Made by a program: the position numbers and the translations under genes. This document shows positions 1 through 64,000 of a stretch of DNA of 64,000 nt, one piece after another. Below the pieces are notes generated by a model, which was not told the origin of the DNA, ran no database searches, and worked only from the letters and a program-made list of their open reading frames with translations. The DNA comes from Torpedo marmorata (taxonomy: Eukaryota), in assembly GCA_977017645.1 (NCBI GenBank), contig OZ360220.1, positions 212,412,001 through 212,476,000 of the forward strand, written 5' to 3'. Each line of letters opens with the position of its first letter. The first letter of the stretch is position 1.

Positions 1-164
1 CAACAACTCGAGCTGGAAACAAGGCTTTAAACTGAAAATAATGTTGATGGTGGTGGTAGTGGGGGTGGTAGCAGATATGCGAGGTAGGATGAATCCGACA
101 CGACCAATCCGAGTTATGACCACTCCTTCGGTCGCAATTATGGTCGTAAGTCGAGGACTACCTG
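1..164. mobile_element. Terminal part of a Tc1/mariner Tigger/pogo-like DNA transposon, truncated by the window edge
   Basis: Reverse complement of the end reads CAGGTAGTCCTCGACTTACGACC, a Tigger-type terminal inverted repeat, followed by TA at 165-166 (Tc1/mariner target site). Confidence 0.7.
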
Positions 165-682
165 TATGTGCGAAAGGGTAACAGAGTGGTGTGAAGGGTT
201 GAGGGCATGAGAGTGCGGTGGTATGAAAGAGTGAGGTCATGTTGGTGTGACTGTGTGAGTTTTTGAGACTGTGGGATGAGAGCATGAGTGTGAAGGTGAT
301 GAGTAGGATCAGGGTGAATGAGTATTGGCGAATGGGTCTGGATACGTGCATCTTATTTAAGAGACTCAGGAAATGCAGGAAGAAGATAAAATCAAAGATA
401 ACCTAAATCACAAAAGGTTGTCAGTCAAATGTGACCTGAGCGTTATTCATCATTACTGAGTTTCCACTGACTGGGGAGAGGTGGGGGAAGGGGGCATGGT
501 AAGCTTGCAAACAAAGAATATCAACAGGAAAAAAAACTCATTAGATTATTTTGAGAGCAATACTTAAACTAACATTTGTACTTCAAAGGGAAACAATCAA
601 TGAATTAGTTTAATCACCCAGTGTAGTCAGACACTGAATTGTAACTTTGATAATCCAGACACGAACCATATTGGTTACTTAC

Positions 683-919
683 TTGGCAGTTTCCACTGAT
701 GCACATGTGCAAAGTTTCAGTATAACACCTGGTACCATCGAGAACATTTGGTGCCAGTTCCACAATCAGTGAAGTTCCCTTTGCCAGACATTTCAATGCA
801 CAGGGCTTCTCGGGGTCATTGTTGACAGGAAGCCATTCGTAGAACTGGCTCTGATACTTGACATCATTATGAGCAGAACATTGCTGAGCACGAAATTCCC
901 CAGATCCTGGAGGGCAGTC
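683..919 (-). CDS. ADAMTSL1: Internal coding exon (237 bp, 79 aa) of ADAMTS-like protein 1, cysteine-rich region after TSR1
   Basis: Translates DCPPGSGEFRAQQCSAHNDVKYQSQFYEWLPVNNDPEKPCALKCLAKGTSLIVELAPNVLDGTRCYTETLHMCISGNCQ, very close to recalled human ADAMTSL1 and less close to ADAMTSL3. Polypyrimidine tract plus cag acceptor (922-920) and gtaagt donor (682-677). Confidence 0.9.
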
Positions 920-963
920 CTGCAAATAAAGAACATCAAAAGAAAAAAAAACTGATTGGATAT

Positions 964-2082
964 TAGAACATAGAACAGAAGAGCACAGTACAGGCCTTTC
1001 AGCCCACAATGATGTGCCGACCTATATGAACCTATTCCATGATCAATCTAACCCTTCCCTCCCTCACAGTCCATAAACCCCTATATTTCAAACATGCAGG
1101 TACCTAGCTCAAATTCTTTTAAATCTCCCTATTGTGTCAGCCTCAACTGCTTCCCCCGTAGAACCACAGAACATTACAGCACAGAAACAGGCCTCTTCGG
1201 CCCTTCTAGTCTGTGCCGAACCATTTTTTTTGTTGCCTAGTCCCACTGACCTGCACCCAGTCCATAGCCCTCCATACCTCTCCCATCCATGTACCTGTCC
1301 AAATTCCTCTTAAATGTTAAAATTGAGCCCGCATTCACCACTTCAGCTGGAAGCTCGTTCCACACCCCTACCACTCTTTGTGTGAAGAAGTTCCCCCTCA
1401 TGTTCCCCCTAAACTTTTCCCCTTTCACTCTTAACCCATGTCCTCTGGTTTGTATCTCACCTACCCTCAGTGGAAAAAGCCTATCTACATTTACTCTGTC
1501 TATCCCCCTCATAATTTTAAATACCTCTATCAAATCTCCCCTCATTCTTCTACGCTCCAGGGAATAAAGTCCTCACCTGTTTAACCTTTCCCTGTAACTC
1601 AGTTCCTGAAGCCCGGGTAACATTCTAGTAAATCTTCTCTGCACACTTTCTATCTTATTGATATCTTTCCCGTAGTTAGGTGGAACGCACCACCCCCAGT
1701 TGTGCGTTCCAAGTGCTCAAAACTCTATGTAAATAAACTATCTCTGACATCTCCCCTAAACTTTCTTCTGCTCATCTCAAACAGATGGCCTCTGGTATCG
1801 GCCATTGCTAATCTCGGAATAAGGTGGTGGCTCTCCACTCTATCTATGCCCTTTAAATCTTAAGCGCCTCGATTAAGTCACCGCTCATCCTCTGTCGTTC
1901 CAAAGAGAAAAGCCTTAGCTAAATCAACCTTTCCTCATAAGACATGTTCTCTAATCCAGGCAGCAGCCTGTAAATCTCCTCTGAACCCTTTCTAAAGCTT
2001 TCACACATCCTTCCGAGATGGAGGCGAACAGAACTGAACATAATACTCTAAGAATATTCTAACCAGTTTTATAGAGCTGCGA
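964..2082 (-). mobile_element. Degraded CR1 LINE 3' fragment with a younger CR1 3' fragment (about 1158-1682) nested in it
   Basis: ORF 1237-1545 gives the CR1 ORF2 C-terminus (RGDLIEVFKIM...TRGH...FFTQRVV..WN.LP). CR1-type 3' UTR tails at about 965 and 1160. Confidence 0.8.
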
Positions 2083-4217
2083 GCAACATTCTAAGCATAT
2101 TCTGAGAGCAATGCTTAAACTCAAACATTTGTACTAAAGAAGGAAACAATCAATAGATTAGCTTGATCACCAAGTGCAGTTAAACACTTAATTGTGAATT
2201 TGTTAAACCTGGCAAATCTCAACCTCTTATATTAAATGCTTCATGAATACATTGTGAGGTGGTGAGAACTTTTTGCATAAACATAAGAAATGGGAGCAGG
2301 AGTAGACCATCTGGCCCGTGAAGCCTGCTCTGCCATTCAATAAGATCACAAGATCTGGAGCTTTGAGGATTTGGCTCAAGAGGCTTCGGCGAGCAGAACT
2401 GAGAAAGAGCTTGCTTGCTACCAGAGAGGTAATGCCAGGTTAGTTAGTTTAATCCCTTAATTAAATTTAGATAATGGAGTCAGCTAGGGCAGTGGATTGC
2501 TCTGGTTGCGGGATGTGGGAAATCTGGGACAGAACAATTGTCCCTAATGACTACACCTGCAAAAGGTGCATCCAGCTGCAGCTCCTCACAAACCGAGTAA
2601 AGGAGCTGGAGCTGGAGTTGGATGAACTGCGGATCTTGAGGGAGGCAGAGGCAGTTGTAGACAGGAGTTTCAGGGAGGCAGTTACCCCTAAAATTCAGGA
2701 GGCAGGTAGCTGGGTGGCTGTAAGGAGAGGGAAGGGGAAGATACAGACAGTGCAGAGTACCCCTGTGGCCGTTCCCATCATCAATAAGTATACCGTTTTG
2801 GATACTGTTGGTGGGGATGACCTACCAGGGACAAGTCTAGGCGGTCACGTCTCCGGCACAGAGGCTGGCCCCCCGGCTCAGAAGGGAAGGGGGGAGAAGA
2901 GGAGAGCGATGGTGATTGGGGACTCGTTGGTTAGACAAGTGGACTGGGGGTTCTGTGAACGAGATCGAGGCTCCAGGATGGTATGTTGCCTCCCAGGTGC
3001 CAGGGTCAGGGATGTCTCTGATCGAGTTCATAGCATTCTGGAGGGGGAGGGGGAGCAGCCGGTTGTCGTGGTCCACCTGGGGACCAATGACATAGATAGG
3101 AGTAGGGATGAGGTCCTGAAGAGAGAATATAGGGAGTTAGGAAAGAAGTTTAAAAAGCAGGACCTCAAGGGTGGTAATCTCAGGATTGCTGCCTATGCCA
3201 CGCGCCAGAGAGGGTAGGAACAGGAAGTTATGGCAGATGAATGCGTGGCTGAAGAGTTGGTGCAGGGGACAGGGGTTCAGATTTCTGGATCATTGGGATC
3301 TCTTCTGGGGAAGGTCTGACCTCCACAAAAAGGACGGGCTGCACCTGAACTGGAGAGGGACCAATATCCTGGTGGGCACGTTTGCTAGAGCTGTTGGGGA
3401 GGGTTTAAACTAGTCTAGCAGCGGGGTGGGAATCAAAATGTGAGTGCAGAGATTAGGGTAAAAGGGAACCAGGGTGTTAGGGTCGAGAAAGACGAAAATA
3501 GAAAAAAGTCAAAAATAATGTGCAGCAAAGATGACAAAAAGGACAGGCAGGTGAAAAGACAGGGTAATTTGCAGTACAATAGAAATACAGCAAAATCGGG
3601 AACAGATACTGGTCTAAGTGTACTGTACTTAAATGCACGGAGCATTAGGAATAAAGTAGATGTCCTTATTGTGCAGCTACAGATTAAAAGATATGACATT
3701 GTGGCTTAATGATGGATGTGATTGGGAGCTGAATGTCCACGGGTACACACTGTATAGGAAAGATAGGCAGGTAGATAGAGGGGGTGGCGTGGCCCTGATA
3801 GTAAGCAATGATATTAAATCACTAGAAAGAAGGGGCATAGAGTCAGAAGTGGTAGAATCCTTATGGGTTGAGTTAAGAAATGGCAAGGGTAAAAGAACCC
3901 TATTAGCAATTATATACAGGCCCCCAAACAGCAGCCGGGAAGTGGACTATGAGTTACAGATGGAAATAGAAAAAGCGTGTCAGAAGGAAAATGTCAAAAT
4001 AATTATGGGGGATTTTAACATGAAAGGGGATTGGGAAAGTCAGGAAGGTACTGGATCTCAGGAGAGAGAGTTTGTAGAGTGCCTACGGGATGGCTTTTTG
4101 GAACAGCTTGTCGATAAGCCCACCAGGGGATCGGAGGCTTTGGATTGGGTGATGTGTAATGAACCTGAGGTGATTAGGGAATTAAAGGTAATGGAACCAT
4201 TAGGAAGTAGTGATCAT

Positions 4218-4459
4218 AAAGGTAAAGGTAAAGGTTCCTTTATTGTCACGTAATACTACATTTAGAATGTAACATACATGAAATTCTTTAATTTTTGTCT
4301 ACTGTAAGGCAGACAGAGGGTCGCTATTTTGTCCAGTGCCCCTCAGAAACCTACAGCACCTGATGTTCCTTGGTGGTCTCCCCTCCAAGTACTAACCAGT
4401 CCTGTGCCTGCTTAGCTTCAGAGATCAGACAATCCCAGTTGTATTCAGGCTATTGGTGC
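4218..4459 (-). mobile_element. 5S rRNA-derived SINE (SINE3-type) with a LINE-like tail, inserted in the CR1 APE domain
   Basis: Reverse complement of 4347-4459 contains GTCTGATCTCTGAAGCTAAGCAGG...CTGGTTAGTACTTGGAGGGGAGACC...GGTGCTGTAGGTTT (5S internal promoter boxes). The tail ends TGACAATAAAGGA(ACCTTT)3. Confidence 0.85.
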
Positions 4460-5841
4460 TTGAGTTCAGTTTCAAACTTGAAAAGGAAAAGCTGATATCA
4501 GGTGTGTCAATATTTCAGTTGAACAAAGGAAATTACAGTGGTATGAGAGAGGAACTGTCCCAAGATGACTAGAAAAGTAAGCTAGATGGAGGGACAGCAG
4601 AGCAGAATTGGATGATATTTCTACAAGAAATAAAGAAAGTGCAGGATAGGTATATTCCAAGAAAAAAGAAAATTATGAATGGAAAAATGGCACAAATGTG
4701 GCTAACAAGAGAGGTTAAGGCTAAAATAAAAGCAAAAGGGAGGGCAATACAAGGAAGCAAAAATTAGTGGAAAAACAGAGGACTGGGAAACTTTTAAAAA
4801 CTCACAGAAAGAGACAAAGAAAGTCATTCGGAAAGAAAAGATGAATTATGAAAGGAAGTTGGCAAATAACATACAAAAGGATACTAAGAGTTTTTAAAAA
4901 TATATAAAGATTAAAAGAGGACCGATTGAAAATGATGCTGGAGGAACTATAATGGTAACAAAGAGATGGCAGAGGAACTAAATGAGTATTTTGCCTCAGT
5001 CTTCACTGAGGAAGATATAGTGACTTCAATCCAACAAATACCGGTAGTCACTTGGAAGCTAGGTGAGATACTTGTTCTTGACGCGTTTCAATTAATTTAC
5101 TAACAAAGTCCAATATGTTCAAAATGTTTATTAACACATGATGACTTGTAGCAATCTTCAATAACTTAAATATCTTCTTTAACAAAATATAAACAATTCT
5201 TAATAACGATGCTTAATAACGATTCTTCAAAACGTCTATAAAGGTAAAGTAACCAAGCCTATGGCTCTTACACTGGCCCCTAATTATTATAATTAGACGC
5301 AATGTCTTAAATAATAATTACACAATCAATTACAAATAACAATAACCATATAACATTCAAACAATATACAAATCTTCTTTTTTCATAAGACCAGAGTTTA
5401 CCATAACTCTGAATCAACAAAAGTCTGTAACCTGTGAAGTATACAACAACATAAAGTCAGTTTGTATTTATCAAAGTTCTTATATCTCCAGAATCTTTGA
5501 GTTAAAACGTCGACCAGTAAACCTCAAATCTTCCTCAGACAAAATAGATACAGTTTTTCTTTTAAATTTAACACGAGGTACTTCTTCAGCATGTCGTTTC
5601 ACTTTATTCCTTACTTCAGCATTCCACTTCTCATGTGAAGAATTTAAACTCTTAAAACCAGAATTTGAATATTTATCTGATCCTCTCGATTTTAATAAAC
5701 GAGTCTCTTTAACCACTCTGGTTTCCATTGCCTTTTCCTGCAATTCCAAATCCAATTTTGCAACTTTCAATTCAGTCTCAGTTCCTTCCGAGAAATTAAT
5801 AACTTGATCTGAAATGCATTGGTACTTCTATTGTCAACCCT

Positions 5842-6144
5842 ACTGTGGTAAACTTGAAATTTTTGAATTTCTTCATCTTGCTTGTTACATTTCTACAATG
5901 CAATATCACTTTCTTTCTGCATTGTTAGTAGTTGAACATTCAACTTACATTCTTGATTGTTTTCTATAATCAACTGGTTTGTGTTATTGACCAATAACTT
6001 GTAATTTTTCAAAATATTAATCTCTTCCTCCAACCTTTTACATTTTGACAATGCTGAATCTCTTTCTTTAATAACTGTATTTATTTCTTCAGCAGTTATT
6101 ATTTTCTTCCGCTTTCTGACTTTGCGAATTTTACTTACAATTAA
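5842..6144 (-). pseudogene. Intron-less MIPOL1-like coiled-coil fragment captured inside the BEL/Pao element
   Basis: Manual translation LIVSKIRKVRKRKKIITAEEINTVIKERDSALSKCKRLEEEINILKNYKLLVNNTNQLIIENNQECKLNVQLLTMQKESDIAL*KCNKQDEEIQKFQVYHS is colinear with recalled human MIPOL1 (ITAEE..ERD.ALSKCKRLE.E..ENNQE..LLSMQ..EEIQ..VYYS). Not in the ORF track. Confidence 0.75.
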
Positions 6145-6447
6145 ATCTTTCTGTTTACTGTTTTCATGATTATCCTATATTTCCAATTCCCCTTTCAACA
6201 TTTTGTTCTCTGAATTCAATTGCATTAAATTATCATTCACATTATTCTTTATTCCATCAGCACAATTTTCTGCGTTCTCCAGTTTTACATCACATTGCAA
6301 CACTTCTTATTTGACTTTGTCTGTTGTAACCTCTGAACTACAAAATCTACTTTCAGATTTGTTCTCAGTCACTTGTTTTATTCCAGTATCTGATTCAATT
6401 GAACATGAATAATCACTAGTATTATTTGCAACATCTTCTATTACTTC

Positions 6448-7323
6448 TGTTACAAAATCAAACCAGCAACGACAGAAGACGCAATGCAAAAGGGGTAAAA
6501 TTGAAATTTATATTTATTAATGACAATTAAACATATAATTTCACAACAATTAACCCCACTATAAACGTCTATAAACACTATTCTTATCTAAAAAGTATGT
6601 GTGTGTGTGTGTGTGTGTAAAGCCCAGACCATTACAGTCTGTGCCCAACCCTCATGTAAAAATGGAAAAACTTTCCCCAAAAACCCCAGGTCAGTCATAA
6701 AAACAAGTCAGTCAAAAAAAATATAATACAGTCCACAAAAATTCACTCTCTAAGTTCAGGTTCCACATTCAGCTCTGTGTGCTGGTAGAAGGACTTTTCA
6801 ATGAACGTTGGAGAGAGACAATGACTGTTTATGCTTACGAATACTTGGCTTGTTTTTCTTCTCTGATGACTTTCCCTTTTGGTAGAGATTCACGAGGATT
6901 GCGACTCCAAATCAGTATACCACTGATTGAGGCATGTACTTGGATCTCACAGCTGGTCTCGCTGATCTCACGCCTGTTCTCCACAAAAGTTGCTTTAACT
7001 CAGGATTTCTCTGAGACAAGAGGCCATGTGCTATTCTCCCATCCTTTTTCTCTGGGATGCACAAGCCTGGATTTTGCTGTGTTCTCTAGCCTTTGCAACT
7101 CCAAAACTGAATGCTTTTTGCAGAGGTTTGCACCTGCTTTTGCAAAAGTGCAACAAAGTATCTTTTCCACAGCCTGTCTCTCTCTGGTCTCTCTCTCTCT
7201 CTGGGTACACCAAGTCCTGGGGAAGTGAACTCTTTCAGTACCTGGTCCCAGTGTGTACTCCAAAAGACTTAATCCTTCCTGCTGACCGTCCGCAGTCCAA
7301 ATGGTCAGTCATGGTCCATAACA
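6448..7323 (-). mobile_element. Solo LTR (876 bp, probably Gypsy-type) inserted in the BEL internal region
   Basis: TGTTA...TAACA termini, 4-bp TSD CTTC (6444-6447, 7324-7327), minus-strand AATAAA near 6515. Removing it restores the frame ...DENEV|IEDVANN. Confidence 0.85.
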
Positions 7324-10300
7324 CTTCATTTTCATCCATTTCTGATAAACATAATTCCTTCAATGTTGTTTTAAATACCTTTGATTTATTTTCACATTGA
7401 TCTATTTTCTTTTCTTCAAAAGTGACTTTCTTATTCACAGTCTTTTGCACTTCCCTTAACTCATCAACTTTCACAACCGAAATCCTGTTAATATTTATCG
7501 CTAACTGTTCCTTAGCAATATCATTATTTCTTTCCAATGGTCCATTGATTGTCCAACCAAGTTTGGTTCTAACAGTGTAAGGTCCATCTCCCACACTCCG
7601 TATTACATCTAATGGTTCCAAAACCTTTGGTACATCTGAACCAATCAGCATTTCTATCTCAAAATTAACTTCAGGTAGACGAACATTTGACCACCGTTTA
7701 ATATCATTTTGATGAGGAATGTTTCCTTCATGCACAGTCTTCTGAGTGTATAAACTTGGAAGATCACAAAATTTTTTGTCATCCAATCCAGCAACCTCTA
7801 AGCCTGAAACAATGCTGGTTTCAACGACCTTTTCTTGTCCCATGGTTTTCAACATAATTCTTGACCTTCTTCCTTGAATATTAAGTTTGTTCATTAGTCC
7901 TTCCGTGCAAAAAGATGCAGTGCTACCTGGGTCTAGAAATGCATATGTACGTACTGTTGCATCCCCTTTCTTGGTCTTGACTTGTACAGGCACTATTGAA
8001 AGTTTGCAGTTATCTATACCAGCCCCAGTAAGACCACTTGTCTGAACCGAGGTTATAACATTGTTTTCTGTTGTTTCCTTTGTTTCTGTTTGCTCCTTTT
8101 CCAATTCCTTGTTTCTTTGATGGATATGCAAAATTCTAGGATGTTTCAAATTGCATATTTTACAGTTAATTCGCTTCTCGCAGTTTTTACTGATGTGCCC
8201 TTTACACAGACAGCTAAAACATACTCCAGTTTCCTTTAAGAAAGCATCTTCTCATTATGTTCCTTCTTTTCCAACCGTAAACACATTTCCAAAGTATGTC
8301 CACCTTTACAGAACAAACAACTCTTCTCATTAGTCAAACTTTCCTTTTCCTTATTTACTTTATCTTTTTCTTTATTTATAACTGACAGATTAGTAGCAAA
8401 AGTAATTCTTTTCAATTTCGGACTAGGTTGTGAGTTAGACCTCCTTACATCTTTGTTCCCCATTGAATTGTCTCTGGTATTTTCATAAATTGGATCTGTT
8501 TCAATGTACACCTGTTGTTCAAGAAAATTTACCAAGTCCTTTAAGGTAGCTCTTCGACTGTAATTTTCTTGTAAATCACAAGCCAAATTTCTACATCTAA
8601 CCCACAACTTGTAAGGTAATTTTTCTAAGATGATTCGCATATTACCAGGCACTTCAAGCTCACGAATATTATCGATATCTTCCATGGCATTACAACATCC
8701 TCTTAAAAATAGAGTATATGCTTGTAGAGCCTTTACATCATTCTGTTTTATTGATGTCCATTTAAGAGCTTTATCCATATAAGCTAAAGTAATTCGATGC
8801 TTGTTGCCAAAATGCTGTTCCAGTAAAGACTAAGATCTGTCTAATCCTCTGTCTGAGGACATATGTTGACAACTCTTTACAAGTTCTTTTAGATGTCCTT
8901 CTGTGAACATTTCCAAATAATAAAGACATTCATCAGGTTCTTGGCATTTATTTTCAATATTGCGTTTGAAAGATCTCATGAACGCTTGATACTGAAGTGG
9001 ATCACCATCAAAAGTTTGTATCTCTTTCTCAGGTAAAGACGAGAGAGACTGTAACTGAATCAATGATGCAGCAATTTCATTTTGTCTCCCCTGGTAATGT
9101 ACCTGGAAACCTCACGGTGTAGTTTCTCCCATATTTCTGATGCTTGACTCAAATGCCAAGGGAGCTGCATCGTTCGACCGAACCCAAGCCGCAGTTTTGT
9201 CTTCAGATGTTACCACTGGTACATGTGACTTGATATCACTATGCTCTTGAAAGATTTGTCCTTGTATTTGCAAGTCTTGTACACCTGGTGCTCAAATATC
9301 TACCCTTTTGGTTGGTTTCTTTTCCTGTGACTCTTTTTTAAAATATGACCTTTTATTATCATACACTTTAGATAATTTACTTTGAGCACCAGATACCATT
9401 GAGCCTTCTAGTACCTCTTTTTTTTGCCTTGGCAATAGTAATGTTTGCTTCCTGCTCCTGCTGCTCCTTTCTCTGCCTTAGCTGCTCTTTCTCTTGCCTT
9501 ATCTGCTCCTTTAGCTGCTCCTCCTTTTGTCTTAGCTGCTCCTCCTGTCGTTCTAAAATATGTTTATCCTTAAGTATTTTTTGTTGTGCAAGAAGAGCGG
9601 CCAAGTTAACTTCAATCTTTGTACGTGACGATGTAGAACTTGAAGTATGAGAAACTCTGGAGCTTGAACCAGAACTTCGTTTGCTTCTCCAGCTTTCAAC
9701 ATTTGAGACACTGTCACTTGCTTGTATTTCGTCCTGCAGGTCAGATGTTGTCTTCTTACTTACCTCCTTCACCAATTCGAATTGTACATCCTTTGCATCT
9801 TCATTTTCTTCATCCTTTTTATTTTCTTCATCACCATTTGATGACACAATTTCAGCCATTTTCACGTTGCTGTCTTCTTGTTCATCTAACGAAGCCGCCT
9901 CTTCTTCCTTTGCCAGCTTCAGTCTTCGATGAGAACCTTTTTATTTCCACTTATATCTAGTTTTTGACGCTTCAATTTTTCTTTGATATCCGCAACCTTC
10001 ATGTCTTCAATACGTTGGTCCTTAACAGCAACATCAGCGGTTGCTGCGTCAGCTGCTGCTGCGACCATTTTACTCGTCTTGTTCCACTGTCCTTCAAGCA
10101 TACACAACACTAGCCAAATCAACAGTCCCCAATGGACTAGCGGCAACAAATCCAATCTGTGTTCTAACTTGCCAAAGATACACAGAAGGAGTCCACAGAC
10201 TTATGCCTACCACTTCAGATGACTGTAATGTTCTGCTATTCACAAACGAGTTTCCACCACAACATCCGTCAATAATATCGCTGATTTTACAGAAATGGTT

Positions 10301-13179
10301 TCTCCAACGTATTTATAGGACACTTTACTATAAGATTTGAAGCTCTAAATCCATCTCTGGCTGTTATTCATGGCAGATAGATATGGATTACAAACTGCCC
10401 CTAACTCGAGGCATCTCCAAGATGTCCACCATTTTATTTTAAATAGCAGTCCAAAGCACAGAGAGATTATTGTATCTTCTTTCCTTCAATTTTCTGTTCC
10501 AAACAATAATTCTTTCATTGACTAACATATAGTGACTTCAATCCAACAAATAGTCACTTGGAGTCTAGGTGAGATACTTGTTCTTGACGCGTTTCTATTA
10601 ATTTACTAACAAAGTCCAATATGTTCAAAATGTTTATTAACACATGATGACTTGTAGCAATTTTAAATAACTTAAATATCTTCTTTAACGAAATATAAAC
10701 AATTCTTAATAACGATGCTTAATAACGATTCTTCAAAACGCCTATAAACTTCCTTTAAACGATTCCTTTAAAACTCATTTAAACATCCTTTAAATGTACT
10801 TTAAAACATTACATTAAACGTTCTTTTGACGGTCAATGAAAGATATGAGGATCTCACTCACCCTCCTCTAAGCCGCCATATTTTCTACTCCTTCTTCTCC
10901 GATTTGCGCATGCTCCAACCGCGCATACTCCACCGCGCATACTGCCGTCACTTCCCAACTGCGCATGTGCCCGTCGGCACACTAGCACATACGCAGAGTA
11001 CGCAATAGGCCCAGCACGGCCTACTAATCTCCGTGTCTCCTCCGAACCCCGCTGAGACCATCGGAAAGCCGCGATTAAGGTAAGTATCCAAGCCTACGGC
11101 TCTTACAGAAGACAATAGCAATATACCTGATAGTCAGAGGTCTCAGGGAATAGAATTAAGTACAGTCAGGATTACTAGAGAGATAGTCTTAGTAAGCTGA
11201 ATGGACTAAAGATAGATAAGTCTCCTGGACCGGATGAGGTGCACCCACGGGTTCTGAAGGAGGTGGCTTTGGAGATTGTGGAGGCATTGGAAATGATTTT
11301 CCTGAAATCAATAGACTGGTTCCGGAGGATTGGAAGTTTGTAAATGTAGTTCTGCTGTTTAAGAAAGGAGGGAGGCAGAAAAAAGGAAATTATAGGCCTA
11401 TTAGTCTGACGTCGGTAGTTGGAAAGTTATTGGAGTTGATCCTCAAGGACGAGGTTATGAAATACCTTGAGGTGCATGACATGATAAGTCCAAGCCAGCA
11501 TGGTTTCACGAAGGGAAGATCCTGCCTGACCAACCTATTGGAATTTTTTGAGGTAATCTCAAGTAGGATGGACAAGGGAGAGGCTGTGGATGTTGTGTAT
11601 TTGGATTTTCAAAAGGCCTTTGATAAGGTGCCGCATAAGAGGCTACTTAATAAGATGAGAGCCCATGGAATTACAGGAAAGATATTAGATTGGGTGGAGC
11701 ATTGGCTGATAGGCAGGAAGCAATGGGTGGGAATAAAGGGATCCTGTTCTGGTTGGTTGCCGGTTACTAGTGGTGTTCCGCAAGGGTCGGTGTTGGGGCC
11801 ACTTCTTGTTACAATGTATATTGATGATTTAGATTATGGATTGAATGGTTTTGTGGCTAAGTTTGTAGATGTCACCAAGATAGGTGGTGGAGTAAGAAGT
11901 GTTGAAGAAACCGAAAGGTTGCAGAGAGACTTGGACAGCTTAGGAGAGTGGGCAAAGAAATGGCAGATGAGATACAATGTTGAGAAATGTACGGTTGTAC
12001 ATTTTGGAAAGGAAATAAACAGGCAGATTATTATTTGGATAGGGAGAAAATTCAAAATTCGGAAGTGCAAAGGGACTTGGGGGTCCTCGTGCAGGATAAC
12101 CTAAAGGTTAACCACCAGGTTGGATCGGCAGTAAAGAACGCGAATGCTATGTTGGCATTCATTTCAAGAGGAATAGTGTATAAGAGTAAAGAGGTGTTGA
12201 TGAGGCTCTATGGGGCACTGGTGAGACCTCATTTGGAGTACTGTGTGCAGTTTTGGGCCCCTTATCTTAGAAGGGGTGTAATGATGTTGGAGAGAGTACA
12301 GAGAAGATTTACCAGGATGATTCGTGGAAGGCAGGGGCTAACATATGAGGAACGTTTAGCGGCTCTTGGACTGTATTCATTGGAGTATAGAAGAATAAGA
12401 GGGGATCTCATAGAAACATTTCGAATGCTGAAAGGATTGGACAGAGTAGATGTGAATAAGATGTTTCCCTTGGTGGGTGAATCTAGGACAAGAGGGCAAA
12501 GTCTTAGAATTAGAAGGTACCCATTTTAAGCCGAGATGAGGAGAAATTTCTTTAGCCAGAGGGTCGTGTATTTGTGGAATTCGTTGCCACATACAGCTGT
12601 GGAGGCCCGATCATTGGGGGATTTTAAGGAGGAGATTGATAGGTATCTAATTAGTCAGGGTATCAAGGGATATGGGGAAAAGGCCGGAATTTGGAATTAG
12701 ATGTGAGAATAGTTTAGCTCAAAGTGGAGTTGCGGAGCAGACTCGATGGAAGTAGTAAAAACTAAGTAGAAAAAAATGATTGTCAGTATAGCAATATAGA
12801 ATAGCATTAGCTTAAGCATACATGAAACTGCCAACTACTAATTATAAATTTCTGCACAAATTTGATTTTTTCCCCAAAAAATTTAAATTTTATCAAGATG
12901 GAAAATTGAGCTGAGCAAAAACTTATAAAAGCAGCCAAAGTGATAAGAGCACTTGATCATCTCATTCAATACTGAAGCAACACCAAGCATTTTATTTATA
13001 CATGCATAAAACGAGTTAGGAACCTCAAACTAAATGTGTTTGGTGTGATTAGTTTGATATTTTCACAATGTTACGGCCAGCAGATGGGGCAGACGGAGGG
13101 AAACTGTGGACAGTGGCAGACCTTTCAACTGTGAGTCATCAGAACTTAGTGTCCAATAAAACGTGCCACATAGGAGACA

Positions 13180-15785
13180 GTAAAAAACACAAATGCTGGA
13201 GAAACTCAGCAGGTCAAACAATGTATTTTATGTAGCAAAGGTAGAAATACATAACCGACGTTTCGGGCTTGAGCCCTTCATCAAAGTATGAGAAAATGCC
13301 GGTAGGCATCCGAACAAAAGAGTGAGGGGGGGAAGTGGGGTGGCAAAGGCAGAAGATGATAGGTGGAGAAAGGAGGGAGGGGACAGCAGCAAAGAGGGGG
13401 AGGAGGGATGGCTAGGTAGCTGGAGAAAAACAGGAAAGGCAGGTGAGGGGGAGGGGAAGGGAACGACAAGCAGGTTTAGTGGAAAGCAGAAAAGTCAATG
13501 TTAATGCCATCTGGCTGGAGAGTGCCCAGATGGAAAATGAGATGTTGTTCCTCCAATTTGCGGGTAGTCTGGGTGGGATAGTACATAAGGCCATGGACAG
13601 ACATTTGAGTGTGGGAGTATGACCCGGAATTCAAATGGTTGGCTACTGGGAGGTCGCTATTGTTGCAGAAGGAGAGGAGGTGCTCAGCAAAGCGATCTCC
13701 CAATCTACGACCGGTCTCTCCAATGTAGAGAAAGCCACAAAGGGAGCACCGGATGCAGTAAATAAGTTCTCTGGATGTACAAGTGAAGTGTAGTTTCACT
13801 TGGAAGGCCTGTTTGGGGCCCTGGACCGTGGTGAGGGGGGAGGTGTGGGCGCAGGTGTTGCACCTCCTGCGGGCACAGGGGAAGGTGCCGGGGGTGCGAT
13901 GGGTGGGGACGGATGAGTGCACGAGTGAATCGCGGAGGGAGCGGTCCCTACGGAAGGTCGAGAGGGGAGGAGAAGGAAAAATGTGTCTGGTGGTGGGATC
14001 CTGTAGTAAGTGCCGGAAATTCTGGCGGATAATGTGTTGGATGCGAAGGCTGGTGGGGTGGTAGGTGAGGATGAGGGGGATTCTATGTTTGTTGCGTCTG
14101 GGGGCAGAGGGGGCCAGGGCAGATGAGCGGGAAATGGAGGAGATGCGGGTGAGGGCTGAGTTGATGGTGGTGGAGGGGAAGCCACGTTTGTGGAAAAAGG
14201 CAGGCATTTCAGAAGATCTGGACTGGAACAACTCATCTTGGGAACAGATGCGGCGGAGGCGGAGAAATTGAGAGAAGGGGATGGAGTCCTTGCAGGGGAC
14301 AGGGTGTGAGGATGTGTAGTCCAGATAGTTGTGGGAGTTGGAGGGTTTGTAGTAAATGTCAGTGGAAAGCTTGTCTCCCGAGATGGAGACAGAGAGATCC
14401 AGGAAGGGGAGAGTGTTATCGGAGATGGACCAGGTGAGTTTGAGATCGTGGTGGAAGTTGGATGCGAAGTGGATGAAGTTGACAAGCTCATCGCGGGTGC
14501 ATGAGGCAGCCCCGATGTAGTCGTTGATATAACGGAGGAAGAGATGAGGGGTCTTGCCTGTGTAGGCTTGCAGCATGGATTGCTCCACAAAGCCCACAAA
14601 CAGGCAGGTGTAGCTGGGACCCATGCGGGTACCCATGGCTACTCCTTTGATTTGGAAGAAGTGGGATGAGTTGAAGGAGAAGTTATTGAGAGTGAGGACA
14701 AGTTCTGCCAGGCGGAGGAGGGTGGTGGTAGAGGGTGACTGGTCGCGTCTTTGGTCCAGGAAGAAGCGAAGTGCTTTCAGACCTTCTGTGTGGAGGATAG
14801 AGGTATAAAGGGATTGGACATCCATGGTGAAGATGATGCGGTCCAGTTCAGGGAATCTGAAGTCATTGAGGAGATGGAGGGCATGTGAGGTGTCGCGGAT
14901 GTAGGTGGGGAGGGATTGGAGCAGGGGAGAAAAGATGGAGTCAAGGTAAGATGAAACTAGTTCGGTGGGGCAGGAGCAGGCAGAAACAATGGGTCTGCCC
15001 GGATGGTTGGGTTTGTGTATCTTGGGTAGAAGGTAGAAACGGGCAGTGCGGGGGTGGGGGAGAATGAGGTTGGTGGCCGTGGAGGGGAGGTGACCGTAGG
15101 TGTTGAGGTCGGAGATGGTGCTGGAGACAGTGGCTTGATGTGCTGTGGTGGGGTCCTGTGGGAGGGGTCGGTAGGAGGAGGTGTCTGAGAGTTGTCGACT
15201 GGCCTCGGCAAGGTAGAGGTCAGTGCGCCAGACCACAACCGCACCGCCCTTGTCTGCGGGTTTGATGGTGAGGTTGGGATTGTTGCGGAGAGAGTGGAGG
15301 GCAGAGCGTTCTGAGGAGGTGAGGTTGGAATACGAGAGGGGGGTGGTGAATTTGAGACGGTTGATGTCTTGGCGGCAGTTGGAAATAAAAAGGTCCAGAG
15401 CAGGCAGCTGGCCAGGGCGAGGTGTCCAGGAAGAGTAAGAAGGCTTGAGGCGGGAGAAAGGGTCTTGGGTGGAGGGTGGAGAGTCACGGTCATGGAAGTG
15501 AGCACGGAGGCGGAGGCGACGGAAGAAGAGTTCGGCATCATGGCGTGCGCAGAACTCGTTGAGGTGTTGGCAGAGGGGGACGAAGGTGAGGCCTCTACTG
15601 AGGACGGAGCGCTCTGTCTCAGAGAGGGGAAGGTCGGAGGGGATAGTAAAAACCAAGCAGGGGTTAGAGTGGGGATCGGTGTTGTGGAGGGTGTTGGGGG
15701 GAGGGGGAGGGTTGGGGAGGTGGAGGGTGGGGGAGGTTGGAGGGAGGGGGAGGGGGGGTCGGAGGGGGGAGGTGGGGGGTAGGGG
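13180..15785 (-). mobile_element. 5'-truncated Penelope-like retroelement (RT + GIY-YIG endonuclease)
   Basis: Uninterrupted frame of about 770 aa: IKPADKG, FYLLPKIHK, GVAMGT, RYIND (YIDD mutated), IYCIRC..LYIGETGR. TSD AGGAGACA (13172-13179, 15786-15793). Confidence 0.92.
13247..13289 (-). ncRNA. Minimal type-I hammerhead-ribozyme-like motif in the Penelope terminal repeat
   Basis: ATACT-TTGATGA-A-GGGC tcaa GCCC-GAAAC gtcg GTTA-TGTAT. Penelope-like elements are known to carry minimal hammerheads. The core here is UUGAUGA rather than CUGAUGA. Confidence 0.6.
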
Positions 15786-15889
15786 AGGAGACAATTTGGC
15801 CCATTCTTTCTCTGCCGATCAAAAAAGTGCATTCCAATCCATTTCCACTTTGCAGAATTGGGTCCAAAACCCTGCAGCTCATGAATAGT

Positions 15890-16105
15890 AACGGTTAGTG
15901 CAACACCTTTACAACGCCAGTGATTGGTTCGAATTCCGCGCTGTCTGTAAGGAGTTTGTATGTTCTCCCTGTGTCTGCGTGGGTTTTCCCAGGGGGCTCT
16001 GGTTTCCTCCCACCATTCAAAAACGTACCGGGGGTGTAGGTCAATCGCATATAATTGGGGCGGCACGGGCTCATGGGCCAAAATGCTGTATGTCTAAATT
16101 TTTTA
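15890..16105 (+). mobile_element. tRNA-derived V-SINE/HE1-like SINE
   Basis: B-box GGTTCGAATTCC, V-domain-like core GGAGTTTGTATGTTCTCCCTGTGTCTGCGTGGGTTT..GGTTTCCTCCCAC, CR1-like tail. Related copies occur elsewhere in the window. Confidence 0.75.
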
Positions 16106-17737
16106 AATTAAAAAAATTAAATTTAAATGTGATGAGGCTTTCTCCCTTTAGCATCCTTTATTATCGCTGTTCCAGACCCATCACCTTCCATTGTTGACCC
16201 CCTGCTACAGGAAATAGGTCTTTCCTATTTATTCTATCGAGGCCCCTTATAATTTTACACACCTCAACTAAGACTCACTCAACGTCCCCTGGAATAATGC
16301 TAGGTTATCCAATATTTCTGCATCTCGACAGTTTTCCATGAACATGCGTAAATGAAGTGAGGAAACACCATTGAACACAGTGTGTGTTTGACGTATGGGA
16401 CTCTTCAGTAGAGACATTTGATGCTAGATTAGATATCTGAGAATTTTTTTTAATATAAAATCAAAGATATGAAGATATGTGGAAAAGGCAGGTGAATGAA
16501 ATTGGTCATAGATCAGTTCTGGTCCCAATGTATGGTAGAAATGAATTGAAGATCTGAATGCCACATTTTGTCCTTATATTCTCATTCTCACAAATAACAA
16601 AAGATCTGTTAATGAAGGAATGCATTTTGGCAATAATACTACTATTCATACTAGGACTGAAGTATGTATGATCACTGTCCTAAACCAGTTGTATGTGTTT
16701 TGCAAAACCAGCAAATGTTGTCAACACAAACATCCATAAGCATGGTATCAGTGCCAGTCAATGAAAGAAGCATGATCCTGCCAAAACATAGAAAGGTTCG
16801 CCCGTCAAGGATGAAGAAAACAAATTATGAAGTACATTGCAGTTAGTGCGAGCATAAGTACTCACTCCACAGGTATCTGATCACTATTAAAAGAGCATAA
16901 AACAATTGTAAATTCCTCAATAGATAGAAATACATTTCACTTTTTTTGTATGATTGAAAGCCATCACTTTTACACAATCAATTTAGCTGTTTTTGAGTTC
17001 TTAAATAGATGGGCTAGAGACACTGGACAGTAAGAATCCGTACAGTTCAAATTACACAGTCTATAACATTTTAATACAATTCAAGTTCCGTTTGATATTG
17101 CAACAATTCTAAAAAACAGTCCATTCAGTTTCCCAAAGATTACTTTCGCAACATCATGATTAGAACTTTGCAATGATTGCATCGCATCCCAAGTTCAAAA
17201 GTTAGTGTTCTGTTTATGTAACCACATTTTATCAGATATTTGAAAATCACTACTTTGAAATTATCCATTATAGTATATTCATGGCTACAATCGTTATTTG
17301 AGTCTGCCAATCTCGAGTGCTAATTAACCCGGCACAGATTTCTGCTCATGTTGCAGATAAGTGTAAAGTAAGATCTTCTGAAATAGAAATCAGGGCTACC
17401 ACCTGGACTTAATGTAAGTCATTGGATCTTGGTTGCTTTATAATTGTTCCAGCAGGGAGTTGTCAAGAAGAACCCCTTTCAAATATTCATAACAGTGGTT
17501 GCCACAGTGGTCCTGGGGGAAGTGGCACACTCCGGAAAATGCTATGCAAACTGTTGCAGTGATGTGTGTTTGCAACCTAATAGAGCAAATGTTATACTAG
17601 GACAGGCATCACCTCCTCCTTGCTGACCATCAGCACTGGGACAGCCCAAGGCTGTGTGGTTAGTCCCCTGCTCTATTCACTGTATAGTCATGACTGCATA
17701 GCCCAGGGATGGCCAACCGATGGCGCATGCACCAAAA

Positions 17738-18120
17738 GTGGCGCATTGGATGATTAGAAGTGGCGCATTGGATGATTAGAAGTGGCGCATTGCACCCCAG
17801 TGATAATAATAAAAAAGTAAGCCTACTCATGCAAAATGTATTCACGGTTAATACTTTTTACACTACAGTATCCCATATATAGTATATGGGATACCGTAGT
17901 GTACCTGTAAACTTTTTACTTGTAAGTAGGGATCAGTGTGGGGACCGACACGGGGCTGTGAGCAGAGAGCGGGGCAGTGGGATCAGTGTGGGGACGATCA
18001 CAGGGCTGTGGGGAGAGAGCGGGGCAGTGGGATCAGTGTGGGGATTGATACAGGGCTGTAGGGAGAGTGCGGGGGCAGTGGGATTAGTTGGGACTGATAC
18101 AGGGCTGTGGGGAGAGTCGG
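17738..18120. repeat. hAT subterminal tandem repeats: 22-bp unit (17738-17792) and about 50-bp minisatellite (17929-18120, about 4 copies)
   Basis: GTGGCGCATTGGATGATTAGAA starts at 17738, 17760 and 17782 (third partial). GGGATCAGTGTGGGGA... starts at 17929, 17979, 18029 and about 18080. Confidence 0.85.
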
Positions 18121-21011
18121 ATCAGTTTGGGTATACAGTATACAATTTCCTTTTAAAAAAATAAAAATTTTATTTAAAATTTTAAATCACTCGATAATAC
18201 ATGTTTATAAAATGCAAAATTATCAAAATACATGTGATATATTTTCACCCCCCCTCCCTCCCTTCCCACCCTTACTATTCTAATAATATAAAAAGAAAGA
18301 AAGAAAGAAAAAGATAGAGTATGGAGAATGTCATTCTGAAAAGAACAACTATAAGCTGATTTTATTGTGGAACACAGGTTCGCTAGTCAGATCTGATATC
18401 CAGAGATCTTCAAATCCTTAAACCCACAGTTTTTAAATATAGGCTCCATATTTTCAAAAATAAATGATATTTGTTACGTAAATTATAAGTAATTTTTTCA
18501 AGTGGTATAGCTGAACGAAGTTCTGCATGCCATCTTTCTAACCCTAAATCTACATCAGATTTCCATGTAATAGCAATACATTTCTTTGAAACAGCTAAAG
18601 CGATTCGCAAAAATTCTATTTGATACATATTTAATCTCATTTTAATACTAATTCTTTTAATATCTCCAAACAAAAATATCATAGGATCCATTGGGAGTAT
18701 AATTCTTAATACTTTGTCTAAAAACTTTTTAACTTTCAACCAGAAATCATATATCTTTTGACAAACCCAAGTAGAGTGTACAAAATAACCTTCCTCTCTA
18801 TTGCATCTGAAACACAAACCTGATAATGTCGAATTAAATTTCTTTAATTTCTTAGGTGTTAAATATAACTGATGCAATAAGTTATATTGCACTAACCTAT
18901 ATCTAACATTAATAATCTTCGTCATACTTAGTTTACATATTTCTTTCCAATGTTCTTCATCTATTGTTACATTCAAATCTGATTCCCATTTTAATCTTGA
19001 TTTATGAATTCCTAATTTAGGCATTTTTCTCTGTAACAATCTATACATTTGAGAAATAAATTTATTTATACTCCCATTAGTAACTAATAGTTCAAATTCA
19101 CTTTGTCTTGGTAAAGTTAAACTATAACCCAACCTTTCAACTAAAAATGCTCTAATTTGATAATAAGCAAAAAGTGTATTATATAATACATTAAACTTCT
19201 CTTTCATTCTTTGAAAAGTAATAAATTTACTAGCTTCAAAACAATCATTTATTTTTTAAATTCCTTTTTGGAACCAAATCTTAAATAATTGATTGTCAAT
19301 AGTAAATGGAATAAATTTATTTTGATAAAAGGCATTTTTCGAGAAATTAACACATTACCTCCTATCTCCCTATCCATTTTATTCCATATTTCTAACAGAT
19401 GTTTTAAAATAGGAGAATTATTACCTCCCCTTAATAATAATTTAGAATTCCATTTATAAATAACTTCTTCTTTCACATCCTCTCCTATATTATTTAATTC
19501 TATTCTAATCCAAGCAGAAGATTTTCTTAAATCAAACATTTCATTAATACATTTTAATTGAGCTGCTTTATAATAATTTTGAAAATTGGGAACTTGTAAA
19601 CCTCCCATTTCGTAATCCCAACTTAATTTCTCCATACCTATTCTGGCGAACTTTCCCTTCCACAAAATTTCCTAATAACTAAATTTAAATCCTTAAAGAA
19701 TTTTTGAGGAATTTCATAAGGAATTGAATGAAAAAGATATTGAATTCTTAGAAAAACATTCATTTTAATACAATTTACCCTTCCTTAAAGTTATAGGTAA
19801 ATCCTTCCAACTTTCTAAATCTTTTTTAATATTCATAAATAATGGTAAATAATTTAATTTTTATAAATTAGCTAATCTGTGGTTATAGATGTTGCAGGAA
19901 GATATGTTTTAAGAAATTGTCAATATATTCAGAAGTGTGGACACTTATGAACATATATGTGTCAAATACGGAAGATGAACAATTTATTCAAGACTCGTTT
20001 ATGCACTTGTCAGATGCAAATGATAATATTCTAATTGGTGGGGATTTCAATTTTTGTTTAGATCCAATAATGGATAAAACATCGAAATCAATTATTAGAA
20101 CTAAAACTGCTAAAAGAATTCTTACTTTGATGAAAGATTTGAATTTAATAGATATTTGGAGGAAGCTGAATCCAAAAGAAAAAGACTATTCCTTTTATTC
20201 TTTTAGACATGTTTCTTATTCTAGAATAGATATGTTTTTATTGTCATCACAATTAGAAGACAGGGTGAGTCAAGCGCAATATAAAGCAAGAATAATTTCT
20301 GACCACTCGCCTCTATTAATGTCATGTATAATTCCAGAAAAACAAAAAAATTATATATAGATGGAGATTTAATTCTTCTTTATTGAAAAGAATGGATTTT
20401 TGTAATTATATAAGAAAAGAAATTCAAGAATTTTTACAGATTAATTCTAATTCGATTAACAATACATTTTTTATTTAGGAAGCTTTAAAGGCTTATTTAA
20501 GAGGTCAAATAATAAGTTATTCAGCAAAAGTTAAGAAGGAATATATTCAGGAATTGGATAATCTGGAGAGGGAGATTGAGTTTTTGGAGAAGGATTTGCA
20601 AAAAAAGGGAACAGAAGAAAAGAGAAAAAATTTAACTGAAAAAAATTACATTATAATACGTTACAAACATATAAAATGGAAAAATTAATTGAAAGAACTA
20701 AGCAAAGATATTACGAACTGGGAAAAAGAGTTCAATTAAAGAAAGAATAAACTTTATAAAAAAGAATTCAAAGAAAACAACATAAACCTCGAGAAATAAA
20801 TGATTCATTTAAGAAATTTTATTTAAATTTATATAAATCTCAAACTGATAAAGATGATTCTAAAATTAATGAAATTTTATCTAAAATTAAGTTATCAAGA
20901 TTAAATATTCAAAGTAAAAAACTTATAGATACATCGTTTATGACGAGAGAAATTAACGATGTTCTTAGTTATTAGGGGAGGATGGTTTCCCATCAGAATT
21001 TATAAGGAATT

Positions 21012-21592
21012 AACATATCAACTGAAATTTGTAAAAATTGCTTTAGCAGTAGCAAGGAAGTGTATAGCAGTAACTTGGAAATCAGATACAAATTTAGGCA
21101 TGGATAGATGGAATATAGAGATGCGGAGTTGTATTCCATTGGAAAATATAACATATAATATGAGAAATAAATATGGGATATTTTTGCAAATTTGGCGTCC
21201 ATATATCCAATCATTAGGTATGAATATTTAAATGTGTTGCTCTCCATCCTAGACCCTGTTGACTCTCTCAAATTTAAAGAACAAAAATATTGTTGAATAC
21301 CATGCGTCGAGCTGTGGACCCAACAGCGATCCGTACAGATGTTTTTAATAAGTAATACTAACGCCTTCTTTTCTGTTTATTTTTTTATTTTTTAGTAAGG
21401 GGAGGGAATTTAAGGGAGGGGAAGGGTGGAGGGTGGGGTAGAAACATTATAGGGGGTGGGTTAAGGGAAGGGTTAGATACACTGTAATACAAATTATGTT
21501 TTTTATCTACTGGAGTTAATGATGTATACTACATATGTTGTACTACTGTGTGAAAATTCAAAATTTTAAATAAAATATTTTAAAAAAAGAAA
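21012..21592 (+). mobile_element. Short 5'-truncated L1 3' end nested in the inverted L1 arm
   Basis: KIALAVARKCIAVTWK...SCIPLE, G-rich 3' UTR, AATAAA, polyA. TSD approximately AGAATTT(T)ATAAGGAATT on both sides. Confidence 0.75.
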
Positions 21593-21630
21593 AGAATTTT
21601 ATAAGGAATTTAAGGATTTATTGATACCTC

Positions 21631-24600
21631 TGTGGCGGCCCGCCACCGCGGAGATCGAGCCGGCACATCGCGCGGCGCGCGCGGTAGTAAACAGCGGCAT
21701 AACACACTGTAACACAGTGAACCGGCGTGGTTGAAAGCTGGAGCAGTACAAGACAGCAGCTCTAAAATGGCGCTGGCCAAGCTGCCCAACTAACAGATCA
21801 ATACCAAGCTGGGGAAGAAGGGCATTCATATGGAAGAACGTTCCCGCCCGCAATTGTTATTCATGCGGCTGATGTCAACCAATCAACCAAACGGCGGGAA
21901 CTCCAACTATATAAAAGAAGCATTTCCAGCCTCAATAAAGGAGAGAGCTTAACCTTCCACACTGCGTGTGTGTGTTTCTTCATAGCATTCGGCTACAATT
22001 GGTGACCCCGACGATTTAGATGGCATCTAAACCCAGAGATGGATAGTGAAGCAGCGATCAGCACAGTCGGCCTCAAGCTCCCGACCTTCTAGACAGTTCG
22101 ACCCGGCGTGTGGTTCGACCAGGCTGAGGCTCAGTTCCAGATTCGGGGCATCACAGCTGAAACCACACGGTACAACCATGTGGTCAGCGCCCTGGATCCA
22201 GAGACTGCAGACAGGGTGGCCAACTTCATCCAGAGGCCACCATCAGAAGGCACTTACACTGCTTTCAAAGAGCTATTGACTGAGACCTTCGGGCTCTCGC
22301 GGCGAGAGAGAGGGGCACGGCTGCTCCACCTGGATGGGCAAGGGGACAGATCCCCGTCAGCGCTCATGAACAAAATGCTAGCCCTCCTGGGAGACCACGA
22401 GCCCTGCATCACGTTCGAGCAGGCGTTCTTGGAGCAGCTGCCCAAGGACATCCAACTGCTCCTGGCTGACGTGGATTTCAGCGACCCCTGGAAAGTCGCA
22501 GCACGGGCAGATATTCTGTGGAAGCAGAAACAGAAGTGCTCGACTACCGTGGGGCTCGTCACGAAGTCTCGCAACCAGATCAAGGCAGGCCCTGGAAAGG
22601 AGCGGCAGGGACGAGTCCAAGGAGAGATGGTGCTTCTACAACCAAAGATGGGGCTCCGAGGCCTGCCGATGCCGGTCGCCCTGCGAGTTCCAGGGAAACG
22701 ACAAGGCCAGCCGTCGCTGATGGCCTCGGTGGCTGGCCATCGAGAGAGCCTCCTGTACATATGGGATCGCCTTTCCGGTAGGCGATTCTTGGTGGATACA
22801 GGAGCAGAGGTCAGCGTGATGCCCCCGACAGGTTTGGACACTAGATGCAGGCAAGCGGGCCCCACGTTGAGGGCTGCCAACAACCTATGGCAAGCATAGG
22901 GCCGAGCTGCAGTTCGGAGGCAGTCACTTCTCGTGGGAGTTCACTCTGGCTGCAGTGGAACTGCCACTCCTCGGAGTGGACTTCCTGCGGGCCCACAGCC
23001 TCCGAGTGGACCTCAAGGGCAAGAGACTCGTGCACGCGGAAACATTCCAAACCTTTGCACTGAGGGGCGCCGGGCTCCCGGCATTGCACCTGGACTCCGT
23101 CCACAGCTTGGACGATGAGTTCTCCAAAGTGCTGGCCGAGTTCCTGGCAATCCTTTCCCCTCAGTTCCTTTGTTCGGACGCCTGCCGGCATTTTCTCATA
23201 CTTTGATGAAGGGCTCAAGCCCGAAACGTCGGTTATGTATTTCTACCTTTGCTACATAAAAGACACTGTTTGACCTGCTGAGTTCTCCAGCTTTTGTGTT
23301 TTTTACTTCTAACTACGGTGTCTACAGATTTTCGTGTTTACTTCTCTTTCCCCTCAGTTCGTGGTGGAGGTGCCCCGACACGGCGTCAGGCATCGCATCC
23401 TTACCAAGGGTCCAGCTCTCCACGCAAGGGTGAGACGACTTCCCCCGGAGAAGCTTCAACTGGCCAAGGAGGTGTTCCGCAAGATCAAGGAGTTAGGCAT
23501 CGTTCGGCGGTCGGACAGTCCATGGGCTTCTCCCCTGCACATGGTGCCCAAAGCATCTGGGGGCTGGAGACCATGCGGCAACTACCGCCGGCTTAACGAG
23601 GCCACCACTCCAGATCGTTACCCCGTGCCGCATATCCTGGACTTTGCGGCATACCTGCACGGAGCGACAATCTTCTCCAAAGTGGACTTGGTGCGAGGGT
23701 ACCACCCTGACGACATCGCCAAGACGGCCATCATCACTCCATTCGGGCTGTTCGAGTTCCTGAGGATGCCATTCGGGCTCAAGAACGCGGCACAGACCTT
23801 CCAGCGACTGATGGACGCGGTGGGCCGAGACCTGGACGGCACCTTCGTCTACTTAGACGATATCCTGGTGGCAAGAGGAACCCGGCAGGAACATCTACAA
23901 CACCTCCGAAGCCTCTACAGTCGCCTACGTGAGTTCGGCCTTACTACCAACCTGGGTAAATGCCAGTTCAGGCTGAGCATGATTGACTTCCTGGGCCTTA
24001 GGATTACCAAATGCGGGGCCACGCCACTACCCAGCAAGGTGGAGGATATCCGCAACTTCCCGAGGCCCAGTACGACCAAAGGACTGCAGGAGTTCGTGGG
24101 GATGGTCAACTTTTATCGCAGATTCATCCCCGCAGCTGCTCGTACCATGCGCCCACTCTTCACCCTGATGACCGGCAAGGCAAAGGACTTGACCTGGGAC
24201 GATCACTCCGCACGAGCGTTCGTGGAATCGAAGGAAGCCCTGGATAATGCCGCACTCCTGGCCCACCCCAGATCAGACAGCCCTCACGGTCGATGCCTCA
24301 GGAAGGTCGATTGGTGGAGTTCTGGAGCAGCAGATAGAAGGAAGTTGGCGTCCACTAGCTTTCTTCAGCAAACATCTGCGGCTCCCTAAGCTAACGTACA
24401 GTGCTTTCAACAGAGAGCTACTGGCGCAGTACTTAGCCATCCACCACTTCCGGTACTTCCGAGAGGGAAGGGCTTTCACGGACCACAAGCCACTGACGTT
24501 CGCCCTGGCCAAGATCTCCGATCCCTGGTCAGCCCACCAGTAGAGACACTTGTCTTACGTCTCGGAGTACACCACCGACGTAAGTCACATCTTGGGAAAA

Positions 24601-26295
24601 TACAATGTGGTCACGGACGCCTTGTCGAGACAGAGCATCCACTCTCTGGCTAACGGACTGGATTTCGTGGCACTGGCGGAGGTACAGCAGCAGGACGACG
24701 AGATGCCTCAGTACAGGACTGCCGTCACGGGGCTGCAGCTTCAGAACATCCCAGTCGGCACAGGTAAAACTACCCTCCTGTGCGACGTGGCCACCGGGCA
24801 GGTTCGACCTATTGTCCCAACGGCATGGAGGCGACAAGTTTTCGACTCCATCCACGGGCTGGCACATCCATCAATCAGGACCACAGTCCGGTTGGTGGCC
24901 AGCAAGTACGCATGGCATGGATTGCGGAAACAAGTCAGCGGGTGGGCCAAGACATGCACACAGTGCCAAACAGCCAAGGTACAGTGGAACACCAAGGTCC
25001 CCCCGCAGCCTTTCGAGCCAACGGAGCGAAGGTTTGACCACATTCACATGTACATAGTGGGACCCTTACCAGTCTCACAGGGTTTCCGCTACCTGTTCAC
25101 GGTGGTCAACCGTTTCACCCGGTGGCCAGAAGCAATTCCCCTGGACCACACATCCACCAGGTCCTGCGCCAAGGCACTCGTCTCGTCCTGGGTAGCAAGG
25201 TTCAGGCTACCACGCCATATAACCTCCGACAGAGGCGCACAATTTACCTCCAGCCTGTGGACCGACGTTGCCAACCTGTGGGGCGCTCAGCTACACCACA
25301 CGACAGCATACCACCCGCAGTCTAACGGGCTGGTTGAGCGCTTCCACAGGCACCTCAAGGCCGTCCTTATGACCAGACTCAAGGGCCCCAACTGGGTTGA
25401 CGAACTGCCATGGGCACTGCTGGAGATTCGTACAGCCCCGAAGGAAGACCTCCCCACATCCTCCGCCGAGCTCGTCTACGGAGCTCCACTCATGGTCCCC
25501 GGGGATTTCGTCCCACCGGCCAGAGGTTAACAGGAGGATACAACCACCTTCCTGGACAGGCTATGGGAAAAGGTCGGTAACCTGGCTTCGATCCCACCCT
25601 CCAGACACGGGCAAGCCAAGTTCAACATCTCTAAAGAACTCCAAGACTGTGAGTACGTTTTCGTACGCAGATGGCCACACCGTCCACCGCTACAGAAGCT
25701 CTACGAAGGCCCCTTCCGAGTCGTCCGGAACAACGGGGCTACCTTCGAACTGGACATCGGTGGCAAACCAGAGGTCTTCACCGCAGACAGGCTCAAGCCA
25801 GCACAGACGGACCCAACACAACCCGTGGAGACACCAGCACCTCGGTGAAGAGGCAGACCACCAAAGACATTGGGGACTGCATCCACGGACACTATGAACT
25901 GTAGCACCAGTTCTGGGGGGGTCATGTGGCGGCCCGCCACTGCAGAGATCGAGCCAGCACATCGCGCGGTAGTAAACAGCAGCATAACACACTGTAACGT
26001 GACCCTTATCATAGCAAACCGGCCCGGTTGAAAGCTGGAGCAGTACAAGACCAGCAGCCCTAAAATGGCGCTGGCCAAGCTGCCCAGCTAAAAGATCAAT
26101 ACCAGGCTGGGGAAGAAGGGCATTCATATGCAAGAACGTTCCCGCCCACTGTTGTTATTCATGCGGTTGATGTCAACCAATCAACCAAACGGCGAGAACT
26201 CCAACTGTATAAAAGAAGCATTTCCAGCCTCAATAAAAGAGAGAGCTTAACCTTCCACACTGCGTGTGTGTGTTTCTTCATAGCAGTCGGCTACA
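21631..26295 (+). mobile_element. Full-length, degraded Gypsy LTR retrotransposon (CsRN1-like)
   Basis: LTRs 21631-21997 and 25925-26295 (TG..CA), TSD CCTC, PBS TGGTGACCCCGAC (tRNA-Trp type), G-run PPT. Gag WFDQAEAQF, protease FLVDTGA, RT YLDD, RNase H, integrase HHCC + SDRG..E. Confidence 0.95.
23168..23345 (+). mobile_element. Penelope terminal-repeat fragment, with hammerhead-like motif 23198-23240, inserted into the Gypsy pol
   Basis: Near-identical to the reverse complement of 13180-13320. 15-bp TSD CTTTCCCCTCAGTTC (23153-23167, 23346-23360). Confidence 0.9.
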
Positions 26296-28429
26296 CCTCC
26301 ATATATGGAGGTGTTAAAACAAATAACGGAATCTCATTCTCTCCCGGAAACATTTTCAAATACAATAATAACAGTTATACCTAAAAAAGAAAGAGATATG
26401 TTGAAAACAGAAGCATATAGACCAATTTCATTGTTAAATGTGGATTATAAGATAATGGCGAAAATTTTAGAAAATAGAGTGGCTAAATATTTACCAGATT
26501 TAATCCATGTAGATCAAGCAGGTTTTATTAAGAATAGATATTCAAAAGATAATATTGCCAGATTGATTAGTTTAATAAATGTGGCACAAAAGAAAGAGGA
26601 ATTAGCACTAGTATTAACATTAGATGCCGAAAAGGCTTTTGATAGATTAGAGTGGAATTATTTATTTAAAGTGTTAGAAAAATTTGGTTTTGGAACTACA
26701 TTTATTAATTGGACAAATTTTTGTTGACTAGTTCTATTAGACAAGGATGCCCTTTGTCGCCAGCATTGTTTATTTGAGCAATAGAACCTTTAGCAGAATT
26801 AATTAGACAGGATAAAGTTGGAAAAGAAGAACAGATGATGTATTGATTTACATGACAAAACCTATTAATTCTTTAACACAATTGACTGTTTTATTGAGAG
26901 AATATTGGGAAATATCTGGTTATAAGATTAATTCTGATAAAAGTGAAATTATGGCATTGACACAAGGAGATTATAATAAATGTAAAGAAATTACACAATT
27001 TAAATGGTCAAATAATGGAATTAAATATTTGGGAATAAAAATAGACAGTATAGAATTTCCTATACTGTAGCTAGCGATCGCTTTTTTTAAATTGCTGTGG
27101 CCTTGCTCGTGGTAACTGAATAATTATGGGACCACGGACGTATATGCGGTCGGACGTTGCCCGAACGGATGTTAAGCATACCTGTACACGCATCTGAACT
27201 CATGCATAAAAAAATTGACGCATAGAATGTAAAAGGTTGGCCACCCCTGGCATAGCCAATTTCACCTCCAACGCAATTCATAAATTCACTGATGACACCA
27301 CTGTTGTTGGACGAATAATGGGAAATTATGTCATAATGCAGGATGGAGATCAAGAATCTGGTTGGGTGATGCCAGAACAAATATTCTTGCTCTTAATATC
27401 AACAAGACCAAGGAGATTATTGTGGATTTTAGGAAGGGGAGGCCAAGTGACCACACACCTGTCCGCATTGATGGGACAGAGGCAGAGAGTCCACATATCA
27501 GTGGATCTTTCCTACAGCTTGCATATCCAGGCAACTGTGAATAATGCCAACCAACACCTCTAGTTTCTAAGATGTCTGAGGAGATTTGGTATGTCATCGA
27601 GTACTCTATTCAACTTCCACCAATGTACCGTGGAAAGAATACTAAGTGGTTGCATCACATCTCGGTTTGGTAATTCGAGTGCCCAGGAATGCCGAAGGCT
27701 GCAGAAGGTAGCAAACAAGGCCAAGTCCATCATGGGGTCCCACCTCCCATCCACTGAAGGATGAAAGACGCCACCTCAAGAAAACAGCCCACATTATAAA
27801 GAACCCCCCATCAGCTTGGTCACAAGGTCTTCTTGCTGCTGCTACCTTTGGGAAGAAGGTACAGAAGCCTGAGGTCCAGCACATCTGGGTCCGAAAATAG
27901 GTTTTCTCCAATGGCTATCAGGCTCTTGAACTTCTTCTTACTACCCCAACCATAAACTCATCCAACACCATAAAAAGACTTGTCTGCACTACTGAAACAC
28001 CTTTATCATGTACTTTTGTAACTATTATTTAATGTGTATCATTTACATTTATTATCTTTCTGTACAGTAAATTAATGTATACCAATGAAGTTTTTATTTC
28101 ACATATTACCTGTTTAGCTGCAGCAAGTAAGTATTTTGATGCAGATGTACACTGTATATATGTGTACGACAATAAATTCATTGTCATTATTATTCACTGT
28201 GTTGTGTGCATGTGATTTCTGCAAAATTGAACACTAAGTGGCTTTCTCAATGGAGACTGTGACTGAACAATGTTTCCTTGCATGGCGAAGTTCTTGGTGT
28301 CACTGTACACTGGTATTCACTCGTATCTTCAACGTGGGAAGAGGGTGGAAGCAGGCTTTCCAGCAGCATACAAATGTTGAGAGTAATTTCTGTATTTCAA
28401 CACCTCCTCAGAGAGGGCTGTGAAGGAAC

Positions 28430-30070
28430 AAGACTCCTTTAAGGCTGAAGCAACTCCAAAACTGTGGAGGAGCACATGGAAGCTCAGGAGTTCAGGGGAA
28501 GGAACAGTGGTATCCTGGAGCATATCAACATTACCAGGAAGAAGGTGTTGAAGACTTTGAAACATACAAAGGTGGATAAATCTCCAGGGTCTAACCAAGT
28601 GTATCCTATATTATTATGGGAAGTAAGAAAAGATTGCTGGGATCCTTCATTTGTATCTTTGTTAGCCACAAGTGAGGTACTGAAAGAATGGAGGATAGCT
28701 AATGTTGTGCCTTTATTAAAGAAAGTAATTGAACTGCAGGCCAATGAGTCTTATAGCAGTGGTAGGAAAATTACTGGAAGCCATTCAGAATCAGGATTTA
28801 TTTGCATTTGGAAAGGCAAGGATTGATTATGGATAGTCAATTATGACATTGTGCATGAGAAATCATGGCACTTAAATTAATTTGAGGTTTTTGAAGAGGT
28901 GAGCAAGAGGAATAATGAGGGCAGGGCAGGAGATGTTCTCTACATGGACTTTAGCAAGGCCTTCGACAAGGTACCACATGGTAGGCTGTTCCAAAGGGTT
29001 AGAATACATGGGATCCAGGGTGAGCTCACCAATTGGATGCAAAATTGGCTTGGTAGTTGCAGTCAGAGGGTGGTAGCAGAGATTGTTTTTCAGATTGGTG
29101 GTCTGTGACAAGTGAAGTGCCCACAGACTGGTGCTGGGTCCTCTGTTCTTTGTAATATATGTAAATGATCTGGATGACAACATAAGTGGCATGTTGAGTA
29201 TGTTTGCGGATAGCAACAAAATGGGTCATGTAGTGGACAGTGAAGAAGGTTACCTAAGGTAACAACAGCATATGGATCAACTGGGAAAGTGGTCAAGGGA
29301 ATGGCAGATGGAATTTAATTCAGACATGTGTGAAGTGATGCATTTTTGGAAGTTAAACCAGGGTAGGACCCTGGGAATGTTGTTCAACAGATAGACCGAG
29401 GAGTACAAATATATAGTTCCCTGAAAGTGGTGACACAGATATAGAGGGTGAAGAAGATGTATGACATTCTTACATTCATTGGCTGAAGCACTGAGTACAG
29501 CAATTGGGGCATCAAGAAACAGTTGTACGGAACATTGATTAGACTGTACTTGAGGTATTGCTTGCAGTTCTGGTCACCACACTACACGAAAAATGTGATT
29601 ATGGTAGAGAGAGAGCAGAAATAATTTTCAATGATGTGGCTTAGTTTAGAGGGCTTGAGTATAAGGAGAGGTTGGATAGGGTGGGTCTTTTCCCTGGAGC
29701 AAAGGAGGATGCGTGGTGACATGATAGATGTATACAAAAACTATCAGAGGCACAGGTCGGGAAGAGAGCTAGAGACTGTATCACATGATCAGGGTGTCTA
29801 AAACTAGAGAGCATAGGTTTAAAATGAGAGGAAGGAGGGGATCTAAGGAGTAAGTTCTTCCCACAAAGAGTAGCTGGTGGCTGGAATGAGTGACCAACGG
29901 AGGTGATGCAGGCAGGAACAGTCAAAACTCTCTAGAGTACTGTAAATGGAAAAATACTTGAATGAGCAAGGCTTAGTGTGATAGGGAATTAATTCAGGCA
30001 AGTGGAATTTGCATAGACAGTAGTTGTGGTGGGCCAAAGGGCTTGTTTCTCGGCTGCACTACACCATGAT
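28430..30070 (+). mobile_element. Degraded CR1 ORF2 3' half
   Basis: KVDKSPG, WRIANVVPL, YMDFSKAFDKVPHG, TREH and a CR1-type 3' UTR. Confidence 0.8.
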
Positions 30071-30166
30071 AACTGAATTAGTTTGTGGTGGATTCAAATA
30101 AAATGAATTCTCTGTGGTATACTGAGACTGGACACGTTAAAGAACATTACAGCACAGTACAGGTCC

Positions 30167-30312
30167 GTTGGCACGGTTGGCGTAGAGGTTAGTGCAATGC
30201 CTTTACAGCGCAAGCGATCGGAACCTGGGTTTGAATCCTGTGCTGTCTGAAAGGAGTTTGTACGTTCTCCCCGTGTCTGCATGGGTTTTTCCCAGGGGCT
30301 CTGGTTTCCATG
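30167..30312 (+). mobile_element. V-SINE/HE1-like SINE, 5' part
   Basis: Matches the 15890-16105 copy (GGTTAGTGCAA...GGAGTTTGTACGTTCTCCCCGTGTCTGC). Confidence 0.7.
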
Positions 30313-31090
30313 GGGGACCGTGTCAAATTCCTTACTAAAATCCATATACAACGCATCTACCGCCCTACCTTCATCAATTTCTTTTGTTACTTCCTCCAAA
30401 ATTAGGCTCGTGCGGCATGACCTGCCCTTCACAAATCCATGCTGACTATACCTGAGCAGACTATCTCTAAATGCTTGTTAATCCTGTCCCTAAGAATCCT
30501 CTCCAATAGTTTGCACACCACTGAAGCAAGACTCACTGATCTATAGTATAATTCCCATGATTCTCCCTATTATCTTTTTCAAACAAGGGGACTACATTTG
30601 CCATTCTCCAATCCTATAGTACTTCCCCTGTGGCCACGGAGGATGCAAAGGTCATTGCTGATACCCAGCAATCTCTTCCCTTCATCCGGTCCTGGGGACT
30701 TATCAATCCTGATGTTTTTAAGAAAATCCTGCACATCCTCTTTCTTAACCTCAACAGCGCATAAATTTGTTCTAAACTGACCTCACATTGTCCAAGGTCC
30801 CTCTCTCTGGTGAACACTAAAGCAAAGTATTCATTTCGGACCTCCCCTACCTCCTCTGCATCCAGGCACACATTGCATCCTTTATTTTTAAGCGGCACTA
30901 CCTTCACTCTAGCTATTCTTCTGTTCTTTATGTATGCATAAAACACCTTTCGGCTTTCCTTAATTCTACTTGCCAAGGCCTTCTCATGCCCCCTTCTTGT
31001 TCTCCTAAGTCCTTTCTTTAGTTCCTTCCTGGCTACCATATAATTCTCATGAGCCCTTCCTGATTTTTGCTTTATAAAGCTTAATATGGT
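30313..31090 (-). mobile_element. Degraded CR1 ORF2 fragment
   Basis: RRGHEKALASRIKE..FYAYIK, NEYFALVFT, GRAVDALYMDFSK. Confidence 0.8.
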
Positions 31091-32489
31091 AGGGTGGTTC
31101 CACTCATGGTGTCCAAACTCTAGCCAGTAAATCATGCTTAGCCTATAACCAGATCAGAAGAAGGCTGTTCATTCATACATAACTCCACTCCTGATTCCAC
31201 AAAGCCTTTCATGAGTGTGATGGAAAACATTCCTCTTATCTCAACGAATGCAGCTCCAACAAAGGTCACAAAACTTGTCGCTATCCAAGATAAAGTAGAC
31301 TATTTGATCGACACTCCAACTACCAGTGCAAGTATTCACTCTAGAAAAATACGTTGCCTCCCAGGTGCCTGGGTGAAAGATGTCACAGAAGAGAGCATTC
31401 GTATCATGTTGCCACTTGGCTTTTCAAAACTGTCTTGCCATTCATTATGATCATAGCTGATACGTCCCAGGACACTTACGTGTTAATTCTCCATGGTTCT
31501 CAATTCCATGATCATTAAAAAAATGTATCTACTTCCTCTTTACATACCTCCAATGATTCAGTCTCCACAACCCTTAAGGGCACAGATTCTTAAGATTCAC
31601 CACCCTTTGAAAGAAGATTTCATGCACTTTACTTTCAAATAACCAACACCTAATCTTGTAACTATCTTGCTACATTTGCTATTCTCTCACTAATAGAAAC
31701 ACCTCAACGTCTCCCCTGTTCTGTCCCCAAAAGATCCAATATGTTTAAAGTATATAACCTCTCATTCATCTAAATTCCAAAAAATATAGATTTAATTTCT
31801 ATAACTGCTCATTTAGGACGATATTCTCACTCCAGGAACTAGCCGAGTGAATCTCTTGTGGACGGCCTTCAATGCCAGCGTATGATTTTTTAAATAAGAG
31901 AGAGAAAAAATTTATTGTCATAGAAACACTGTAATTCTTACTTGCTGCAGCCACACAGGTAAGATACACCAAGAACAATAGTATAAATTAAATTACCACA
32001 ATATGCTATGAGACAAAAAATAATAAATATAAGAGGAGAGAGAAGAAAGTATTCACAGTTGCAGTTATTGAAAAAAATTTCAATATTGGTGACAGTTGTT
32101 TTGGTGGTCCTGGAGTGGTTTATGGTTAAGGTAGTTTAGGGAGGTTCATGAGCCTGATAGCTGTTGGAAAATAGCTGTTCTTTAGCCTAGAGGTGCTTTT
32201 TTGTTTCGCATGGACACAATGTATCTTTGTGCCATACATTTCCATGATTCAGTGATTCCTTCCACCCTAGTGGCTGAAGCATGTACTGCAGTACTCTCCC
32301 AGGCTGGCTTGAACAGCCCTGACTTCTCATGACCCATACCATCAAGGGCAAGGGCAAGGACACCACTACCTGTCGACTGTCTTACAAGTCACAATCTACT
32401 TTGAACTGGAATTATACCGCTGATCCTTCATCATCACTAATCCTAGAACTTCCACCCACAACAGTACATGGGAACGCCTTCATCAGAGA

Positions 32490-33395
32490 TGGCACAGTTG
32501 TATAGTCACTGCCTCATGATGTCAGAGACTCGAGATCAGTCCTGATCTTGGCTGATGTCTGTCTGGAGTTTGCACATTCTCTCTGTGACTGCATGGGTTT
32601 CCATCAGGCACTAGTTTCCTCCTATATCCTAAAAATGTGCTTTATGGTAGATTACATTTATGAATTTAAATTTAGACATACAGCACGGTAACAGCCCATT
32701 TCAGCCCACGAGTCCGTGCCGCCCAATTTACACCCAATTAAACTAAACCCCCGCTACGTTTCAAATGGTGGGAGGAAACCGGAGCCCCCGGGGAAAACTC
32801 ACGCAGACATGGGGAGAATGTACAAACTCCTTACAGACATCGTGGGATTCAAACCCCGGTCCTGATCGCATGCGGTGTAAAGGTGTTGCGCTAACCGCTA
32901 CACCGTGCCACCCAAATTAATTGGCCACTGCAAATTGCTCCTCCTATAGAGGTGAATGACAGAATCTGGTGAGAGCTGATAGAATGTAGACAGGATGAGA
33001 TTAATGTAGAATGTGTAAATGGATGGTTGACAGTCAGCATGACCCTAAAGGGCTGAAAGGCTCTGTTTTAGTGCTGTATCTCTACGACTCTATGAGGACA
33101 ACAATGGTTCTGAAAAGTGTCTCACCACTATCTTCTCAAGGAGATTTAGGGATAATTTATTTTTTAGACATACAGCATGGTAACAGGCCATTTCAGCCCA
33201 TGAGTCCATGCCGCCCAATTTACACCCAATTAACCTACACCCCCGGTACGTTTTGAATGGTGGGAGGAAACCGGAGCCCCCGGGCAAAACCCACGCAGAC
33301 ACAGGGGGAATGTACAAACAGCCCGGGATTCGAACCCCAGTCCTGGTCGCTGGTGCTGTAACAGCGTTGCGTTAACCGCTATGGTAACCATGCCG
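32490..33395. mobile_element. Cluster of V-SINE/HE1-like SINEs: old plus-strand copy about 32490-33090, interrupted by a minus-strand copy 32664-32912; second minus-strand copy 33160-33395
   Basis: Both minus-strand copies are reverse complements of the 15890-16105 SINE. The older copy retains GGAGTTTGCACATTCTCTCTGTGACTGCATGGGTTTCC. Confidence 0.7.
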
Positions 33396-33489
33396 CAATG
33401 CAAGAATTGCCTACCATTTAAGCCCCTCAGCCTGTCCTCCCTACAGTGAGATTGTGATGACTATTTTCTGAACTTGATCTGGTCTTCAG

Positions 33490-33532
33490 ACACTGTTTGA
33501 CCTGCTGAGTTCTCCAGCTTTTGTGTTTTTTA
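33490..33532 (+). mobile_element. 43-bp Penelope terminal micro-insertion
   Basis: ACACTGTTTGACCTGCTGAGTTCTCCAGCTTTTGTGTTTTTTA is identical to 23263-23305. 11-bp TSD CTGGTCTTCAG (33479-33489, 33533-33543). Confidence 0.85.
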
Positions 33533-34399
33533 CTGGTCTTCAGCTCTACTGGCTGGGCCAAAGTCAACTGATAACAGGTTCAAAATCCTTAAATGAGCTA
33601 ACATTTAGTACTCTCGGTAGGAATGAACTCTACACTACATTCACCCTTTGTGTAAAGGAGTGTATTCTAGCTTCAGCCCCATCTAGCCTTATTTAAGGTC
33701 ATGTCCTCTTGCCTGAGATTCCTCTGCTATTTGGAAAAGTTTCTATCTATCCAATCAAAGAGCTCCAAAAATCCAGCCTGTGAAGCCAAGGGAACTGAGA
33801 CACCAGCTGTACTTCGACTTTTTTTTTAAAAAAATTGCTCTTTGGAGCTGTCTCAATATTATGGACTGAGGGCTTTGTTTCTGCTTGATAAATAAATTCT
33901 TCTGAAGAACATCTGGCAGTATGTGCAGCTTGAGGTTTACACAAACCAGTGGAAACACTGATGTAAGTGTTAAATGTGGTTTGTGAGGATCCAGGGGTAC
34001 TGGTGACTGCCAAAGGGTCCAATCTGTGTCACACGAGAGCCTGAGGGCATAAAACTATCACTCAGAGCTAGGATGCCATCTTTATTTGGACAATAGAGGA
34101 ATTACAGTTGGAAAATCTCAGCAGGTCACACAGCAGCTGGGGAAAGAGAAATGTGGTTAATGTTTCAGTTCAAATGTCCTTTCTTGGGATGCTATTCAAA
34201 CATAGGGTCTATGCCCTGAGGTTATAATTCTGTTCCTCTTTACTCAGATGCTGCCTGACCTGTGAAGTGTTTCCAGCATTTTCTGTTTATATTTCAGATT
34301 TCCATTGTGACTCCATGCATTATTTCTTAAGGGAACCTATTGTCTCCCTAATTAACCCTTCGCTCTTCATATAATTACAAAATCTCTTCGGATTGTCTG

Positions 34400-35110
34400 A
34401 TACATTATCTGTCATAGGCCGTGACGATTTGTCTTATCTATGCTCCTCATGATTTATAAAACCTCTAAGGTCACCCTTTAGCCTCGAAAGATCCAAGGGA
34501 AGAAAAACCCAACTTATCCAATTCCTCCTTACAACTCAAGCCGTCCAGTCCCAGTAATATTCTTGTGAATCTTTTCTGCTCCCTTTCCTGCTCAATGGTA
34601 ATTTTTTTTCTTTAATATGGTGACCAGAACTGCACACAGTTCTCCAAATGTGGTCTGATCAATGTCTTGTACAGTTGTTACATTACGTTCCTGCTCCTGT
34701 ACCTAATGCACTGATGAAAGAAGGCAAGCGTACGAAATGCGTTCTTCACCATCCTGCCTGCCTGTGTCGACACTTTCAGGGAACTATCTTTCTGTACTCT
34801 GTAGACTTTATGTTCCACAAGAATCTCCAGGGCCCTGCCATTTACTGTATAAGTCCTGTTCTGCTATAACTTACCAAAATGCAACACTTCACCCTTGTCC
34901 GAGTTAAGGTCCATCAGCCATTCCTTGGCCAACTTTTCCAGTTGATCGCGATCCAGTTGCAATGTTAGATTTAAAGAAACTGTCTTTGAACCTGGTTTGT
35001 GTTTTCAAACTCCAGTATTTACTGCCCAATGGGAGAGGGGAGAAGAGAGTGTGAACGGGGAAGGATGGATCTTTTAACATGTGGGTTGCTCTTCCAAGGC
35101 AGCGGAAAAG
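34400..35110 (-). mobile_element. Degraded CR1 fragment (about 34400-34965) next to a short Rex1/Babar 3' fragment (about 34970-35110)
   Basis: CR1-type minus-strand sequence (GTGACCAGAACTGCACACAG). Frame LKDPSFPVHTLFSPLPLGSKYWSLKT..RFKDSFF matches the Rex C-terminus. Confidence 0.65.
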
Positions 35111-35214
35111 TGTAGTTAGAGTCGTAGCCTCTCCTGCTGGTCCATTTCCCTTGTTCTCTCCCTCAATCTCTCTCTTCCTCTGCCTTCCATCTCTTCCCAT
35201 ATTTTAAAGTTCAA

Positions 35215-37230
35215 TTCCTTTGAATCGGTGGACTGGAACATATTCAAGCACTCAGCCATAAACCTAAATGAATATGCAACAGGTGTCACCGACTTCATCA
35301 AGACCTGCGTGGATGAGTGTGTGCCCACGCGCAAATACCGGGTGTTCCCCAACCAGAAGCCCTGGATGAATCAAAGAATTCGCAACCTGCTGAGGACGAG
35401 AACAAGGGCGTTTCAGGCCGGGGACCGGGATCTTTACAAAAAGTCCAGGCACGACCTGCGGAAGGCCATCTCTGAAGGAAAGTGGCAATTCCGAAGGAAG
35501 CTAGAGACAGAGACAGATACTCGCCAGCTATGGCAGGGAGTGCAGGCCATTACAGCCTACAAAGCGAGGGCGAACACTATAGACGGCTGTGATGCTTCAC
35601 TACCCGATGAGCTGAACACCTTCTATGCCCGCTTTGAGACGAAGAACAGAACAGTGCCTAATAGAATCCCTGAAAAGACTGAGGACCCTGTGATATCTGT
35701 CTCTGAGAGCGACGTCAGAACATCATTCAAGAGGGTGAACCCTTGCAAGGCGTCAGGCCCTGACGGCGTACCTGGCAGGGTATTGAAAATCTGCGCCAAC
35801 CAACTAGCCGGAGTGTTCACGGACATTTTCAACCTCTCATTGCGGCAGTCAGAGGTTCCCACCTGCTTCAAAAGGGCATCAATCATCCCGGTACCCAAGA
35901 AGAGTAGTGTGAGCTGCCTCAACGTCTACCGCCCAGTAGCACTAACTTCTACTGTGATGAAATGCTTTGAGAGGCTGGTCATGGCCAGAATTAACACATA
36001 CCTAAGCAAAGATCTGGACCCACTGCAATTCGCCTATCGCCACAACCGCTCCACAGCAGATGCAATATCGCTGGCTCTCCACTCAGCTCTGGATCACCTC
36101 GAAAACAGCAATTCATACATACGGTTGCTCTTCATCGGCTACAGCTCGGCCTTCAATACCATTATTCCCTCAGTGCTGGTCAAGAAGCTACAAACTCTAG
36201 GCCTCTGTACCCCCCTCTGCAACTGGATCCTTGACTTTCTCATCGGAAGACCACAATCAGTACGAATTGGAAACAACGTCTCCTCCTCACTGATTATCAA
36301 CACAGGCGCACCCCAAGGATGCGTGCTTAGTCCACTGCTCTACTCGTTATACACTCATGACTGTGTGGCCAGGCACAATTCCAATGCCATATACAAGTTT
36401 GCCGATGACACCACTGTTGTCGGCAGAATCACAAATGGCAATGAGGAAGCGTACAGGAGGGAGATAGATCAGCACGTTGAATGGTGTAATAACAACAACC
36501 TTGAGCTCAACGTCAGCAAAACCAAGGAGATGATTGTGGACTTCCGGAGGAAGTCAGGGGAACACGACCCAGTCCTCATCGAGGGCTCAGTCGTGGAGAG
36601 AGTCAAGAACTTCAAATTCCTGGGTGTCAACATCTCCGAGGATCTGTCCTGGAGCATCCACGTGGATGCAATCACAAAGAAGGCTCATCAGCGGCTATAC
36701 TTTGTGAGGTGTTTGTGGAGATTCGGTATGTCACCAAAGACTCTCGTAAACTTCTACAGGTGTACCGTGGAGAGCATTCTGGCTGGTTGCATCACTGCCT
36801 GGTATGGTGGCGCCAACTCCCAGGACAAGAGTAAACTCCAGAAGGTTGTTAACTCGGCCTGTGACATCACAGGCACCAAACTTCACTCCATCGAGGACAT
36901 CTACATGAGGCGGTGTCTTAAAAAAGCAGCCTCTATCCTCAAGGACCCCCACCACCCAGGCCATGCCCTCTTCACTCTGCTTCCATCGGGGAAAAGGTAC
37001 AGGAGCCTAAAGACGAGCACTCAACGGCACAAGGACAGCTTCTTCCCCACTGCCATCAGATTCCTGAATAATCAGTGAACCAAAGACACTGCCTTACTTT
37101 TCGTGCACTATTGTTTATAATTTTTTATAGTAATGTAGTTAGAATGGTTAATATGAATGTTAATTGCACTATGATGCTGCCGCAAAACACCGAATTTCAT
37201 GACTTGTTCATGACAATAAATTCTGAATTC
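35215..37230 (+). mobile_element. 5'-truncated Rex1/Babar LINE with an open RT frame (616 aa)
   Basis: [46 protein letters not shown]. First catalytic Asp mutated (LFIGYSSAF). Tail TGACAATAAA. Confidence 0.9.
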
Positions 37231-37939
37231 ATATGTTTGACTAAATTTAGACAGGGAATGAAAATTAATGTTACTTTTTGATTGCTAAAGTTGTTGTGTT
37301 ACTCACATTATATTTCACACACTTCTATTTAAATATAAAAATAATAAAATGTGATATAAACACATTCAGCGATCCTGCAATAAAAATGCAAAGGATAACT
37401 TATGGTCTCCTAAATATCTTGTTTGTTATTGTTACTGTGAGGACTTATACACAGAATGTGAAAATTAAATCATATTGCAGTGACTACACAATGGTTCAGT
37501 TGCTGTAACATCCAGGAAACAAACACAGTGCAAAAAAACACACCTGTTTCTTATAACTTGCAATTTCAAAATAATCACAAAATTACTGAACTTTAATATA
37601 TTGAATCATTGAGCAATTTAAACTCTGATGTCTGTTTGATGAATACTCATTTGTCTTAACTAATTATAAGCTTGAGTTAGTTTGATACCTTGTTATTTTA
37701 TATCTCTGGAAGATGAAGTCTTGATTACTGGTGACGTTTTGCACAAGACCCACATGCCTCACACTTCCACATGTATATTTGGCAGGGTTTCAATTTCCAG
37801 AACGTTACACTGGTGAGTGAACTCATCCTTAGTAATATAAAAATGTGAGGATTTTTTTTCCACATAATTATCAGGGACAGAACAATTGCAATGCTATTTT
37901 CTGTAGCTTCAAACTGGGGAGGATTTAAATAGGAGTGAC

Positions 37940-40900
37940 AGGGAGGTGGGAACCTGAGCAACAAGGCAGCAAATGGAGGAGTTGAGGGGATGGCAGAAGC
38001 TCGGACAAGCAAGCCTGAAAGGAAGACAGGAAGGGACAGGTGAATGGTCACAGCAAAACTGATGGGCTGAAGAATGTTTATTTTAATGCAAGGAGTGTTG
38101 TGGGTAAGGCAGATAAATTTCAGAGCCTGGTTCGGTACTTGGAATTCCAGTGTTGTGGCCGTAACACAGACATGTCTAGAAGAGGAACAGGATTAGCAGA
38201 TGCGTTCCTGTTTTGTTGTTTGAGACAGGGTAAAGGAGGTAAACAAGGTGGAGGTGTAGAATTCCTAATCATGGAGAGTATAATAGCTGTCAGAAAGAAC
38301 AATAGTGGACTCAACCACTGAGGTAGTGTGGGTAGAGATGAGAAATAAGAGTAGCGCGATCAATGACCACTCGCAGACACGAAGAAGTGATCAAAGGCTT
38401 TATTGATCAGAAAGTTCGAGCATGCCTCCACATGCTGCTGGCTCACGTCCAAGGCAGGTATAGGGGAGGAGACTAGGGCTCTCAGCCTTTATGAGGGGAT
38501 GTAATGGGGAGGGGCTACAGGTTAGCCCGGTGAGCCAGTGAGGACATGCCCGAACATGCCCACAGTACCGCGTTCCACCACATTCACCCCTCCTTTTTTA
38601 ATAAAGTCCGACGGGGTGAAGCGGGGCAATGTCCATACAGTTCATAGTCTCAAAGGTTCATCCGCTCCGGCGGTTTTCTTTCGCGCTGAGATCTCCAAAG
38701 TACTGGCTGTATCTTCGGATCAAGCTGAACGGTGTCGTGTTCGACCTGCTGGCTGTCGGAGGGCTGAACTGTTTCTGTGAGTCCCGGGTCCGAAGGGGGT
38801 GGTGAATTTATTGGTAAGAGTGGAGGGGAACACACAAGTGAAGGGGAACACTCGGGGGGCCGTCTTGGGGGTGGGATCCCCATTTCATTTGTCAGGATGA
38901 TCCCTGGGGCCGACTGGTCGCTGCCTGGGGATATCGGGTGCACCTCCCATGCCGGGGCCCCCACTCGCGCCAGATCCCGGATGGACACTGTATCGTCCCA
39001 TCCGTCCAGGTACCTTACCAGCGCATACTGGGGGTTGGCATGCAAGAGATGCACTTCCTCGACCAATGGGTCCGCCTTATGAGTCCTAACGTGCTTCCGA
39101 AGAAGCACTGGCCCTGGGGTCGTCAGCCAGACTGGCAGCGTAGTTCCCGACGCCGATCTCCGTGGGAAGGAGAACAATTTTTCGTGGGGTGTAGCATTGG
39201 TGGCCGTGCAGAGTAGGGACCTGGTAGCATGCAGCGCATCTGGGAGGACCTCTTGCCACTGGGATACGGGCATCCCTTTCGACTTGAGGGCCAAAAGGAC
39301 TGCCCTCCAGATCGTACCATTCTCCCTTTCCACCTGCCCGTTCCCGCGGGGGTTGTAGCTGATGGTTCTGCTCGTAGCTATGCCCCTTGAAAGGAAGTAT
39401 TTCCGTAACTCCTCACTAATGAAAGCAGATCCCCGGTCACTATGAATGTAACTAGGGTATCCGAACAGAGTGAATACTGAGCGGAGTGCTTTAATGACCG
39501 TGGATGTGGTCATATCCGGGAAGGGGATGGCGAATGGGAAACGTGAGTACTCGTCCACGATGTTCAGGAAGTAGGAGTTCCGATTCGTGGACGGGAGGGG
39601 CGCATTGAAGTCCATGCTGAGATGTTCGAAAGGGCGAGTGGCTTTGATCAGTTGGGCTCTATCCGGACTATAAAATTGAGGCTTGCATTCGGCACAGACC
39701 TGGCAATTGCGAGTCAGCTCCCTTACTTCCTCCACTGAGTAGGGAAGGTTCCGGGCTCTCACAAAATGGTAGAGCCTAGTGACTCCAGGATGGCAGAGGC
39801 TATCGTGGAGGCCCTGGCGCAGGTTCCCCTGGATAGGGCATCGGGTGGCTCATTGAGCTTACCTGGCCAGTACCATATTTCATAATTGTAGGTGGACAGT
39901 TCAATTCTCCACCTCATGATTTTGTCATTTTTGATCTTACCCCACTGTTTATTGTTAAATATGAACGCGACGGCTCTCTGGTCCGTCAGCAGGGTGAATG
40001 GTCTGCCGGCCAAGTAGTGCCTCCAGTGATGCACTGCCTCCACTATAGCCTGTGCCTCCTTCTCGATGGCGGAGTGCCTTGGAGGGTCCGGGAAAAAAAT
40101 GCGACTGGCCTGCCTGCTTGGTTCAGCGTGGCGGTCAGGGCGAAGTCAGAGGCATCACTTTCCACTTGGAAAGAGACGGATTCATCAATGGCGTGCATTC
40201 CCGCCTTGGCAATCTCACCTCTGATGCCCTCGAAAGCCTTACGGGCCTCCGCCAACGGGGGAAAAGTCGTGGTTCTCACTAGAGGTTGGGCCTTGTCCGC
40301 ATAGTTAGGGATCCACCGGGCATAATAGGAGAAGAGCCCCAGGCACATTTTTAAATCCTTGGGGTTCTGTGGCGAGGGTAATTCCAGTAGGGGGCACATA
40401 CGCTCGGGGTCGGGGGCGATAGCCCCATGCTCCACCACGTACCCCAGGATTGCCAGCCTTTTGGTGCTAAAGACACACTTTTTCTCATTATACGTGAGAT
40501 TGAGCGTCTTTGTGGTGGCCAGGAACCTCTGCAGGTTGTCGTCGTGCTCCTTTTGGTCATGGCCGCAGATGGTGACATTGTCCAAGTATGGAAACGTAGC
40601 ATTCAGCTTATTGTCATCCACCATGCGGTCCATTTCCCTTCGGAACATGGACACCCCATTCGTGAGACCGAATGGGACCTGCAGGAAATGGTAGAGTCGG
40701 CCGTTGGCCTCAAATGCCGTGTACAGCCGATCTATTGGGTGAATCGGGATCTGGTGGTACGCCGCTTTTAGGTCTATGGTCGAAAAGACCCTGTACATGG
40801 CGATCTCATTTACCACTTCCGATATGCGGGGCAAAGGGTAGGCGTCCAGTAAGGTGAACCGGTTGATGGTCTGACTGTAGTCAATTACCATCCGATGTTT

Positions 40901-43900
40901 CTCCCCACTCTTCACCACCACCACTTGCGCCCTCCAGGGACAATTGCTTGGCTCTATAATGCCCTCCTCCCGCAGTCGCTCCACCTCAGTTTTAATGAAT
41001 TTTCTGTCCCCGGAGCTGAATCACCTGCTCTTAGTAGCAATGGTTTTACAGTCCGGGGTGAGGTTTTGGAACAGCGGGGGCGGAGGGACCCGGAGGGTGG
41101 TTAGTCCGCAGGTCGGGTACCCAGCCCGGCTTTCAATCGTGTGATTGGGCCTCCTCTGGGGAATGGGCGGGGCCTCCCGGTACTGGTTATTAGTGACGGT
41201 GAGTGGGGGGTGGGGCCCGTCAAACTGCATCAGCACCCCTTTAAACTGGCACTGGAAATCTAGCCCCAATATGACGGGTGCGCAGAGGTGGGGCATTACC
41301 AGTAGTTTAAAATTCGTATAATTGGTGCCCCCCATGGTTAGGGTCACGGTGCAGCTTCCATGGATTTCCGCGGAGATGGATTTGGAGGCTAGTCTACCTT
41401 TCCTTTCGCTGGGGACACGGTCAGGGAATAACGCTCGGCAGTGCCTGGGTGTATGAAGCTCTCAGTGCTTCCCGTGTTGAATAGGCAGCCAGTGGAGTGA
41501 CCGTTTACCTCAACGTCCATCATCGATCGCCCCACTGGTGTGGTCTCCCTTGGTCCAGCACGATGGGCCCCAGCGTCAGCTCACTGTTCGAGTCCCTGCT
41601 GCTGTTTTGGGGCGGCTGCCACCAAGATAGCCGCCCGGGAGGTCGTGAAGATTGCCGCCCCCATGGATCGCATGTGGTCGAGTCCGGAGAAGAAGCAGGA
41701 AGTGACGTCAGTCCTCTTTGTTGCGCCCCTGTTCTGGAAGCTCGGTTTTCGGCAACCGGAAATGACGGCGGAAGTGGGTGGGTCCAAGATGGCGAGGAGA
41801 GTCGCGGTCCGCACGCGGCACTGCTGGAGTGGGGCTTGGAGCGACATACCCTGGCATGGTGTCCTTTCCTCTGGCAGTTTGAGCAGGTTGCGCTACGGGC
41901 CGGACAGTACTTCCGTGGGTGTCTACTTTGGCCGCAGTAGTTGCACCTCGCGTGGTCGGCGGTAGCCGCTGCAGTCAGGGGCCCCGAGTCCCAAGATGGC
42001 GCCGCCTGTTCTCCCCACCTGGTGGCCGTGTGGCCCGCTGAGTAGGCCTCTGGGTTCTTTTGGGCCACCTCCATTGCTCGGGCCATCTGCACCACTACCT
42101 GGAGGGACCAATCTCCTTCCTCCAGGCGTCGCTCCCTTATGTGTTGGGAGCGGAAGCCCGCGACGAGCCCATCGCAGATGAGCTCCTCCTGGTAGAGCGC
42201 CGCACTCACGTCCCGGCACCCGCAGGCTCGTCCCAGCTCCCGCATGGCCCTCACGAACTCATCTACCCTGGCGTCGGGAGCCCTGCTGGAAGCGTGTGTA
42301 CATGGCGTTCGCCAGGGCTCCATATTGTTGTCAAAGTAGACATTGCCTCTTCATATTCGGTGCAGTCTCGGATAGTTTAGTACGCTCTGTGGCCCACCGC
42401 TGCCAAGAGCAGATCGTACTTATCCGGGTTGGTTGTGATATCGTGGCACCTCAGGTAGGCCTTCAAGCAGTGTAGCCACATATCAAACCTTACGGAGGCC
42501 TCTGGTTCCTTCGGATCGGTCTCCAGCTTCTCCAGTCTAATTGCCTTCTCCATGGCACTTTAAAATTCTGATCAATAAATTGTAGCACGATCAATGACAA
42601 CTCGCAGACACGAAGAAGTGATCAAAGGCTTTATTGATCAGAAAGTTCGAGCATGCCTCAACATGCTGCTGGCTCACGTCCAAGGCAGGTATAGGAGAGG
42701 AGACTAGGGCTCTCAGCCTTTATGAGGGGATGTAATGGGGAGGGGCTACAGGTTAGCCCGGTGAGCCAGTGAGGATATGCCCGGACATGCCCTCAGTACT
42801 GCGTTCCACCACAATAAGAAAGATGCAATCATTCCTATAGGGCTATACTATAGGGCTCCCAATAGCCACCAGGAGGTGGAGGAACAGATGTGTAGAAAGA
42901 TTATGGAGTTGCAAAAGCAACAGGGTTGCCATGGTGGAAGAGTTTAATTTCCTTAATATTGACTGGGACGTTGTTGGTACCAGAGGCTTAGATGGGTCAG
43001 AATTTGTTAAGTGCATCCAGGAGAGTTTATTGAAACAGTATGGAGATAGCCCAACAAGGAAGCGGGCCATACTAGGCCTTGTATTGGCAAATGAGCCCAG
43101 CCAGGTGATCGGACTTCTAGTGGGGGAACATTTAGAGAATAGTGATCACTCTTCCTTAATTTTCAAGAAAGGTATGGACAAGGATAAGCTTGGACATGTG
43201 GAAGTTGTTTAAGGTCAAACTAATTGGAGTTCTGGACCAGCTTGTTCCAATGCAAAGCAAGGATAAGGTTGGCAAGGTAAAATAACCTTAGATGATGAGA
43301 GGTCAAATACTTAGTCAAGAAGAAAAAGGATCCACGTGTAAGGTTTTGGAAGCTACAATCAGACAGGGCCCTGGAGGAATATAAAGATTGCAGGGAAGAG
43401 CTCAAGCAGAGCACTGGGAAGGCCAAAAGGGGCCATGAGACATCATTGGTGAGTAGGATTAAAGAAAATCCCAAAGCATTTTATACTTACATGAAAGATA
43501 AAAGGATGACTAGAGAGAGGTAGGACCACTCAAGGACAAAGAAGGGAATTTATTCTTGGAGTCAGAGGAAGGGGGCATGGGACTGAAATATGTGGTAAAT
43601 TTGGCAGTGATAGGGAGCATAATGTGAAAAATGCTCAAGTATCAGGGCATTTTGAGATCAAGAAAGAGATGGTGTTGGATCTTTTGAGGAGCTTTAAGGT
43701 GGACAACTCCCCTCTGCCTAATGAGATATATCCCAGGTGATTGAAAGAGGTAGGTGAAGAGATTTCAGGGGCCTTGACAAAGATCTTTGCATCTTCACTA
43801 GCGAAAGGAGAAGTCCCAGAAGACTGGAGAATGCCTCAAGTTCAAAAATGGAAAAAAGGATAATCCAGGAAATTACAGACCAGTAAACCTCACATCGGTG

Positions 43901-45040
43901 GGATGGAAACTATTGGAAAGAATATTTAGGGGTAGGATGTGTGCACATTTGGAAAGTCACAAGTCAGATTAAGGGCAGTCATCATGACTTTGTGAGGGCA
44001 GGTCATGTCTCACTGATTTGATTGAGTTTTTTGAGGAGGTCACAAAGGTGGTTGATGAGGGTAGGACCGTGGATGTTGAAAACGGAGTTTAGTAAGGCAT
44101 TTGACAAGGTCCTTCATGGTAGGCTGATTCAGAAGGTGCAGATGCATGGGATCCATGTTGAGTTGATAGTTTGGATACGGAATTGGCTGGCTCATTGAAG
44201 GGTAGTGGTGGAAGGCTGTTATTCGGGCTGGAAGCCTGCAGGCAGTGGTGTTCCGCAGGGATCGGCGTTGGGACTCCTGTTATAATAAGATATAAATAAT
44301 TTGGATGAAAATGTGGGAGAGTGTCTTAGCAGATGATACAAAGAGTTGTGGAGTTGTGGACAGAGTAGAGGGCTATCAAAGAATACAACAGGATATAGTT
44401 ACAGATATGGGCAGAGAAATGGCAGGTGGAACTTAATCCAGACAAGTGTGAGGCATTGCACTTCGGGAGGTCAAATGTAAGGAGAATGTATATACCGTAG
44501 TTAATAGTAGGGGCCCAAAAAGTATTGATGTGCAGAGTGGTCTATAGTTCATTGAAAGTGCCACACAGGTCGATTGGGTGGTAAAGAAGACATATAGTAT
44601 GCTTGGCTTCATTGGTCGGGGCATTGAGTATAAAAGTAAGGGTCATGTTACAGTTATATAAAACTTTGGTTGGGCCACATAGAACCATACAGCACAGAAA
44701 CAGACCCTTCGGCCTTCTACACATGGGATAATGTGTGCATGTCTGGTTGCCCCATTACAGGAAGAATGTGGAGGTTTTGGAAGGGGTACAGAAAGGGAGG
44801 GAGATGTGCAGGGCAAATGCTTTACACTGAGAGTGGTAAGTGCCTGGAATGGGCTGCCAGAAGCAGTCATGGGAGAACATATAAAAGAGGCATTTAAGAG
44901 GCTTCTAGTTAGACAGGTGAATATGAAGGGGATGGAAGGATATCTATCAGGTGCAAGCAGCAGCGTTTTAGTTTAATTTAGACATAATGTTTGGCACAGA
45001 CATGTGGGTCGAAGAGCCTGCTCCTGTGCTCTTCTAGTTA
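37940..45040 (+). mobile_element. Degraded CR1 ORF2 (37940-38349 + 42814-45040) split by a Gypsy insertion
   Basis: YFNARSV and VWVEMRN before the insertion; YYRAP, FNF.NIDW, SDH, FSKAFDKV and 3' UTR after it. Confidence 0.8.
38350..42813 (-). mobile_element. Full-length, degraded Gypsy LTR retrotransposon (Mag-like Gag knuckles) with no tRNA PBS
   Basis: 233-bp LTRs 42581-42813 and 38350-38582, TSD ATAAG, PPT AAAAAAGGAGGGGTGAA. Gag CNYC..H..C/CSNC..H..C, RT YLDN, RNase H ESDAS, integrase HSDRG..QVER. Confidence 0.95.
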
Positions 45041-45476
45041 TGTAGAATTCACCATAACAACAATGAAACAAATTGCTGCATTGCTTTTGCCCAGAAAGTG
45101 AGTCAAGAGGCTTCAAGGAAGCGATATGGCTTATGGCCATGTTCTCAATTATCTGACCTAACCACACCTGATCACCATGTATTTCTTGACACCTTTAGCA
45201 TCTGCAAATCTGTTGTTAATTTTGGTTTTGAATATAACAATTCAGCATCCATGGCCCACTGGGATTGAGAATTCTGAAGGTTCACCTTTGGGTGAAGAAT
45301 TTTTCCCTTATCTCATACCTAAATGCTGGCCTTATCTTAAGAATGTAAGGCATCATTTGTCGACTCTCCAGCTTCAGTGGCATTTATATTGTCAATCATT
45401 CTCATAAATTTCAATGAGTTTGTCTTGTTTTCTTTCATAATCCCACAGACCCGGTTTACTCGAACCCAAAATGGAA

Positions 45477-45713
45477 AAAAGGAAGAGAAAATTGTGGAAT
45501 CAGTAATTTTTAATCCTTTTCTTGCCCTATTTGGAATAAGTAAGTCAGCTGATTTAAATTTGTCTGGGCTATAATCCCATGTAGTTGCCTTTGCTCTCCT
45601 TATTGCCAGAAGAGCTATACTTATGAGATGGAAGGATGCTGTCCCTCCTACACGTACTCAATGGTTATCTGATGTGATGGCATGCTTGACTCTATGTTAT
45701 TACCTATGTATGA

Positions 45714-45745
<32 letters not shown>

Positions 45746-45760
45746 CAATAAAAATATTGG
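45477..45760 (+). mobile_element. Short L1 3' fragment ending in (TA)n and AATAAA
   Basis: NPFLALFG..VAFALLIARRAILMRWK..PP...WL is an L1 ORF2 C-terminal motif. (TA)n at about 45717-45740. Confidence 0.6.
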
Positions 45761-46577
45761 AAAGAGTTATTTTTAACAAAGTATATGTTAAAATTTTCTA
45801 GTTCCACAATTTTCTTACTTCACACTCCAATACAAAATAAATTTAATATCAAGCAGTCCTCTTGATCATTATTTGAATGCACATAACAATTAAAGCAGAC
45901 AATGGAATGAGAAGCTCAAGGATCAAAAATCTTTTGCATCAGGTGGAAATTCTGTTTCAATCGTGGTTGTTATGAGATAGGCAAGTAAGTGATTAGTTTT
46001 GATTGAAAGGTCACAAAACACACAAAAATATGTCATTTCTGAAGATTCCCACAGGAAATACACTGCCCACAGGAAACAGTTAAAAACCACTGCATTAAAA
46101 CAATAGATCTTGTCTCCTGCTTTCTAAAAGTTATGTTTTCACAAGCATACGTATTTGGGAGTTTCTTGTCAAACTCACCATTTATCACTATTAAACTAAA
46201 AAGCAGTCTTTTCACTATCTTCATATTAATCACAAATAAATTGTCTAAAACTAATCTAAAATATGTTAAAAGTTAAAGTGTGTATTATATTTTGCTCAAG
46301 AATAAGGGGCAAAGGCAGGGTGAGAATGCACTGGGGCAATTGATATGCTAACTGCAGCAAATATTTCACTCTCTTCCTGGCCAAAGGAACTTGTTGCATC
46401 AGCAAAAGATCAGAGTTCTACAAGCCTGACATCCTGATCTATCCTCCACCCTTCTGATGTTTCTCAGAATGCAATTAATAAAATCATTCAAAATGGGGAC
46501 TTCAGCTTGACAAAGAGATAGGATAAGCTGACGTTGCACTCAGACCAAATTAAGTGGAGGGGAAATTAGAAAAAGAT

Positions 46578-49400
46578 GTCAAGTCAAGTCACCTTTATTT
46601 GTCGTTCATTACCATAAACACAGTAAGACGAGATAGCGTTTCTCCAGGACCATGGGCAGATGTACATAAATATCATAATACAATAGAAAAGCTATAACAT
46701 GCTAATACACATATATATCTAGGAATTGAGGAGCCTGATGGCTTGGGGGAAAAAACTGTTGCACAGTCTAGACGTATGAGCCCGAGTGCTTCGGTACCTC
46801 CTTCCAGATGGCAAAAGGGAAAACAGTTTACCAAAGGGGTGTGAGAAGTCCTTCACGATGTTTTTAGCCTTCCTCATGCATCGTGTGTTGTAGATGTCCG
46901 TCATGGTGGGGAGAGAGACTCCAATAATTTTCTCCGCTGACCCCACTATCCTCTGCAGGGTCTTTCGGTCCGAGATGGTACAGTTACCATACCAAGCGGT
47001 GATGAAATTGCTCAGAATACTCTCAATGCATTCCCTGTAGAATGTAGTAAGGATAGGGGGTGGGAGATGAACTTTCCTCAGTCTTCGCAGGAAGTAAAGA
47101 TGCTGCTGGGCTTTCTTGATTATGGAACTGGTGTTGAGGGACCAGGTGAGACTCTCCGCCAAGTGCACTCCAAGAAACTTGGTACTCTTTACGACCTCAA
47201 CGGTAGAGTTGACCATGGTCAATGAAGAATGATTCCCCCGGGCCCTTCTGAAGTCGACAACCAACTCTTTTGTTTTGTTTACATTCAGATGCAGGTTGTT
47301 GGCTCCGCACCATTCCATTAGCGACTGCACCTCATCTCTGTATGCTGACTCATCGTTCTTGCTGATAAGGCCCACCACGGTCGTATCATCAGTGAACTTT
47401 ATGATGTGATTCGAGCTGTGTTTTGCTGCACAGTCATGAGTCAGCAGGATGAACAGCAATGGACTAAGCACACAGCCCTGGGGGGCCCCCGTGTTCAATG
47501 TAATGACCTTAGAAGTGCTGTTTCCAATCCGGATTGCCTGAGGTCTTCCCGTCAGGAAGTCTAGGATCCAATTACAGAGGGTGTAGTTTAGGCCCAGCCC
47601 GCTCAACTTCCCTATCAGATATTGAGGTATGATCGTGTTGAATGCCGAGCTGAAGTCAATAAACAGCATTCGAACATATGCGTCCTTATTTTCCAGGTGG
47701 GTGAGGGCTAGGTGGAGGGTGGTAATGAGGACATCATCTGTGGAGCGGTTTGATCTATATGCGAATTGCAGGGGGTCCAGTGAGGGGGGCAGCAGAAGCT
47801 TGATGTGCCTCATGACGAGCCTCTCGAAGCACTTCATGACGGTAGATGTGAGTGCGACAGGGCGGTAGTCATTGAGGCAGGACACTGTCGACTTCTTCGG
47901 CACGGGGATGATGGTAACGACTTTGAAGCACATTGGAACCACGGCACTGCTCAGGGAGATGTTAAAGATGTCGGTTAGAACATCAGCCAGCTGGGCCGCA
48001 CATCCCCTGAGCACTCTGCCGGGAATGTTATCTTGCCCAGCAGCTTTCCGTGGGTTAACCTTGCTTAACACTCTCCTCACATCGGCCACTGTGAAACACA
48101 GCACCTGATCATTTGGAGGAGGGGTTGTCTTCTTTGCCACTACATCATTTTTCGCCTCAAAACGCGCGTATAAGTTGTTCAGTGCATCTGGGAGGGAGGC
48201 ATCACCAGCACAGTCAGATGGTGTAGTCTTGTGGTTGGTGATATCTTGAATGCCCTTCCACATGTGTCGCGTGTCCTTGATGTCCTGAAAGTGACTCTGA
48301 ATTCGCTGGGCATGTGCACGCTTTGCCTCCCTGATGGCCTTAGACAGCTTGGCTCTTGCAATAGCTAGGGTTACCTTTTCGCCCGCACTGAAGGCAGAGT
48401 TTCGGCTCCTCAGCAGCACACGCACCTCCGCAGTCATCCATGGCTTCTGAATAGAGTGAGTAATGATGGTCTTGGGCACAGTGACTTTGTCAGTACACTT
48501 ACTAATGTAGCTAGTCACTGATGCCGTATACTCCTCCAGATTGATGCAGTCGCCATCGGTTGCTGCTTCCCTGAACATATGCCAATCAGTTCGCTCAAAG
48601 CAGTCCTGAAGTGCATGGATGGCACCTGCTGGCCAGGTTTTAACCTGCTTCCGAAATGGTCTGGAGCGTCTGGCGAGCGGTCTGTATGTTGGGGTTAGCA
48701 TTACAGAGATATGGTCTCAGTATCCGAGATGGGGGCGTGGCTCCGCCCGATACGCGCCGGAAATGTTCATGAACACAAGATCCAACGCGTTCGCCCCTCT
48801 CGTAGCAAAATCCACATACTGATGGAATTTAGGTAGCCCTGACTTGAAGTTTGCCTGGTTGAAGTCGCCAGAGATAATCAGCAGTCCATCAGGGTCTGCA
48901 GTTCGCCTATAGCCCCACACAGTTCCCAGATCGCCTCCTTGGCATTAGCGCTGGGGTGGATGTACACTCCAACTATGAGGACCGTGGTAAATTCCCGCGG
49001 TAGGTAAAATGGTCTACATCTGACAGTGACAAATTCCACCAGTGCTGAGCAGTGACTGGCGACTAGTACAGAGTCCTTACACCATTCTGTGTTGATGTAA
49101 ACACACAAGCCGCCGCCACGGACATTTCCGCAGAGAGCAGCATCTCTGTCAGCCCGAAATAAGCGAGCCTATCCAGCTGAATGGCGGCGTCCGGGACCCT
49201 GTCGCTGAGCCACGTTTCAACAAAGACCAACACACAGCAGTCCCTGTACTCACACTGCGCAGACCTCTGGAGTCGGATGTGGTCGATTTTATTCTCCAGC
49301 GAACATACGTTGGCGAACAGGATGGACGGGAGAGCCGGACGGCAGGGGTTCGCTCTCAGTCTAGCGCGCACCCCTGCTTCCCACGCTTCCTCCACCTCGC
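46578..49400 (-). mobile_element. Near full-length Rex1/Babar LINE (frameshifted APE + 660-aa RT frame)
   Basis: [50 protein letters not shown]. 3' tail AATAAAGGT(GACTT)n. Confidence 0.9.
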
Positions 49401-49985
49401 GCACCGCTTCAAAGATGTTCAAAGTCATAAGGGGTTTTGGTGTCTTAAATTAGGAGGAACTTTGTAATGGCAGAAGGGTCAGAAACTTGAAGGCATAGGT
49501 AACTAGCAGAGGTGCCACGAGAGGATATGTATTTACACACTGAGTTGTGATTTTAAATGTTTCTAAAAGGGCAGTGAAAGCAGTTTCAATGGATCGTTCA
49601 AAGACAGATTGGTTAAATATTCAAAAATGAATAAATTGGGGCTGTGGGGAGCAAGTTATGCGTACAAGATAAAATGAAGAGCTCTTTTAGAAAGCTGGCA
49701 CAGAAGTGATGGGTTGAATGTCCAATTTTTGAAGACACATTCCTTTATTGGTGGCCAGAGATGGATTGATCACTGAATAACTCTGGGATCTAACTATTTC
49801 TATGTCCCCAGTTTAGGTATTCTTGTTCAAGCAACTGTCTAGGATTCCTAAATAATTGGCTTCATGACGTTAGCAGCAGGTGGGTGCTTGCACAGCTTAG
49901 CAAATTCTAAACTCAGTTCAATTGGTCTGCTGCCAATCTGATTTACATCTGCAAAACAAATGCAAGGAAAGAAATGGCATACTGA

Positions 49986-50532
49986 AAATTGAAATTAAAT
50001 ATGTATCAAAAAGAATTTGTAAAAATCGCACTAGCAGTAGCAAAAAAATGTATAGCAGTAATTTGGAAATCAGACTCCCATTTGGGTATGGAGCGGTGGA
50101 ATACAGAAATGCGTAGCTGTATTCCACTTGAGAAGATTACTTAGAATTTAAGAAACAAATATGATGTATTTTTTAAATTTTGGCACCCATATTTACAAAC
50201 TGTAGGAATAAATTTATAGATGTTTCTCCACCTCGAGTACCTCGTTAACCTCCTTGAGAGAATTAGAAAAAATAACGTAACTAATTAGAACCGTGTGGTA
50301 GGTAGTGACTTCTTAACATCCAGGTTACTTTATCTTTCTTCATACTTTTCTTTTATTTCTCTTCTTTTCTTTTCTTTCTTCCTTTCTGGGGTTTTGGTTT
50401 GGGGGGAGGGGGTGTTGGGATTTATACCATCATGTATAAATAAAGTAATAATAATAATTTAATATTTTATTATGTATTTCACAAATTATACATGTATGGA
50501 TAAAAATTTCTTAAATAAAATATTCCAAAAAA
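49986..50532 (+). mobile_element. 5'-truncated L1 3' end
   Basis: 18-bp TSD AAAGAAATGGCATACTGA (49968-49985, 50533-50550). SCIPLEKIT motif, AATAAA, polyA. Confidence 0.85.
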
Positions 50533-50765
50533 AAAGAAATGGCATACTGATTACTCCCCCATTATCTCATTATTCATGCAATCACTGGTTGTAAGAGTTT
50601 GATGTGTTAAATTCAACATCTCCATGATACATGTGCTTTGTACATGTAAATGTCCAGATGCATGGACAAAATAGAGATTTATTTGGTTTTATGAAGAATT
50701 TTTTTTTTCTCTAATCACTATTAACAGCCAAGTCGATCAAATGATTATTAATTAAGGAGTTCAAT

Positions 50766-52349
50766 ATTCCTCAAAAAATTTTTAAAGATTTAACTTCAAT
50801 TATTATAAAATTTTTATGGAAAGGAAAGTTAGCAAGAGTAGGTATGGAAAAATTAACTTGGAATTATGAAATGGGTGGTTTACAACTTCCTAATTTCCAA
50901 AATTATTATAAAGCAGCTCAACTAAAATTTGTTAATGAATTTTTTGATTCAACTAAATCTTCTGCTTGGATTAAAATAGAATTAAATAATATAGGAGAAG
51001 ATTCCAAAGAAGAAATTATTTATAAATGGGATTCTAAATTAATATCAACAAGAAAGAAAAATTCGCCTATTTTTAAACATTTGTTAGAAATATGGAATAA
51101 GACGGATAAGGAAATAGGAGGAAAAGGATTGATTTCTTCAAGGATGCCTTTATATCAAAATGGACTTATTCCATTTACTATTAATAATCAATTATTTAAA
51201 ATTTGGTTTCAAAAAGGAATTAAGAAGATTAATGATTGTTTTGAAGCTGGGAAATTTATTACTTTTCAAAGAATGAAAGATAAATTTAATATATTAGATA
51301 ATACACTTTTTGCTTATTATCAAATTAGAGCTTTTCTGATTGAGAAATTAGGTTATGCTTTGATTTTACCAAGACAAAATGAATTAGAATTATTAGTTAC
51401 TAATGGAGATGTCAATAAATTTATTTCTCAAATGTATAAATTGTTTCAGAGGAAAATGCCTAAAGTAGGATTGCATAAATCAAGATTAAAATGGGAATTA
51501 GATTTGAATGTAAGAATAGATGAAAATCGTTGGAAAGAATTATGTAAATTAAGTATGACGAAGATTATTAATGTTAGATATAGATTAGTACAATACAATT
51601 TTTTTCATCAATTATATTTAACACCTAAAAAATTAAAGAAATTTAATCCAACACTATCAGGTTTATGTTTTAGATGTAATAAAGAGGAAGGGTCTTTTGT
51701 ACATTCTACATGGTTTTGTCCAAAAGTTTATGATTTTTGGTTGAAAGTTAAAAATTTCTTAGATAAAGTATTTAAGATTACATTTCCAATGGATCCTATG
51801 ATATTTTTGTTTAGAGATATTAGAAAATTTAGTATTAAGATGAAAATAAATATGTATCAAATAGAATTTTTACGAATTGCTTTGGCTGTTTCAAAGAAAT
51901 GCATTGCTATTACTTGGAAATCTGATTTAGATTTAGGATTAGAAAGATGGCATGCAGAACTTCGTTCGTGTATACCACTTGAAAAAATTACTTATAATTT
52001 ACGTAATAAATATCATTTCTTCTTAAAAATTTGGAGCCCATATATGAAAGGTGTTGGTTTAAGGATTTGAAGATCTCTGGATATCGGATAAACTGGCATA
52101 CTTGACCTCCATAATAGAATTAGTTTATAGATTGGCATTCCCCTTACTCTATCTTTTTCTTTCTTTTTTCTTCTTTTTCTATTTTTATTTTCTATTTTTA
52201 TTTTTATTTTTTATTAGATTAGTGGGGTTGGGAGGGTTGGGGAGGGAAGTGGGGGGGGGTGAAAATGTATCACAAATAATTTGATAATTTTATATTCTAT
52301 TTTATGTATTTTGTGATTTAAAAATTTTAAATAAAATATTTTTAAAAAA
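50766..52349 (+). mobile_element. 5'-truncated L1 (408-aa ORF2 C-terminal frame); same family as 18152-19875
   Basis: GGLQLPNF..YY.A, CFRC..H..W.C. 16-bp TSD AATTAAGGAGTTCAAT (50750-50765, 52350-52365). Confidence 0.9.
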
Positions 52350-53062
52350 AATTAAGGAGTTCAATTCATGAATTTTTCAATATACCCTTAAACAGTGAAA
52401 TTGCTTTACTGTTGACTCTATCAGAGCATCAGCATTTAACCCATATGTAAGATTGTTAATTATGTATGTCTTATCTAGATAAATAAATTTGTACATTAAT
52501 ATAGGTTGCCAAACCTACAGGAATTAACTTTTTGAATCTGCCAGCTAATAGAGTAGATGTGTTTATCCAACGAAAGACCAGATGAGAAACCAATCAGAGC
52601 TCTTGGGTGCACAACTATGGGCAACGTGTGTTTTTCCTATTGGCACCTCAGTCATGACTCCCGAGTGCTGCTTACTATTACAGGTAGACCACACAATCCT
52701 CCCCATAACCAACATCACTGCAAAGGCAGAAGAAAATCCGAAAATGACGAGCTTCTGTGAAGCTATACTGAAGGAGTTGGTGCACATGTTGGTCCATTTC
52801 TGATCAGAGATTGGAGTACTTTGAATATAAATAACTTCAGCTTGACGTGGAGTGAAAACAAAATAGAATCCAATTTGTGTGAATTTTGCTGCTTATTTGC
52901 ATTGAAGTGAGATGGTATAGATAGCGTTGTTTGTTCTCACACCAAGCTTGTCTGGTTGGAGACCCTCACCTATAGGCCACCTGAAGCACTGAAGAGTTGT
53001 TCACAAACACTACTTCTCACTCTGGTCTAGATTACAGAAGGTAAATTCAGAGCAAGACTTAC

Positions 53063-53108
53063 CACACTGCTGCATGTTCTGTATCGAATATTCTGCCCTT
53101 CACAGTTC
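53063..53108 (-). CDS. ADAMTSL1: 46-bp internal coding exon of ADAMTSL1 (end of TSR1)
   Basis: tcttttgcttgtttctgtag|G AAC TGT GAA GGG CAG AAT ATT CGA TAC AGA ACA TGC AGC AGT GTG|gtaagt encodes NCEGQNIRYRTCSSV, which splices in phase 0 onto DCPP at 919. Matches recalled human SCEGRNIRYRTCSNV|DCPP. Confidence 0.9.
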
Positions 53109-53199
53109 CTACAGAAACAAGCAAAAGATAACATATAAATAGGAGAGAATTCAACCAGATATTCCAGTAATTCACAAGAATGTTGCTGGGATTACTGGT

Positions 53200-53560
53200 T
53201 AAACTGGGACTTTTCTCCCTGCAGCATACATAGGAAGCTAAGAGGGGACCTTGTGGAAGTTTATACAATATGACAGGCCTAGATAAGGTAAATAGTCATG
53301 GACTTTTTCTCAAGGTTGGGGAATCTAAAACTAGAGGGCATAGATTTATGATGAGCGGAAAGCTTTAACAGAGCCCTGAGGAGACCTTCTTTACACAGAG
53401 GGTGGCAGGTATATGGAGTGAGCTGCCAGATGAAGTGGTAGAATTGGGGACAATTGTAACATTAAAAAATATATTTAGGCCACCACATGAATAGGAAAGT
53501 GCATGGTTGGGTTGAGCTGAAGGGCTTGTTTCCGCGCTGAATAACTCTATGACTCCATAA
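53200..53560 (+). mobile_element. Old CR1 3' fragment
   Basis: LRGDLVEVY..M.GLD, TRGH, FFTQRV and a CR1-type tail. Confidence 0.7.
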
Positions 53561-54679
53561 TTTACTAATGATATTCCAGTAACTAATTAAATCTATTCTC
53601 TCCTGCTCTTCACAATACTTAGTGTTTCTCTCAGCCATGAGGCTCAGTAGATTCCTCCATCACTGCTACTAGCCAAGATGCTAAGATATTGATTGTATTA
53701 GTGTGAGTGTTGACTTTAAAGTTAGTTAATTCAGGCTTCAGATTCTCCTGTGAAGCTCCAATCCTTTCTACCACTATAAAACTATAAACTATAGTTGTAT
53801 TTGTACCTTTAATTTGATTAAATTCTTTATCATTCCTCGATACAATGAAGATGAAAGACACAAAAAGATATGAGTATATGAGAAAACTTTAAAATAATGG
53901 AATAAATTAGATAAAATTTTGTGAAGACCATAACACAGGTGATGAAATGAAATTGTTGATGGACCAAGGTTATATTAAATGGGGACACAGATTTGCCAAT
54001 TAAACGTGATGAAAAGACAGATTTTAGAAGAACTCCTTCAGGCATTGTAAGCATGAAGACAATATTAAGAATTCTGTTTCATTTCATGAATTAAACAAAG
54101 ATCTTAATGAGCCAGGAGAGAAGAGTCCCTTCAAGATTGGTGAGCCAAGCCAGTCAAGAGACATTAACAGATTTGGAAAACACCAAAGAGATATTTCTGA
54201 ACAGTTCACATTTATTATTGTGAGAAGGGGATTGATCATTTCTTGGTACTAATAGATGATCACTCAAAATAGATCAGGGTAAAACATATTGGATGCTTTA
54301 CAGCAGCAGAGTGCACTATCAAAGAAATGTTATCCATTTTCACATGTCGTGGTTAACCAGGACTGGTTTTGTATAACAGTCTTCAGTTTATTTCAGTTTT
54401 ATTTGAGTATTTTACAAAACAAAATGACAACGAAGAGTTTCATGAGATTTGTCAAACAGCTCTGAAGAAAGAAGCTCAATGTTACCAATAAAATATGGAT
54501 GAACAAACTCCTTTCTAAACTATGAAATAACTTCACATTCCACAGGAGATGAAACTCCTGCTGAGTTACTAATCTGAAGGAGACCCAGAACACAATTGAG
54601 CTTGATTCAGCCAAATATTGAGGAAGAGTGGAAGAGTAACTGAGACATAATTATCACATGGGGCTTGAAGAGGACCAGC

Positions 54680-55030
54680 TCAAACAACTTGAGAGTTCCT
54701 GGGATGACAGGACCGATGTACGAAGTCAACTGGGCCAGTATTCACTAGAGTTTAACAAAGCTAGAGAGAGGATTCAAACCTCAAAATTCTAACTGTGTCT
54801 CACATAGTGTATGTGAGGAGGATGCTTTCATTGGCTGGTGGCTCTCGAACCAAGATCACAACATTAGGATATGAGGTAAGGCATTTAGAACCGAGATAAG
54901 GAGAAAAGACTATAGAGAGGATAAACATGGCATTGAGATAGAAGATCAGCTGTGATATTGAATGGTGGAGCTGGTTCAAAGCGCCTGCGCTAATTTTTCA
55001 CTGGCTCCTATTTTTCTGCTTCTATGTTTT
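54680..55030 (+). mobile_element. Highly degraded CR1 3' fragment
   Basis: Residual YSLEF/FRTE.RR motifs and a GGCTCCTATTTTT..CTATG tail. Confidence 0.5.
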
Positions 55031-55317
55031 CATGTGTCAACACTATCTTGCAAATACAACAGATCAAAATAGAATGTGAGTTGGTATACAGTACCACAGA
55101 ATGACTTGTGAAAGTAGAAGATAAAATTATGTGTATACAAAAACTCCTTAATTCCTGCTTGAGGTAAACATCACAATATTAAGGAATTAAAGAATGTTTG
55201 AGTGTATTTTAAAAGCTGATCCTACGGACACTAGTGAGAAATTGACAAATTATTTGACTCAACAAATTCAAGTAAACATGGTCTTCAAAGCAAGAATGAG
55301 ATACAAAGCTAATGGTA

Positions 55318-57974
55318 AACAGACCAAAATGCTGGAGGGACTCAGCTGGTCATTTCAGCATCTATAGGAGACAAAAATATATGCCGACGTTTCAGGCCTG
55401 AGCCCTTCTTCAAGGAAAAATAGGAAAAGGCAGAAGCAGGATATGTCAGAAAGTCTCAGAATTCAAACAATGGGGGAGGAATCCAGACCAACAGAAGGTG
55501 TTAATTGGATGATAAGGGACTAGGTAGAATTTATCATGTCTGTGCGAAAGGAGACAGGGAATGGAGAGACAATGGGGGAAGCAAGGGGGTGGGGGGGGTT
55601 TAACAAAAGCCAGAGAAGTCGATATTAATGCCAACCAGTTGGAGGGTGCCCAATTGGAAGATGAGGTGTTGTTCCTCCAATTTACGGCTGGTCTCAGTCT
55701 GGCAGTCCATGAGACCATGGACAGACATGTCAGCAAGGGAATGGGATGGAGAATTGAAATAGGTGGCCACTGGGAGATCCATGCTATTGCGGCGGACAGA
55801 GCCGAGGTGCTCAACAAAGCGATCTCCCAGTCTGCGACCAGTCTCTCTGATGTAGAGGAGACCACAGCGGGAGCACCGGATGCAGTAGATGACCCCTGCA
55901 GATTCACAAGTGAAATGTTGCTTCACTTGGAAGGACTGTTTGGGGCCCCAAATGGTGCTGAGGGAGGAGGTGTGGGCGCAAGTGGAGCATCTCCTGCGGT
56001 CACAGGGGTAGGTCCCAAGGGGACGATTGGTGGGGAGGGAGGAGTGGAAAAGGGAGTTACGGAGGGAGCGGTCCCTGCTGAAGGCAGAGAGGGGAGGAGA
56101 GGGGAATATGTGTCTAGTGGTGGGATCACGTGGTAGGTGGCGGAAATTGAGGAGGAGGATGTGTTGGATGCGGAGGCTGGTGGGGTGGTAGCTGAGGACA
56201 AGGGGAATTCTGTCTTGTTGCGCGTGGTGGCGGAAGGGGCCAGGGCAGATGTGCGGGTAATGGAGGATATGCGGTGAGTGCCGAGTTGATGGTGGTAGAG
56301 GGAAAGCCACATTGTTTGAAGGAGGACATCACTGATGATCTGGCATGGAAGTCCTCATCCTGGGTGCAAATGCAATGGAGACAGAGGAATTGAGAGAATG
56401 GAATGGAATCCTTACAGGAGACAGGGTGGGAAGAGGTGTAGTCGAGGTAGCTGTGGGAGTTGGTGGGTTCATGGAAGATGTCTGTCGAGAGTTTGTCTCC
56501 TGAGATGGAGACAGAGAGATCGAGGAAAGGGAGAGTGTTGCTAGAGATGGACCAAGTGAATTTGAGGTCGGGGTGGAAGTTGGCAGCAAAGAGGATGAAG
56601 TCAACGAGCTCATCATGGATACAGGAGGCAGCACTAAAGTAGTCATCGATGTAGCGGAGGAAGAGTTGTGGGGCCTTGCCTGTGTAGGCTTGTAGCATGG
56701 ATTGCTCCACGTAGCCAACAAAAAGGCAGGCATAGCTGGGGCCCACGCGGGTATCCATGGCTACCCCTTTAACCTGGAGAAAGTGCGATGAGTCAAAGGA
56801 GAAATTATTGAGGGTGAGGACAAGTTCTGCCAGCCGGAGGAGGGTGGAGGTTCTATTGTCCAGAAAGAAACGAAGGGCTTTGAGGCCTTCAGTATGGGGA
56901 ATGGAGGTGTATAGGTATTGGATATCCATGGTAAATATGAGGTGATCGAGTTCAGGGAACTGGAAGTTGTTGAAGTGATGGAGGGCGTGTGAAGTGTGCC
57001 GGATGTAGGTAGGAAGGGACTGGACCAGGGCGGACAAAACAGAGTCAATGTAAGCGGAGACCAATTCAGTGGGGCAGGAGCACACAGACACGATGGGTCT
57101 GCCGGGACAATTGGGTTTGTGGATCTTGGGTAGGAGGTAGAAACGGGCGGTACGGGGTTGGGAAACAATAAGGTTGGAGGCCATGCCAGGGAGGTGACCG
57201 GAAGTGATGAGTTCAGAGATGGTGCGTGATACAGTGGTTTGATGAGTTTTGGTGGGGTCCTGTTGGAGGGGTAAGTAAGAGGAAGTGTCTAAGAGTTGTC
57301 ATCTGGCTTCGGCCAGATAGAGGTCAGTGTGCCAGACCACAACAGCGCCACCCTTGTCTGCAGGTTTGATGGTGAGGTTCAGATTGGTGCGGAGAGAGTG
57401 GAGGGCTAGGCGTTCTGAGGGGGTGAGATTGGAATGAGTGAGGGGAGTCGTGAAGTGTCGATACGGTTGATGTCACGGCAGCAGTTGGAAATATAATGGT
57501 CCAGAGCAGGTATAAGACCGGAACAAGGTGTCCAGGAGGAGGAAGACGTTTTAAATCGGGAGAAGGGATCTATAGTGGGGGGTGGAGAATCGTGGTTGTG
57601 GAAGTAAGCATGGAGATGGAGCCGACGGAAGAAGCATTCAACATCATGGCCTGCACAGAACTCGTTAAGGTGTGGGCGAAGGGGGATGAAGGTGAGGCCT
57701 CTACTGAGGACAGAGCATTCAGTCTCTGAGAGGGAAAAGTCGGAGGGGATGGTAAAGACCAGGCTGGGGTTAGGGGGAGGTTCAATGGGGTGGAGGGTGT
57801 CGGGGAGGGGGGAGAATGGGGTGGATCAGGATATGGAGTGTAGGAAGGGTCCAAGGGAGGATGGGGAGGGTTGGGAAAGAGAGGGTAGAGAGAGAGAGGC
57901 CCGTGCGCTACCGGATCCAGGGTGGGAGTTCGCGACGGAGGCTCGGTCCTGTAGGTCGCAGGGGCCATGGTGGA
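55318..57974 (-). mobile_element. Second, frameshifted, 5'-truncated Penelope-like element
   Basis: FYLLPKIHK, RYIDD, IYCIRC..LYIRETGR. 13-bp TSD AAAGCTAATGGTA (55305-55317, 57975-57987). Hammerhead-like motif at about 55376-55415. Confidence 0.9.
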
Positions 57975-58444
57975 AAAGCTAATGGTATAAGTTCCTTTTC
58001 GAAGATCAAAAAGATTTAGGAAACTTTATTTTCAAAACGGCAAAGGGGGTGTAACATAAATGTGCGACATACTGTATATTGATGATTCATATTCACATTT
58101 AGTGTAGTCAAATAAATTAGTTGCACACATCCATACATAGCTCTCCATGCTTCTCTGCGTTTCTTCATATTTTCTGAATTGCTTGATTTCAAAACATATA
58201 ATGTATGCACGAACACACATACATTATATTGCATACATTTAGCAAAGCCTATCACAAGTACATACAAGAAGTTATCAGAGAAGATTAAGTGGAATGGGAT
58301 AAGGAGAAAGATGGTGGAAAGAATGCAAAAGTGGCTAATAAAATGAAAGCAGAGTTTAGTGATGCCAGATACTTTATCATAGTAATTGAAAGTGAGCACC
58401 TGAATCCCAGATGCACGCGACTCTGCATTATGTGGTGAATGAAG

Positions 58445-58825
58445 GGTGAAAGATGACTTAACAGAGGTCTACAAGATTATGAGAGGCATAGATAAGGTAG
58501 AGAGCCAGAACCTCTTTCCCTGGATGGGAGTTGCAAACACCAGAGGACATCTGTACAAAGTGAAGGGAGGAAAGTTTAGGGAAGACATCGGGGTAAGTTT
58601 TTTTTTTTACACAGAGAGTTCTGGGTGCCTGAAATGCATTGCCAAGGGTGGTGGTGGAGGCTGGAACAATATGGGGAATTTAAGAGACTCTTAGACAAGC
58701 ACAAGAATGAAAGAAAAATAGAGGGTTATGAGGTAGGGAGGGTTTAATTTTTATTTTGGTAGGTATATATAGGTCAGCACAACATTGTGGGTGAAGGGCC
58801 TGTACGCTGCTGTAATGTTCTAAGA
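58445..58825 (+). mobile_element. CR1 3' fragment
   Basis: DLTEVYKIMRGID..TRGH..KVKGGKFR and a CR1-type 3' UTR. Confidence 0.75.
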
Positions 58826-60319
58826 TCTATGATAAGCTTCCATTCTTTCATTCATGGAAATTGTGTGCAGTATTGGAATTCACCCTTCAAGAATTATATT
58901 CAAGCTTATGTCCAGCCACCATGCCAACTCACTTCGAGGCATGTTGAAGGGAAATGCATACAGTTTCCATATTGTATCTTTATCCTACGTGAATTTCAAG
59001 AAAAAAAACGATGCCACAGTCTGGGGAGCAGGAGGGAACCAAACTGTATGCTGTTCTACAGCAGTGAAGTCAGCATTCCTCAGAACTGTGGGCTGTGTTA
59101 CAGCAGTCTAGTCACTATTTCTCAAATGTCTTAATCTTGGTATAACTGTAGCTGGGACATTTTTAATTAGCAATGCTTTCTGAATGAAGTTACACAATAA
59201 ATCTATTCAATATAGAGCTGCAGTCAAATTAAGTGATCACTATCTGATTTGTACGATTTACTTTATACTTAAGCTGTTGAATGGAACAAGGCATCAAATG
59301 AAATGCCCCATCTGGCAGCATAGAATAGAGTTACTATTGTTGTTATACCTGAAAACACAATCACTTCACTCTATGCACTATTATCCAGCTGAATTTAGCT
59401 TCCCACTGTGCTTAATCAAGTCTTCAATTACTTTGGTTGGAATTTCAAGAATTTAAATAGGACTGTTCTGCTTTACTTGAGAAGAATATTGGTGTTTTGT
59501 GAAATTAGAAATATCAGTTAGGGGCCTTATAGGACTATGCCTGTCAACAATGTGTGAAGCTGGCCAATAAACTCCAGGCTGTTGATGTGAGTGCGGTTAA
59601 AGACAATTTGTCATATAAACAGTAAATCGTAGAGAAATCAGGAATTTTAAAGCAACTTACAAGCTGTGATTGAAAACATTCCTTTGGACCCAAATCTCCC
59701 TCTTAATCAACATTCTCTCTATTTCAATCCCACCAATCTCTCAGAGGCATCCCTTCCTTCTCTCAAACTCATGCTCCCACAAACTGGCTTCTGTGATGGT
59801 GTGGATCTCAGGAAGAATCCAGGATGGATCATTCACTGGTCTTTGTAGCTGAATATGGTGCCTGTAATTGTGCACTTGTCCCCTTAAGTGTTGCTCCTGA
59901 GGTCACTGCTATAAAGCTGGCTGCTATTAGATTCATGAAAATGTTATTGCTTCAAAATGGGCTGTATCAATGGTGGGAGAAGGGAAGAAGCGTGCTCCTG
60001 GGTCCTGAGGGAAGGATGTGGGAAAGATGGTGGATCACATTACCCACAAGAGGCACATCCTCAGACCTGAAGGGCCAGTGAGACTCCCATATATTCATGG
60101 CAGGAAGTTACCAGGAAGGTCTCTGTAGGGTGTGAGTACAGTCTACGAGTGTTTGAACACTGGGGTAACTGGCAATGGCAGCAAATGGCCAATGCCACAC
60201 TGCCTGTTTCATGGACTGAAGGAAAAGTAGATGAGGTCTCTTGTTGAATATGGAGGTTATGTGACATCAGTTATGCAGTGATCTGAGATGTGCTCAACAA
60301 AATTATATTTCTGTTAAAA

Positions 60320-62992
60320 GCAAGGACAGTAAGGTTGGGGGCAGCCAGCCTTGGATAAATAACTAAGGAAATAAAGGAAGGCATCAAACTAAAAACTCGT
60401 GCATACAAAGTCAGCAAGAGCAGTGGGAAACTAGAAGATTGGGAAAACTTCAAAAAGCAAAAAAAAGAACCACGAAGCGAGCAATAAAGAGAGGGAAGGT
60501 AGACGATAAGAAAAGATTAGCACAAAATCTAAAAATTGACAGTAAAAGTTTTTATAATTACATAAAGCACAAAAGCGTGGCAAAAGTGAAGGTTGGTCCC
60601 TTGAAGGATGAGAAGGGGAATTGATATTGGGTATAGTGACTTCAATCCAACAAATAGTCACTTGGAGGCTAGGTGAGATGCTTGTTCTTGACGCGTTTCA
60701 TTAATTTACTAACAAGTCCAATAGGTTCAAAAAACTTTATTTACACACGTGACTTGCAGCAATCTTCAATGACTTAAATATCTTCTTTAAACGAAACATA
60801 AACAATTCTTGATAACGATGCTTAATAAATTCCTTTAAACAATTCCTTTAAATGATTCCTTTAAATGTCTTTAAACATTCAAAGAAAGGACTTTAAACGA
60901 TCAATGAAACGTCTTTAAACGTTCAATGAAAGATATGACGATCTTACTCACCCTCCTCTAAGCCTCCATCTTTTTCTATTCTTTATTTCACGATTCGCGC
61001 ATGCTCCCTGCGCATATTCCACCGCGCATACTACACCGCGCATACTCCACCGCGCACACTCCACCGTGCATACTGCCGTCAATTCCCAACTGTGCATGCG
61101 CCCGTCGGCACTCCCGCGCATGCGCAGAGTACTAAATAGGCCTAGTACGGCCCACCAAACACCGCGACTCCTCCGAACCCCGCCGAGACCATCGGAACGC
61201 TGCGATAAAGGTAAGTAACTAAACCTACGGCTCTTACATTGGGTAATGAGGAAATGGCTGAGGCTTTGAATGACTATTTTGTGTCGGTCTTCATGGTGGA
61301 GGACATGTCGAACATGCCAAAGACAGATGTTATGGATGTGATGGGAGGTGAGGACCTGGATGTAACAGCTATCACTAAAGAGATCGTACTCAGAAAACTT
61401 GAGGGTCTAAAGATAGTTAAGTCCCCTGGTCCTGATGGAATGCATCCCAGGGTACTGAAAGAAATGGCAGAAGTTATAGTCGAGCCTTTGGTGATAATTT
61501 ACCAAAATTCTCTGGACTCTGGGCAGGGCCCGGTGGATTGGAAGATGGCAAATGTCATGCTACTATTCAAAAAAGGATGTAGGCAAAAGGCAGAGAACTA
61601 TAGGCCAGTTAGTTTAACATCTATAGTTTGGAAAATGTTTGAAGCTATCATTAAAGAAGAAATAGCGAGGCATCTGGAGCGAAATAGATCCATCAGACAG
61701 CACAGCATGGATACAGCAACGGCAGGTCCTGTTTGACAAAGTTACTGGAGTTCTGTGAGGATATAACGAGCGCGGTAGATGGAGGGGAGCAGATGGACGT
61801 TGTTTACCTGGATTTCCAGAAGGTGTTCGATAAGGTGCCGCATAAAACTTATATACAGAAAATAAGGATGCATAGAGTTGGGGGTGATGTATTAGCATGG
61901 ATAGAGGATTGGTTAACCAATAGAAAGCAGAGAGTTGGGATACAGGGGTGTTTTTGTGGTTGGCAATCGGTGGTGAGCGGTGTGCCGCAGGGGTTGGTGC
62001 TGAGCCAGAAACAGTACATGATATACATAAATGATCTGGAAGAGGGGACAGAGGTTAATGTATCTAAGTTTGCTGATGACACTAAATTGAGTGGAAAAGC
62101 AAATTGTGCAGAGGATACAGAGAGTCTGCAGAGAGATATAGATAGGTTGTGAGTGGACAAGGGACTGGCAGATGGAGTACAATGTTGGTAAATGTGAGGT
62201 TATCCACTTTGGAAGGAAAAATGGAAGATCAGAGTATTATTTAAATGGGAAGTGATTGCAGCATACTGCCGTACGGAATGACTTGGGAGTGCTTGTGTAT
62301 GAATCGCAAAAGGTCGGCTTGCAGGTGCAGCAGGCTATCAAGAAGGCAAATGGAATGTTGTTCTTCATTGCTAGAGGGATTGAGTTTAGGAGCAGGGAGG
62401 TTAGCTGCAACTGTACAAGGTACTGGTGAGACTGCATCTGGAGTACTGCGTGCAGTTCCGGTCTTACTTGAGGAAGGATGTACTGGCTTTGGAGGCGGTG
62501 CAGAGGAGGTTCACCAGGTTGATTCCAGAGATGAGGGGGTTAGCCTATGAGGAGAGATTGAGTCGTATGGGACTGTACTCATAGAATTTAGAAGAATGAG
62601 AGGGGATCTTATAGAAACATATTAAATTAGGAAAGGCATAGATATGATAAAGGTCTGTAAGTTGTTTACATTGGTGGGGGAGATCATAACTTGGGGACAT
62701 AGCCTCAAGATACAGGGTGGTAGATTTAGGACGGAGATGAGGAGGAACTGCTTTTCCCAGAGGGCAGTGAATCTGTGGAATTCGCTGCCCATTGAAGTAG
62801 TGGAGGCTACCTCAGTAAATATATTTAAGACAAGGATGGATAGATTTTTACTTAGTTGGGGAATTAAGGGATATTGGGAAAAGGTAGATAGGTGGAGATG
62901 AGCCTATCATCAGATCACCCATGATCTCATTGAATGCGAAGCAGGCTTGATGGGCCAGGTGGCCTTCTCCTGCTTCTATTTCTTATGTTCTT
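60320..62992 (+). mobile_element. Degraded 5'-truncated CR1 ORF2 interrupted by a BEL solo LTR
   Basis: PWITKE, KSFYNYIK, KSPGPDG, NYRPVSLTS, YLDFQKVFDK, KFADDTK and a 3' UTR. Confidence 0.85.
60632..61238 (-). mobile_element. Solo LTR (607 bp) of the same BEL/Pao family as 5016-11107
   Basis: Colinear with 10528-11107. TSD TTGGG (60627-60631, 61239-61243). Confidence 0.92.
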
Positions 62993-62994
62993 AT

Positions 62995-64000
62995 GGCACC
63001 CCTCATCCTTCATCGCTTCAAGGAGAAAATACCAAGTTCACTCAACCTATCCTCATAAGAAATGCTCTCCAATCAGGCAGCATCCTTCTACATCTCCTCT
63101 GCGACCTCTATATAGCATCCACATCCTTCCTGCAGTGAAGTGACCAGAACTGAACATAATAGTCAAAGTAGGGTTGCACTAAGGTCTTACATAGCTGCAA
63201 CATTACCTTATGGCTCTTGATTTCAATCCCACTGTTAATGAAGGCTAACACATCATACACCTTCTTAATAACACTATCAACCTTGATATCCATACCTTGA
63301 TGAAGGGCTCAAGCCAGAAATGTCAGTTATATATCATTATATTTGCTATATAAAGTACACTGTTTAACCTGCGAGTTTCTCCAGCATTGTTTTTTTACTT
63401 CAACCACAGTGTCTGCAGACTTTCGTGTTTTACTTCCATCAATATGTGCAGCACCTTTGAGTGTTCTATGGACAGACTCCAAGATCTCTCAGTTCCTTCA
63501 CACTGCTCAGAGTCCTCCCATTAACATTGTATTCTGCCTTCAAATTTGACCGACCAAAATGAGCCACTTCATATTTTTCTGGGTTAAACTCCATCTGCCA
63601 CTTCTTAGCCCAGCTCTGCATCCTATCAATGCCCCTTTGTAAACTCTGGCAACACTGCAAACTATCCACAACACTACCCACCTTTATGTCATCCACATAC
63701 TTACTAATCCACACTTCTACTTCCTTGTCCATGTCATTTATAAAAATCATAAAGAAGGTGGATCCCAGAATAAATACCTATGGAACACCACTGGTCCTTG
63801 CAGAATATGAACCATCTGCAGCCACACTCTGCCTTCTGTGGGCAAGTCAATTCTGTATCCACAAAGCAAGGCCTCCTTGGATTCCATGCCTCCTTACTTT
63901 CTGAATGAGCCTTGCATGGGGAATCTTATCAAATGCCTTACTAGAATCCATTTCCACCTCATCCATTGTTCTACCTTCATCAATGTTCTTAGTTATATCT
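62995..64000 (-). mobile_element. Degraded CR1 ORF2 fragment carrying a plus-strand Penelope terminal fragment (about 63283-63437)
   Basis: IFINDMD..KYVDD.K, WQMEFN.EK, VQFWS. The insert contains TTGATGAAGGGCTCAAGCCAGAAA. Confidence 0.8.

Follow-up and report, generated by a model that had tools for sequence, protein, structure and literature searches.

A non-autonomous BEL/Pao family in Torpedo marmorata whose enzyme genes are replaced by BRCA1, Elongin A and back-spliced MIPOL1 sequences

Introduction

Maize Bs1, as described by Tan et al. 2016 (PMC5131818) and in a review (PMC13317346), is an LTR element whose hybrid ORF is assembled from exonic fragments of three unlinked host genes; it has undergone secondary retroposition and is present in 1–5 copies per Zea species. 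The LTR-mediated retrocopies of Tan et al. 2016, among them a Pao element, BATUMI, with a chimera of two genes, likewise hold partial mRNAs in place of part of an internal ORF, with short shared words at the switch points; they retain both LTRs and have passed through further copying rounds (PMC5131818). That paper describes young, low-copy loci, and the term 'circRNA' does not occur in it (PMC5131818). In the mouse, circRFWD2 has given rise to 33 high-confidence pseudogene copies that show a non-colinear exon junction, contain circle-resident exons only and have flanks enriched in LTR sequence (Dong et al. 2016; PMC4897178). The mechanism behind such pseudogenes was termed 'mysterious' by these authors, leaving open the route by which circular RNAs enter genomes, a question on which the family described here bears (PMC4897178). 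Finally, mouse IAP 1Δ1, a non-autonomous LTR element, is described as having Gag and Pol fused in frame in a single ORF and as spreading more than its helper, the fusion reportedly working in cis (PMC6466679).

Here, we analyzed a 64,000-nt stretch of Torpedo marmorata contig OZ360220.1 (the window), whose minus strand bears a degenerate copy of a BEL/Pao-type element. With a probability of about 0.7, we interpret it as a dead copy of a non-autonomous family in which the enzymes were replaced by spliced BRCA1, back-spliced MIPOL1 and Elongin A, likely through template-switch captures, with MIPOL1 likely derived from a circular RNA and the pieces likely acting as frame filler. Compared with Bs1, this is a vertebrate BEL/Pao family of ~12,000 copies; one of its pieces is back-spliced, intermediates are preserved, and selection bears on the frame only. 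While the LTR-mediated retrocopies are individual loci, here a whole family conserves the frame across subfamilies; in contrast to the circRFWD2 pseudogenes, there are 4,781 exact junction copies, the circle lies inside the element's ORF and both switch points are visible. Whereas IAP 1Δ1 is a plain deletion, the gap is filled here by host coding RNA, and an effect in cis is only proposed. A literature search covering mostly open-access papers found no description of the family.

Results

The window element comprises the following parts:

10528..11107, minus strand: 5′ LTR, preceded by the target-site duplication (TSD) TCTTC at 11112-11108
8240..10070, minus strand: gag, disrupted by stops and frameshifts
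7450..8251, minus strand: last knuckles and aspartic protease (AFLDPGS), ending at the switch point into the cargo
7336..7448, minus strand: BRCA1 cargo (host exon C61:25497376-25497229, 88-89% identity)
6448..7323, minus strand: unrelated solo LTR, a later insertion into the window copy, with the 4-bp duplication GAAG
6141..6438, minus strand: BRCA1 cargo, 5′ portion of the large exon (host C61:25488548 onward; 80% identity, E = 2e-79)
5843..6148, minus strand: MIPOL1 cargo, exons E (3′ part), F and G, spliced (about aa 248-347)
5842..5843, minus strand: back-splice junction from the end of exon G to the start of exon A (host exon A lies 206 kb upstream)
5702..5842, minus strand: MIPOL1 cargo, exons A and B with an internal deletion (aa 88-168)
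5493..5714, minus strand: Elongin A cargo, remnants of two exons (BC-box and later parts missing in the window's subfamily)
5273..5490, minus strand: end of the pol tail, 3′ UTR and PPT (about 5282-5273)
5016..5272, minus strand: 3′ LTR, internally deleted, followed by the TSD TCTTC at 5015-5011

The TSD matches on both flanks and, together with both LTRs and the PPT, agrees with the initial annotation. A PBS-like TAGTCAA motif directly follows the 5′ LTR, as in intact BEL copies. Gag starts with a SAP domain (PF02037, E = 1e-7), CCHC-type knuckles extend to about position 8130, and the protease region matches the DUF1758 and Asp_protease_2 profiles, both under the curated cut-off. Positions 7445-10679 are 83.5% identical in DNA to one intact BEL copy, which carries Peptidase_A17, RVT_1, rve and DUF5641 matches. 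When part of an intact BEL ORF occurring naturally in the same genome (residues 881-1915) served as the query, no RT, RNase H or integrase match was found in 4900-11200, as had been claimed for the region after the protease; the window element is therefore a non-autonomous BEL/Pao derivative. It also lacks ~163 nt of DUF5641 coding sequence that is present in 24 of 29 sister loci.

The proposed splitting of the frame by a solo LTR was borne out: the inserted sequence (7323-6448, 876 nt) is bounded by TG..CA, with GAAG duplicated, and 28 of 29 other loci are free of any insertion at this site, the remaining one (L019) holding ~685 different bases. Natural copies read through the site in one frame (731 aa in L014, 484 aa in L027). 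The initial annotation gave the cargo peptide correctly, as well as the stops at 6307, 6175 and 5893; the frame of the window copy also shifts near 5830. LTRs resembling the inserted one were found beside other loci.

The cargo had initially been assigned to MIPOL1 (6144-5842). This donor is indeed present: a 297-aa query from copy L027 gave MIPOL1 in 9/9 matches (best E = 4e-25), shark MIPOL1 and the cargo share 62% identity over 103 aa (E = 4e-25), and window positions 6174-5842, read with X at the stop, are 57% identical to shark MIPOL1 over 106 aa. Two further donors had been overlooked, BRCA1 (12/12 matches, best E = 5e-72) and Elongin A (PF06881, E = 8e-16; best match, E = 2e-97); the three genes sit on three different contigs. 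The MIPOL1 and BRCA1 pieces were not named by any Pfam profile. In a HMMER search over 1.84 billion proteins, the best matches hit either the protease or MIPOL1 and no chimeric protein was seen, 11 of the best 150 being inspected and all being linear MIPOL1.

In three older copies, four BRCA1, five MIPOL1 and five Elongin A host exons are recognizable at 90-98% identity with their introns gone, and 18 nt from the beginning of a sixth MIPOL1 exon come next in older copies. Intron-free partial host RNAs thus replace the internal ORF between the two LTRs, as the earlier proposal of spliced host RNA captured in place of the pol enzymes had it. L083, considered as a longer cargo, was rejected as an Elongin A paralogue exon. 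Apart from the MIPOL1 back-splice, the cargo switch points fall inside exons. Words common to both sides at three switch points measure 2-6 nt in raw length, among them AG at BRCA1-MIPOL1 and GACAGA at Elongin A-tail; the MIPOL1-Elongin A junction holds a ~19 nt stretch besides the donor matches. The pieces were likely captured by template switches of reverse transcriptase.

The MIPOL1 piece had been described as a colinear mRNA without introns. The introns are absent, but the exon order is permuted, with upstream exons placed downstream (5842-5702), a second piece that the initial annotation had missed. The end of downstream exon G is joined to the start of upstream exon A, nucleotide-exact, and element copies read TACTACAGCAGGGCTG across this junction. 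In the host, exon G ends at a splice donor, TACTACAG followed by gt, at C40:64385712, and exon A begins at a splice acceptor, taatag followed by CAGGGCTG, at C40:64591881; the non-colinear join sits exactly on these two sites. Copy L137 contains E(part)-F-G-A-B-C-D(part), ~56 nt short of a full ~780-nt circle (~93%), and nothing from beyond the circle's exons. The host exon downstream of the circle matched the host gene alone and no element copies, and, regarding exons upstream of A, the 150 MIPOL1 matches listed all begin at aa 83 or later. Because the join reproduces a back-splice junction to the nucleotide, the sequence points to a circular RNA as the most likely template of the MIPOL1 piece. 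The junction of this putative circle is mimicked by the element copies themselves.

Alternatively, the permuted order might have arisen from linear RNA, through a backward jump of reverse transcriptase on a few shared letters, or through trans-splicing or exon repetition. Linear MIPOL1 mRNA likely has ~3 nt (AGC) common to both exon edges (AG/C), so a backward jump is possible, and the short words at the BRCA1-MIPOL1 and Elongin A-tail switch points would suit such jumping; by a rough count, of all pairs with 3 nt in common, such exon-edge pairs account for ≤0.7%. However, both ends of the MIPOL1 join coincide with splice sites to the nucleotide, the remaining switches being mid-exon, and the cargo of L137, with 56 nt missing between entry and exit, amounts to less than one turn and contains solely the circle's exons. 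In addition, only a single donor exon and a single acceptor exon were located in the host, with no exon duplication seen. We therefore regard a linear template as improbable and retain the circular RNA as the likely one.

The exact back-splice junction has 4,781 matches in the genome, against 0 for a control pattern. As 17 of 42 copies examined match the junction pattern exactly, we estimate ~12,000 copies. The 5-bp TSDs are distinct (exact in five fetched copies, 4/5 letters in two more), and shared cargo junctions with distinct TSDs mark secondary retroposition of the family. The same junction thus recurs at different flanks, and transposition in trans after capture, as suggested earlier, is upheld by thousands of copies. 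These distinct flanks also rule out an assembly artefact.

A long residence had been suggested as well. It holds for the window's subfamily, whose median identity to the host exons is 84%, while older-form copies retain 94%. The junction variant of the window's subfamily predominates among the first 100 matches listed. LTR pairs, counting clean ones only (6 of 23 cargo copies had no pair and several were mixed with other repeats), differ by 3.4-8.7% in window-type copies, 5-12% in older copies and 4.7% in the window copy. Among 12 fetched BEL copies, intact helper ORFs of 2,018 and 2,054 aa were found with LTR pairs 99.8-100% alike. The window-type Gag-protease is 83-90% identical to eight of these 12 copies; for the older form, 72-75% identical to all 12, no helper was found among them. 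Intact BEL relatives share the PPT with the family and, in the case of the window's subfamily, the backbone.

The three pieces retain their native host frames, and most copies keep the frame across the junctions, in line with the cargo having been placed in frame with Gag-protease: 29/29 and 9/10 copies at pol-BRCA1, 30/30 and 11/11 at BRCA1-MIPOL1, 29/30 and 9/10 at MIPOL1-Elongin A, and 17/22 at Elongin A-pol tail. The samples, 30 window-type and 12 older copies, were picked by score and not randomly. All seven shared deletions of ≥24 nt are multiples of three, compared to 54/163 rare indels (P = 5e-4); this count stops at about position 6360 of the reference copy because the window-type 3′ end derives from another backbone. 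Cargo stops fixed between subfamilies number 0, with 6.4 expected (P = 0.0014). There are exceptions: five of 30 window-type copies have −113 where others have −111, eight of 30 are out of frame between the two Elongin A exons, and in the older form the Elongin A-to-tail junction is out of the pol frame, the ORF still continuing for ~70 codons to near the PPT. Ten codon columns have a stop common to 2-7 copies; six of these are CGA to TGA changes, two of them in gag.

Relative to a neutral yardstick, N/S is 0.94 (p = 0.82) for the cargo and 0.37 (p = 2e-7) for Gag-protease, the between-subfamily comparison of the latter partly reflecting divergence of two helper lineages. Variants common to several copies gave 0.93 (p = 0.71) and 0.46 (p = 3e-6), respectively. 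Selection thus kept the frame, and not the residues, of the cargo, while Gag-protease is constrained. For the individual pieces, values were 1.11 for BRCA1, 1.10 (p = 0.85) for MIPOL1 between subfamilies and 0.43 (p = 0.11, just 19 changes) for Elongin A, whose residues may be weakly constrained.

Could the cargo nevertheless act as protein? A MIPOL1 coiled coil freed by the protease, or an Elongin A BC-box recruiting Elongin BC and a cullin ligase, might aid the element; viral BC-box proteins recruit Elongin BC and a cullin ligase. The native frames, the BC-box stretch recognizable in nine of 12 older copies and the low Elongin A ratio would fit such a role. However, the BRCA1 and MIPOL1 ratios are at the neutral level, and the BRCA1 piece (aa 201-416) contains neither the BRCT region nor aa 1455-1503, the parts that match solved structures. 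Moreover, the BC-box is missing from the window's subfamily, the predominant one among those first 100 matches, and L137, the putative start of the family, lacks Elongin A. A protein role for the cargo is thus unlikely, and the functional released coiled coil of the initial annotation is not supported, later deletions having cut into the MIPOL1 piece. The pieces are likely frame-keeping filler rather than working host proteins.

Protection at the nucleotide level is another conceivable benefit: small RNAs directed against the element would also strike BRCA1, MIPOL1 and Elongin A mRNAs, so that host silencing would be weaker. The donors are conserved single-copy genes and the family grew to ~10^4 copies, as this idea would have it, but the cargo has fallen to 84% identity (dS of 0.23 from the host) with large parts lost in the most numerous form, and the keeping of the frame would be left unexplained. 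We consider such a shield very unlikely and favor frame-keeping filler.

Discussion

Natural copies suggest an order of events. An internal pol deletion would have been followed by acquisition of BRCA1 and the MIPOL1 circle in frame with the pol tail (L137 form); Elongin A would then have taken the place of the final exons of the circle and of most of the tail (older form), and in-frame deletions and transfer of the cargo onto the Gag-protease and 3′ tail of another helper would have yielded the window's form. Host RNAs may have been co-packaged in particles, with helpers providing RT, RNase H and integrase. A capture would persist only if translation could run almost to the 3′ end, which might stabilize the RNA or permit its packaging in cis by the Gag it encodes. 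We consider it fairly probable that the reverse transcriptase of an LTR element went nearly once around a host circular RNA in a particle, and that selection for read-through alone stitched three genes into one ORF that was amplified ~12,000-fold.

As both switch points of the circle lie inside the ORF of an LTR element and intermediates are preserved, LTR template switching is directly implicated. If correct, the family would be a nucleotide-resolved fossil series of circular RNA entry into genomes and of a function-blind filter that turns out in-frame chimeric genes in large numbers. It shows a route to the bulk origin of in-frame multi-gene chimeras, distinguishes selection acting on the frame from that acting on the protein and warns against calling in-frame captured genes functional. 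In this genome, ~10^4 look-alikes of BRCA1, MIPOL1 and Elongin A will mislead annotation, circRNA calling and read mapping.

Under two organism labels, contigs from runs presumed to be RNA span the cargo junctions, and the stretch also occurs under a third label; this is no evidence of transcription.

Structure of the window copy

The window contains a non-autonomous BEL/Pao element whose RT, RNase H and integrase are replaced by cargo. Genome searches were run on the 6.2-Gb assembly holding the window.

Features of the window copy
11107-10528, minus strand: 5' LTR
between 5' LTR and cargo, minus strand: gag, broken, with SAP domain, then protease
7448-5493, minus strand: cargo, split by solo LTR
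7323-6448, minus strand: solo LTR, GAAG duplication
3' of cargo, minus strand: pol tail and PPT
5272-5016, minus strand: 3' LTR, internally deleted; TSD TCTTC

In a search with an intact BEL copy, the backbone matched at 83.5% identity up to BEL residue 895 and then from residue 2013 onwards, with no match to the residues between, bearing out the loss of pol enzymes described in the initial annotation. The solo LTR, taken there as a later insertion into a continuous frame, is indeed private to this copy: 28 of 29 sister loci are uninterrupted, and in natural copies the site is spanned by open frames of 731 and 484 aa. The isolated stops it had listed (6307, 6175 and 5893) are all present, and the frame shifts near 5830. 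The element sits inside a CR1/L2-like LINE, with LINE ORFs on both sides (2471-4940 and 11110-12530). An RT plus GIY-YIG-like open frame of 780 aa (13476-15818, minus strand) is presumably Penelope-type.

Three donor genes

All nine protein matches of the MIPOL1 piece are MIPOL1 (E 4e-25), as first proposed. The cargo between protease and MIPOL1 is BRCA1 (12 of 12 matches; best 80%, E 5e-72), spanning aa 241-416 and starting at aa 201 in the longest copies, while that 3' of MIPOL1 is Elongin A (PF06881; PDB Elongin-A, E 2e-47; Narcine, E 2e-97), covering aa 377 to about 624 in older-type copies, the subfamily closer to the host exons. For both, the best protein match is from the electric ray Narcine, which points to a batoid as the probable host. 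The host genes lie on separate contigs (BRCA1, C61; MIPOL1, C40; Elongin A, C41). Mapped per exon, three older copies comprise four BRCA1, five MIPOL1 and five Elongin A host exons at 90-98%, introns absent. The element is real and richer than first described, with three donors and a permuted MIPOL1 piece; we regard this anatomy as virtually certain.

A Narcine BRCA1 isoform X2 model (P0014) has a transposon Gag-like start (aa 1-175; no RING family listed) with a 35% match to a repeat inserted in locus L077, probably an annotation or exonisation quirk. Locus L083 (G000:C25:175316616-175319723) represents one exon from another Elongin A-like gene and matches Elongin A aa 598-658 at 67%. One older copy has a 378-aa transposase frame inserted in its cargo (L031:2135-3268), which we take to be Tc1/pogo-like.

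A permuted MIPOL1 piece

Searching the genome with shark MIPOL1 brought up many loci in which aa 218-347 run directly into aa 88-181. In the host gene, exon G ends in TACTACAG followed by gt (C40:64385712), its next exon normally lying 62 kb downstream; exon A starts with CAGGGCTG, preceded by taatag (C40:64591881), 206 kb upstream of exon G. Across this G-A join, a back-splice junction, the element reads TACTACAGCAGGGCTG, with one letter altered in the window copy (5843/5842). The host order A B C D E F G H thus becomes E(part) F G A B C(start), so that of the colinear, intron-free capture initially suggested, the spliced state stands and the colinearity does not extend over the whole MIPOL1 piece.

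Exon C was found in two places, the host gene and locus L137 (G000:C59:59655034-59658153), a 5'-truncated copy in which E(part) F G A B C D(part) is joined in frame to a full DUF5641 tail. Upstream of its MIPOL1, a pol spacer jumps in frame to a 58-nt RT-end piece, followed by BRCA1; Elongin A is absent, making this a two-gene intermediate. Its MIPOL1 makes up some 93% of a circle of roughly 780 nt, falling short of a full turn, and includes nothing from beyond the circle; a linear host contig in run X3 likewise gave the circle span (587 + 191 letters). Judged from these sequences, the MIPOL1 template was probably a circular RNA (probability about 0.85). A backward jump on linear RNA is a possible source of the G-A order, but exon-edge pairs make up, on a rough count, at most 0.7% of site pairs with three shared letters.

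Three window-type copies (the subfamily of the window copy) lie within host MIPOL1 introns (L049 and L057, G000:C40:64407001-64497000), a density above the genome average; two, in opposite orientations, bracket exons D and E, and such copies could in principle pair in pre-mRNA.

Copy number and family history

A 20-nt junction pattern gave 4,781 exact genome matches (control, 0); since 17 of 42 sampled copies match it exactly, we estimate 9,600-13,000 copies. Copies carry different TSDs, which bears out the spread after capture proposed in the initial annotation. Clean LTR pairs have diverged by 3.4-8.7% (window-type) or 5-12% (older-type), and identity to host exons is 84% and 94%, respectively.

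Of the 12 fetched BEL loci with RNase H, 8 share 83-90% identity with window-type copies in Gag-protease and 80-87% in the 3' tail, whereas older-type copies reach 72-75% against all 12. Between types, Gag-protease dS (0.41-0.46) is twice that of the cargo (0.21). Together, these values suggest that the cargo probably switched to a second backbone. The order of events would have been pol deletion, gain of BRCA1 and the MIPOL1 circle, gain of Elongin A, deletions and backbone change. The assembly also contains many BEL elements whose open frames exceed 2,000 aa and whose LTRs are nearly identical; the superfamily has been active very recently in this genome.

Tests for selection on frame and on residues

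In most copies the cargo junctions keep the host genes' own frames: pol-BRCA1 in 29/29 window-type and 9/10 older-type copies, BRCA1-MIPOL1 in 30/30 and 11/11, MIPOL1-Elongin A in 29/30 and 9/10, one further cargo junction in 20/25 and 10/11, and Elongin A-pol tail in 17/22 window-type copies. Leaving aside 1-nt indels that occur in the reference copy alone, each shared deletion (282, 87, 111, 24, 120, 81 and 195 nt) has a length divisible by three, compared with 54 of 163 rare indels. When the most frequent codon at each position is compared between the two types, no stop differs, against 6.4 expected. Other observations run against frame keeping. In older-type copies the Elongin A-tail junction is out of the pol frame, though the ORF extends for some 70 codons more; frame is lost within Elongin A in 8 of 30 window-type copies; and certain stops are shared by several copies, 6 of 10 at CGA codons.

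In the cargo, N/S is the same as in single-copy variants (0.94, p 0.82). Gag-protease, by contrast, is constrained when the types are compared with each other (relative N/S 0.37, p 2e-7) and also in variants that several copies of a type share (0.46, p 3e-6). This neutrality speaks against the functional host-derived coiled coil envisaged initially; the cargo is quite likely filler rather than function, although there may be weak constraint on Elongin A (p 0.11).

Precedents and a probable mechanism

LTR elements are known to capture several genes (Bs1; Tan 2016, PMC5131818; PMC13317346), and circRNA-derived pseudogenes are known near LTRs (PMC4897178); the supplements of the latter paper may show how such copies sit within LTR elements. 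Literature searches returned no report of the present family, nor of an LTR ORF that had taken up a circle in frame.

In the most probable scenario, co-packaged host RNAs, including a circular one, were copied through template switching, and products letting ribosomes read to near the 3' end would have been favoured. We liken this advantage to IAP 1Δ1, whose fusion ORF is reported to be cis-acting (PMC6466679); the benefit may be RNA stability or cis packaging. The element would make Gag-protease and borrow its enzymes.
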